Notes under the pieces: generated by a model
The model's database searches: none
Told to the model about the DNA's origin: nothing
The model's input: the letters and a program-made list of their open reading frames with translations, nothing else
Translations under genes and position numbers: made by a program
Source of the DNA: Octopus sinensis
Taxonomy: Eukaryota
Direction: 5' to 3'
Assembly: GCF_006345805.1 (NCBI RefSeq)
Contig: NC_043012.1
Coordinates: forward strand, 15,562,001-15,626,000
DNA: 64,000 bases
Shown: positions 1-64,000 of the stretch, in pieces
Numbering within the stretch: position 1 is the first letter of the stretch
Layout of the letters: each line of letters opens with the position of its first letter

Positions 1-1143
1 GATAAAGTCATCCAGAAGGAGTTATATTCAATGACTGATGTAGCAGCATCATAGTCAGCTGCTACGTGGGTAAAGGAGATGTCTTGGACAAAAGTAGTTA
101 CAGTGATATCACAGTGTTGTGTGAAGCTCTACTGCCTGCTTTGGTGTGGTTTGTATGGTTGGACACCTTTCCTAATGTCTGCTGCTTTATGAAGTGTACT
201 AGATGCTTGTTATGTGTCCCCAGCAGCAGTGAGGTCACCGAGTATCTTGCATAGACAAGGACCTCTTAACTGAGTAGGGGAGTAGTATTGGGGGAGATGG
301 CTTTGTGCCAGGTTATGAGAAGTTTGTGTATGAATAGAGGGACAGAAATAGGTGTCTGGTAATAGAGGAGATACAGAGCTAGCTCAGTTGGAGAGAGAGA
401 GAGAGAGATCTTGGTGAAGATGTAATGGGGCATGCAGCCAAGTGACAGGGAGGTGTATAAAGTGAAGCAGACCAGGGATTGGATCTGGATAGAGTGTGTG
501 GGTAGGTAAATTTCCGAGATTGCGAAAGGTGACTGAAAGGCAGGAGTAGGGGTTAGGGTGAGAAGATGTAGTGAGTGGATACAGGTAGGCAGAGGGTGTG
601 GGTGTTTGGTGGATATGTTGAAGGGAAGAGATTCAACAGAGGCATGTAATGTGCAGGTAGAATATTCAGGCTGGATACAGCCAGTTTAAGTGCTAAAGGG
701 TTAAAAATATTATCATTTGGGAGAGCAATGACCAAACAGGATTTATATTCTTGATTCTTGTATTTATATTCTGCTGCATCACGATATCCAAAGTTTTTTA
801 TAACTCAATTAAAAAATCTTTATTCTTTTTTTGTAGGATGATTGGTAGAAGGTTAACGACTTATTGACCATGACTCAGTGGATGTGTGAAATCTTTGAGT
901 AGGAAACAAGAACTACAGTACAATAAATGGAATGAATTGAATGATCAATAAAAGGGAAGTTCTGGTTGAAATGCAGTATTAATAAGGAAAGAAAATGATA
1001 TTTAAACACCAGACAATTTAATTGATGAATGCATTGCACAGCTTATAGTAGCAAGCATAATCTGTTTTACTGAATGTTTACTGATTTGGAGAAATTCATT
1101 TGATTTATTGTTGTCCAATGGTGAACACTCATCATCCACAATC

Positions 1144-1144
1144 G

Positions 1145-1175
<31 letters not shown>

Positions 1176-1197
1176 CAAAAGTGACGTTGTTGCAAAC
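1144..1197 (-). pseudogene. 28S rRNA fragment (domain V region), about 50 nt
   Basis: The minus strand reads ...cacttttGGATCCTTCGATGTCGGCTCTTCCTATCATTG, matching the conserved eukaryotic LSU motif GATCCTTCGATGTCGGCTCTTCCTATCATTG (1145-1175). Similarity decays on both sides and there is no other rDNA nearby. Confidence 0.85.
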
Positions 1198-1297
1198 AAC
1201 ATATATACACACATATACATGCAACACCCATATATTGATTTTGAATTGGCATCATTAAGTATGAATTAAAACATAACCTTAAGTTTATCGTTCTTTA

Positions 1298-4200
1298 ATG
1301 TCTGGGAAATATTCTAATAAGGATATTTTTCAGAATGCTTCTAGTCCTGATGAAATGTTTTCTAAATGCAACATGGCTTCTTCCGATGCGGTTGACTTAA
1401 TTGCTGATGTAAGCAATCAGACATTTCAGTCTGAAAAACCTTATAAGTGTAGCTACTGTAAAAAATCTTTTACTCAATCTGGCCATTTGACCACACATGT
1501 TCGTACACACACAGGAGACCGGCCATTCCAGTGTCCTTACTGCCCAAAAGCTTTCACTGACCGAGGCAATCTTAACACGCATATTCGTACACATACAGGT
1601 GAGAAACCATTCAAATGTGAATTATGTGAGAAGGCTTTCACATTTCATATTCAATTGAGTCGTCACAAAAAAGTTTGCATGTCCAGGAATACAAATTCCA
1701 CATCAAGTTTTCAGATGGATGAGAAGAACAATAATTATAACACCACCATCGCTGTTGCTAATCAATCTCAATTTAATAATTTTACATCTGATATCAGTCC
1801 TATGCAAAGTGCTCCTTTTAGTGAAAATAGCTTATATTCAGCAGCATCTAGTTTTATCTTAGGTGAGTGTTCTGATGATATGCAACAACCCAGTAATTTG
1901 TTTTTCAGTAAAAATGAAACAAACAGTACAATCTCCAGTTTTCATAATGAACCAGCATCATCAAATAACAGGTACAGTGATACAAAAGATTCCTCTTCCA
2001 TTTGTGGCTCTTCGAAAGATCTACGTGAAATTTCTGCTGACGCAGTTGTGTCCAGTTGTGGTTTGTTAAATACAGAAACTTACGATTTGTATAAGTCTGA
2101 GGATGAATCCTTGCCATACACAAATGTCTCAAAACAGGAGAAACATAAATTCCAGCCCCAAACCAATAGTATATATGTAACTGCTAATATGACTAACGCT
2201 GGTTTTAATAGTCAACAGATTGAAGAAAGTGGAACTAGCTCCATACAGAAAAATGCTTGTCTCTCTGAAAATATCAAGTATGATAAAATTATTTATATTG
2301 ATTCTGATTCACCTAATGGCACTTCTGAAGAAGTTAAATCCACTTTTGATGCTAACACAGCGCCAGAAAATGAAGTTCCTTCATCCAATCCTTCAGATCT
2401 TCTAAGTAGGAGCGACAAGACAACGACTGACATGAGGAACAAAGAGGATTTAATTAATAGCAACACAATTTCAAAGAAACCTGTCCATCGAAAATCTATT
2501 TTTTGTGATGTATGCAAAAAGACTTTCCATCATTCTTACCAGTTAGTAATACACTTGAATTCTCATAATTGCCAAAGAAATTTCGAGTGCAAATTTTGTG
2601 GCAAAACATTCCAGCAAGTTGCTCGTCTCAATTCTCATTTACACACACACACTGGCGCCAAACCTTATAAATGTTCATTTTGTGGTAAAGGGTTTGCTGA
2701 TCGGAGCAACCTTAAGTCTCATCGTCGTCTTCACACAGGTGAAAAGCCATTTAAATGTACATTGTGTTTTCAAGAGTTCACATTTCACATCCAACTTAAT
2801 CGCCACAAACGTAATTGCAAAGCAGCTGAGCCTGTTGTATTGGAGAGCAACACATCATTTAGTAGTTCTGATAATAATAATAATAATAATAATGATGTTG
2901 ATACATTACTACCAACCATCTCAATGCCATCCCATGTTTACAACATTAACAATAGCGGTACCAGTTACAGTATCCAACTTAATCCAGATTTCATAAAAAA
3001 CTGTGATAATTCCAAAACTCTTAATAGCTCAGTGAATTCTTCCTGTGAAGTAGATTCTACTTTAAATCAATCAGATTTGATAGAGTCTGGTAGCAAAGAT
3101 AACATTGTTGATCTTACTGATGAAACACCGGATGATAGTACTGATGAGCAAAATATCTGTTTGAAACCCTGGAAAACTACTGATAGAAACCTTTTATCCA
3201 GGTTGTCTACATTCGATGGTAAACTTCAAGATAATACTTCTAACCAACAGATAGAGTTCCCATCAGAGTTTTCTAAAGACTGCTTAAGGCAATGTCACAT
3301 TGACTTGTCTGAGGATTATGATAACGACCTGACGCCTACTACCAATTGCAATAGTAATACCTCTGACTATAGTTCTTTGTCTTCGGGATCAAAATCAGAG
3401 GAAGCTTTGTTAACTTGCCAATATTGTTACAAGTCATTTTCTAAGAAGGATGACTTAGACAAACATTGTAAGAAAAGCCATAACAAATTTCCTTTAGAAA
3501 CCTTCAAAGTGAAAGCCAATTTGAGCAACATGAAAAAGCCTTATACTTGCAAATTTTGTCCCAAATCATTTCTACAGCCTAGTCATTTAAATGCCCATAT
3601 TAGGACTCACACTGGAGATAAACCTTTCACTTGTCAGTTTTGTAATAAGGCTTTCTCCAATCAAAGCAATCTTAACACTCATATGAGGCTGCACACTAAA
3701 GTGAAACCCTTCAAATGCCTTAGCTGTAACCAGTCCTTTATGTTTCACATTCAGTTGCAACGGCATAAAATCAAATGCTTTGGCAACAAGAACCTCTCCA
3801 TACAATATCCATCCAAAGAGAGAATATCAACTATTTCACTTATCTCTCAAGCAGACAAACTTTCCAGTTTTGAACAAAGTGGAACAGAATTAAGAAACAA
3901 AGAGTCAAGACACTTCATCTCATCCGTTAAAGATGTCAATGGTTCTTCAGACAGTTGTTATATGGAAAACCCTTCAAACGCTACATTATCTCTTCAGGTT
4001 AACACAGCCAACAAAACAGTAACGACAAATGATTGTGAAACACATTACGGCAATTCTTTGAGTCTTGGTGTAATGGAAGAGAATCAAGTGGAAGCTGCTG
4101 CTGATGTTGGTGAAACTAAAGAAAATGTAGCAGAAATCAAAGAAGAATGGAAAAAACACAATATGCCGATGAGAACTGAAATAAATCAGTCTGATACAGC

Positions 4201-7200
4201 TGATTCATTACCAAGAAGTAAGTCTACTACTGAAGAGTTAACGCTTACTGAAAAATCCATTGTAGAATCTACACCGATAGATGGGTCTTTAGAACTGCCT
4301 GATAAAAATCAAATTCCTTTGCAGTCGAATTTGCTGAGTTATCATCCTGGGAAAAAGTTATTTCGTTGTAAATATTGCAAAAGGAATTTTCTTGGACTTT
4401 ATCTACTGTCGGTGCATCTGCGATCCCACAACTTCGCAACGAGTGAGAAAATGTTTGAATGTGCTTTATGTAAAAAGTCTTTTCAGAAGGCTGGCCAGCT
4501 TAATAGCCATGTACGTACGCACACGGGAGTCAAGCCATTTTTGTGTCAGTATTGTGGGAAAGCCTTTGCTGACCGTAGTAACTTGAATACTCACAGGAGA
4601 ACTCACACTGGGGAAAAACCATTTAAATGTTTATTTTGTGGAAAGGCTTTTACATTTCATATCCAGCTTAGTAGACATAAAAGAGTCTGTAAGCCTTCAG
4701 CATTAGCACAGTTACATCATCAATATCAGAAACGAACTAATTCTTTGCAAATTCCTCTTCAAAATACTGTAGAACAAACTAATTTGGCAAATAATTCCAG
4801 TGTTTCAAAGAAACTTGGCCAATCTGGAGATATATTTTTCAGTGACAAAACAACTGATCACATACTCAACAGTAATGAAATCCATTTTGAGGATCCTTTA
4901 TCAGTTCAGGTTTACAATAACCAAGCTGAATCAACAATGCCTTATAGTACCACTAGTCTACAGGAAGAAGCTGAATTACTGGATTGTAACAACAGAGCTG
5001 TTACTGGCAGAAAGTCAGACAATTTGCTCCTTCCAAGACCTGGTAACAGTTTAGAACAGGTTGAACAAAAGCCAAATTTTAATTATCAGGATGCATCCTC
5101 TAGAAAAGCTGTGGAATTAAAAGCTATCTCTACTCAACAGAACTTAACAGAAAATCAATGTAATCCAGATGTATATAGCAATAATGATCCAGAAAATGAT
5201 ATCATAAAATCATCCCGATTTTCTGAAGACCAAGATTCTATAAATAATTCTTTGTCAACTTTTGCATGTAACAAAATATCAGGGACCGCTAACAAAAACT
5301 ATTGCAATGATAATGTTTCCCGAATGAGTTCCTTAACACAATCTGGAGAGGAAGCCAGTTCTTTTGTGAAACCAGGCATATTTTGCAATGATGATGACAA
5401 TGTTGAAATGAGATCCAATGTCTCATCATACACTCAAAGAAGCAACGAGAGTTTGGCCGCAAATAGCAGTTTGTTTCCTTGTTGTTACTGTAGTAAGGTT
5501 TTCAAACTAGTGACTACACTAGCAGTTCATATCAGATTACATACAGGAAGTAAAGTATACGAGTGTGAATTTTGTGGTGAAACTTTTTACCGATTTACAG
5601 ACTTAGCAGTTCACTTGAAGCTTCATCCCCAAGAAATATTGTTTCAGTGCGAATATTGTGATATGACGTTTTCACGTGATTGTCATTTGCGACTCCATGA
5701 AAAGAGCCACTTGTTAAAGGATGGAGTGCTTCAGGAGAGCCTAGCTCAGAAAACCTTGAAGCAGAAATTAAATAATGACAATAATTTCATTTGCCCTATA
5801 TGTTATTGTATGTTTCCCAGCAGTTTTACTTTAGACAACCATTTAACGACTCACACAACTGGGAAATTATATCGGTGCCAAACATGCAAACAAGCTTTTA
5901 CATTTCCTCAGCCTTTCAAAAGGCACATTCAAGAATGCCAACAATTATTGAAAGATCAAGAATCTACTTTTATCCTGGAGCCAATTTCAACCCAGAACTC
6001 TCAGCCATTTTCCTCCCAAAATGTCTTCAGAAAGGATTTGTTGGCTAATAAGACTTCTCGAGAACAGCCACAACCTGTTGGTTTATTTTCAAATACTGGA
6101 AGACTCTCCTCTTTAGCAATGGAATTATGGAAGCTGCCTCCCAATCTTGAGACCATAAACCAGCATAAAAAGCAATTCACAGACAATAACGGTTCAGTTC
6201 TCTTAGCTCCTTCAGAACTTGATGGTAATGAAAACTTAGTGTGTAATTATTGTGAACGTAAATTTTCTTCTTGCAAATCACTTAGTTTACATCTTAAAAC
6301 GCATAATGCAAATTTTAGCACCAAGAAAGTGCATCGTTGTGAATTTTGTATGAAACTCTTTTTCCAGCAGTTGTTACTTGATAAACATAAAAGAACTCAT
6401 CATAACCAAAAGTCGTATAATTTAAAGCGAGAAAGTCTTAAATGTCGATTCTGTGCAAAGACATTTCAACAGTCGAGCCACCTGAAAGCTCATATTCGAC
6501 ACCATACAGGTGACAAGCCTTTCAAGTGCCAATACTGTGGTAAAGCTTTCTCTGATCGCAGTAATTTGAATACTCACATCCGTACACACACAGGAGAAAA
6601 ACCATTCAAATGTACCAAATGTAGGTGTGCATTTACATTTCACATCCAGTTGACACGGCATAAAAGAATTTGTCAGAACCCCAGAGATGAGGCAAACTCA
6701 GCTACAGTCTCTGGAGATAGACAACAACACGAGGAATCTAGATTATCTCAGGCAACAAATTCCTTTAACCATTGTTTCCCAGAATCAACATCAAGTTGTA
6801 GTATTCCTGATGTAGCAAACGAACATTCTGAAAATAGAAATCTTGAAAGTAATTTAAGAATTCCGTTGTCCCCTTTGTTTTTCAGTAGTAATATTTTAGA
6901 AGATAATAACTTAAATCAACCAAGAATTTTGACTTCATCCAATTCAACAGAGCAGCTTGCTTCAAAGCTACCAGAGACATCATCCAAATGTGATTCCAGA
7001 TTATCTGACAGAGTTTCAACTACAAAAAGTAGCAGTCATTCTCCGACTAACCTTCATTCAAATCATTATAACACTGAAACCGATGTTTTGGATTGCAAAC
7101 CTATCATTGAAGTAGATGCTAATATTTATTTGCAACCCACGGTCAGTATAAAATCTGAACCTTTTCCCCCAGATGAACAACTTTTAGTTTGTCCACCTGA

Positions 7201-7651
7201 GATCACTTCTAACATCTCTAACATACCATTTAATGTGAATACAGATAAAATGTTTAATGATACGAGAAATACTTCAGAGTTGGAGAAATTTCCAGATTGT
7301 GCTAAAGAAGAAGATTTGAAACCAGATATTGTATCGGTAGATTATGTTAAATGTCAAGAGGATGAGATTGGTAAAAGACAAATTTCTACAATGGATTCTG
7401 TTCAAGTGGAAGAAAATCCACTTTCAATAAATAATTCATTTTCAGACCCAAATCATTCCACATGCAGTAGTGCAGCTAATAAGTCTTTTGAACATGTGGA
7501 AGATGTTTCTAATACAAATGAGAATGAGAACTCTTCTGGTAAACCTCTTCACAGTTCTACTGCAGTTGATTGTCTATTTGGTAGTGATGTGACTATTCCA
7601 GATAAAGATAACACACATTCTTTGAAACCAAACCACTTAGATGAAACATAA
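1298..7651 (+). CDS. Multi-cluster C2H2/C2HC zinc-finger protein, 2117 aa, single coding exon
   Basis: 6.35-kb open frame with an in-frame TAA at 1280 upstream. 25 CxxC...H/C fingers, many joined by TGEKP-type linkers, in clusters at 1448-1678, 2504-2818, 3416-3778, 4367-4690, 5480-5938 and 6242-6673. S/N-rich spacers separate the clusters. Confidence 0.96.
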   Translation: MSGKYSNKDIFQNASSPDEMFSKCNMASSDAVDLIADVSNQTFQSEKPYKCSYCKKSFTQSGHLTTHVRTHTGDRPFQCPYCPKAFTDRGNLNTHIRTHTGEKPFKCELCEKAFTFHIQLSRHKKVCMSRNTNSTSSFQMDEKNNNYNTTIAVANQSQFNNFTSDISPMQSAPFSENSLYSAASSFILGECSDDMQQPSNLFFSKNETNSTISSFHNEPASSNNRYSDTKDSSSICGSSKDLREISADAVVSSCGLLNTETYDLYKSEDESLPYTNVSKQEKHKFQPQTNSIYVTANMTNAGFNSQQIEESGTSSIQKNACLSENIKYDKIIYIDSDSPNGTSEEVKSTFDANTAPENEVPSSNPSDLLSRSDKTTTDMRNKEDLINSNTISKKPVHRKSIFCDVCKKTFHHSYQLVIHLNSHNCQRNFECKFCGKTFQQVARLNSHLHTHTGAKPYKCSFCGKGFADRSNLKSHRRLHTGEKPFKCTLCFQEFTFHIQLNRHKRNCKAAEPVVLESNTSFSSSDNNNNNNNDVDTLLPTISMPSHVYNINNSGTSYSIQLNPDFIKNCDNSKTLNSSVNSSCEVDSTLNQSDLIESGSKDNIVDLTDETPDDSTDEQNICLKPWKTTDRNLLSRLSTFDGKLQDNTSNQQIEFPSEFSKDCLRQCHIDLSEDYDNDLTPTTNCNSNTSDYSSLSSGSKSEEALLTCQYCYKSFSKKDDLDKHCKKSHNKFPLETFKVKANLSNMKKPYTCKFCPKSFLQPSHLNAHIRTHTGDKPFTCQFCNKAFSNQSNLNTHMRLHTKVKPFKCLSCNQSFMFHIQLQRHKIKCFGNKNLSIQYPSKERISTISLISQADKLSSFEQSGTELRNKESRHFISSVKDVNGSSDSCYMENPSNATLSLQVNTANKTVTTNDCETHYGNSLSLGVMEENQVEAAADVGETKENVAEIKEEWKKHNMPMRTEINQSDTADSLPRSKSTTEELTLTEKSIVESTPIDGSLELPDKNQIPLQSNLLSYHPGKKLFRCKYCKRNFLGLYLLSVHLRSHNFATSEKMFECALCKKSFQKAGQLNSHVRTHTGVKPFLCQYCGKAFADRSNLNTHRRTHTGEKPFKCLFCGKAFTFHIQLSRHKRVCKPSALAQLHHQYQKRTNSLQIPLQNTVEQTNLANNSSVSKKLGQSGDIFFSDKTTDHILNSNEIHFEDPLSVQVYNNQAESTMPYSTTSLQEEAELLDCNNRAVTGRKSDNLLLPRPGNSLEQVEQKPNFNYQDASSRKAVELKAISTQQNLTENQCNPDVYSNNDPENDIIKSSRFSEDQDSINNSLSTFACNKISGTANKNYCNDNVSRMSSLTQSGEEASSFVKPGIFCNDDDNVEMRSNVSSYTQRSNESLAANSSLFPCCYCSKVFKLVTTLAVHIRLHTGSKVYECEFCGETFYRFTDLAVHLKLHPQEILFQCEYCDMTFSRDCHLRLHEKSHLLKDGVLQESLAQKTLKQKLNNDNNFICPICYCMFPSSFTLDNHLTTHTTGKLYRCQTCKQAFTFPQPFKRHIQECQQLLKDQESTFILEPISTQNSQPFSSQNVFRKDLLANKTSREQPQPVGLFSNTGRLSSLAMELWKLPPNLETINQHKKQFTDNNGSVLLAPSELDGNENLVCNYCERKFSSCKSLSLHLKTHNANFSTKKVHRCEFCMKLFFQQLLLDKHKRTHHNQKSYNLKRESLKCRFCAKTFQQSSHLKAHIRHHTGDKPFKCQYCGKAFSDRSNLNTHIRTHTGEKPFKCTKCRCAFTFHIQLTRHKRICQNPRDEANSATVSGDRQQHEESRLSQATNSFNHCFPESTSSCSIPDVANEHSENRNLESNLRIPLSPLFFSSNILEDNNLNQPRILTSSNSTEQLASKLPETSSKCDSRLSDRVSTTKSSSHSPTNLHSNHYNTETDVLDCKPIIEVDANIYLQPTVSIKSEPFPPDEQLLVCPPEITSNISNIPFNVNTDKMFNDTRNTSELEKFPDCAKEEDLKPDIVSVDYVKCQEDEIGKRQISTMDSVQVEENPLSINNSFSDPNHSTCSSAANKSFEHVEDVSNTNENENSSGKPLHSSTAVDCLFGSDVTIPDKDNTHSLKPNHLDET

Positions 7652-7694
7652 TTCACCATAAAACTCACTCTTCATAACCTAAAACAATGAAATT

Positions 7695-7806
7695 ATATTC
7701 TGTTGTGTCTGGGGAGAGTCATTTTCTTTTAGTGCCTTTTTGTGGTGAGTGTGTTACATTATAAGGCACAAAAAGAAAATGACTCTCCCCAGACACAACA
7801 GAATAT
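7695..7806. repeat. Hairpin/MITE-like inverted repeat just after the ZF stop codon
   Basis: 7695-7730 is the exact reverse complement of 7771-7806 (36 bp). After one mismatch, 7 more bp pair (GTGCCTT/AAGGCAC). The loop is 24 nt. Confidence 0.9.
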
Positions 7807-8291
7807 GCTTCAATACACAAACTCACATAAAGAATCTTGCAAACCAAATCCAAAAAACGAAATGAAATTATAGAAGACACAAAACTCAAACAACACCACA
7901 CGACTGTTGTTTATGGTATTATTGAGTGTATTAAATTTTGTGTTGATTTTAGTTCTGCTGATATCACACTTCACGGATACAACCCATTTGTACGATTATA
8001 AGCAAAAACCGTCCAATCTTTTCAAAGTGTATCACTTTCTCTCTCTCTCTTTACAAAACAATCTTCATTACGAAATGTGAAGTGAGATCAAAACGTTCTG
8101 AGATAAAATTTATTGCAGAATGCTTCAAAAGCTTTTTCATCTTCTGTTCATTTTTATAATTTTCACACAATTTTTTTCATTTTTATACAAAGAAAAATAA
8201 ACATATCAATATATCAATCAGTCACACATATTTTATACATTTATCAATTGTTTTTTTTTCCCCAGATTAAATTAGCACATAGACTTGTCTA

Positions 8292-8305
8292 TGTATTACA
8301 ATAAA
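8292..8305 (+). terminator. Candidate polyadenylation signal of the ZF gene
   Basis: TGTA at 8292 followed by AATAAA at 8300-8305 and U-rich downstream sequence. A second AATAAA lies at 8196-8201. Confidence 0.35.
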
Positions 8306-8482
8306 GCTGAATTGAATTTTCATTTTACACTTAATAGATTTCTTTTATCTTTTATGTGTTTCAGTTATTGGACTATGACTATGCTGAGGCAGCATCTTGA
8401 AGAGTTTTTAGTTGAACAAATTGATCCCATTATTTACATTATTTACATTTGACGGATATTCGTCCTCATCTTGTTTATTGTT

Positions 8483-8528
8483 AACACAACGTTTCGGCTG
8501 ATATACCCTCCAGCCTTCATCAGGTGTT
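8483..8528 (-). ncRNA. Minimal type-I hammerhead ribozyme motif (intact core)
   Basis: Minus strand: AACAC-CTGATGA-A-GGCTG-gagggtatat-CAGCC-GAA-ACGT-T-GTGTT. Stem I and stem II are 5 bp each, and the palindromic ACGT replaces stem III. Confidence 0.75.
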
Positions 8529-8817
8529 TTGGGGAAATTTCGAACCTGGGTTCTCATTCCTAAAGTATTTTTCAATGTTATTATCATTATTCAGGTCACT
8601 GCTTGGAATCGAACTTGGAATCCTGGGGTCAGTAGCCTGTGCTCTTAACCACTATGCTATATGCCCGTGAGCATATGGTGTAGTGGTTAAGAGTGTGTGC
8701 TACTAACCCCAAGATTCCAAGTTCGATTCCAAGCAGTGACTTGAATAATAATAATGATAATATAATAACATTGAAAAGTACTTTAGGAATGAGAATACAG
8801 GTTCGAAATTCCCCCAA

Positions 8818-8862
8818 GACACCTGATGAATGCTGGAGGGTATATCAGCCGAAAAGTTGTGT
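8818..8862 (+). ncRNA. Hammerhead motif, degenerate mirror copy
   Basis: GACAC-CTGATGA-A-tGCTG...CAGCC-GAA-AaGT-T-GTGT. It has a stem II G>T change and a broken ACGT palindrome. Confidence 0.55.
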
Positions 8863-9348
8863 GGACAAATATCTGTCAAATGTAAAAGTCTGGTACTTAT
8901 TCTATTGGTCTCTTGCTGAACCATTAGATTACAAGAATGTAAACAAACCAACAACAGTTGTCAAGAAGTGATGTGTGGGTGTTTGTGTGAAAAATAGACA
9001 CAAAGACACACCCACACATAAATAGTCATTATACATATGCCAGTTCTGACACTGTTATTCTCTGTATTGCTCAAGGGGAAAAATGAATTGCTACTGTCTC
9101 TAATGATTGGGTATCTGTCATTGACAAGACCAAGGAAGGTCAAAAATCACACGGTCTGGTGGTCTCAGCACTGGAGGTGGCAGAGATTTATCTCTCTGCT
9201 TGTGATATAAATGAGTGCATTTTGCACCAAAAACCAATATGGGAACGTTTTTTTCCTCGTGGTAACTATTGCAGTATAGTTAGTTCCAACAGAACATCCA
9301 TGTTTAAGTGGGAATAAATATTAAAGAGTAAAGACACACTTCAGTCAG

Positions 9349-9488
9349 GAATTAAGAAACAAAGAGCCAAGATGATTCATCTCATCCATTAAAGATGTCA
9401 ATGGTTCTTCAGACAGTTGTTATATGGAAAACCCTTCAAATGCTACATTATCTCTTCAGGTTAACACAGCCAACAAAACAGTAAAGAC
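9349..9488 (+). pseudogene. 140-bp duplicate of ZF CDS linker 3887-4026
   Basis: Ungapped manual alignment gives 7 mismatches in 140 nt. A SINE fragment follows immediately. Confidence 0.9.
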
Positions 9489-11388
9489 TAGCTCAATGTT
9501 GCACAGTGGAACTGAACCCAAAGCCACATGGTTGCAAAGTGAACGTCTTAACCACTTGGCCATGCCTGCACTTGGGGGAAGTTTTTCTGAGTAATGATGA
9601 ACCAACAACTTCTATAATGATCCTATGATAGGAATGTATTATGTTCTACTGTCACACTGACCTATTACAGAACTTGATTTCCTTATGGTCTACAGACAAA
9701 AAGAACATAGTGCTTTGGGGTTAATCCAGTCCTGGATTTATTTACTATTATGGCTTACACTAAGTAACCCCCTTTGTTCAAGGCTGACTTGAGACTAAAC
9801 AATAACGTAACTGAAGTGGAGTTTTCTTTCTCCGTTTTTTTTTCTTTTTAGGTTTTGCCTCTGCATTGGTTAGCAGTGATTGTTTGCAAGCAAAAATATG
9901 TGTCTTAATTGATATGATTGCAGTTTTCTTAGACTGAAAGTCTACCGATATCTTTGATGTTTTACTTGTTTCAATCATTTGACTAGGGTCACGTTGGGAC
10001 ACCACCTTGAAAAGGATGCAGTAATGTTAGTCATTATTTATAAATAAAATAAAACAAACAAATAAAAATATGATTTCTCTATGGCAAGAGTTTTACTGTA
10101 TAATGAACATTTCCTATTCTGTTAATCACAGAAAAGTTATACTTGATACTATTAATAAAACGGTTTCTAAATTAGGAAAAAGGCCAGCAGTTTTGAAGGG
10201 AGGAAAATTAGTGAATACCATTGACCCCAGTACTTAACTGCTACCTTATTTTATCAACCCAAGGATAATGAAAGCCAAAATATACTTTTAAAGTGTAATA
10301 TACCGACTAAATTGCCAAATATATGTGTTTATTTTTTCTGACCTATAGATTCTTACATGACTTGCACATATGTGACCAACCATAGGCTTGATTCCACGTA
10401 AAATCAACATTTTTCATCCGGTTTCATTCATGCTTGATAAATATATCACTTTTGTTCCGCAGAAGGTTCTACAGTCTTTAGATTTGCCATTTATGGAGTA
10501 ATGGAACATCTAGGTTTAAAAGGTCAGAAAACTTACGATAGCAACTATTGTGGACAAGGGAGGTAACTCTTTGTGAAGTAATGGTTAGAAATTGATTATC
10601 TCCCTTACATGTGTGTGTGTGTGTGTGTGTGTGCATCGTCGTTCTCAGAGAAACATTTACAAACTCAGACTACGGTACAACGAACGCACCTGTTACCATG
10701 CGGCGTTCGATAAATTCCGTAAAAATTATTTATTTATTTATTTCTGCGGCTGGAAATGTACATTTCCTTTGATGTCAGCATATGTCGTGAAAGAGAGAAA
10801 AATGACAGGGACGTGTGTATGCGTTGATGAGGGAAGCGAGACAGAAAGTGTGTGTTTGCGAGAGAGAAGAAGGAAGTACTTCTTCCCGTCACCCCTCCCC
10901 CCCGTTTTCTCCCAAACTATTGTTTTGTATTTTTTTTTTTTCTCAAAACCCCCCACCTTTTCAGATACGGAATTTTGAAATTTTTGCACCCCCCCCCCCA
11001 GTTATTTCAAAATGCCGATTTTTGCCAATTTTCTTGCAGATTTGTATTCTTCAAGGATCTTTTCATTTTCGAAGCCAATTTTTTCAAATTTTTAACTACT
11101 GAACCAAACAATTTGAAACTTCGTATATTGGTAGAATGTGTCAAAAGTAAACTTAATTGTAAACTAGAAAGATCTGGGGTCCTGGCTTCGAAAATGAAAA
11201 GATCCTAGCTGAAAAGGGAGGGATTGTGTACAGAAAAAAAAAATAAATAAAAAGGGTTGTCTTTGGTGGGGTACAAAAGGAAGCGTTGCCGAGATGTTCT
11301 CTGTGTGTGTGTGTGTGAGGGAGAGAATAGCGTACATTTTTTTGTTGTTTCTCCTCACATCATTTTTGAATGAGTGTGTGAGTAACTG

Positions 11389-11419
<31 letters not shown>

Positions 11420-11423
<4 letters not shown>

Positions 11424-11531
11424 GTGTCGGAAAGGGAGGGAGAAAGTGAGTGTGTGTTTGACTGAAAGAGAGAGAGAGAGAGAGAGAGAGGGGTGTTGTC
11501 GGAAAGGGAGGGAGAAAGTGTGTATCACTGT

Positions 11532-11562
<31 letters not shown>

Positions 11563-11668
11563 GTTGTCGGAAAGGGAGGGAGAAAGTGTGTATCACTGTG
11601 AAGAGAGAGAGAGAGAAGAGAGAGAGAGAGGGGTGTTGTCGGAAAGGGAGGGAGAAAGTGTGTATCAC

Positions 11669-11704
<36 letters not shown>

Positions 11705-11881
11705 GTTGTCGGAAAGGGAGGGAGAAAGTGTGTATCACTGTGAGAGAGAGAGAGAGAGAGAGAGAGGGGGGTGTTGTCGGAAAGGGAGGGAGAAAGTGTG
11801 TATCACTGTGAGAGGAGAGAGAGAGAGAGAGAGGAGAGAGAGGGGGTGTTGTCGGAAAGGGAGGGAGAAAGTGTGTATCAC

Positions 11882-11919
<38 letters not shown>

Positions 11920-11953
11920 GTTGTCGGAAAGGGAGGGAGAAAGTGTGTATCAC

Positions 11954-11992
<39 letters not shown>
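11420..11992 (+). repeat. Minisatellite, about 70-bp unit x 8
   Basis: Unit gtgttgtcggaaagggagggagaaagtgtgtatcactgt(ga)n at about 11421 (variant), 11493, 11561, 11635, 11703, 11771, 11846 and 11917. Confidence 0.92.
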
Positions 11993-11996
<4 letters not shown>

Positions 11997-12199
11997 TCTT
12001 GCTCTGTATGTGTGTGTGAGAGGGGGGGAGAGTGTGTGCGAGACACCGTTTTTAAATTTGAAAATGCTCTTTCGCCTGAGAAACATGTATGCATGTGTAT
12101 TTATGTATGTACGTGGCAGTTAATGGGTGTATGTATGTGTTTTTGTGTGCGTGTGTGACTGATCCTACCCATTTTAAACATACATGACAACACCTCCCT

Positions 12200-12735
12200 C
12201 CCCCTTTCTCTCTCTCTCTCTCTCAGTCAATCACTCACACTCTCACTCACTAAAAAAAAGATGTAAAAAAAAACTAAATAAATTTTTAAAAATTATGCTA
12301 TCAAATTCCCCCCCCCTCTCTTTCCAACAATGCACACCTCTCTCTCTCTCTCAGTCAATCACTCACACTCTCACTCACTAAAAAAAAGATGTAAAAAAAA
12401 ACTAAATAAATTTTTTTAAATTATGCTATCAATCCCCCCCCTCTCTCTCTTTCCAACAATGCACACCTCTCTCTCTCTCTCAGTCAATCACTCACACTCT
12501 CACTCACTAAAAAAAGATGTAAAAAAAAACTAAATAAATTTTTTTTAAATTATGCTATCAATCTCCCCCCTCTCTCTCTCTTCCAACAATGCACACCTCT
12601 CTCTCTCTCTCAGTCAATCACTCACACTCTCACTCACTAAAAAAAGATGTAAAAAAAAACTAAATAAATTTTTTTAAATTATGCTATCAATCTCCCCCCC
12701 CCTCTCTCTCTCTCCAGTCAATCACTCACTCGAAA
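12200..12735 (+). repeat. Minisatellite, about 129-bp unit x 4 plus a partial copy
   Basis: The anchor cagtcaatcactcac occurs at 12224, 12352, 12481, 12611 and 12715. Confidence 0.9.
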
Positions 12736-13140
12736 AGGATGCAAGGAAAAATAAATTTAAAAAATGTAGTTTCTCTCTCTCCCTCACACGTGCACACACA
12801 CACACACACACACACATCTCTCTCTTTCTCTCTCACTTTCTCTCTATCTTTCTCATTTTCTCTTTCTCACACACACAATACACACTTTCTGTCTTGCACC
12901 CGCCCCCCCCCATTAACACATACCCTTATCCCTGTCAATTTTCTCTCTCTTTCACTTTATCCTGACATCAAATGAAATGTACATTTCCACCCACAAAAAT
13001 AAATTAAAAAAAACATTTTACGGATTTTTACCGAACGCTGTACCTTAACAACTTTTGGATTAGATGTGTTTGGTTTGACATTTTTGCGAGCCATGTCAAA
13101 AGATCGTCCAATTTCGTCCTCGGAGACATCTACACACACA

Positions 13141-14420
13141 CTGGCAGAATCATCTTAGACGCACCTGGCAGAATCATCTTAGACGCACCTGGCAGAACTG
13201 AAAAAACATTCCTCTTGAATCTTATTCTTGCGAAATTGTGACATAATGGTGACCTTGCTATTGCTGTTGCTGCCCCAGCAATAGTCTTGACTCTTCTCGA
13301 CGGCAGATGAACAGCACACTCTACCTTCAAATTGCCATTCAATGTGGCACATCAAGAAAACCCGACGTGCCACATAATGCATTCCTCAGACGAAGCAACA
13401 ATTTTGAAAAAGTGCAAGCTCATTGTTTGGGATGAAGCAACTATGTTCCATAAATGTTCCCTAACAGCACTTCATTTTACAACGAGAGATCTTAGATCAA
13501 ACAACAACATCCTTAGAGGCGTGACTCTACTTATTGCATGAGATCTTCGGCAAACTCTGTCTATTATACCCAAAGGAACACCCGCTGATGAACATCCCTT
13601 GAAAAGTCCCTCCTTTGGTCGCATATCCAATTGAAACAACTCACTATCAATATGAAATCACTCCTACAGACTGGTGAGCCTACAACCCAGTTTTTGGAAA
13701 TACTCCTTAAAATTGGCAATGGGCAAATTACGTCCAATGATAATGGATACATTGACACTACCACCATTGGCAACACTGTATCCAGCCCTGATGACTTATG
13801 TTCTGCTGTTTATCCAAATCTTACAACGGAATACATAAAGCCAGATTGACTTCGCGACAGGGCTGTTTTTGCACCTACAAATACTGCTGTCAACACTCTT
13901 ATATACGGCTTACTTGATCAGCTACCTTCTCAAGAATGTTGTTACAGATCAGGTTACAGAATTTCTCAACTCCCAAGATCCTCCAGGACTCTCTCCCCAT
14001 GAACTTCACTTAAAAGCTGGTTGCATGTCATCCTCCTATGCAATCTAAATGCACTCACACCATGAAATGGAACTTGCTTTGTGGTCAAACAAATGATGGA
14101 CCATGTCATTGAAGCCCAAATTATCATGGGACATGGCAAAAATAATAGTTTTCATTCCCCAAAATTCCGCTAACCCAAACAGACTTCCCCTACCCTGTGT
14201 AGAGATTTCAGTTCCCTCTGAAACTCAGCTTCACCATGACAATTAGCAAAGCACAAGGTCAGTCGCTGAAAGTTGTCGGATTGGACCTTCAAACATCGTG
14301 CTTTTCACATGGACAGATCTACGTCAGTTGTTCCAGAGTTGTCTATCCAGACAACTTATTCATCTATGCTCAAGAAGGAAAAACAAAGAATATCATCTGC
14401 AAAGCAACCCTTCAGTAGTT
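13141..14420 (+). mobile_element. Helitron Rep/Hel PIF1-like helicase remnant (stops and frameshifts)
   Basis: LDAPGRTEKTFLL (decayed Walker A), TAHSTFKLP, LIVWDEATM (motif II), FAPTN and [10 protein letters not shown]...[12 protein letters not shown] (motifs V/VI) appear in order across frames. Confidence 0.9.
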
Positions 14421-15052
14421 ATTCCTCTACTGCATTCTTCACATCTACGCCAAACTGTAGTCGTTAGCACTCAAACTTCCTGCAAGCATTTAATTCATAT
14501 GTTGCTTTATTTCCCTGATTGTTGTTAATAGTACATTACTTTCATTGACCCTTCTTACTTTGCGCACACTGTTCTCTCATAAGCATACTCTGGCATTTAG
14601 TTTTGTAGATGCCGCTATTCTATTTGTGAGTTTGCTGTAAATGTTTGCTTCTCTTTATCATACATGACTTTCATTGAAAAAAAAAGCTTCAATGCTGTTG
14701 TGTCAGGTATTACAAGAAAAATAAGTACATGATACAAAATGCTTCAAGTAAGATATATGATCTCTAATACCTACTGCGATTGTGGTCCCATTTCATGGAC
14801 TTTCATTTATTACTAACTGCTAAATTTGTATTCAAAAAAATTTATTCATTACCTAAGTTTCTTAATACCATATCATAAGCTACTAACAAAAATGGTAATT
14901 ATACATTTATGCTTATCAACTTGAAACGGCTTCTAACTGCAGACTAATTCAACTTAAACTGTCCACAAGAGTGCACCATTATAATAATTACACCATCCTA
15001 AGGACAGGTGCATTTGCATGCATATATATACTTATATATATATATATATGTA

Positions 15053-15090
15053 TCTTTCTGTTGAAGAGCGTAGGCTCGAAACGTTAAAGA
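15053..15090 (+). ncRNA. Minimal type-I hammerhead-like motif with a variant core
   Basis: TCTTT-CTGTTGA-A-GAGC-gtag-GCTC-GAA-ACGT-T-AAAGA. Stems I and II are perfect; core A6 is replaced by T. Confidence 0.6.
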
Positions 15091-15281
15091 CTTGTTTTAT
15101 TTATATTTCCTGAGCGCCATACTAATACAATTGTTTGTTTGTTTTCCACCTGCCTTCGTCTTTTGTCTATTTTCATAAAGCTTTCCGTTATATATATATA
15201 AATGAAAGAATGGAGTTGAACGACGATTTAACAAAATTCCTTTATTCTCGACATTCATTCAACTACTTAAATATATATATA

Positions 15282-15335
<54 letters not shown>

Positions 15336-15867
15336 CATACTAAGATTTCTCGTTTTTTTTTATCCTTTGTACTTCATTCGCTATTAACCCTTTAAATGTA
15401 TTAACAGCTTGTTTTCATGAGCTAACCATTGAAAATGTCCCCTCAAAATATATAATTTTATCTCTCATGTAATTTCGTTAAGATAATTACTCGTTTCTCG
15501 GTCTATTTAATCTCATTCTTATTACCATTATTTTCGTCCTGTCCCTAAACAAAGCTTTGCTTGTTCACGGTGCACCCACCCTTTCCCCCACCCCACCACC
15601 ACCAATACCGGATATTTCTATCTTTCCACCATCTACACCGGATATCCCTTCTCCCACTACCTGTGTCTATTCTCTCAACCTCTCCTCCTCACTGGGCTGT
15701 TCTCTATATATTACCTGCACTTCTCTCTCTCCTAGGACAAATGCAGCCAGCCCAGCTGCTCATCCACCCACCCACTTAACCGATTATCTTACGTTTCGTT
15801 CTGTCTAGAAATTTGTCACCACCACCACCACCAGATATCTCTTCTCCCAATTCCCACTCCTCGCTCC

Positions 15868-16082
15868 AGTTCACTCAGCTGTAGAAATGAGTTGCGACAT
15901 CACTGGTGCCAAGCTGTATCGGCCTTTGCCTTTCCCTTGGATAACATCAGTGGTGTGGAGAAGGGAGGCTGGTATGCATGGGCAACTGCTAGCCTTCCAC
16001 AAACAATCTTGCCCTGACTTGTGCCTCAGAGGGTAACTTTCTAGGTGCAATCCCATGGTCATTCATGACCGAAGGGGTCTCC
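15868..16082 (+). mobile_element. SINE 3' part
   Basis: The tail gggtaactttctaggtgcaatcccatggtcattcatgaccgaagggg recurs inverted at about 44835-44905 and 48540-48830. Confidence 0.7.
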
Positions 16083-16817
16083 TCGGAAACACAAGTAGCG
16101 TGTAACAAACTACATTTGTTATTTTCACTTTATAGCATTTTATTGCATGCTGTAAGTAACTTACAATACTTCTAGGATTGGGGTTGTCAGATCCTTGCTT
16201 TATCTTCCAGTTTTGTGACAAATGAATGGAATATTGTTAATCAAACAGTTTGCAAATTAATTGATCTACTGCGTTCCCTTAGACTACCTTACTAGCCAGA
16301 CATATGGAAGCTACTGATCTGTCCATGATCATTGTGATTCCTTCCATTTCTTATATCTATTCATGTCATTCTAGAAATATGTGTGTGTATGTCGTTATTC
16401 AGTTTTATTTCAAGATTTCTTGCCAATAGAAGAAGAGATCCAAGGCTCCTTCATTAGAATATCAATAAGATCAACAGTGTATTTTTGCATGTATGTGTAT
16501 ACATGTGCAGTATTTGGAGTTAGTGCATGTACAAATTTGTATGTTTAGTTTTATGCATGTATTCTCATGCATATAGCTGCATGTCTAGGCATGCACATAT
16601 ATATATATATATACTTAAATGATAAACTTCTGGAAAGTTTTAGAAATTTTTACAGTTCCAGTGATGGCTTGGATCTGTAGTCTTTGAATCAGTTTTCTCT
16701 TTTCTGATTGTGAGAAGCCTAATACATACATACATACATACATACATACATACATACATACATACATACATACATACATACATACATACATACATACGTA
16801 TATATATATATATATAT

Positions 16818-16864
<47 letters not shown>

Positions 16865-18146
16865 CGAGGGACGTTCAATAAGTAATGCTTCTGACCCACT
16901 TGCAGTTGATTGATCTAGCTGAAATTTTGCATGTGCAATTATTTATATCTCTATAGATTAAGGGGCAAATTACACCTCTGAACTAATTGTGGTTTCTGAT
17001 CTACAGGTGTTTGAACTGAGTCAAGTGTGAAATGGAGCCAGTTGAGTGTCGAGCAGTGATCCGGTTTTTGTATTTGAAAGGACGCACACCACGGGAGAAT
17101 TTTGATGAAATGAAAGTAACTTATGCTGATGATGCCCCATCATATGACCTTGTAAAACGCTGGCATCATGAATTTAAACATGGTCGGAACTCTGTGGAAA
17201 CAGCTCCCAGATCTGGTCGCCCCCCTTCTGCCACTGATGAGGCATCTGTCCGTCAAGTTGAGGCTGCCATTTTGGAAGATCGACGCATAACTATTCGCCA
17301 AATAGCCCATGAGATCAAGATTAGTACCGGGTCTGTGGAAACTATCATTTATGACCATTTGCATATGCAAAAGGTGTCTGCCAGATGGATTCCCAGGTTG
17401 CTCACACCTTTCCAGAAGCAAGAACGCGTCGAGTGCTCGAGGATGAATTTGGAGATGTGCCAAGAAGATGAGTCAAAATTTTTCAAAAGACTGATTAGAC
17501 AGGATGAAACCTGGGCCCATCACTATAATCCAGAGACCAAAGCCCAGTCAATGCAGTGGAAGCACCGTGACTCACCTCCTCCAGAGAAGGCAAGGGTGCA
17601 GCCCTCCGCTGGCAAGGTCATGCTCACAGTCTTCTGGGACCAGGACGGAGTAGTGATGACAGATTTCCTGGCAAAGAGTACCACAATTACAGGAGCCTAT
17701 TATGCTTCACTTTTGAGGAAATTAAGAGAAGCTATCAAAATCAAGAGGCGGGGCAAGATCAGCTAAGCATCCTCCTCCTGCAGGACAACGCTCCGGTTCA
17801 CAACTCGCGTGTTGCCAGATCAGAAGCACAGGCGTGCGGCTATGAACTCCTCCCCCACCCCCTACTCTCCTGACCTTGCACCCTCTGATTTTCACCTCTT
17901 CCCAGCCATGAAGTTGTTTTTGAAAGGAAAGCATTTCCCATATGATGCAGCCTTGATTTCTGAAGTCACGTCGTGGTTGGAGGACCAAGCTGGGGTCTTC
18001 TACAAAAACGGTCTCCAGAGCTGCATCAAACGATGGGAGAAATGCGTAACTCTGGGTGGTTCCTATGTAAAAAAAGACTAATAACTGTGCCAAGTTTCGT
18101 TGCTCTACTGCTATGGGAAGTGGGTCAGGGGCATTACTTATTGAAC
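16865..18146 (+). mobile_element. Mariner (DD34D) transposon, near full length, frameshifted
   Basis: Left end TA|CGAGGGACGTTCAATAAGTAATGC; the right TIR remnant GCATTACTTATTGAAC is at 18131-18146. The transposase starts at 17032 and contains WIPRLL, QDETW, QDNAPVH and YSPDLAPSDFHLF, with two frameshifts near 17765 and 17860. Confidence 0.95.
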
Positions 18147-18257
18147 TTACTTGGAGAAGAGAAATAGAGAAATAACGCGTGCGTCCGGTCATATAATAAC
18201 AATATAATAAATAAATAAAATATATGCATATATACATACTTACATCTACATGTATAT

Positions 18258-18300
<43 letters not shown>

Positions 18301-19438
18301 TACAGGACACCCCAAATAAGCGTAGAACACAACGAGAAACGAAAACATAAAATCAAACAAGGAAACGGACTTTTTTTAACAACGAAAAAACAGAGTACAG
18401 GACAAACAATACCAGGAAAATTACCTTTCATCAGCTGCCTCTGGTTCGACTCAATGCGTGTTAAACAATTCGTTGTTAAAAAAAGTCCGTTTCCTTGTTT
18501 GATTTTATGTTTTCGTTTCTCGTTGTGTTCTACGTTTATTTGTGGTGTCTTGTACTCATATATATATATATATAATATTCCAACCCATGCTAGCATGGAG
18601 AACGGACGTTAAACGATGATGATGATGATGATATATATATATATATGCATGTCTATATACATGTAGATGTAAGTATGTACATATATGTATGTATATATGC
18701 ATATATTTTATTTATTTATTATATTGTTATTATATGACCGAATGCACGCGTGATTTCTCTATTCTCTTCTCCAAGTAAGTTTTTATTTGAATAATCATGA
18801 CGCGCACTCTTACTCTTTACTTGACTTTTCCTCCCTGCCTGTCTGTCTTCCTCTCTACTTGTCTCTCTCCTTATTTCTCACCCTTTCTGGTTTCTTTTCT
18901 CCTCTCTCTCTCCCCTCCTCCTCTCTCAGGCAGTTGATCAGAGGGCTACTAAAAACTTTCTTTCAGCTTCGTGCTTCAACAAGCATACATCGACTTCCCT
19001 GTCTTTCGCAAGCCGATTTTTCACATGCGTTCTAACTAATTTTTCCACCGTCTAAACCTAAAAAAAGCCCTTATTGTTGGTTCCCTGTCCTGTTATTCTT
19101 TATTTGTACTGTTTTTTTCATCATTTGTATTGCTTTTACGTCCTGTTCTTGTCACTTGTTTTACCCCTCTGCAAAAGAATTTTACTTAATTCCTTTTGCA
19201 GATAGGATTTCTTCGGTCTGGCCGTGTTCTGCCCTTACCTTCGAAACATGCATTGAGTCGAACCAGAGGCAGCTGATGAAGGGGAATTTTCCTTGTATTG
19301 TTTGTCCTGTACTCTGTTTTTTCGTTGTTAAAAAAAGTCCGTTTCCTTGTTTTTTTGTTGTTAAAAAAAGTCCGTTTCCTTGTTTGATTTTATGTTTTCG
19401 TTTCTTGTTGTGTTCTACGTTTATTTGGGGTGTCCTGT

Positions 19439-19470
<32 letters not shown>

Positions 19471-21478
19471 TATATATATATATGAGTACAGGACACCCCA
19501 AATAAGCGTAGAACACAACGAGAAACGAAAACATAAAATCAAACAAGGAAACGGACTTTTTTTAACAACGAAAAAACAGAGTACAGGACAAACAATACCA
19601 GGAAAATTACCTTTCATCAGCTGCCTCTGGTTCGACTCAATGCGTGTTAAACAATTCGTTGTTAAAAAAAGTCCGTTTCCTTGTTTGATTTTATGTTTTC
19701 GTTTCTCGTTGTGTTCTACGTTTATTTGTGGTGTCTTGTACTCATATATATATATATATATATATTCCAACCCATGCTAGCATGGAGAACGGACGTTAAA
19801 CGATGATGATGATGATGATATATATATATATATGCATGTCTATATACATGTAGATGTAAGTATGTACATATATGTATGTATATATGCATATATTTTATTT
19901 ATTTATTATATTGTTATTATATGACCGAATGCACGCGTGATTTCTCTATTTCTCTTCTCCAAGTAAGTTTTTATTTGAATAATCATGACGCGCACTCTTA
20001 CTCTTTACTTGACTTTTCCTCCCTGCCTGTCTGTCTTCCTCTCTACTTGTCTCTCTCCTTATTTCTCACCCTTTCTGGTTTCTTTTCTCCTCTCTCTCTC
20101 CCCTCCTCCTCTCTCAGGCAGTTGATCAGAGGGCTACTAAAAACTTTCTTTCAGCTTCGTGCTTCAACAAGCATACATCGACTTCCCTGTCTTTCGCAAG
20201 CCGATTTTTCACATGCGTTCTAACTAATTTTTCCACCGTCTAAACCTAAAAAAAGCCCTTATTGTTGGTTCCCTGTCCTGTTATTCTTTATTTGTACTGT
20301 TTTTTTCATCATTTGTATTGCTTTTACGTCCTGTTCTTGTCACTTGTTTTACCCCTCTGCAAAAGAATTTTACTTAATTCCTTTTGCAGATAGGATTTCT
20401 TCGGTCTGGCCGTGTTCTGCCCTTACCTTCGAAACATGCATTGAGTCGAACCAGAGGCAGCTGATGAAGGGGAATTTTCCTTGTATTGTTTGTCCTGTAC
20501 TCTGTTTTTTCGTTGTTAAAAAAAGTCCGTTCCTTGTTTGATTTTATGTTTTCGTTTCTCGTTGTGTTCTACGTTTATTTGTGGTGTCTTGTACTCATAT
20601 ATATATATATATATATATTCCAACCCATGCTAGCATGGAGAACGGACGTTAAACGATGATGATGATGATGATATATATATATATATGCATGTCTATATAC
20701 ATGTAGATGTAAGTATGTACATATATGTATGTATATATGCATATATTTTATTTATTTATTATATTGTTATTATATGACCGAATGCACGCGTGATTTCTCT
20801 ATTTCTCTTCTCCAAGTAAGTTTTTATTTGAATAATCATGACGCGCACTCTTACTCTTTACTTGACTTTTCCTCCCTGCCTGTCTGTCTTCCTCTCTACT
20901 TGTCTCTCTCCTTATTTCTCACCCTTTCTGGTTTCTTTTCTCCTCTCTCTCTCCCCTCCTCCTCTCTCAGGCAGTTGATCAGAGGGCTACTAAAAACTTC
21001 TTTCAGCTTCGTGCTTCAACAAGCATACATCGACTTCCCTGTCTTTCGCAAGCCGATTTTTCACATGCGTTCTAACTAATTTTTCCACCGTCTAAACCTA
21101 AAAAAAGCCCTTATTGTTGGTTCCCTGTCCTGTTATTCTTTATTTGTACTGTTTTTTTCATCATTTGTATTGCTTTTACGTCCTGTTCTTGTCACTTGTT
21201 TTACCCCTCTGCAAAAGAATTTTACTTAATTCCTTTTGCAGATAGGATTTCTTCGGTCTGGCCGTGTTCTGCCCTTACCTTCGAAACATGCATTGAGTCG
21301 AACCAGAGGCAGCTGATGAAGGGGAATTTTCCTTGTATTGTTTGTCCTGTACTCTGTTTTTTCGTTGTTAAAAAAAGTCCGTTTCCTTGTTTTTTTGTTG
21401 TTAAAAAAAGTCCGTTTCCTTGTTTGATTTTATGTTTTCGTTTCTTGTTGTGTTCTACGTTTATTTGGGGTGTCCTGT

Positions 21479-21553
<75 letters not shown>

Positions 21554-21630
21554 TGTATATATACATGTAGATGTAAGTATGTACATATATGTATGTATAT
21601 ATGCATATTTTTATTTATTTATTATATTGT

Positions 21631-21640
<10 letters not shown>
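18147..21640. repeat. Tandem array of a composite repeat (periods 1187 and 853 bp) with internal 89-bp inverted repeats; possibly Penelope-like LTR-derived
   Basis: The anchor caacccatgctagc occurs at 18581, 19768 and 20621, and the copies are nearly identical. Hairpin arms 18298-18386 and 18469-18557 are repeated from 19484. A related copy lies at about 47330-47525. Confidence 0.8.
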
Positions 21641-21674
<34 letters not shown>

Positions 21675-22149
21675 CCTTTTTATCTTCTCTCTTTCATTGC
21701 TGTTTATCTCTCAAGATGGTCCTCTTAATACAGCAGACATTCCTGCCATGACCATCTTATTTTTTTCTCTTCTTGGCTCTATGGTGTTACAGACTTTATT
21801 ATCCAATGTATTTTTTATTAAAACAGTAAGGTGTAGTTTCTGAGAGATTTGATTACTAATTTTAGCAAATGAAATGACCATGTAGAAGCTCCCTTATTGG
21901 CTTGTTGTTGGTGAGTGAGGGCTAGTATTGTGTGTAATGAACTTGTTTACCATTTGTTGTTAGATATTGTTGGTTTTACATGTCTTCTGACTCTGTTTTG
22001 GGAATCATTGATCATTTAGAAGTTGAATATCATCTGTTGGTCGTATGAAAGCACAAAACATATTGGTGAGGTGTGAAACGAAAACAGACTATTGATAAGA
22101 GCTCCTGTCCAAAATGTTTGTCCCTACTTTATCTCTTATCATAAGTACT

Positions 22150-22965
22150 GCATTGAGTGCTAGGACTCATAGAGTTGGTTACTCGATTTATTTCCCTAGC
22201 GGTTGAGGGAACCTGTGGAAGAGGCAGACCCAGGAAAACCTGGGACGAGGTGGTGAAGCACGACCTTCGAACTTTAGGTCTCACTGAGGAAATGACTAGA
22301 GACCGAGACCTCTGGAAGTGTGCTGTGCGCGAGAAGACCCGGCAGGACAAGTGAGTCCACAACCCGTGGCCTTCTACATGGGATGGAGCCAGCCTACGTA
22401 TGCATACCTTCCCTTCTTGGGACACAAAACTCTACTTGTGAAGACGTGTTGAGGCAAGTGAGGATCAGAATCGAAATCGATCAATGGAAATTGCGGATGT
22501 GCTACCAGTGCCGGTGGCATGTCGAAACTCTGCTTGTGAAGACCCATTGAGGCAAGTGAGGATCAGAATCGAAATCGATCAATGGAAATCGATCAATGGA
22601 AATTGCAGATGTGTTACCAGTGCCGGTGGCATGTAAGAGAACTTTCCGTTTCGCGACCGTTGCCAGCACCGCTCCGTTTCGTGTCCGTTGCCAGCCTCGC
22701 CTGGCCCTCGTGCCGGTGGCACATAAAAAGCACCATCCGTTCGTGGCCGTTTGCCAGCTCTGTCTGGCACCAGTGCGGGTGGCACGTAAAAAGCACCCAC
22801 TACACTCACGGAGTGGTTGGCGTTAGGAAGGGCATCCAGCCGTAGAAACACTGCCAGATTTGACTGGGCCTGATGAAGCCTTCTGGCTTCACAGACCCCA
22901 GTAGAACCGTCCAACCCATGCTAGCATGGAAAACGGACGCTAAATGATGATGATGATGATGATGA
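22150..22965 (+). mobile_element. RTE-type LINE 3' end with (GAT)n tail
   Basis: The ORF end reads VEGTCGRGRPRKTWDEVVKHDL, followed by a 3' UTR ending ccatgctagcatggaaaacggacgctaaa(tga)n. The same tail recurs throughout the window. Confidence 0.85.
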
Positions 22966-23048
22966 TATATATAGATAGATAGACAGATAGATGACAGACA
23001 GATATATGTATATATAATATATAATGCACAATATATATACATAAATAT

Positions 23049-23103
<55 letters not shown>

Positions 23104-23114
23104 ATGTATGTATT

Positions 23115-23154
<40 letters not shown>

Positions 23155-23384
23155 GCTTTTAATCATTGAAATTCTTCCTCTGAAGAAGGAAGCTGGTTTC
23201 TTACAATGATACAAATCTCCACCTTTGGAATGTAGATAACAAAAACAGTGTCACATTTTAAACTTGAGAAAAGTCTTGCATAGTTTTACTGTTCTGCTGA
23301 CAGATTGTATTTGTAATGTATGAATCAGTGACTGATTTCTTTTTCTGAAAATCCAAGCTTATCCAGACTGACAGTTAGGCATTT

Positions 23385-23814
23385 CACAGAATCGTTAGCA
23401 TGCTGGGCGAGCTGGCAGAATCATTAGCACGCCAGGCAAAATGCTTAGCAGTATTTCGCTGCTGCGTTCTGAGTTCAAATTCCACTGAGGGTCGACTTTG
23501 CCTGTCATCCTTTCAGGGTCGATAAATTAAGCACCAGTTATGCACTGGGGTTGATGTAATTGACTTAATCCATTCGAATGTCCTTGTTTATCCCCTCTGT
23601 GTTTTGCCCCTTGTGGATAGTAAAGAAATAGGTATTTCGTCTGCTGTTACATTCTGAGTTCAAATTCTGCCAAGGTTGACATTGCCTTTCATCCTTTCAG
23701 GGTTGATTAAATAAGTACCAGTTACAGACTGGGGTTGATGTAATCGATTTAATCCCTTTGTCTGTCTTTGTTTGTTCCCTCTATGTTTAGTCCCCTGAGG
23801 GCAATAAAGAAATA
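23385..23814 (+). mobile_element. tRNA-derived SINE dimer within one TSD pair
   Basis: TSD agttaggcattt at 23373-23384 and 23815-23826. Two tandem units share gagttcaaattc...cctttcatcctttcagg, and the second is 5'-truncated. Confidence 0.8.
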
Positions 23815-24974
23815 AGTTAGGCATTTACTTACAAAACCAAATGCTCCAATTATTATTGGCATAAATGTAAATTTGTAATTCGGATATAGAAGCTGGGGGT
23901 TTCAAAGCAGTTGTCCTTTGTTATCTTCTTTCTCATTGATTTTCAAAGAGATATTTACACCAGAAGGACAGTTGACCGCTGTGATAATACATACTTTCTC
24001 TTGTCTGTCCCAAACAACATTATCCATCCTGTTATGCTTTCGCTTGACAGATATTTTGATGGGAATGTTCCACCAGTATTCCTTGTGAGATGTATTCAAT
24101 AACTGTGGGGGGGGGGTCTCTATATTTATTCCAGGACAGTCTTTTCTCTGAATGGCATTGTACATTGTTTATGTGACAATGTCATGTCACATAGGGAGGT
24201 TGTACCCTGATGACATTTTTAAGCAGCTGCTAGTCACGTGTAATGTCTTCCATAGATATATGACATAATCTACATTTATGGTTGCCTCTTAGAACACCAA
24301 AGAGACCAATAGAATAAGTACTAGGCTTTCAAAGAATAAGTCCTGGGGTCGATTTGCTCAACTAAAAGGTGGTGCTCCAGCATGGCCACAATCAAATGAC
24401 TGAAACAAGTAAAAGAGTAAAAGATTAAAAGAGTGGTCATGAGTCTAAGAGAGGCTTTGCTTCACGTCAGTGTTGCTATCTTCTTCAAGTCTTCAAGAAA
24501 CATACCCATATAACATCTTTTATTGGTATGCTGAGCATTTCACCTCCAGGTCTTCTTTGAGGTATGCTAGTCCTGCTGATTTGGGGTTGTATGAGAGGTC
24601 ATCAGGAAGAGAGTACTTCCTGAGGAGTTCACTTCCAACACATAGGATGTTGTTTTCCTCACTTTTCACCACTAAGTTAATGTATTTATTTTTGCTGCTG
24701 TTGTTTGGCACATGCTGCCTGAGAGAGACTATGTGACATTCAAAGGCTGCTTGCACTGATCTCAAGTCCCTGCCTCCTTTCTCTCTTCTTAGGTAGAGCC
24801 TGTTGATATCATTATTTTTGTTGATGCTAGAATCACTATCACTATTTTCCAGTTGATATTAGAATGTATATATTCTCATGCATATAGTTGTATATCTAGA
24901 CATGCTCATATATATTTGAATGATAAACTTCTGTAAAGTTTTATAGATTTTTACAGTTCCAGTGATGGATTGGA

Positions 24975-25665
24975 CAGTGGCGGCTCGTAGATAAAATTAG
25001 TGGAGGTGCTGCTTAAGAAAACTTTAAGCCATTGTTTTAATATTGTCGAAAAGGAAACAAATATATAAAAAGAAAATTTATACATAAACTTGATCATTTC
25101 GCATTTTAGACACTGTCGGGTAGTGTGTTTAATTTGTTCACTGAACACCACCATGCATTTCCCCTTGTTTTTCAAAAATCCCCCTAAAACACAAAATAGG
25201 TGGGGAAATGTGCCCTATTTTTCAAATCCTGGCAACAACACTGAGCTGGAAGCAGGGTAATAATCTAATTCTACACTTTATCACATTCAAGAATATAAAC
25301 ATGCTTTTAAGCACAATACATGCAGAGTCAAAAAGAAACACTAGCTTCCACCACTGGAACACCAGGGGTCAGCACTGTTGTTCACGCAGGGCTCTTCCTC
25401 CTTCAGACATGTGAGCATGGTGCACACAACAGCCAAACACCATGTTGCTGGAACTGTGAAGCGCACAGTTCTATAGAAAGATTTTTGTATTTTTTCATAA
25501 ACTAGGGGATGACTACTGACATTAAGCTTAAGGATTATATAATGTACAAATATAAAGAAAGAATTAAAGAAAAAAAGGGACTCATTATATTGAATGTTTT
25601 CGATAATATGGAATGGAAATAGGGGGTGCTGCAGTTTCGCAGAGTTTATACATGAGCCACCACTG
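24975..25665. mobile_element. Non-autonomous hAT-like element (691 bp)
   Basis: TIRs CAGTGGCGGCTCGT and ATGAGCCACCACTG, with an 8-bp TSD GGATTGGA at 24967-24974 and 25666-25673. Confidence 0.85.
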
Positions 25666-25865
25666 GGATTGGATGTGTAGTCTTTGAATTAACTTTCTCT
25701 TTCTGGTTTTGAGAAGCCTAATTTCTCAAGATTGGTATTTAGGCAGTGTATTACATATCCCAGAACCCCAATAATTACAGGTATAAACCTGAACATGTGT
25801 GTATGTATGTATATAGTCTGTGCTCTTCTACCTCAGAGTGTACGGGCATAGTTCTATAAAAGCAT

Positions 25866-25915
25866 CTCTCTCTCTCTCTCTCTCTCTCTACCTACCTACC
25901 TACCTACCTATCTAC

Positions 25916-25972
<57 letters not shown>

Positions 25973-26349
25973 CAGCCATCCATCCACCCACCCACCTACC
26001 CATCCATCCATCCACCCACCCACCCACCTACGTACCTACCTACCTACCTACCTATCTATCTATCTATCCATCCATCCATCCATCCACCTACCTACGTACC
26101 TACCTACCTACGTACCTACCTATCTATCTATCTATCCATCCATCCACCGACCTACCTACCTACCTACCTACCTACCTCCATCCATCCACCCACCCGCCCA
26201 CCTACCTACCTACCTATCCATCCACCCACCCACCCACCCACCCACCCATCCATCCATCCATCCATCTATCCATCCATCCATCCACTCACCCACCCACCCA
26301 CCCACCTACCTACCTACCTACCTACCTACCTACCTACCTACCTACCTAC

Positions 26350-26419
<70 letters not shown>

Positions 26420-26447
26420 GTCAATACACACACACACACACACACAC
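25866..26447. repeat. Compound tetranucleotide microsatellite (CTAC/CTAT/CCAT/CCAC)
   Basis: Read directly from the sequence. Confidence 0.95.
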
Positions 26448-26899
26448 GGATATCATTCCAATTGAGATCCGAAAAAATTAATTTCTCATCTTCAGTGCAG
26501 AAAACGAATATTATTATTCGTGTGAAAAAATCGATAAAATTTGAAAGAAATTAATAAATAATTGAATACAGTTTAAATTAAAATTCTCCAACAGAATAAG
26601 GATTTATTTTATAGGCACAAGGCTTGATATTGTGACGGAATTCTGGTTCAGGCAGCCACATAACTCCTAAACTTTTTTTTATTTTTTGGAATTTTGCCGA
26701 TATTGTCATTGGTATTTGAGACACTTGATTTATAGTTTGTCTGTTATTTATTTTACCCGACTGTCCTAATAAAATAAGTTAGAGTTAACCTTGATGAAAT
26801 TTGAACTCGAATAGTAAGCATCCAAAACAAATTTCGTAAAGTATTTAGTTCATTGGTCGAACAATTCTGCCACGAAACAAATTAAGAAAAACTTGTAGA

Positions 26900-27100
26900 C
26901 TCAGCAGTTGATACGAAAATCCTGCTGCTGTCCAAAAAGCTGGCTTTGGAAGTGGGCTGAATGCACGTGGGTGGATGTTTACTGTCGTTGCTTCCTGCTT
27001 TCGTCGACGTCGCACTTCGTCCTTCTCTGATGCTTGTTTCTAGCAATCGTGGACACTTCGCTTAATGTCATCGTAAATACTTTGCTGGCCGACGTAAGGA
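26900..27100 (+). promoter_or_regulatory. CpG-rich segment; candidate promoter or non-coding first exon
   Basis: Local CpG cluster (ttcgtcgacgtcgc etc.) in otherwise CpG-poor DNA, not recognisably a repeat. Donor-like gac|GTAAGG at 27094. Confidence 0.3.
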
Positions 27101-27760
27101 ATACATACACAATCCGTTCTCGGCGTAACAAATACCCTAACCACCCACTTTACTTTCGCTTAATTGGATCCATCTGCGATGTTATTAAAATAAGAATCGT
27201 TTTAGAGATGAGGATAACATCTCCGGAATAACGTTGCTTTTGGAATTGAGCACTTTTATTGAATACTGCTGTTCTGGACTTTTGAAGTAAGTTCTTCATT
27301 TTCATTTCAATTTAGTAGACTTAGTATGCAATGGTATTCTACCAAATATAACTGCATGTAATACTATGGTGTTATCAGCACTTTTTCGTTTCAGAGACTC
27401 TTGAAAGTGAAACAAGTAAATTTATCGCTGTTTGCTTTTAATTATTCTAACTTTCTGAACTGTCGATACCCTTGGGTGTTAGTAACCAAGCTTTTCGTAA
27501 TTTAATTATCAATGTACTGGCAATAAATGCAAATATCAGGCAGCAGAGGCCGGTTTGGTACCTTGTACCTCACCGCAAAGCATTCGATGTGACATTCTCA
27601 TTATTTTAGTCAGATTCACTTCATATTTTGAGAGTAAATTAATAATCCAAATGTGTCAAATGACAGCATGGGAGAGATTATCTGCAAATTAAGGTGACAG
27701 TATTACTAAGGATATACTATTTGGCAGCCCCAAACGCGTGCATTTGTGTGTGTGATTTTA

Positions 27761-27831
<71 letters not shown>

Positions 27832-27874
27832 TTATTTACACACACACACACAGATATATATATATATATATATA

Positions 27875-27911
<37 letters not shown>

Positions 27912-28782
27912 GTTTGGGCCCAAAAATCAAGACGCAACGACAGCATATCAAACTGATAATAATGTAACTATCATTTCGAGTTACTTGCCAACCAAGTAAA
28001 AATGTCCGTAAATTGTTTTCACTATTTACCAAAATCTATTTGAACATTTGTATATTGTAAGTGGGTACTTAGAATTTCATCAACCCATTAACTGGTGTCC
28101 CGGAAACAAAGTGTAAACAATCTTTAACATGATGGGATGTACCAGCAACTAACTCTAATTTTATCATCTGGATGAATGCATATAATGTGATTCATAGACA
28201 AAAAAATGATACCAGGATTAATTTATTGGCGGTCTTTGCTTTGAAGTACATCTGCGGAACTAAAACATGCATTTTTTGTTTACAAACAACTACATTTTTT
28301 TGTCACTTTTCGTTCCATTTCTAAATTGTTTTCGTCAAGTTTTACCCTCACCTCATTCCGATTTTCTGGTAGTATTTTGATGTTGTCTCAGTTCCCACAA
28401 AATACTTGTTTTATTGTGAATTAAAATTATTAGTGAACTTGAATAATTGGAAACTGTAAGGTAGCCCATCGGAGGTACAGTTCATGTTCTGGGATACATT
28501 TAATCTACTGCATGGTTTACGAAATAACCACCTGGTTTACGGTGCTTTGACTGCGTTCGCTATGGGTGCTTTAACTACATCTGGGTCAAGTCTCCAATCT
28601 AAGGGTAACTTCCTCCCTTCGTCTCCCTTGACCCTGAGGTCCTCTAAAGTATCATTAGATACTGTACCGTTCTTTTTTTAAAAAATCGGAAAAAGAAAGC
28701 AAGTTGGATATGCCTTCACATGTATGCTTCAGCTTCGATTATATGAGAGTTTGTTGTGAAAAATTTTTTTTCTTGTGGTTGA

Positions 28783-29300
28783 GAAGAGTTTCGGAAATTT
28801 CACACGAGTCGGTTTTGTTTCCTCGTAAATTTCAGAAAAATGGCTATTTTTTCATGAAATTTTCCATGAATACCTTTCAGAATGTGTCGATAACGATTAT
28901 GAAAGAATTTAGTATCGAAAAGAAAGTTGGTGCTCTATTAGACATATATACTGATACACACCAGAATTTCTTTCGAAATATCACGTTTTATTTTGTGTAT
29001 AGATGTGATGTGTGTCAGTATGCATGGGTACGAGCCCACCAATGTTATTCCGTATTAAATTCCTATATAATTTTAATCTGCACGCTCTGAAAGGTATTTA
29101 CAGAAAATTACTCATTTTTCTGCAAGTTATGAGTAAACAAAGTCGGCTCGTGTGAATTTTCTGAAACTCCTCTCCCCACCCTCGGAAAAGTCTTTTCATT
29201 ACAAATTCCGATATAATCAGGATCTACTCCATCCGAAGTGTATTTGTAGAAACGTTTATTAATATCCATTTTTCTGGAAGTTATGAGGTAACGAAGTAAG
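28783..29300. mobile_element. MITE-like segment with about 60-bp imperfect inverted repeats
   Basis: 28783-28842 is inverted relative to 29113-29172, and a third partial copy lies at about 29268-29300. Confidence 0.5.
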
Positions 29301-29380
29301 GGGGCGGGGCACCCACGTGGAGGTATGCCCCAAGTTGTGCGTTTGTGTGTGTGTGTGGTGTATACATACACACACAAACG

Positions 29381-29426
<46 letters not shown>

Positions 29427-29782
29427 TCAGTCATTACACTGCGGTCATGCTGGGACACTGGTTTTGAAAGTTTTATTCAAATGAATCGACTCGTGCGTAT
29501 TTGTTTTTTTTTTTTTAAAGCCTGGTTTTTATTCTATCAGTCACTTTTGCCGAACCCCTTAGTTACGGGACTTAAATACACCGACATCGGTTGTTAAGCG
29601 ATGGAGGTGGGGGTGGGGCAAACACACACATTCGACGGCCTTCTTTCAGCTTCCATCTACTAAATCCCTTCACATGACTTTGGACGGTAGAAGACGCTTG
29701 CCTAAGGTGTCCCACAGTGCGACTGAACTTGGGACCATCATCATCATCATCGTCGTTTAACGTCCGCTTTCCATGCTGGCAT

Positions 29783-30852
29783 GAGTCGGACGGTTTGACT
29801 GAGGGCTGGTGAGCCGGAAGGCTGCACCAGGCTCCAATCTGATCTGGCAAAGTTTCTACAACTGGATGCCCTTCCTAAATCCAACCACTCCAAGGGTGTA
29901 GTGGGTGCTTTTATGTGCCACCGGCACAAGGGCCAGAGTCGGACGGTTTGACTGAGGGCTGGTGAGCCGGAAGGCTGCACCAGGCTCCAATCTGATCTGG
30001 CAAAGTTTCTACAACTGGATGCCCTTCCTAAATCCAACCACTCCAAGGGTGTAGTGGGTGCTTTTATGTGCCACCGGCACAAGGGCCAGAGTCGGACGGT
30101 TTGACTGAGGGCTGGTGAGCCGGAAGGCTGCACCAGGCTCCAATCTGATCTGGCAAAGTTTCTACAACTGGATGCCCTTCCTAAATCCAACAACTCCAAG
30201 GGTGTAGTGGGTGCTTTTATGTGCCACCGGCACAAGGGCCAGAGTCGGACGGTTTGACTGAGGGCTGGTGAGCCGGAAGGCTGCACCAGGCTCCAATCTG
30301 ATCTGGCAAAGTTTCTACAACTGGATGCCCTCCTAAATCCAACCACTCCAAGGGTGTTGGGTGCTTTTATGTGCCACCGGCACAAGGGCCAGAGTCGGGA
30401 ACGGTTTGACTGAGGGCTGGTGAGCCGGAAGGCTGCACCAGGCTCCAATCTGATCTGGCAAAGTTTCTACAACTGGATGCCCTTCCTAAATTCAACCACT
30501 CCAAGGGTGTAGTGGGTGCTTTTTATTGCCACACCGGCACAAGGGCCAGAGTCGGACGGTTTGACTGAGGGCTGGTGAGCCGGAAGGCTGCACCAGGCTC
30601 CAATCTGATCTGGCAAATTTCTACAACTGGATGCCCTTCCTAAATCCAACCACTCCAAGGTGTAGTGGGTGCTTTTATGTGCCACCGGCACAAGGGCCAG
30701 AGTCGGACGGTTTGACTGAGGGCTGGTGAGCCGGAAGGCTGCACCAGGCTCCAATCTGATCTGGCAAAGTTTCTACAACTGGATGCCCTTCCTAAATCCA
30801 ACCACTCCAAGAGTGTAGTGGGTGCTTTTATGTGCCACCGGCACAAGGGCCA
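29783..30852. repeat. Satellite of 7 x about 153 bp derived from an RTE-tail/SINE segment
   Basis: gagtcggacgg starts at 29783, 29936, 30089, 30242, 30392, 30549 and 30700. Confidence 0.95.
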
Positions 30853-31064
30853 GTCAAGTGGTACCGACTAAAGCTTTGTGATTGATTTTGGTAGGCAGAA
30901 GTTAGTGCTGCATGTGTATATGTGTGTGTGTGTAGGTGCTTGTGCCTCTCCGAGAGAGAGAGAGAGAGGTGGGGACTATATGATTGGGAAACAAGTTTCT
31001 TACCACGCAGTCACACTTACCCTACCAACATGTCTGCACGCACACACACACATCTCAAAAACGT

Positions 31065-31135
31065 ATATATTTATATACATATATATATATATTTATATAT
31101 ATATACATATATATATATATTTATATATATATATT

Positions 31136-31200
<65 letters not shown>

Positions 31201-31299
31201 TTATATATATATACATATATATATATATATTTATATATATACATATATATATATATTTATATATATTATAATATATATATATACATATATATATATATT

Positions 31300-31330
<31 letters not shown>

Positions 31331-31366
31331 TTATATATTATATATATATACATATATATATATATT

Positions 31367-31397
<31 letters not shown>

Positions 31398-31526
31398 TTA
31401 TATATATATATACATATATATATATATTTATATATTATATATACATATATATATATTTATATATATATATAATATACATATATATATATATTTATATATA
31501 TATATATACATATATATATTATTTAT
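31065..31526. repeat. Long interrupted (TA)n microsatellite
   Basis: Read directly from the sequence. Confidence 0.95.
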
Positions 31527-32219
31527 ATTGTGTCGGTGGCACATAAAAACACCATCCGAAGACCCGGGCAAGACTAGTCAGGCCATAAACCATGCCCCTA
31601 CCTGGGACGTAGTCAGTCCACCTGTGCATACCTTCCTTCTTGTGACACTTGTGAAGAACCTGTTGAGGCAAGTGAAATCAATCAAAACAAATCAAAATAG
31701 ATGAACATCAATGGAATTTGTATCTTTGTGGTACCAGTGCCGGTGGCACGTGCACACAATAAAACCATCCGAACGTGGCCGTAGCCAGTACCGCATCGAC
31801 TGGCCTCCGTGCTGTGGCACGTAACAAGCACCATCCGATCGGGCCGTTTGCCAGCCTCATCTGGCACCTGTGTCGGTGGCACATAAAAACACCATCCGAG
31901 CGTGGCCGTCTGCCAGCCTCGTCTGGCACCTGTGTCGGTGGCACATAAAAACACCATCCGAGCGTGCCGTTTGCCAGCCTCGTCTGGCAACCTGTGTCGG
32001 TGGCACATAAAAACCCCTACACTCTCGGAGTGGTTGGCGTTAGGAAGGGCATCCAGCTGTAGAAACACTGCCAGATCTGACTGGACTGGGCAGCTTTTCG
32101 GGCTCCCCAGACCCCAGTTGAACCGTCCAACCCAGCTAGCATGGAAAGCGGACGTTAATGATGATGATGATGATACATATATAATATATATATATATATA
32201 TATATACATATCTATAATT

Positions 32220-32250
<31 letters not shown>

Positions 32251-32269
32251 TTATATATATATATATTTA

Positions 32270-32302
<33 letters not shown>

Positions 32303-32303
32303 T

Positions 32304-32336
<33 letters not shown>

Positions 32337-32856
32337 TTATATATATATATATACTATATATATATATAATTTATATATATAATACATATACACACACATA
32401 TATAAATATGACAGAGCGGCTAACCGGCTTCCGTGCCAGTGGAACTTAAAGGGCACCATTTGAGCGTGATCGTTACCAACGTTGCATTACTGGCACTCAA
32501 GCCCCGTGCTAGTAGGGTATTAAGAGCACCATCTGAGCGTGATTGTTGCCAGAGCGGCTATCTGGCCTCCATGCCGGTGGCACGTAAAAGACACCATTCG
32601 AGTGTGGTCGTTACCAGCATCACCTTACTGGCACCTGTGCTGGTGGCTTGTGTAAAAGATTTGAGCGATGTCGTTGCCTATGCCGCCTGACTGGCCCCAT
32701 GCCGGTGGCACATAAAAGCACCCACTACACTCTCGGAGTGGTTGGCATTAGGAAGGGCATCCAGCTGTAGAAACTCTGCCAGATCAAGATTGAAGCCTCA
32801 GTCATTCGTCCATCCCATGCTAGCATGGAAATCAGACGTTAAACGATGATGATGAT
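31527..32856 (+). mobile_element. Two RTE-tail/SINE copies separated by (TA)n
   Basis: Both end in ccatgctagcatggaaa...(gat)n-like tails (about 32170 and 32855) and share gtggcacataaaa subrepeats. Confidence 0.75.
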
Positions 32857-33075
32857 ATATATATATATATATATGAGCAAAAACATCCGGGTGTTTACAC
32901 TCGAATAGCTCCTATTTTTAAACAGGTCAATGCTGTTTCTGCATTATGCTAACTTTAAATTTTGTACCTTTATAATGCTATTAGACCTGTTGAATCGCCT
33001 ATGTTGCTGCTGTTAATATTATCAATTAAAATTATTCACTACAGATAATATTAATAATAGTAACATCTTACCATA

Positions 33076-34398
33076 AACTGTGTATCACGCTTTATTGCTG
33101 GTCAAATTTTTGTTGATATTTTGAATGTCAAACATTGTTCAAACCTGAAACTTGGTCCACTGAACATTTCAATCATATTGATAAGCTACATATAAAGTTA
33201 TTTTGAGTTATGTATTCTGAGGTGATTTCAGCCCTGTCACACTTTATTGCAGGTGTACAAAAATGTCAATTTAAGGTAATGATACAAAATATTATTGTTA
33301 TATTACCATTTTATTGTAATAATGAAACATGCTACTGAAGAATAGCAGCAGAAGATATGAAATAAACACAATTAAATTGTTGGTGCTGTACTTTATTTGT
33401 CTATGTAACTTCCTTGTTTAGAAATGATATAAAACAGTCTTTTGTCCACATCTGAGATGTTACGGTACCAGCAACTGTTTTCATCTTTTCTCACAGGGCA
33501 TCCTTTGATGAAAACTGGATACCTCCTTCATATACTTTCCTCTTCAAGATCAACCAGAGCCAGGGTTTAAGTCATGAGAAGAGGGAGGCCAAGTGATGAG
33601 TGATTGGCCTGTCATTCCCAAAGTTGCGAGATACGAAATTGTGGCCTTGGCTGAATGCAAAGGAGCATTTTTCATGCATAAAAATCAGTCACCATCTCTG
33701 TGAGAGTGGAAGATCATCTAACGAAGCTGTTAGCTGCTACTTCAGAAACTCAGTGTAGGAGTTGCTGGTGAGTTGGACACCTTCTGGCACTTGGAAAGGC
33801 CTGACAAGTTCATTTCCTATGATTCCCACCCAAAACATGACACCACCACCTTTTGTTGATGCCAAATATGATGCAGGCAAGAGGCTCCATCAGGTACTCA
33901 TACTTTGGCGCATCTGTTGGAGCCATCCAGCATAGCTCTGGCCTCATCCGTGAAGAGGACTTCTTGGAAATTGATTTTCATGTACTTCTCTGCCCAATCA
34001 ATACGCTTCTCTTTGTGGTTCTTGCTTAGGATGGGTCTAGCGATGCACTTAGCACTTTTGGCTGTCTCTTTAAGGATCCTACACAGTACTTTCAAATATG
34101 GCAGCACTTGTGCTACCGAGGTCTTTTTCTTACTTGTCTACGTATTTTTTTGATGTCACGCTGGGGGTTTCAACATATGCCTTCAATTTTCTTGTATCCT
34201 GACAAAGCTCTTGGGCTAATTCTCCCACAGATAAGCCTTCTGTGAGACCTGCAGCAATCCGCGTCTTCTCTGTAGCTGTCAGACGTTGTTTCAGGGGCAT
34301 TTTTGTATACCTGCATGACTGAGTTTCACATTTGTACAATGTGTAATATTCAAAATATCAACAAAAATATGACCTGCAATAAAGCACGATACACAGTT
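33076..34398 (-). mobile_element. Tc1-like transposon, degraded transposase
   Basis: TA|AACTGTGTATC at the left end and GATACACAGTT|TA at the right, with about 75-bp imperfect TIRs. The minus strand has ATG at 34300 and the motifs VLFTDE, FMHENAPLH (frameshifted) and WPPSSHDLNP. Confidence 0.85.
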
Positions 34399-34792
34399 TA
34401 TATATATATATATCTATTATATATCTATTATATAAAATCCGTTCTGTCTGTCGGTGTGTGTGTCTTCTAGGATCTCGGGCATCCTCCATCCGATTGCGCT
34501 CAAATTTAATATGTAGTTACCGACAGTATCAGGGTGTATATAAGTCTTGAAAAAAATTACAAAAATTAATTCCAGGTGAGAATGCGGTTGATAAAGCTGT
34601 GGGAACGTGCATTTGTACACACAAGTATATCAGTCGAAATCCATCTTTTGCTGGTGTCTCAAATTTAGGTTAAATCAATGTTTCTCAAAGGGGAGGCGTA
34701 TGGGACGGTCGGACAAGTTGTTTTCAGAAAATTTGGTTTAAATGTTTGGCAACTCAACACCGTTCATTGGACAGGGTGGGGGCGTTTTCCTC

Positions 34793-34823
<31 letters not shown>

Positions 34824-34831
<8 letters not shown>

Positions 34832-34985
34832 GGGTACTGAAAAGTTCCTGGCTTTGGTTAAAAGAAAATAGAGGAGGATCAGTTAATTATGATTTTATTC
34901 AACATATTCCTCTCTCATATTCACACACTTATTACAGTAGTCCTTTAGTTCTTCTAAGCCCTGTAAAAGAACTTGGAAGTTTGGG
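34824..34985 (+). mobile_element. Mariner-like terminal fragment
   Basis: TATGAGGGGGTACTGAAAAGTTCCTGGC after (TA)n resembles a mariner TIR; no second end was found. Confidence 0.45.
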
Positions 34986-34989
34986 CTCA

Positions 34990-37330
34990 CGGGGTCAGCC
35001 AGGTCGCACTGGCAACACCCACACTCGAATGGTACTTTTTACATACCACTGATGCAGGAGCCAGTCAGGCGGCACTGGCATTGACCATGACAATGATTCC
35101 GCTTGACCCAACAAGTCTTCTCAAGCACAGCATATTGCCTGATGATTAAAGGGTACTTTTAAATGGGCCAATTATGTGACACTGGCATTGGTTGCAGATA
35201 CAGTCTCACTTGGCTTGCCGGGACTTCCCAAACACTGCATATCTCCAAAGATCTCGGTCACTTGTCATTACTTCTGTGAGGCTCAATGTTTGAAGGTTGT
35301 GCTTCATCCCAAGTATTCCTGAGTCTACTTCTTCCACAAGTTCCGTCCACTGTTTGGGTGTGACACTTCTTCACGCAGCTGTCTTCATCCATAGGCAATA
35401 CATGACCATACCAGCGCAGTTGTCTTTCTTGCACACCACATCTGATACTTCTTTCTCTCAGGGCACTTACACTCTGCCGTGTATGCACACTGACATTACA
35501 CATCCAACAGAGCACACTAGCTTCATTTCTTTCAAGCCTATGCAAGTCCTCAGCAGTCATAGCCCATGTTTCACTGCTGTATAACATGGCTGTTTGCACA
35601 CATACATCATATTGTCTACCTTTCACTCTGAGTGAGAAGCCCTTTCTTACCAGCAGAGGTAGGAGCTCTCTGAACTTTGACCAGGCTCTTCTTATTCTAG
35701 AAGCTGTGCTCTCAGAGCATCCACCCCTGCTACTGACTTGGTTACCTAGGTAATGGAAGCTATCAACTATTTCTAGTTTTTCCTCCTGGCATGTGATGGA
35801 ATCTGTTTTCTGTACATCTTTGGTGTTTATTGTCCCTGTGCATCTGCCACACACAAAAACTATCTTCCCAGTTAACCTTCCTTTGATATTACTGTACCTT
35901 TTATATGTCCATAGCTTACACTGGGTACATCTTATGGAGTGTCTATCTACACTTTTTCTGCAGATTGAGCAGGGCTCTCTACCTGAAGGGATTTGTAATT
36001 TGTCTGCCTTACTGCTTACTAAGACTTTGGTTTTTGCTAGATTCACTCTAAGATCCTTTGATTCTAGACCTTGCTTCCACATCTGAAACTTCTCCTCTAG
36101 TTCTGGTAGTGACTCAGCTATAAGAGCATGATCATAAGCATAGAGGAGCTCCCAGGGGCAGCCTGTCTTGAATTCCTCTGTTATTGCCTGGAGGACTATG
36201 ATAAATAAGAGGAGGTTGAGGACTGAGCCATGGTGAACCCTTACTTCTACCTGGAACATAGTTGTTGCCAACCCTTGCCTTACTGACAGCATCCCTGTAT
36301 ATGGCTTGTACAACTCACACCAACCACTCATCTATCCTTAGTTTCAGCTTTGACCACCAGATAAGAGATCAGGGGACCCTGTCAAAGGCTTTTTCCATGT
36401 CATTGAAAGCCAAATACAGAGGTTTCTCTTTGGCTAGGAATTTTTCCTGCACCTGTCTTACCAGAAATATAGCATCAGTGGTGCTTCTCCCTGGCAAAAA
36501 CCCAAACTGCATCTTGTCTAAACTAACTTTCTCCCTAATTAGTTGGGCTATGACCCTTTCCGTGATTTTCATCACCTGGTCCAACAATTTGATATCTCTA
36601 ATTATTCCTATCTAATGCATCACCTTTACCATTATAGCAGTTGACTATAATATTGCTACACCAGTCATTGGGTATGACTCCTTCATGTACCACCTGGTTG
36701 ACTAGACTATAGCCTACACCACCAGATGTTGTAAGCATCTCTGCAGTGACTCCTGATGGACTGGAGGCTTTCCCTGTCTTCATACCTTTAATTGCTTTAT
36801 TTACCAAGGTACTATCAATTCGAATAGCTGGTCCCTCTGTTGGGTCGACAATTGACAGACTCTCTTTCTTCCATTCATTCTCTTCATTTAGCAATCTTTC
36901 ATAGTAGCATCTCCAAGTCTCTTTCTTTGCAACATCATTGAATGCAAGTGAGCCATCCTCCATACAGACGCATTACTCTCCTATGACATCACAATTCTCT
37001 CTCATAGTCTTGCAGTACAAAATACTTCAAATCCTTCTTGATGCAGAACATTGGCTAATTTTTTCTTATCTGCTTCCCATCTGGCTAAGTAAATCTGTCC
37101 CTTAGGTTCCCTTCTGTCACTCTGATACTGTTCCCTGCTACCACTGCACTTTCAGTCCTTCCATGCCCGTTTCTTTTCCCTAATGGCCCTTTCAACTACA
37201 TGTTGCACCAACATGTTACCTAAGGTCAAAAGGGGACTTTACACCAGCCACAGATCTGGTTGGTAGCCCTCAACAGATTGTCCTGTAGGAGCTTCCAGTT
37301 GTCCTCCACATACAATACTATATCCTCTTT
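34990..37330 (-). mobile_element. RTE-clade LINE, 5'-truncated, degraded reverse transcriptase
   Basis: ORF pieces contain FGFLPGRSTTDAIF, DMEKAFDRVP, HGSVLNLLLF, LLYAYD (decayed YADD) and LRWYGHV. Further fragments lie at about 39410-39630 and 40180-40520. Confidence 0.92.
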
Positions 37331-37669
37331 TTCATCAAAAGCTTCAAGTAATATGTCTCTAAATCTCTTATGCAAACTGAAAGAAGTGGGGTTCACAATC
37401 TCTAATGATTTCTGAGTGATCTCGTATTATGATAATATTAAAAACATTACACCCTAAAAACTATGATAATTTTTTTATCATCGTTGCCATCATTCAAAGT
37501 TCATTTTTCCATGTTTGTATAACTGAAACAGAGAGGTTATTTGTCGCAGATTTCCTAAGGCCGGATGCCCTTCCTGTCACCAACCCACATTTGTTTCCAA
37601 GCAAGGTAATATTTCCCCATAGCAAGCAGGTTATTGGAAACGAATGATGTTGCTTATATCATCACCGTC

Positions 37670-38130
37670 CAGCATCTGCTTTCCATGCTAGCATGGGTTG
37701 GACGGTTCAACTGGGGTCTGGGAAGCCAGAAGGCTGCACCAGGCCCAGTCTGATCTGGCAATGTTTCTACGGCTGGATGCCCTTCCTAACGCCAACCACT
37801 CCATGAGTGTAGTGGGTGCTTTTTATGTGCCACCGGCACAGGTGCCAGAGGAGGCTGGCAAACAGCCACGATCGGATGGTGCTTTTTAGGTGCCACCGGC
37901 ACGAAGCCAGTCGGGGTGGCGCTGGCAACAGCCATGTTCGGATGGTTCTCTTACGTACCACCAGCACTGGTATCACAGCTGCAATTTCCATTGATGTTGA
38001 TCGATTTCGATTTTGATTTTGAATATGATTTTGAATATGATTTTCACTTGCCTCAATAGGTCTTCACAAGTAGAGTTTTGTGTCCCAAGAAGGAAAGGTA
38101 TGCATAAGTGGACTGGTTACATCCCAGATG
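37670..38130 (-). mobile_element. RTE-tail/SINE copy
   Basis: Reverse complement of the 22400-22960 sequence. Confidence 0.8.
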
Positions 38131-40630
38131 ATAGTGATATTCATTTACAACTATCATGCAACACACACACACACACACATATACAATACATACATATACA
38201 ATAGATTTATTCCAGGTTCCACCTCCCAAATCCACTCACAAGGCTTCGGTTGGCTCAGGGCTATAATAGAAGAAACTTATCCAAAGTGCCATGCAGTTGG
38301 ACTAAACCCAGAAGCATGTGGTAAGAAAATACTGCAGTCCTGATTAAATGTTGACCCCCCCCCCCACTCCCTTGTACAGAGGTTTGATGCTGTGGTTACA
38401 CACAAATGTAACCCCAGCATCTAAAAGAAGATGTAGTGAGGACACTTGAGTAATTTGCAAGGATTTGTGTAGGAAGGGCATCCAGCTGTAAAAAACCATG
38501 CTAAAAGAGACAACGGAGCTAGGTGCATTCCTCTGGCTTGCCAGCTCCTGTCAAACTGTCCAACCCATGCCAGCATAGAAAATGGACGTTACCCTAACCC
38601 TACGGTTATTACATTGGGCATGCTGTACTTGTCTCTTCTATCGCTACTACAATGGTTGCTACTCTGAAATAGCAAGTTGCACACCACTTCTTATGCAGCC
38701 TCCTTGCTTTGCCTCTTTCATCCCCTGCTTTATCATTCTTCCTCAGTCCTATCGTTCTCTCAAATATCCTTGCTATCCAGATTTTTCCTGCAGATATTGG
38801 TGTTAAGATGTTCAAGCAGGGCTTCAGTTTCATCAATCCTCAAGAGCCTGAGTGCTTGTGTGACCTCCTTTGATTAAGTGGTACAAAAAGAATTTCTACC
38901 ATATCATTCCCATAATAATAATATTAGTAATAATAAGTGGAAGAAGTGCAGAAAATTGTTTCAATGGGAATGTTACACATCCTGAGAAGAACATTGTCAC
39001 TGTGAACTTTTTCCTTTTTCTATTATCTTTTTCTCTTTGTCCTTTTTCATTGTTTCTTTTTTCCTTCTCTCTTTTTCTTTTTTTTTCTGTGCTACATGAC
39101 CTTGTAAATGAACAATCTATTGTGTTTTTTTAATGACCTACCAATGTATATAGTGAGTTTCTTTGCCCTAGGTGTTTGGAAGACACACAACAAGAAATGG
39201 AAACAAATCTGAAAGAAAAACTCAATAATAATAATGATAATTTCAAATTTTGGCACAAGGCCAGCAATTTTAGAGGAGGGGGGTAAGTCCTACCTTAATC
39301 CCAGTACTCAAATGGTACTTATTTTATAGACCCGAAAAGGTTGAAAGACAGAGTCAACCTTGGTGGAATTTGAACTCAGAATGTAAGGATGGATGAAATG
39401 CTGCTAATATCACACATGCGTCGTACAGTCTACCTTTTACTCTGGAGCAAGAGGCCCTTTGTCACCAGCAGAGGTAAGAGCTCTCTGAACTTTGCCCAGG
39501 CTATTCCTATTCTAGCAGCTACACTTTCAGTGTACCCTCCCTGGCTACTGACTTGGTCACCTAGGTAACGGAAGCTTATATCTACTTCTAGTTTTTCTCC
39601 CTGGAATGTGGCGAAAGTTGTTCTCATTGTACAACCTCTTGTACAACCTAATTAAATATATGAGTGACTAGGCCTTACTCCATTCAGCCAAATATTTTAA
39701 GTATCTCTGTGGTAATTTCTGATGGGCCTGGGACTTACCCTGTTTTCATATCCTTAGCTTCTTTATATCTATCACACTTCTGTCAACTAGAATGGCTGGT
39801 CCCTCTGTTGGGTTCACATACAGAAGGCTCTCCTTCTCCCATGCATTCTACTAGTTAGAAGCCTTCCTTGTCTCTTTCTTTTCAGAATCACTGAGTGCAA
39901 GTGTACCAGCATCGCCTTACTGGCACCTGTGCCATTGGCATGTGGAAAAAATTCGAGTAAGGTCGTTGCCAGTGCCACCTGACTGGCCACCGTGCCGGTG
40001 GCACGTAAAAGCACCCACTACACTCTCGGAGTGGTTGGCATTAGGAAGGGCATCCTGCTGTAGAAACTCTGCCAGATCAAGATTGGAGCCTGGTGCAGCC
40101 ATCTGGTTCACCAGCCCTCAGTCAAACCATCCAACCCATGCCAGCATGAAGAGCGGATGTTAAACGACGATGATGATGACATCCACTTCTCACTCACATC
40201 TTGATCTCTCTGGTACACTGCCCTGCAATCCAGAATACCTCATACCTCTGGTCCTCATGCTTTAGAACATTGACAAATCTCTTCCTTTCTGCTTCTCCCC
40301 ATTGTTAAATATACCTGTTACTTAGCTTTTCTTCAAGCTACCTGACATAATTCTCTGCACCCTCATTCTTCTAATACCTCCAAGCCTGTCTCTTTGCTTT
40401 TAAGCTTCTCTCTACTTCACAGTTTCAGCACCATGTCCACTCTTGGTCTGATTTGGTACTTTGCACAAACTGCAGATTTGACCATAAGTAGATTGTCCCC
40501 TAAGAATTTCCAGTTGTCCTCTATATTATAAGTTTCTACCTCTTCCTCCTCCCCCAAAATAAAGTCACTGTCATTCGTCATCAAGGTAGTCTGCAAAAGA
40601 GTATCATAAGTAGTCATGTATATATTTATA

Positions 40631-40823
40631 TATCTGTAAAATAATATGTGACAATATTCGGTAGCCAAGATAAAACTATGAGTTTCGGAGGCCGAGGTGG
40701 AAATCCACAACACCATCTCTTCGGTTATCTGAAGAGATGGTGTTGTGGATTTCCACCTCGGCATCCGAAACTCAGAGTTTTATCTTGGCTACCGAATAAT
40801 TGTCACTTATTATTTTACAGATA
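40631..40823. mobile_element. Palindromic repeat with a hammerhead-like motif on each arm
   Basis: Arms are inverted about 40727. Plus arm: CTGAAGA-GATG...CATC-C-GAA-ACT-cag-AGT-T-TTATC, with no stem I partner. Minus arm (40669-40729): GATAA/TTATC stem I with core CCGAAGA. Confidence 0.7.
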
Positions 40824-42161
40824 AATTTCCTCTATTTACATAATATTGAGGTCTCTTTCTTTCTTTTATCTTACCATTTTTACCAATATATATATATATA
40901 TATTTTTTTGTGTCCCTTTTCACTTGTTTCACCCATTAGACTGCAGCTATCCTGGAGCACCATCCTGAAAAATTTTATTTGAATGAATTAACCACCCCTA
41001 GCACTTTTTTTAAAAGTCTGGTACTTACTTTATTAATGTTATGGAGGTCATAAACACACCAGCTCCAGTTGTCAAGGGGTGGTGGGGAACAGGCAGAGAC
41101 ACAACAATACACACACACACACACACACACACGCACAGAGTATAGTATAACGACAGTTGTGAATAGCCGATGCCCCATCCACAGTTGAGTGTGATATGAT
41201 GGCTAGAAGGACATACCCTGAACCTAAAAAATGAATAGCCCTCCCTAACAAACTAACATATACCATATCCAATGTACGCAGCAGAACACCAGCAATACAA
41301 CCATAAAAATGAATATGTGAACAGTTAAGGACTCTTCATTAGAGGCGAGGCACCACTTGAAATCAAAACTACAGCACACCTAGCCAATAAAATGAACCAA
41401 AGACCATGCAAAAACACTAATCTTAATCTTGATCCAAATAGACTGAACCCTAACTTCAGACAGTGACTGGTTTGAATCAGAGGCGAATCACACAAGCCTG
41501 CAAGCAGATCAGGTTTCAGTTTCACATAGCCTCCACCACCACCACCATCACCACCTTCCCCCTGAACATTAATAAAAAAACTAACTCCACTCAGTTTGCT
41601 TTGTGACCTGCCAAATGGATAGATCCTGAAGAAGCTGCATCGATGATAGTAACAGGTTGCTTCTGCAACTGCAAGTAGCCTGTGCAGCGGAAATACATGT
41701 AGGTCATTATGATATGCTGTAAAAAATTGTAAAATATGAGAAAATAGATCTTGAGGACGAACAAGTCAGCATATTCTTTATAATTATTTCTAATATATAC
41801 TCCAGACAATATTAGCATCCAGTGAAGTGAACACGAAATTAGCCATCAGAGGAATTCCCAGAGTGATTGACAACTAATAGCAGCTACAGACATTAAATAC
41901 TGATTGGTGTTATTAGCTGTAAACTGGAAATTAACTATGAGTCACCATGGTATCCACCTGGATAATATAACCCCACAAACTAATATCATCATCATCATCA
42001 TCATCATCATTTAGCGTCCGCTTTCCATGCTAGCATGGGTTGGACGGTTCAACTGGGGTCTGAGAGGCCAGAAGGCTGCACCAGGCCCAGTCTGATCTGG
42101 CAATGTTCTATGTGTGTGTATATATGTATATACACACACACATATATATTATATATATATA

Positions 42162-42261
42162 NNNNNNNNNNNNNNNNNNNNNNNNNNNNNNNNNNNNNNN
42201 NNNNNNNNNNNNNNNNNNNNNNNNNNNNNNNNNNNNNNNNNNNNNNNNNNNNNNNNNNNNN
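42162..42261. other. Assembly gap (100 N)
   Basis: N run flanked by (TA)n. Confidence 1.
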
Positions 42262-43160
42262 ATATATTATATATAATTATTGAAGTAGATAAATGAATTA
42301 TCTTATTACGGATAATTCAAATGATAACCGATACCTGGGTAGCAAAAATCACAACAGAAAAAGCACGTTTGAGGTTACGACCATGGGGCCTATTAGGGAC
42401 TTTGCAGCCTTTGACATATGTAAAAATAATAAAAAGATTTTGTTAAATCTTCGTTCAACTCCATTTCCTTCCTACACTAAATATATATATATATATGATA
42501 TATGTATATATTATATAATTAACAATTGAGGATAAAATCTTTAAAAGAAATTATCAGTAGTCCACGTGAAAAACCTCGTAAGAGAAAAAATCCGTAAATT
42601 CTTCCTGTTTGAAAATATTCATTTATATTATATTGAGGGTACTACTATTCATAGATACCAACATGCTAAGAGGGACCAATGCGGTCAAAACTACTAAAAA
42701 TAAACAAAATTTTAACCGAATGCAAAACTTCAAAACACATCAATTAAAAAGAATTCAGTTACATATCACATGTGTTTCGCATTTAATGCAGAATATGCAT
42801 TTCATGTTCATCAGTGCAACAAACTCAAGAAATAGAAAAACATAACATTACAAACTCGATAGCCAACCGTAGAATTCGTCGTAGCATGTACGAATGTTTA
42901 TCCTTACATATCTATGAAAATGGCGGGCTTTTTTGCAATGCATTTCGGTAATAATTGCCTAGTTGGAATAAAAATTCAGTATTGAACCTATTCCGGTGAA
43001 AAATATAAATTAACAATTGAGGATAAAATCTTTAAAAAAAGAATTATAGTAGTCAGCGTGAAAAACCTCGTAAGAGAAAAAATCCGTAAATCTTCCTCTT
43101 GAAAATATTCATTTATATTATATTGAGGGTACTACTATGAATAGTAGTACCCTCAATATA

Positions 43161-43192
<32 letters not shown>

Positions 43193-43273
43193 TGATAGAA
43201 ATGATAAGACAACAAAAGAATGACAGAGGAATTTATTTGTAAAAGTAATATGTGACAATTATTCGGTAGCTAC

Positions 43274-43334
43274 GATAAAACTCCGAGTTTCGGATGTCAG
43301 GCCGGAAACCCATGCTGCCATGTCTTCAGTTATC
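43274..43334 (-). ncRNA. Hammerhead-like motif in inverted repeat 43237-43450
   Basis: GATAA-CTGAAGA-cATG...CATC-C-GAA-ACT-cgg-AGT-T-TTATC. The core is intact but stem II is weak. Confidence 0.5.
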
Positions 43335-43456
43335 CGGCCATCGGAAAAACTGCTATGAAAATGACCATTAAGCAAAGTTTCTGCCCCGACATCCGAAACT
43401 CGGAGTTTTATCATGGCTACCGAATAATTGTCACATATTACTTTTGCAGACATATG

Positions 43457-43501
<45 letters not shown>

Positions 43502-44449
43502 ATATATATGACAGACTTCTTTCAGTTTCCGTCTACCAAATCCACTCACATGGCTTTGGTCAGCTTGGGGTTATAGTAGAAGACATTCACCGAAGGTGCC
43601 ACACAGTGGAACTGAACTCTGAACCACGTAGTTGGGAAGCAAGCTTCTTACCACACAGCCATGCCTGCACCTATGAATATTTATTTTACTGTTTATTAAA
43701 CGGCAATGAGAAACCTGTGCTGTGTTTAATTAATCATTTTCCATTATAGTTTGCCGTGTGTAATAAATCATAAAAGTGAAAATTCAGTCCGTGTATATGT
43801 GTATGTAAGTGATAGAGGGAAAGAGAGAGAGAGAGAGAGAAATAAGAAAGTGCCATAGAATGACTTATACCAATTTACCGTTGCTGTGTTTTGGTGTTAG
43901 AGAAATGCAGTTGTAAAGCAAGTGTAGGTTGCTGTAAATGCCTTGTACAGTTTCGCTGTACCATAGCATGAGAAAACAAGTTGTTTCTATTGTTGGCTAG
44001 ATCTGATCAGGTTTGTTGAAGGAGGCCTTTTGCTATAGAACTACCTAACCAAGCAATGATTTGACAAGTGTTCTAGCTGTTCTTAACATGAGATTATCGT
44101 AATTTAAACAGGTGTTTGCTATTGCAAATACAGATCTGGCTGCCAGTTGATATAGGCTGGGGTTTTATATTTATACATAATGCGTAAATGAGTTTGATTT
44201 CTTGTGATTTTTTTTTTAAGTAGCAGCAATTACATTACCGAGTGTAATAAATGAGTGAGGGTAAAGAGTTATTTTGCCATTAATTTATAGAGCAATAAGA
44301 AGATGGAGGGGATCAATAGGTGGTATTCATCAACTTTTAGACATTTTATTATTTATTATTAAAATATATAAACAAACTAATATTTTTATTGAAAGAACCA
44401 GGTTATTCATAATTATATAATTCAAAACAACTTTAATAACTAAAGGTGT

Positions 44450-45020
44450 GGTTGTGGCTGTGTGGTACGAATTTTGCTTCCTAATCACATGATTCTGGGT
44501 TCAGTTCCACTGCATGGCATCTTGGGGAATTGTTTTCTACTTGGGCTGACCAAAGCCTTGTGAATGAATTTGGTTGAACCAGAAAGAAGCTGATCGTATA
44601 TGTGTGCCTTTGTGTTTGGGTTTGTCCCCCACCACTGCTTGACAGACAGTGTTAGTTTGTTTACATCCCCATACCCTAGCAGTTCGGCAAAAGAGACCAA
44701 TAGAATATGTATCAATGTGCATCTGTGTTTGTTCTCCCCACCCCGCCCCACCTCTGCCTGATGACCAGTGCAGGTATGTTTTTGACCCTGTAACTTTGCA
44801 ATTTGGCAAAAGAGACCAATAGAATAAGTGTGAGACCCCCTTCGGTCATGACTGACCATGGAATTGCACCTAGAAAGTTACCCTCCCAGGCACAAGTCCG
44901 GGCAATAGAATAAGTACAAGGCTTTAAAAAATGTACAAGTACTGGGCTTGATTCATTTGACTAAAAATTCAAGGTGGTACCCCAGCATGGCCACAGTCTA
45001 ATGACTGAAACAGGTAAATG
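44450..45020 (+). mobile_element. tRNA-derived SINE with a nested SINE fragment
   Basis: Head gtggctgtgtggta...gggttcagttccac. An inverted tail of the 15868 family sits at about 44835-44905. Confidence 0.7.
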
Positions 45021-45341
45021 ATAATTTCAGCTTACGATCTGTAGCTGAGCTCTAAATGATTGTTTAAATGAATAAACAATGACTTACAGTCATGATAACA
45101 ATAGTATTCAGTATTTACATTGAAAACATACATCTGACTAAGTAAATGCAGCTCTGTACTTCCTGTGGACATTTAATACTTGCTCTTTTGCTTTTGATTG
45201 ACCCTAACCTCTGTCAATGTCACCTTACTGTTTATCACATGATGCTGAGGCAAGGAGACAGTAACACGTGCACATCTATGTACTCACACACACACAAACA
45301 TGATGGACTTTCTCAGTTTCTGTCTGTTTACCGAATCCACT

Positions 45342-45375
<34 letters not shown>

Positions 45376-45810
45376 ATATATATGATGATATATATATTAT
45401 GACACTCCTGTCACAACCTGGGACCTTGAAGACTGCTTAATGCAAGAAAGTATACTAGTCCCTTAATATTTTATATTCAATATTTCATCTCTTCAATAAG
45501 ACAATCAATACTTCATTTCATTTTACTATATATTCTATATTCTACATTAATATTATAAAGAATATAAATTAAACATAAAAAACTGACAGAGTTGGAATTC
45601 CTTTGAATAATATATATATACATATATAAAATACCATTATCTATTCCATCTTGCATTTATCTTATAATCCAAAGTTTCAGCCTTGTTTTCAGTTCTTTTG
45701 CATAATAAATTCAGATGGTTCCATAAGTTACACATTTTCCTCTTAGTAAATTCTCTTTTTCAAATGTGAGGAATTGCAAGAGTGACTTGTCACTATACTT
45801 TCTTTTTCAC

Positions 45811-46155
45811 CGCTTACCAACCACATGGTTCTGGGTTCAGTCCCACTGAGTGGCACCTTGGGCAAGTATCTTCTACTATAACCTCGGGCCGACCAAAGCC
45901 TTGTGAGTGGATTTGGTAGACGGAAACTGAATGAAGCCCATTGTATATATATATGTAAGTGTGTGCATATATGTTTGTGTGTCTGTGTTTGTCCCCACCC
46001 CCAACATCGCTTGACAACCGATGCGGTTCGGCAAAAGAGACCAATAGAATAAGTACTAGGCTTACAAAGAATAAGTCCTGGGGTTGATTTGCTCGACTAA
46101 AGGTGGTGCTCCAGCATGGCCACACAGTCAAATGATTGAAACAAGTAAAAGAGTT
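45811..46155 (+). mobile_element. tRNA-derived SINE
   Basis: Same family as the inverted copies at 58250-58600, 57500-57945 and 29430-29730. Confidence 0.8.
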
Positions 46156-47217
46156 ATCTAAAGAGTTTTTTCAAAATACTAAACCCACTAACTGCACCAC
46201 AGCTGCATGTCTTTTTAATAACTTCAGCAGGTTTTTCAAATGCTGCTCTATGTTTCTTGTTTTTCCTGGGTTGCATCTCTGCATTCTGCAAGTGCTAGAC
46301 AGAAGCTAACATCAGCTGTACTAACAAATTAGAATCTGTCCTGAATTTTATGCAGTCTTTTCAATTGCCATAGTTGACAAAAATTGTAATAATAGTAATT
46401 AAAATACCACTTATAAAGTAGTTACTAGTGAACTCTACTAGTAACTACATACCAGAAATGATTATGTAATTACACTACACTAATTGTATACAACAGTAAT
46501 TTAGTTCTTTTTTGATAATAAACTTGATGAACATGTAAGTTAATGTGTTTGTGAAGTGTGTATCAAAATGCATAATAATCAAGGACAAATTAATTTTCTT
46601 ACTATACAGTTGTGTACTTGATAATCTCTTAATTAGGAAACGTATCTCTAATTTGTGGCTGTGGTAAGAAGATTGCTTCCCAACTGCATGGTTCCGGGTT
46701 CACTCCTACTGTGTGGTACCTTGGGCTATGGCCTTGGACTGAGCAATGCCTTGTGAGTGGATTTGGAAGATGGAAACTGAAAGAAGCCATCATATATATA
46801 TATGAATGAATAAATCAATTAAACAATTTTAAGTAGAGATTGTTAACTTTAACAATACCCAGAAACAGGCTACAAATAAAGTTCTCTAATTGAGCTAATT
46901 TCCAATTTATGATTTCAGTTGAGGCAATAGCAGCAGAAAACTTAGATCATATCAACGTTTTATACATATTTTTATATCTGTTTGTATATCTATTTATGTA
47001 TTTATATATCTATAATGCCAACGTATTTTTAAAAATATTTTAAAATATTAAATATTTATATGTTCATATACTTGTGTGTTTTAGTGCTGTATTTGGAACT
47101 TTATATTGATTTATTAATGTCCAATGAAAGTGCACATATATATTGAATATTCTATTGGATAATAGGTCATATTCCTCTAGTTTTCTGCTGCTATTGGCTC
47201 TATGAAATCATAAATTG

Positions 47218-47297
<80 letters not shown>

Positions 47298-48467
47298 TAT
47301 ATGTATGTATGTATGTATATATATATAATAACAATTTAATAAATAAAACATATGCATACATACATACATATATGTACATACCTACATCTATATGTATATA
47401 TACATGCATATATGAGTACAGGACACCACAAATAAATGTAGAACACAACGAGAAACGAAAACATAAAACCAAATAAGGAAACGGACTGTTTTTAACAATG
47501 AAAAAACAGAGTACAAGACAAACAACACAAAGACGCCAACCCTGAAGGGGAGCTGGGGCTTCATAGATGAATTCTCCTGGTTGACGACGGAGGGCATGAT
47601 CCAGCCAACGCAGACGTCTCGTTAGGATGACTCATGATTGCGAGATTGTGGGTTCAATCCCCAGACTGGGCATTGCGTTGTGTTCTTGAGCAAAAGCACT
47701 TCATTTCACATTGCTCTTCTGTGATCATCTCGGTATCTGACATGTGGCACATGGTGCACCTGTACAGGTAACGTCGATTTGATGGAGGGAGTGAGCTTAT
47801 GTTTACACAAACATTTGATCACTATAAACGAATCATGTGTGTGGTGGTTCAACAAGAAATTGCCGAACCCTCATCCATCATCTAATGACAGGAGAGTCCA
47901 TGATATTTATATGTATTGAGAAAAAGGAGGCAGTCAGAATTTAGGATAATTCTTTATTAGCACTTTCATTCGAACTCAACAAGACAGAATCAAAATGGTA
48001 AAAACAGAACGTTTCATTGTTCATCTATAGGAATCAGATGTGTTTTGGTTTGTTTTGAAGAGGAGAAAAATATTTTTGTATTTTTGGAAAAAGGAGAAAG
48101 AAAAGCAAAGAGGGGGGGGGGGGGTGAGAAAATAGAGAGATTTCAGGACAATCAAGAAAGAGGAAAAAAATAAAGGGTAGAGAAAGGATAAATAAAGAGA
48201 CAGTTAGATAGACAGAGAAAGAGAGAGAGGGGATTCTTTTCAATCTGATGTTGTCAACCCATTGAAATTACATTACAAAGCATTTTCCTTTGTTCCTTTT
48301 TTTTTTCACAAGGGCTTTTGTTTATTTACAAATATGTTGACAGGTAAGAAACGAGAAAGGAAAGAGGAGGAAGAAAAAGGAAAAAAGAAAGAAAGGAAAA
48401 TGCTTTGTAATGAAATTTCAATGGGTTGACTACATCAGATTGAAAAGAACCCCCTCCCTCTCTCTCC

Positions 48468-48514
<47 letters not shown>

Positions 48515-48791
48515 GATGATGATGATGATATATATGAGGAGACCCTCTTCAGTCATGAATGACCATGGGATTGCACCTAGAAAGTTACCCTCCGAGGCAC
48601 AAGTCTAAGGCAAGGTTGTTTGTGAAAGGCCAGCAGTCGCCCATGCATACCGACCTCCCCTCTCCACACCACTGATGTTATCCAAGGGAAAGGTAAGGAC
48701 CAATACAGTTTGGCACCAGTGACATTGCAACTCATTTCTACAGCTGAGTGAACTGGAGCAATGTGAAATAAAGTGTCTTGCTCAAAAAACA

Positions 48792-49020
48792 CAACACACA
48801 ACCCGGTCCATGAATCAAACTCACAACCTCACGATTGCAAGCTCGATGCCCTAACCACTGGGATTTTTTCAGTTTCTGTCTACCAAATCCACTCACTAGG
48901 TTTTGGTCAGCCCTAGTGAGTGGATTTGGTAGACAGAAACTGAAAAAATCCCAGTGGTTAGGGCATCGAGCTTGCAATCGTGAGGTTGTGAGTTCGATTC
49001 ATGGACCGGGCTGTGTGTTG
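48792..49020. repeat. Near-perfect palindrome with 109-bp arms
   Basis: 48792-48900 vs 48912-49020, 2 mismatches, 11-nt loop. Confidence 0.92.
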
Positions 49021-49869
49021 TAGACAGAAACTGGCACCTGTGCAGTGGCATGTAAAACTCCAATTACACTCTCTGAGTGGTTTGCGTTAGGAAGGGCATC
49101 CAGCCCTAGAAACCATGACTGACCAGTCTTGAGTCTGGTGCAGCCCCTCAGTTTACAATCTCTGGTCAAACCTGACGCATGCCAGCATGGACAATGGATG
49201 TTAAATGATGATGATGATGATGATGACATCATTGGAATCTCAAAGCTATGAGATAATGCATGATTAATTCCAAATGATGTGAATAAATAAACATTATAAT
49301 CTGAATGCTATAGGGTTAAATTGGAACATCTCTGCCTGGTCTCTTTCAATAGCAAAAATTCAATCATTATAATAATCTAAGAAACAGACTTGGTCATTAT
49401 AATTCCTAAGCTTGTGCATACAATAATTCTGGAATGCCAATTTCCTTTCGCTCTGCGTATCTTTGTTGCAGAATATTAGTGATAGAATTGTTGACATTTT
49501 CTAGTACTGAATTCCTTGTTGTTTTTATCAGCACTCCATATATGGCATTGCAGTCTTTCTGGAACTGGTAACATTATCAGGTCTCTGGATTGCGTCAGAT
49601 ATTTACTTACTATTTAGTGCAGTTAGTGAAACAGTTATTCTAATATCTGCTGACACGCCTCTCAAATATTGACATTACACTGAATCTCTTACAAACGACA
49701 AATACCACAAGAGACTTCATTAACATACTCCATTTAAAACTGTTAGTTTTACATTGTCATAGCTTCACTTCTGTTTAAAAAGTGACACAACCTCTCTCCA
49801 AGTTTTTCAGCTGTGTTGAGATATATAACTTATGGTATTTTCTATGGCCACTGTTTTTGAAAACCTCCA

Positions 49870-50090
49870 TATATAAATGTGGACTATGGGCTATTGTATA
49901 TGATATCATATACATGTGGATAGTGGGCAACTGTATATAATATTATATACATACAGACAAGAGAAAATGTATTTGATATCATATACATGTGGACAGTGGG
50001 CAAGTACATATGATATTGTATACATATAGTATGAGTAAGTGTATATAGTGTCATATACAAGTGGACTGTAGGAAAATGTATATATCATTA
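49870..50090. repeat. Degenerate minisatellite, about 36-bp unit x 6
   Basis: Recurring atatacatgtggacagtgggc...tatgatatc-like units. Confidence 0.65.
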
Positions 50091-50726
50091 TATATATATG
50101 CAGCACGGAATTTTGTCAGTGAACAGGTCGTGGTCTCAAAGCGATGAAATCTTTTGACAAATTAAATTTAAATCAAGTGAATCTAACGGTTTTTGTGTGT
50201 TTCTTAAATGGCTTATAAACACCTTCCACGCTGCAATTGTTTTTGTTATATATTTATATATTTATACATAAAGATCAATTAGAGTCATTTTGTGAAGGTT
50301 GCTGATCCTTGTGTCTATGAATATATCAGTATATGTATAAAGAGACATCATGTCAATTAATTTGATGGGAAGTTGTTTTGCACTGTTTTTTATTGCTTGC
50401 AATTTGTACGTGAAAGTGATTTAAAGTTGTTGTTGTATAGCCACTGGTCAACCTTGCTCTAGTAGACCAATCAATGTCTGATAGTATTTCAGCCATGATG
50501 AGTTGGTTATGGCTAGTGTTCCAGACATGATCACCTCATCTGTTTCTCAAATATTGTATTTAGGGCCATGTTATTCTATGTGTTCTTCCTTTCTGAGACA
50601 ATAGGTCATGAGGAAGATTTAACTTTTTTCAATACCAACCTGCCTGAAACTGGCTTCAGTTCAATGATACAAATTCCGTGTTAAAGTGATGCAAATTAAA
50701 GTCTTCCATCAGAATTTCATGTTAAT

Positions 50727-50947
50727 AGGTGGCGAGCTGGCAGAAGCGTTAGCACGTCGAATGAAATGCTTAGCATTTTTCATCTGTCCGTTACGTTCTG
50801 AGTTCAAATTCCGCCAATGTCGACTTTGCCTTTCATCCTTTCAGGGTCGATAAATTAAGTACCAGTTACACACTGGGGTCGGTGTAATCGACTTAATCTG
50901 TTTGTCTGTCCCTTCTGTTGTAGCCCCTTGTGGGCAGTAAAGAAATA
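50727..50947 (+). mobile_element. Full-length tRNA-derived SINE with a 16-bp TSD
   Basis: TSD agaatttcatgttaat at 50711-50726 and 50948-50963; B-box-like gagttcaaattcc. Confidence 0.9.
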
Positions 50948-51683
50948 AGAATTTCATGTTAATTTATATTCTAGACACCAGCTTAATAATAACAAAGTTA
51001 TGTAATTAAATTGTTTTCAAAATTGATTGAAACAAAGGCAGGATATTTAAATATGAATCTGGTAACAAAAAGGTTAACTCTTCTTTCTAACATAAAGGAT
51101 ACTTTGTTGGTTCCATGTAGCCATGTTTATTGTGTACAAATGGACAAAGGTAGGATTGTGTCTCTTCTTACTTTCATAACATCCGTTGGATGGCATAAAC
51201 ACATTGATGAATTAGGTTAAGTGATGATGATTGTATTTATTCAAGTAGCTGTCATATACAAGAAGGAGCTGTTTTGTTGTTATTTGTTAGCCATTAAGTA
51301 TTTGTTGTATTGTAGTAGATATGGTTGGGGTGCTAAAAGTGAAGGAAACAAGTGTATTGTTTTGTTAAACTTAAAACTCTTTTGTTCGATTTTATATTAA
51401 AATGAATTTCCTTTTGTTCATTCAACATTGAATAGGTTAGCACCAATTCGAGTGATTGTTAAGCTCCAACATCCTATTATATGTGTGATATATATTTTAA
51501 TTCCAAGAAAGTTAGAGGTTGTGAATCCAACCCACTAAGGGATAATATCTATCCAATATTCTGCTGGTAGAATACCCAATTATTAATACGTGTTTTTATT
51601 GCATTGCAATTACATTACTGAGTGTAATAAACGAGTGAGGGTAAAGAGTTACTTTACCATTAATTTATAGAGCTATAAGAAGA

Positions 51684-52040
51684 TGGAAGGGGATCAATAG
51701 GTGGTATTCATCAACTTTTAGACATTATATTATGTCAATTTATTTATATGTTTACTAAAATGACAATTATAACAATATGAATACATGTATGACATATTAT
51801 GCTTTACATATATAATATATAAAAATATCAGTAATTATTAAAATATATAACATACAGGATCTATTCCTGTATGTTATATATTTTAATAATTACTGATATC
51901 TTTATATATTATATATGTAAAGCATAATATGTTATACATGTATGTATATTGTTATAACTGCCGTTTTAGTAAATAAATAAATAAATTGACATAATATAAT
52001 GTCTAAAAGTTGATGAACCACCTATTATTGATCCCCTCCA
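51684..52040. repeat. AT-rich palindrome with about 175-bp arms
   Basis: Centre acagga-tctat-tcctgt at 51854-51870. The left flank recurs at about 44230-44345. Confidence 0.85.
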
Positions 52041-52992
52041 ATTTCTTATTGCATATATATTAGAGACAGGTATTCTCTGTATAGAATACACTTTGTAGTG
52101 CTCAAGAGATTTAAACTTGAGCAGGCAGAGGAGTAAATGTAAGGAAAAGCAAGTCGAGATACAAAAAATGTTCTTCCGTCATTAAACTCCATTCTGTCAT
52201 CCCAAATGTATAATTCTTCTCTGAGATGGAGGCTGGTGTCTACTGATAATCGAATCAAGTTACAATCATTATTTTGGACCAGAAACAGCTGCCAGACTCA
52301 TAAAACTCTTACTTAACCCCTTTAATTCCTGACATTATTTCTATTTTGTGTAAGTCAGACCTTCTTATATATAAACATATGTACATTTTTTGTATATTGA
52401 CTTGCCTAACTTGCTTGTCCTTACATTTATTCCTATATATATATATATCATCATCATCATCGTTTAGCGTCCGTTTTCCATGCTAGCATGGGTTATATAT
52501 ATATATATCATCATCATCGTTTAATGTTTGCTTTCCATACTAGCATGGGTTGGACGATTTCACTGAGGACTGGTGAACCAGATGGCTGCACCAGGCTCCA
52601 ATCTTGATCTGGCAGAGTTTCTACTGCTGGATGCCCTTCCTAACGCCAACCACTCCAAGAGTGTAGTGGGTGCTTTTACATGCCACCGGCACGAGGGCCG
52701 GTCAGGCAGTATTGGCCAATCTCAAATGGTGTTTTTTTACATGCCACCTGCACAGGAGCCAGTCCAGCAGCACTGGCACCGATCACGCTCAAATGGTGCT
52801 TTTTACATGCCACTGGCACAGAAGCCAGTTAGCTGTTTAGTTTTTTAACTGAGTAAGTATCAGCCTTGTTTTCCTCTTTTGACTGTAGAAGCCAGTGGTC
52901 TGTGCTTAGATGGCATGAATTCTTTAGGATACCAATGTTTAGTGTTTCAAATGAGAGTAATATTTCCATCTTGTGTTTTTTTGTCTTTGTAG

Positions 52993-53101
52993 AATGTCTT
53001 TCACTGATGACTGGTTTGAAGAAAACATTCTGATTAAATGGAATAATATCTTGGAAAAACAAGAATACATTGAGTTTCTGTTGCAGAAAATTTATCTGAA
53101 G
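52993..53101 (+). CDS. Predicted coding exon A (MSFTDDWFEENILIKWNNILEKQEYIEFLLQKIYLK)
   Basis: Acceptor tttttgtctttgtAG, ATG at 52994 and donor AAG|GTAACT. It ends in phase 0. Confidence 0.65.
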
Positions 53102-53315
53102 GTAACTCGTACACAATCATGCATGCCTGTACACACATGCATGCACGTACGCAAGCACGCACAGATTGAGAGAGAAGAGAGTGAAGGAGTGAGAGAGAAG
53201 TAGAGAGAGAGAATGGAAGAGAGAAAGAGAGAGAAAGGAATTTTCACTAGTTCCCTCCAAGTCTGAAATATCTTGTGACACTTCACAAAAGTAAAAATAC
53301 CCATTAGCTGCTTAA

Positions 53316-53536
53316 CCCCTCCGTTACCAACCCGGCTGAAACTGGCTCTGGCTCTTTAATATACATGTCTTGTTTCCATAAGTTTTGAATTAAAATCTCC
53401 CACCAAACCTTAATCACAATTTATGTTCCTAACACTAGTTGAATGATAACAAAGTTATTTTATTAAATTCTTTGTTATATTTAAAGTAACTGAAAGAAAC
53501 ACAGAGCATCTCAAAATAAATAGAGTAACGAAAGGG
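53316..53536. mobile_element. piggyBac-like MITE
   Basis: TTAA|CCCCTCCGTTAC...GTAACGAAAGGG|TTAA. Confidence 0.8.
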
Positions 53537-55348
53537 TTAACCCTTTCACTAACAACCCACTCGAGATTGCCTTGCCCTGGATACAAGCTTCCTGTTTTAA
53601 CCCTTTATCTTTCACATTTTTGTGCCAAAATTAATGCTTTTTTATTCACATTGTTTTGAATTAATCATGCATTATGTTGTTGCTATGCAATTTTGATGAG
53701 GTAACTGTTAAGTTTTAGAATGATATTGTAGGGTTGGTGTCAGAGGACAGATCTGGCCGTTTGAGCATAAAACAAACAGAATACTTCGGCTGGATATGTT
53801 AAAATAACATAAAATCTCCCATCAGAATTTTATTGTAATTTTTGCTCCAAGCATCAACTTACTAACATCCTTTTCTTTTCTAGGCACAAGGCCCGAAAAT
53901 TTGGGGAAGGGGGCCAGTTGATTAGATCGACCCCAGTACACGACTGGTACTTAATTTATCGACCCCGAAGGGATGAAAGGCAGTTGACCTCAGCGGAATT
54001 TGAACTCAGAACGTAAAGACAGACGAAATACCGCTAACGTTTCTGCCAGCTTGTCACCTTCAACTTATTATCATCATCATTTAACGTCCACTTTCCATAC
54101 TGGCATGGCTTAGACAGTTTGATTGGAATGGGTTGGCCAGGGAGCTGCACCAGGTTCCAATCTGATTTGGCATGGTTTCTACAGCTGGATGCCCTTCCTA
54201 GCATCAACTACTCCAAGAGTGTAATGGGTGCTTTTAAATGCCATTGACATGATGCTGGCAATGGCCATGACTTCAACTCTCATTTTACTTGGTTTGACAA
54301 GTCTTCGTAGCACTGCATCACCAAAGGTCTCACTCACTCGTCATTACTTCTATGAGGCCCAAAATTTGAAAGATCATGCTGCTGGCAGCAGCCACGACTA
54401 TGCTTTCATGGGACTCATTTACATGCCACTCACATCCCGTGTCTTCTTGGGTCTACCTCTTCTACAAGTTCCATTGTTATTTTTTATTAAATTTTTCATT
54501 AATTTTAAAATTAACAGAAATGAAGTCAATGTATTTTTATGAGAAATATGAGAATGAAACGGTTATGGTTGAGTAAAGGAAGGTTTACTGGATCTTGTAG
54601 AGAATTAAACCTGTCAGTTATCATCACCACCAACACCACCACCTTCTTCTTCTTCTTCTTCTTCTTTCCATGCTAGCATGGGTAAAGTGGTTTGATTGGA
54701 GCTGGTATACTGGAGAGCAAAACTAAGTTCCAGTCTGTTTTCTCTCTTCGTCTCTATGGCTGAATGTCCTTCCTAATGAAAAACCACTTCACAGAGTATA
54801 CTGGGTGCCTCTTATGTGCCACTGGCTTGGGTGTCCTCTACAATCAATGGCACAGCCGCCTTCATGACTACAATTTCACATGGCTTGACATGCCTTCTCA
54901 AGCACAGCAAACTGCCATAGATTTCAGTCTCTTGTCATTGTCTCCATGACACTCCTTTATATCTGTATATATATATAAACCTGAACAAGGAACATGTATT
55001 CAGTGTTCAAATTTGCTTTTCTTTTGGTCAGATTAATTTACTCTATTTCTTAAATACATCCTGTCTTATTTTGTAAATTGCCCCAATCAATTGCTTAGCT
55101 ACTTTTTCTTATCTTCCATTCCTACTAACCCCAAATGTAAATAAGTTTTATACCTCTTATCCCACTGCTGTCATTCTTCTTACGTCTGGAATTACAATTC
55201 ATTGTTTTTTTTTTGCCATTTCTCTTGATGGTATTTTCCTGCTACTATTGATAATGTCAGTGGTGGTGGTATATTCCTCAACACATATATTATTACTGCT
55301 AGAATCCCTAACACAACAATCATTAACCTATTACTGCTGCTGCTGCTG

Positions 55349-55402
<54 letters not shown>

Positions 55403-56206
55403 ACTAACTAACTAACTAATTAACTAATTAGCAAACCTTTCTGCTATTGGCACAAAGCCTGAAATTTTTGGGAAGAGTGCTTGTCAATTACATTGACCCC
55501 CCCCCCAATGTTCAAATGGTACTTATTTTATTAACCTCAAATGTTCAGAGTTCAAATTTCACCAAGGTTGACTTTGCCTTTCATTCTTTCGGGGGTCAAT
55601 AAAATAAGTACCAGTTGTGCACTGGGGTTGATGTAATCAATTCCCCACCCGCAGCACCACCACCAAAAAACAATTGCTGGCTTTGTGCTAAAATTTGAAA
55701 CCAAAATTAATATTAAATGCGGAGTGTAATCTAACTGATTCCACCCCTCTGTCCACCCTCTGTCTACCCTCTGTCTGAGTGCCTGTCTTTGTGCTTATGT
55801 TAGAAATTATCTTTGTTATCCTGTCTCTTGTGTTTTGAGTTCAAATCAGACCAGGATCAATTGGCTTTAGTGGGAGTCAGCAAAATCACTACCAGTTATG
55901 TACACTGTGTGTGTGTGTGAGTGTGCTTGTGTTTATGCATGTATGCGTGTGTGTGTATGTATCTGTTAAATATTTGTGTTCTTGTGATAATGTTAGAAAT
56001 CACTAATGTTGTAAACACAGCAATTGTTATATTCATCAGTAGCACTGGTAATGCCCTAATTTGGTCAAAAGTTAATCCTCTAACTTTAGGTAATCATGCA
56101 AAATGAATGATTAATCCCTTCTTGTAATTTATAATACTTTATTTCAAACCTTTTCATATTGTTTTTTTTTTTTATTGTTTTATTTGTTTTCTTTTTCTTT
56201 TCGAAG

Positions 56207-56318
56207 AATCCTGGGGACAAGCCATCAGCTTCTACAAGTATTTATAAAGAAGTTTTAAGCAATCTAGATGGATGTTACAATTGCCTTGTTGCTGTTATTA
56301 AGGTTTTGAAAAATTCAG
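56207..56318 (+). CDS. Predicted coding exon B (NPGDKPSASTSIYKEVLSNLDGCYNCLVAVIKVLKNS+1 nt)
   Basis: Long polypyrimidine tract ending tcgaAG; open in phase 0; donor CAG|GTGAGA. At 112 nt it ends in phase 1. Confidence 0.7.
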
Positions 56319-58249
56319 GTGAGAATTTTGAATAAGAAAATAATTTATTTTCTTGCCAGATTTTCTTTTTGTATTTTTAAAAGAATGGAAAAGATGATGT
56401 TTCCATACATTTGGACATTTCTTGTTTATCTAAAAGTGTGTTATCTAAAAGTTTTCTGTCCCTCATCATCATCGTTTAACGTCCATTTTCTTGCTGGCAT
56501 CAGTTGGCCAGCTGAAGGGCTGCTGCTCAGGCTCCCTGTCTGTCTGTTTTGGAAATGGTTTCTTTGGCTGCACACCTTTCCTAATGCCAACCACTTTACA
56601 GAGTGTACTGAGTACTTTTATGTAGCACTGGCATGGGTACTTTTTGCATAGCACCAGCGCCCATGAGTCCAGAAGAAGGATGTAGAGGAGATGCCTGTAT
56701 GCAATGACAACCACATTTTTACTTAGCTTGTGATGTCTTAGAAGTCTCAGTCCTTTGTCATTCTTTCCCACCAAGATCTTAGGATCTCCCTCAATACATA
56801 AACTAACCTCTCATTACTTGGCAGAAAACCCAGCTCCCTCAATACTACTCCCCACTCAGTTGAGGGGAGGGGGCCTTCTCTTGCAAATTACTTAGTAGCC
56901 TCACTGCTGCTGGTGCTTTGTAAAAAGCACCTGATACATTCTGTAAAATGGTTAGCATTAGGAAAGGTATCCAAATGTAGAAACCAGGCCAATGCAGACA
57001 GTAGCATTTGGCGCAATCTTCTGACTTGCCAGCTCCAGTCAAAATGTTCAACCCATGCTTGCATGGATAGAGGACATTAAATGATGATGATGTCCAAACC
57101 TAGGCAGTAGCACATAGAATCATTGCTTTTACAATAAGTAATGCATCTTAATCTCTTGCCATATACTATTGGGCATTCACCTAAATTTGGTAATGCTTTA
57201 TATATGCCTGTTCTTACTGAAAAAATATTTTAATAGTTATTGTATATTTTGCAGATGTGAGTTGATGATATTCATTGTTCTTTCGCCTGTCTACATCCTC
57301 TCTTTTAGTTGTAATAATTGTCAGTTTGGTTTGTCCCAACTCTGCCTTACTATCTCTTCTACTATTTCTACATAGATATCAGCATTTTGAAATGTATTTG
57401 GCCTGTTGTAGAATGGATATAGAGATGCAAAATCCATCTGACTCATGCAAGCATGGGAAAAATAGACGTTAAAACAATGATGATGATTTTTATTTTGTCT
57501 TTTACTTGTTTCAGTCATTAGACCATGCCCATGCTGGAGCACTGCTTTGAAGGATTTAGTTGAACAAATTGGCACCAATACATATATTTTTTGCTAAGCT
57601 TGGTACTTATTCTATAGGTCATTTTTAGCTGAACCACTAAATTATAGGGATGTAAACAAACCATCACCACTGTCAAGTAGTGGTGGGGGACAAACGCATG
57701 CACAGAAACAAACGCACAATGTACATATAGGCACACAAACAGAGATACATGCACGCATGTGCTCACACACACACACACATGCACATATTAATACAGGCTT
57801 CCTTCTATTTCCATCTACCATATCTACTCACAAGGCTACGGTTGGCCTGAGGCTATAGTAGAAAACATTTGCCCAAGGTACCATGCAGTGGGACTGAACC
57901 TGGAACCATGTGATTGGGAAGCAAGGTGCTTACTACACAACCATATGAAGATGAAGATGATGATGATGATGACAATCCACTTCAGACTTTCTGACTTTGT
58001 GGCATCACATAGAACTATTTCGCTTTTTGTATTTGGTTTGCAAGATTGTTAACGTGAACTTGTTATGTTGAAACAGATTTTGTTGTAATATTTATCCCCA
58101 CATAAAAATGTGGATGTTCTGTTAGAACAAATTATACTACAGTAGATACTCTATTGGTTTTGTCTGGTGGAATTTGCAGTGCCTGTGACCTTTGTTGCTG
58201 TTGGTTACCCTTTGGTCATCTCTAACTGAGCTGACTATGACTACTCTCT

Positions 58250-58600
58250 CTTTTTTACTTGTTTCAGTCATGTGACTGTGGCCATGCTGGAGCACCGCCT
58301 TTAGTCGAGCAAATCGACCCCAGGACTTATTCTATCGGTCTCTTTTGCCGAACCGCTAAGTTACAGGGACGTAAACACACCAGCATCAGTTGTCAAGCGA
58401 TGTTGGGAGATAAACACACACACACACACACACATATGCATATATACGATGGGCTTCTTTCAGTTTCCATCTACCAAATCCACTCGCAAGGCTTTGGTTG
58501 GCCCGAGGCTATAGTAGAAGACACTTGCCCAAGGTGCCACACAGTGGGACTGAACCCGGAACCATGTGGTTGGTAAGCAAGCTACTTACCACACAGCCTC
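58250..58600 (-). mobile_element. tRNA-derived SINE, near full length
   Basis: Reverse complement of the 45811 family, with the head at about 58600. Confidence 0.85.
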
Positions 58601-60164
58601 ACCATCATCTTCTTTCTAAGTATCAGGGACTACTTTGTTTCATGTTCTTGCTATTTCTGGAACAGGAGAGTATGATTTGAAGGCGATTTACCTATTACTT
58701 CCAGCAAGTTGAATGACTGTGCAGAGGTCTCCTGTTGCCTTGTATAAGCCTAATATGAAGAACAACGGAATTCATACTTATGTTCCTTTTCCTTGCTCAC
58801 ATAGATTAATGTTTATAGCGGGATATCTACTTTCTGTTTGTATGCTATTTCATTTATTTATATAAAGTAAGCATTGTATGCTGTAAACACACGAACTTCA
58901 TGCATTGGCTCATACACTTGTGTATCTGAAAAGAGCTGCATATACATATGCATACACATATTTTCCGTTTACACAAGAATTAACTGAGAATTTCTGAAAA
59001 AAAATTTGATCGGAAATACTCCAGTTTGTTTTGGCTTAACAGCATGAAATTCAACCTCGATTATGACTGTGAAAATATGAGTAATATATTTTTTAATGTT
59101 GGTTGATGAAATAATCAATAGTCATGAGGGGTCCGCGGTTGTGTTTTTCTATTGGTTTTGTCTGGTGGAATTCAAAGTGCCTGTGACCTTTGCAGATCCT
59201 CCAAGACTGCTACAGAATGGTTAATGTCTCTCTTAAACTGTTGCAAGTTGACAGCAGCAGAAAAAAAAAAAAAAAAAAACATGGGAAAGGAGAGAAATTC
59301 CATTGTTCTAATGTTTCTGGGTGAAATGACTGGGTGAGGGAGTTCATGTAGGTCATGGATGGGATGAATAGAATGTGGGGGGGAGAGTGGGTTGGGGGAA
59401 GTAGTATGAGAACAGCTGGTTCCAAAGACTTTCAATCACTGTTGTAATGGCAGAAAAAGGCTGAGTAATGAGACCAGACATATGTGGGTCAGAGACTGGA
59501 GTGCGTTGGTATATAACTTGATGCCTTTTATTAGGATAGGGTCTAGGATGTCATGGTATGTGTAGCAACAGTAGCAGCAGCATCTCAATGTCTCATATAT
59601 GAGAGTAGTGTTACATTGTGTAGATGCTTAGTAGTTGTTGGTGTCTGAAGTGTTTTGTGGATTTTTTGAAAAGGAAGGCCATTGTTTGTCTGTAGTTTTT
59701 GCTGCGTTGAGGATGTGCGATTACAACTAGAGATCTTCAGTCATGGTGAGGCCGAGTATTTACAGCAACCTTGAGGGTTCTAGTTGCAAGTTGTGTTTTT
59801 TTTTATTTGTAGAAAAACGGTTGATTTATTGCTTTCTTGATATCTGTAGTAATTATGTTTTTATATTGTTGAAGGAGACAGGATTGGCAATGAAACATTG
59901 TAGTGTTTTCAAGGCTTTTGTTCATTAGTCAGTACATGATTGGCATGAAGTGTCTAGGCTGAAAGTGGATTACACTTGGGTTTGGCAGGTTCAGCTGAAA
60001 AAGGTGAGGTGGGCATTGTCAATGGCAAGGAAGTTGTTGGTGTATATAAAAATAAGCAAAGTTAAGGTTAGTTCAAATATGTTTGTGACATATTTCAACT
60101 ATTAAAAGAAAATTCATTACAGTTACCATTGAAAAATTTTTTTTATGATAGACTAATATTTCAG

Positions 60165-60214
<50 letters not shown>

Positions 60215-60290
60215 CATACATATATATTGGTAAAAACGGTAAGATAACAAAAGGAAGAAAAGACCTCAATATTATGTAAATAGAGGAATT

Positions 60291-60510
60291 TATCTGTAAA
60301 TATAATATGTGACAATTATTCGGTAGCCAAGATAAAACTCTAAGTTTCGGATGCTGAGGTGGAAATCCACACCACCATCTCTTTAGTTATCCGGCCATCG
60401 GAAAAATGTTATGATTTCCAAAGAGATGGTGGTGTGGATTTCCACCTCGGCATCCAAAACTCAGTTTTATCTTGGCTACCGAATAATTGTCACATATTAT
60501 ATTTACAGAT
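60291..60510. mobile_element. Inverted-repeat copy of the 40631/43237 family with a decayed hammerhead
   Basis: Minus 60331-60391: GATAA-CTAAAGA-GATG...CATC-C-GAA-ACT-tag-AGT-T-TTATC. Confidence 0.65.
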
Positions 60511-60993
60511 ATATATATATATACATATAATTTTAAAATAGGATAAAATCTTTTTAAGAATTTATCAAGTAGTCAGTGTGAAAAACCTCATAAGGGAAAA
60601 ATCCATCAATTTTTTTCTTAAATATATTTATTTATATTGAGCGCATTACTATACATAAATCTGTACATAAATGCCACATGCTAGGAGGGACTCTTAAAGA
60701 CTTTAAGAGTGCCCCCTAGCATGTGACATTTATGTATAGTAATGCCCTCAATATAAATATATATATATATATTTATGAGGAAAAGAGGGGATCAAAACAG
60801 AACCTCAGGGAATACCAGAATTGAGAGGGTGTGCATCAGAGACAGCTCCATCAGTTATGCTGTGTTGTGCAATCTGTGAGGAAGACTGTGATCCTAAAGA
60901 TAATAGATAGACTGAGCCCACAGATGAACAATTCTGGATATTTGCATGTGAGATGTGGCCAAATACTTTGATGATATCTTGTGTAACAACATA

Positions 60994-61535
60994 TTGGGTT
61001 GTCCGGAAAGTTCGTGCCGATTTATAGTAGCTTACCTTTCGACTTATTTTAGAACATGGTTGAGTTCATAAAATAGGATTTCACTACACCTCCATTTAGA
61101 GCACAGTTTAAGCTATCTTTTCATAAAAGAAGGTTTATGTTCCTATAACCTGTGTTAATTCTGTAACCCTTTAAAATGGATGATAAGAAAGTTCATTTTC
61201 AGCACTTGATGCTTTGGGAACCAGACAAAAATTGCTGCAGCTCGGCTGGGATGTGTTACCCCACCCTCCATATTCACCAGATATTGCTCCTTCGGATTTC
61301 CACTTATTCAGGTCTCTGCAGAATAGTTTTAATGGTAAAAATTTCAATTCCTTGGATGACGTAAAAATATACCTTGATGAATTCTTTGCCATGAAACCAC
61401 CTCAATTCTGGGAAGAGGGTATTTTCAAGTTAAAGGAAAGATGGAGACGCATTGTGCAACAAAATGGTTTATATTTGGTTGATTAAAAATGTAATGGCAA
61501 GTATTCATTGACCTTTTTCTTTCTGGACAACCCAA
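60994..61535 (+). mobile_element. Internally deleted mariner (542 bp)
   Basis: TA|TTGGGTTGTCCGGAAAG at the left end and CTTTCTGGACAACCCAA|TA at the right. The N-terminal MDDKKVHFQHLMLW is fused to the C-terminal HPPYSPDIAPSDFHLF. Confidence 0.92.
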
Positions 61536-61610
61536 TAGTTTACACCAATTTTCTTGATGATGAGATCTCACTGGAAAGGCATATTGAGTTCATGAAAACA
61601 GTTCATTAAG

Positions 61611-61650
<40 letters not shown>

Positions 61651-62000
61651 GTAGTCATAGTGTTTAAAAAGCTAGAAGTTAATGATTGCCTTTTTTATCA
61701 ACTTACTCTAATAAATGGCTAACCTAGCAAAAAGGCTATTTTAAAAGAAAATATGTTCCTGAATTTGTTGTTTTAATTCCAGGTTGTTCCTGATTAAGCA
61801 GGTCTATGATCAAAAGTATGACCATTATGTCTTCTTTTTCAGGCACAATATACCTTGGATTATACTATCTATTATAATTTTTTCCTTCTTGAGAATAATA
61901 GTATGTATTAGAGGGATCTTCAACTACTATTTCTGATAGGATTAACCACATTGTTTCTCAAGTATTACTGTAGAACAAAGATCAAAGCAAATTATTTATA

Positions 62001-62151
62001 GTTGTATTTAGGAATGGTCATTTTGCCAGTTTAGCCAATAAAAACACCCGCACTATATATTTGGTGTTACTTTGCTTCAGCGTTATTTATTTTTTACATT
62101 AATCTTAATCTTATTGGCTAAACTGGCAAAATGACCATTCCTAAATACAAC
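62001..62151. mobile_element. MITE with 41-bp perfect inverted repeats
   Basis: 62001-62041 is the reverse complement of 62111-62151. Confidence 0.85.
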
Positions 62152-62738
62152 AGCATATGTTTCAACACACGATTTCACATCAAGAATCTTGCAAAACAAA
62201 TATATAAACATAAATTATTTATAGGTTTATGGTATAGTCACAGATATGCTGAGGTATTGTTCACCTGTCTTTAAAAAATGCTAAAATGTAAAAAAGAACA
62301 ATAGAAACAGAATTATCGTTAAATTTTAGTTTATTCACCATTAGAAAAAACTAAAATCTAAATTCACCCAACATATGGAAGCAGCTGTTCTGTTCTCATC
62401 AGGGGCTGTTGTACAAAACATATGCTACCAGCAGAAAGGATGGAAAATCTCGTGTAAAACTAGTTGTGTGATTCAGACAGGAAATATTGATCTTCCTTTC
62501 AAATCATTGGTTTTTAAAGTAGAAATGGAAAAAGAATACAAAACATAATTTTAACTCTTGAAACTATAAAATATGTAGGTATGTAGAAAGCATTTAAGAC
62601 AAGTTCTGAGAATTGGTTAAAGTAAATAAGATGCAAATAAGAATAAAGAAGTGATGCCTCATTTATAAGTTAAAGTAGGAGAATGTCATGTCAAGTTCAT
62701 GCCAGGATGATAATTTGTTAATGAAATTTTCTTTCCAG

Positions 62739-63186
62739 TTGATGCTTCTAAAACAAAAGATGAGGGAAGTACAGATAACAAAAATGAACACCACACAAGT
62801 CTTTCTGAAAGTGACCCGTCCATTGATTTAATTTCCCAGACTTCTGCTCAGTTTACTAGCGAGAGTGCATCTGAATATAAGCCTCAGTCACAGTGTGAAC
62901 CTCAATCTGAGCCTGATGACTTATTACAAAAGCTGGACCTTGTCTCTGTGGAGTATCCTACAAAATCTGATACCTTGACTAATTCAATTAAAGAGGTAGC
63001 CCCTTCATTTCATTGTGGAATCTCCTTCAAAGAAGAAAACTATGGATTGGGACCAGACTTGGAAGAACTGACCCTTTCCTCTACAGTGAAAGTGTCCGTT
63101 TGCATTGTTATGTCACCTTATTGTTTCTGGGTGCAACTTACAGACATTGCCGAGAGCAACCTGATTCAGTTAGCAAAGGACATAAG
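62739..63186 (+). CDS. Coding exon C of a Tudor-domain-containing (TDRD-like) protein
   Basis: Acceptor ttttctttccAG; about 149 open codons; ends VKVSVCIVMSPYCFWVQLTD...LAKDI, resembling the VxxVxSPxxFWVQ start of extended Tudor domains. Donor AG|GTTTGT. Confidence 0.8.
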
Positions 63187-63617
63187 GTTTGTTATGTATT
63201 GTCTTTCTTTTTAAAAAGTTACTCTCATAAAGACAATATCTTAACCAATTGAAGGCCAAAGCTAATCCTTTTCTTGCTAAATCTTTTCTGAAGCCAAAGA
63301 GTTCATGGAACTAGAGCTTCTCCCCAATTTCTATTAACCCATCCTTGCGTTGTTGTCTTTTTGTTTTCTTATTTGGATTAACTTTATATATATATATAGC
63401 ATGGAAAACGGACGCTAAATGATGATGATGATGATATATGTATATATGTATATATATATGTATACACACATATCATAAATAAGGGCAAAAGAAAAAATTT
63501 CTGATGCCAAATATGCCGAAAAATTGGACATATTCATTAACCATATAATTTTTTCACAATACGCACACTACTCGAAAAAAGGTCGACAGAAATTTCTAAA
63601 AAATTCCATTATTATCA

Positions 63618-63670
63618 TATCAGACCAATTTCAGGGTTAGCTCATAACAGCCCTCCCTTCGTCAGTGATA
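63618..63670 (-). ncRNA. Type-I hammerhead ribozyme motif with canonical core and GUC triplet
   Basis: TATCA-CTGACGA-AGGG-ag-GGCT-gttatg-AGCT-aa-CCCT-GAA-ATTGGT-C-TGATA. Confidence 0.75.
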
Positions 63671-63924
63671 CATGTGGCAAAAGAAATAAATGAGATACTT
63701 ACTCATACCCATGGAAGAAGCAAACACTAAATCATGAGCACAATTAAGTACCCCAAATACATCCAAAATAGAAATACTCCAGCCCATTCAAGACATGTGC
63801 AATTTGAACTGAGGCCCTCACAGAGTGAGGGAGTCCGGAAGTGAACGCTTAAACTTATATCTATCTAATGTAGGATAAAATGTTTTTCAAAAAAAAATTC
63901 CTTTTGAAAAAAATTTTATCAATG

Positions 63925-64000
63925 GCCAGCATATTAAAAAATACCTTTAAAGGTTAAATTTATAAATTTAACCTTTCAAGGTATTTTTTAATATGCTGGC
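63925..64000. repeat. Loopless palindrome reaching the window edge
   Basis: 63925-63962 vs 63963-64000, 1 mismatch. Confidence 0.9.

What the first reader, a model, noticed from the sequence alone, without database searches (positions are those of the whole stretch)
1298..7651. Zinc-finger protein built from five spaced copies of one 3-finger cassette
Seen: recognition helices repeat as QSGHLTT/DRGNLNT/FHIQLSR, QVARLNS/DRSNLKS/FHIQLNR, QPSHLNA/NQSNLNT/FHIQLQR, KAGQLNS/DRSNLNT/FHIQLSR and QSSHLKA/DRSNLNT/FHIQLTR. Dissimilar S/N-rich linkers of about 100-275 aa separate the clusters. Established: octopus C2H2 genes are greatly expanded, typically as long contiguous finger arrays. Inference: conserved helices with diverged linkers suggest a multivalent binder of one repeated motif, roughly G-n-n-n-A-C-n-G-A by the standard code. 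It might bridge distant sites or read tandem or TE repeats.
Basis: partly seen in the sequence, partly recalled or inferred. Interest (0 to 1): 0.75.

Follow-up and report, generated by a model that had tools for sequence, protein, structure and literature searches.

The report
Octopus zinc-finger gene with repeated cassettes
This is a real, conserved Octopus gene for a very long zinc-finger protein carrying five old copies of one three-finger DNA-reading module on floppy linkers; it is uncharacterised and seen so far only in Octopus, but similar layouts occur in other zinc-finger proteins.

Summary
Window 1298..7651 (+) is one intact 2117-aa ORF in Octopus sinensis with 25 C2H2-type fingers. 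Each cassette ends in an unusual C2HC finger, FxFHIQLxRHKxxC.

The copies are old duplicates: synonymous sites between them are saturated. They are under strong purifying selection, with dN/dS 0.026 against O. bimaculoides, versus 0.27 for the linkers.

- An atypical finger lies just upstream of each of cassettes 2-5, so the repeat unit is really four fingers.
- A five-finger cluster looks like a decayed sixth unit.

Fingers 2 and 3 have (near-)invariant contact residues, but finger 1 differs in two cassettes, so the predicted sites are related rather than identical. No binding data exist.

The layout is not unique. Other octopod genes, vertebrate ZNF236 and others also carry spaced repeats of their own cassette.

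No orthologue was found outside Octopus, and no effector domain was found.

Verdict: an uncharacterised new member of the known multi-cluster C2H2 kind, of modest interest.

The parts
1298..7651 (+). Complete single-exon CDS, 2117 aa plus stop; a C2H2 zinc-finger protein with 25 fingers
   Evidence: Identical gene calls exist in O. sinensis, O. vulgaris and O. bimaculoides.
1430..1696 (+). Cassette 1 (aa 45-133): helices QSGHLTT / DRGNLNT / FHIQLSR, third finger C2HC. No upstream F0 finger.
   Evidence: 157 bits against the cassette profile
2504..2572 (+). F0 finger of unit 2 (aa 403-425, helix HSYQLVI): atypical, joined to F1 by a non-TGEKP linker
   Evidence: AlphaFold2 pLDDT about 83
2570..2836 (+). 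Cassette 2 (aa 425-513): QVARLNS / DRSNLKS / FHIQLNR
   Evidence: 150 bits; AlphaFold2 model pLDDT about 90
3416..3481 (+). F0 finger of unit 3 (aa 707-728, helix KKDDLDK)
3530..3796 (+). Cassette 3 (aa 745-833): QPSHLNA / NQSNLNT / FHIQLQR; the most diverged copy
   Evidence: 152 bits
4367..4429 (+). F0 finger of unit 4 (aa 1024-1044, helix GLYLLSV)
4442..4708 (+). Cassette 4 (aa 1049-1137): KAGQLNS / DRSNLNT / FHIQLSR
   Evidence: 156 bits
5480..5938 (+). Five-finger cluster (aa 1395-1547). Its last two fingers (SSFTLDN, FPQPFKR with C2HC ending, 'AFTFPQPFKRHIQEC') align to the F2-F3 part of the cassette, so this is a probable decayed sixth unit.
   Evidence: 53 and 27 bits; dN/dS 0.18
6242..6403 (+). 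Two atypical fingers upstream of cassette 5 (aa 1649-1702; helices SCKSLSL, QQLLLDK)
6425..6691 (+). Cassette 5 (aa 1710-1798): QSSHLKA / DRSNLNT / FHIQLTR
   Evidence: 155 bits
6674..7648 (+). C-terminal tail of 325 aa (aa 1793-2117): S/N/P-rich and acidic, with no recognised domain
   Evidence: 93% identical to O. bimaculoides, dN/dS 0.28

Best explanation
This is a single-copy Octopus gene, with its coding sequence in one exon, for a nuclear sequence-specific DNA-binding protein of the multi-cluster C2H2 type.

The protein arose by ancient internal duplication of a four-finger unit. Each unit has a loosely tethered atypical finger F0 followed by a tight F1-F2-F3 cassette with TGEKP-type linkers. 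Five units are intact and one looks decayed.

Each cassette most probably docks in the major groove like Zif268-type arrays. F2 (DRSNLxT) and the invariant C2HC finger F3 (FHIQLxR) would give a shared core, roughly 5'-G-A-n-n-A-C. F1 would add a 3' triplet that is similar in cassettes 1, 2, 3 and 5 (n-G-A) and different in cassette 4.

Long, acidic, S/N-rich, fast-evolving and presumably disordered linkers tether the modules. One molecule could therefore hold several related sites at once (avidity on clustered sites, or bridging), or use different modules at different loci.

What is shown: the anatomy, the age of the duplicates, the selection pattern, the canonical fold and the conservation across three Octopus species. 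What is inferred: DNA binding, the motif and multivalency.
For: - The ORF and finger map are established, with only zinc-finger Pfam families found.
- The cassettes are 49-67% identical in protein, but their third codon positions are only 30-48% identical, so dS is saturated and the duplicates are old.
- Against O. bimaculoides, dN/dS is 0.026 for the cassettes, 0.16 for the other fingers and 0.27 for the linkers, at dS about 0.11-0.14.
- 14 of 15 cassette helices are identical in three species.
- Within-cassette linkers are TGEKP-like: TGDRPFQ, TGEKPFK and so on.
- The AlphaFold2 model of F0 plus cassette 2 shows four beta-beta-alpha fingers, mean pLDDT 81.
- Its best Foldseek and sequence matches are DNA-bound arrays: Aart, PRDM9, ZBTB24, ZFP568, CTCF and 1MEY.
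- Contact residues become more conserved from F1 to F3.
- The linkers are compositionally biased and mutually unrelated.
Against: - There is no binding, localisation or expression data.
- F3 carries F at -1 and I at +2. These are rare (1.9% and 1.8% of 7681 fingers) and are not classic base-reading residues, so F3 may not read bases in the canonical way.
- No canonical NLS-like basic cluster and no known co-regulator motif was found by simple pattern search.
- F1 differs between cassettes, so the modules are not strictly equivalent.
- The excess of the predicted site in the window (38 versus 23 +/- 5.5) is partly due to three copies of one repeat and has no power.
Confidence: 0.55

Rival explanations
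1. This is a division-of-labour scaffold. The cassettes are similar only by descent, and the clusters now do different jobs, as in ZNF423/OAZ, RREB1 or SALL4. Some bind DNA. The invariant hydrophobic-faced C2HC finger F3 and the atypical F0 fingers serve as protein (or RNA) docking modules rather than base readers.
For: - The F3 helix is invariant (F, H, I, Q, L) in all five copies, yet carries rare hydrophobic residues at -1 and +2 and a Cys as last ligand (2.1% of fingers).
- F0 helices are hydrophobic or acidic (GLYLLSV, QQLLLDK, KKDDLDK), and F0 lacks a TGEKP linker to F1.
- F1 specificity residues differ between cassettes.
- From general knowledge, C2HC and other atypical fingers often mediate protein contacts, as in FOG and Ikaros. 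That lead was not tested here.
Against: - F1 and F2 have textbook base-reading helices (QSGHL, DRSNL) and TGEKP linkers.
- F3 keeps R at +6 and Q at +3, which are canonical base contacts.
- The whole cassette is modelled as, and matches, contiguous DNA-bound arrays.
Confidence: 0.25
2. This is a repeat or transposon reader. The protein recognises a motif reiterated in an octopus satellite or TE family and nucleates silencing, like other expanded lineage-specific zinc-finger genes.
For: - Octopus has a large C2H2 expansion, and metazoan ZNF expansions are predicted to target TEs (PMC10547256, PMC12513265).
- Multivalent similar modules would suit reiterated sites.
- No orthologue was found outside Octopus.
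Against: - The helices are almost frozen: dN/dS is 0.026, with one helix change among three species.
- The gene is single-copy and lies outside any tandem ZNF cluster.
- The internal duplicates are ancient.
- No KRAB, FiNZ or other repressor domain is present.
- These features differ from fast-evolving TE-targeting ZNFs.
Confidence: 0.15
3. This is not a functional gene: a chance long ORF, a pseudogene or an annotation artefact.
Against: - A 2117-codon ORF is intact in three species.
- Whole-gene dN/dS is 0.205, and region-specific constraint follows the finger structure.
Confidence: 0.01

Closest known systems
Vertebrate ZNF236 (P0118) and similar uncharacterised 'cassette-repeat' multi-cluster C2H2 proteins, for example P0102, P0300, P0365 and P0050
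   Same: A very long protein in which short clusters of 3-5 fingers, separated by linkers of roughly 70-440 aa in ZNF236 and up to 600 aa in P0102, repeat the same helix series several times. In ZNF236 the series is KPSDLVR-VKSTLTA-TSGSLKV-TSGHRKT and KSxHLKQ-SxGVLKx-TxGSLxR.
   Different: The helices are unrelated. These proteins have no FHIQL finger and no detectable orthology: only generic finger similarity, 22% identity. ZNF236 is conserved in vertebrates, while this gene was seen only in Octopus.
Other octopod spaced-cassette ZNFs: O. bimaculoides LOC106883442 (P0031) with its Argonauta hians orthologue (P0036), O. vulgaris LOC115211127 (P0091), and the O. vulgaris 'Xfin-like' protein P0076
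   Same: Same organismal group, same size range (2276-2780 aa), and the same layout of 5-9 spaced copies of a protein-specific cassette.
   Different: The cassettes differ: xSDLKV-ISRNLTA-QKSALTV-YSxSLxV; SxSALxx-QxAHLDV-QKxNxNR; QxxHLTY-TSSDLKR-QxSNLxx. They have no terminal C2HC FHIQL finger, and there is no significant similarity outside the fingers.
Xenopus Xfin, the name that automated annotation gives this protein
   Same: A Krueppel-type C2H2 poly-finger protein.
   Different: From general knowledge, Xfin is a contiguous array of 37 fingers. Here there are at most 4-5 adjacent fingers with long linkers, and there is no orthology. The name reflects generic finger similarity only.
Characterised multi-cluster zinc-finger regulators: ZNF423/OAZ, RREB1/Hindsight, SALL4, WIZ, Schnurri/HIVEP
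   Same: Finger clusters separated by long, presumably disordered linkers. The clusters act as semi-independent DNA- or protein-binding modules.
   Different: In those proteins the clusters are mostly dissimilar from each other. Here five clusters are paralogous copies with nearly the same contact residues. No sequence relationship exists beyond generic fingers: RREB1 scores only 70 bits with the masked query.
Zif268/EGR-type three-finger DNA-binding domains and designed arrays (Aart, 1MEY)
   Same: A three-finger unit with TGEKP linkers. F1 and F2 helices (QSGHL, DRSNL) are of the type used in engineered fingers. These arrays are the best sequence and fold matches.
   Different: The third finger is C2HC with F at -1 and I at +2, and the unit is reiterated five times in one polypeptide.

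Membership tests
Krueppel-type C2H2 zinc-finger superfamily | C-x2-4-C-x12-H-x3-5-H fingers that match the Pfam zf-C2H2 and zf-H2C2_2 models | tested here: met
   PF13465 at 4.6e-95 and PF00096 at 3.2e-76. The pattern scan finds 25 fingers.
Krueppel-type C2H2 zinc-finger superfamily | TGEKP-like inter-finger linkers within clusters | tested here: met
   The linkers are TGDRPFQ, TGEKPFK, TGAKPYK, TGDKPFT, TGVKPFL and similar.
Krueppel-type C2H2 zinc-finger superfamily | Beta-beta-alpha fold of each finger | tested here: met
   In the AlphaFold2 model, all four fingers of unit 2 are beta-beta-alpha, mean pLDDT 81. This is a prediction, not an experiment.
Effector-domain ZNF families (KRAB, SCAN, BTB/POZ, ZAD, FiNZ, SET/PRDM) | A recognisable N-terminal (or other) effector domain | tested here: not met
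   The Pfam scan of the full protein finds only zinc-finger families. The ORF cannot extend 5' within this exon, because a stop lies 6 codons upstream. An upstream coding exon spliced in is not formally excluded.
Xfin | One long uninterrupted tandem array of fingers, and orthology to Xenopus Xfin | tested here: not met
   The largest cluster has 4 fingers, and there are five long linkers. The only close relatives are Octopus proteins.
ZNF236 family | Orthology or shared cassette helices with ZNF236 | tested here: not met
   ZNF236 (P0118) aligns at 22% identity through generic fingers only. Its cassettes have different helices and no C2HC FHIQL finger.
Fast-evolving TE-targeting ZNF expansions (KZFP-like behaviour) | Tandem gene clusters, many recent paralogues, and rapid change of contact residues | tested here: not met
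   No other ZNF gene lies in the 64-kb window or within 10 kb in three species. No paralogue carries the signature. Cassette dN/dS is 0.026.
Sequence-specific DNA-binding transcription factor (functional class) | Demonstrated binding to a defined DNA motif and nuclear localisation | not testable with these tools
   The only evidence is inference from helices, linkers and structural neighbours.

The most novel reading that the evidence does not exclude
The invariant C2HC 'FHIQL' finger may define a previously undescribed finger subtype. It could read DNA non-canonically, for example through hydrophobic contact with thymine methyls, or recruit a partner. The five-fold, very slowly evolving cassette array on disordered tethers would then make this protein an Octopus-lineage architectural factor that bridges or clusters reiterated sites.
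Probability: 0.1. Interest if true: 0.6.

Novelty: new member of a known kind. Interest (0 to 1): 0.3.

Why it matters
If the five modules bind one shared core motif, the protein would be a natural example of avidity-based or bridging DNA recognition by a single polypeptide. It would sit in a lineage known for a huge and functionally unexplored C2H2 expansion.

The side result may be more useful than this single gene. Long zinc-finger proteins made of spaced repeats of their own cassette recur in octopods and across animals (11 of 259 long ZNFs fetched here), and I found no description of them as a class in the few literature searches run here. As it stands, the gene is an uncharacterised, computationally annotated 'Xfin-like' protein, and nothing about it contradicts what is known of C2H2 proteins.

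Tried and rejected
- **Full-length homology search.** It was swamped by generic poly-finger proteins. Only the Octopus cluster is a true relative.
- **Cassette-profile search through the word index.** It returned only short generic ZNF fragments. The tool appears to restrict targets to about 1.75 times the query length, so the result was uninformative.
- **Exhaustive cassette-profile search of 1.84 billion representatives.** The top 150 are dominated by summed scores of 20-50-finger proteins. None besides the Octopus protein has the signature.
- **Masked query.** Generic fingers 1-2 and homopolymer runs were replaced by X. Only the Octopus cluster and weak generic hits (a gecko ZNF850-like protein, a sea-urchin SET-domain protein, RREB1, ZNF335) came back, so there is no distant orthologue. 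The caveat is that only the 8000 candidates sharing most words were scored.
- **Degenerate DNA pattern for FxFHIQLxRHKxxC across metagenome contigs.** Zero hits.
- **PDB sequence and fold searches.** Only generic DNA-bound arrays were found, with no specific family.
- **Predicted site GANNACNGA in the window.** There were 38 matches versus 23 expected, but this is inflated by three copies of one repeat and has no power. It was rejected as evidence.
- **Motif scan for CtBP (PxDLS), WRPW, EH1 and basic NLS-like clusters.** None was found.
- **Literature.** Only general context on cephalopod C2H2 expansions was found, with nothing on this gene. Its accessions are not in the held supplements of PMC12513265.
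- **Pseudogene or chance-ORF reading.** Rejected on dN/dS and three-species conservation.
Full report
**1. Observation**

The window carries one uninterrupted ORF at 1298..7651 on the + strand. It encodes 2117 aa. An in-frame stop lies six codons upstream of the ATG, and nine codons upstream in O. bimaculoides, so the exon cannot encode more N-terminal sequence.

A C-x2-4-C-x12-H-x3-5-[HC] scan finds 25 fingers. In every triplet the third finger ends in Cys rather than His: FxFHIQLxRHKxxC.

Finger-free spacers measure 276, 200, 197, 264 and 102 aa. They contain 11-20% Ser and 8-13% Asn, are acidic, and share no significant similarity with each other (best E = 0.065).

Pfam sees only zinc-finger families.

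The repetition is far beyond chance:
- Each cassette scores 150-157 bits against the cassette profile, while all other fingers of the protein score 9-53 bits.
- The FHIQL helix occurs in none of 7681 fingers from 376 other zinc-finger proteins fetched.

**2.

There are ten additional fingers.
- An atypical finger, F0, lies just upstream of cassettes 2, 3 and 4. Two such fingers lie upstream of cassette 5.
- F0 helices are HSYQLVI, KKDDLDK, GLYLLSV and QQLLLDK.
- F0 is joined to F1 by irregular linkers of 5-22 aa rather than TGEKP.

The repeat unit is therefore really F0 plus F1-F3.

The cluster at aa 1395-1547 ends in two fingers that align to the F2-F3 part of the cassette: '...TTGKLYRCQTCKQAFTFPQPFKRHIQEC', again C2HC. 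It is most simply read as a decayed sixth unit, which also regularises the spacing of units along the protein.

**3. Age and selection**

Cassettes are 49-67% identical at the protein level. Codon positions 1+2 are 65-75% identical, but third positions are only 30-48% identical. Synonymous divergence is therefore saturated. These are old internal duplicates, not recent DNA repeats or products of ongoing gene conversion.

The window is Octopus sinensis (GCA_006345805.1, CM016874.1, about 15.55 Mb). The same single-exon gene is present in two other species:
- O. vulgaris: CAI9734061, 99% identical.
- O. bimaculoides: XP_014790431, 2111 aa.

Against O. bimaculoides:

| Region | Protein identity | dN/dS |
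|---|---|---|
| Five cassettes | 99.3% | 0.026 |
| Other fingers | not pooled | 0.16 |
| Linkers and tails | 92.5% | 0.27 |

dS is similar throughout, at about 0.10-0.14. Of the 15 cassette helices, 14 are identical in all three species; the one exception is QSSHLKA to QSSHLKS in O. bimaculoides.

The gene is thus functional. The cassettes are its most constrained part, and the linkers are constrained only moderately.

**4. Structure and likely mechanism**

An AlphaFold2 model of unit 2 (F0 plus cassette) gives four canonical beta-beta-alpha fingers. Mean pLDDT is 81, with F1-F3 at about 90. The best matches by sequence and by fold are DNA-bound tandem arrays: Aart, PRDM9, ZBTB24, ZFP568, CTCF and 1MEY. 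Within-cassette linkers are TGEKP-like.

Contact positions (-1, +2, +3, +6) across the five cassettes:

| Finger | -1 | +2 | +3 | +6 |
|---|---|---|---|---|
| F3 | F (invariant) | I (invariant) | Q (invariant) | R (invariant) |
| F2 | D/N | S/G | N | T/S |
| F1 | Q,Q,Q,K,Q | G,A,S,G,S | H,R,H,Q,H | T,S,A,S,A |

With the simple recognition code (established knowledge, an inference here), this gives a shared 5' core of about G-A-n-n-A-C. The 3' triplet would be n-G-A in cassettes 1, 2, 3 and 5 and a different triplet in cassette 4.

F3 is also unusual:
- F at -1 occurs in 1.9% of the 7681 sampled fingers.
- I at +2 occurs in 1.8%.
- A C2HC ending occurs in 2.1%.

Its complete invariance could reflect non-canonical DNA reading or a protein contact.

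My best explanation (confidence 0.55) is a nuclear DNA-binding protein in which five tethered, related modules provide avidity for, or bridging between, related sites. The main rival (0.25) is a division-of-labour scaffold in which F3 and F0 are docking modules.

A TE or satellite reader (0.15) is possible. It fits poorly with the frozen helices, the single-copy state, the isolated location and the lack of a repressor domain.

**5. Relatives and distribution**

Four different search designs found no relative with this cassette outside the three Octopus species:
- the full-length protein;
- the cassette profile against 1.84 billion representatives;
- a query with the generic fingers masked;
- a 45-bit degenerate DNA pattern against metagenome contigs.

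Caveats apply. Generic poly-finger proteins dominate score-ranked lists. The word-index search seems to limit target length. No eukaryotic genome DNA could be searched. Because the internal duplicates are much older than the Octopus species split, orthologues in other octopods are expected, so their absence here is a limit of the tools rather than a finding.

**6. Is the architecture new?**

No. Among 259 long ZNFs fetched, 54 have four or more long linkers. Eleven of these also repeat a finger pair in four or more clusters, and three of the eleven are the Octopus orthologues of this gene.

| Protein | Repeated helix series |
|---|---|
| O. bimaculoides LOC106883442 (P0031) and its Argonauta orthologue (P0036) | xSDLKV-ISRNLTA-QKSALTV-YSxSLxV, about seven times |
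| O. vulgaris LOC115211127 (P0091) | SxSALxx-QxAHLDV-QKxNxNR, about nine times |
| O. vulgaris P0076 | its own cassette (QxxHLTY-TSSDLKR-QxSNLxx) |
| Vertebrate ZNF236 (P0118) | its own cassettes |
| Several unnamed proteins | for example P0102: xxSNLxK-NPSNLTR-xSSNLKx, eight times |

The cited literature describes cephalopod C2H2 expansions and TE-linked ZNF evolution in general terms only (PMC12513265, PMC10547256). It does not mention this gene or this layout.

The database name 'Xfin-like' is a generic similarity label. The defining contiguous array of Xfin is not present.

**7. Verdict**

Conserved helices and diverged linkers are real. A single shared motif and multivalent bridging remain inference. 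The claimed rarity of the layout does not hold.
- The feature is an uncharacterised, apparently lineage-restricted new member of the known multi-cluster C2H2 kind.
- Interest is modest (0.3). It rests mainly on the invariant C2HC FHIQL finger and on the recurring 'spaced own-cassette' layout as a class worth a systematic look.

Noticed in passing
P0031 (O. bimaculoides LOC106883442), P0036 (Argonauta hians LOC115211753), P0033, P0076 and P0091 (O. vulgaris); also P0102, P0300, P0365, P0050 and ZNF236 (P0118): Many very long zinc-finger proteins, several of them octopod, are built of 5-9 spaced copies of their own protein-specific 3-5-finger cassette. The few literature searches run here turned up no description of this layout as a class.
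   Followed up: partly
window 5480-5938 (aa 1395-1547): The last two fingers of the 'separate' five-finger cluster align to F2-F3 of the cassette (AFTFPQPFKRHIQEC, also C2HC). This suggests a decayed sixth repeat unit.
   Followed up: partly
window 17032-17766 (+): A 244-aa ORF matches a mariner/Mos1-type transposase (Pfam Transposase_1 at 1.5e-24, plus HTH_48 and HTH_32). The DDE domain is truncated, so this is a transposon remnant.
   Followed up: partly
window 35258-36331 (-): A 357-aa ORF has a weak reverse-transcriptase match (RVT_1, E = 1.7e-4, below the Pfam cut-off). It is probably a degraded LINE-type retroelement.
   Followed up: partly
window 11391-11987, 12210-12709, 29783-30853, 31064-31528, 32173-32409: Several tandem arrays are present: a GA-rich 70-72-bp unit x 8.4 copies; a 129-bp unit x 3.9; a 153-bp unit x 7 (97% matches); and long (TA)n tracts. 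The long spurious ORFs listed in these regions are artefacts of the repeats.
   Followed up: no
window about 18598-20891: Three copies of a dispersed or tandem element each carry the same pair of predicted-site matches, GAGAACGGA (+) and GAAGACAGA (-), about 245 bp apart. This inflates the motif count in the window.
   Followed up: no
L003 21700-26351 (O. vulgaris locus); the equivalent region would lie roughly 5 kb downstream of the stop codon in the window: In O. vulgaris a TUDOR-domain gene (product 1164 aa or longer) starts about 5.3 kb downstream of the zinc-finger gene on the same strand. No such gene call was listed within 10 kb downstream in the O. sinensis or O. bimaculoides loci.
   Followed up: no
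The search for homologous proteins behaviour: Hits never exceeded about 1.75 times the query length (156 aa for an 89-aa query). The word-index search therefore seems to filter targets by length, which makes short-domain queries blind to long multi-domain relatives.
   Followed up: no
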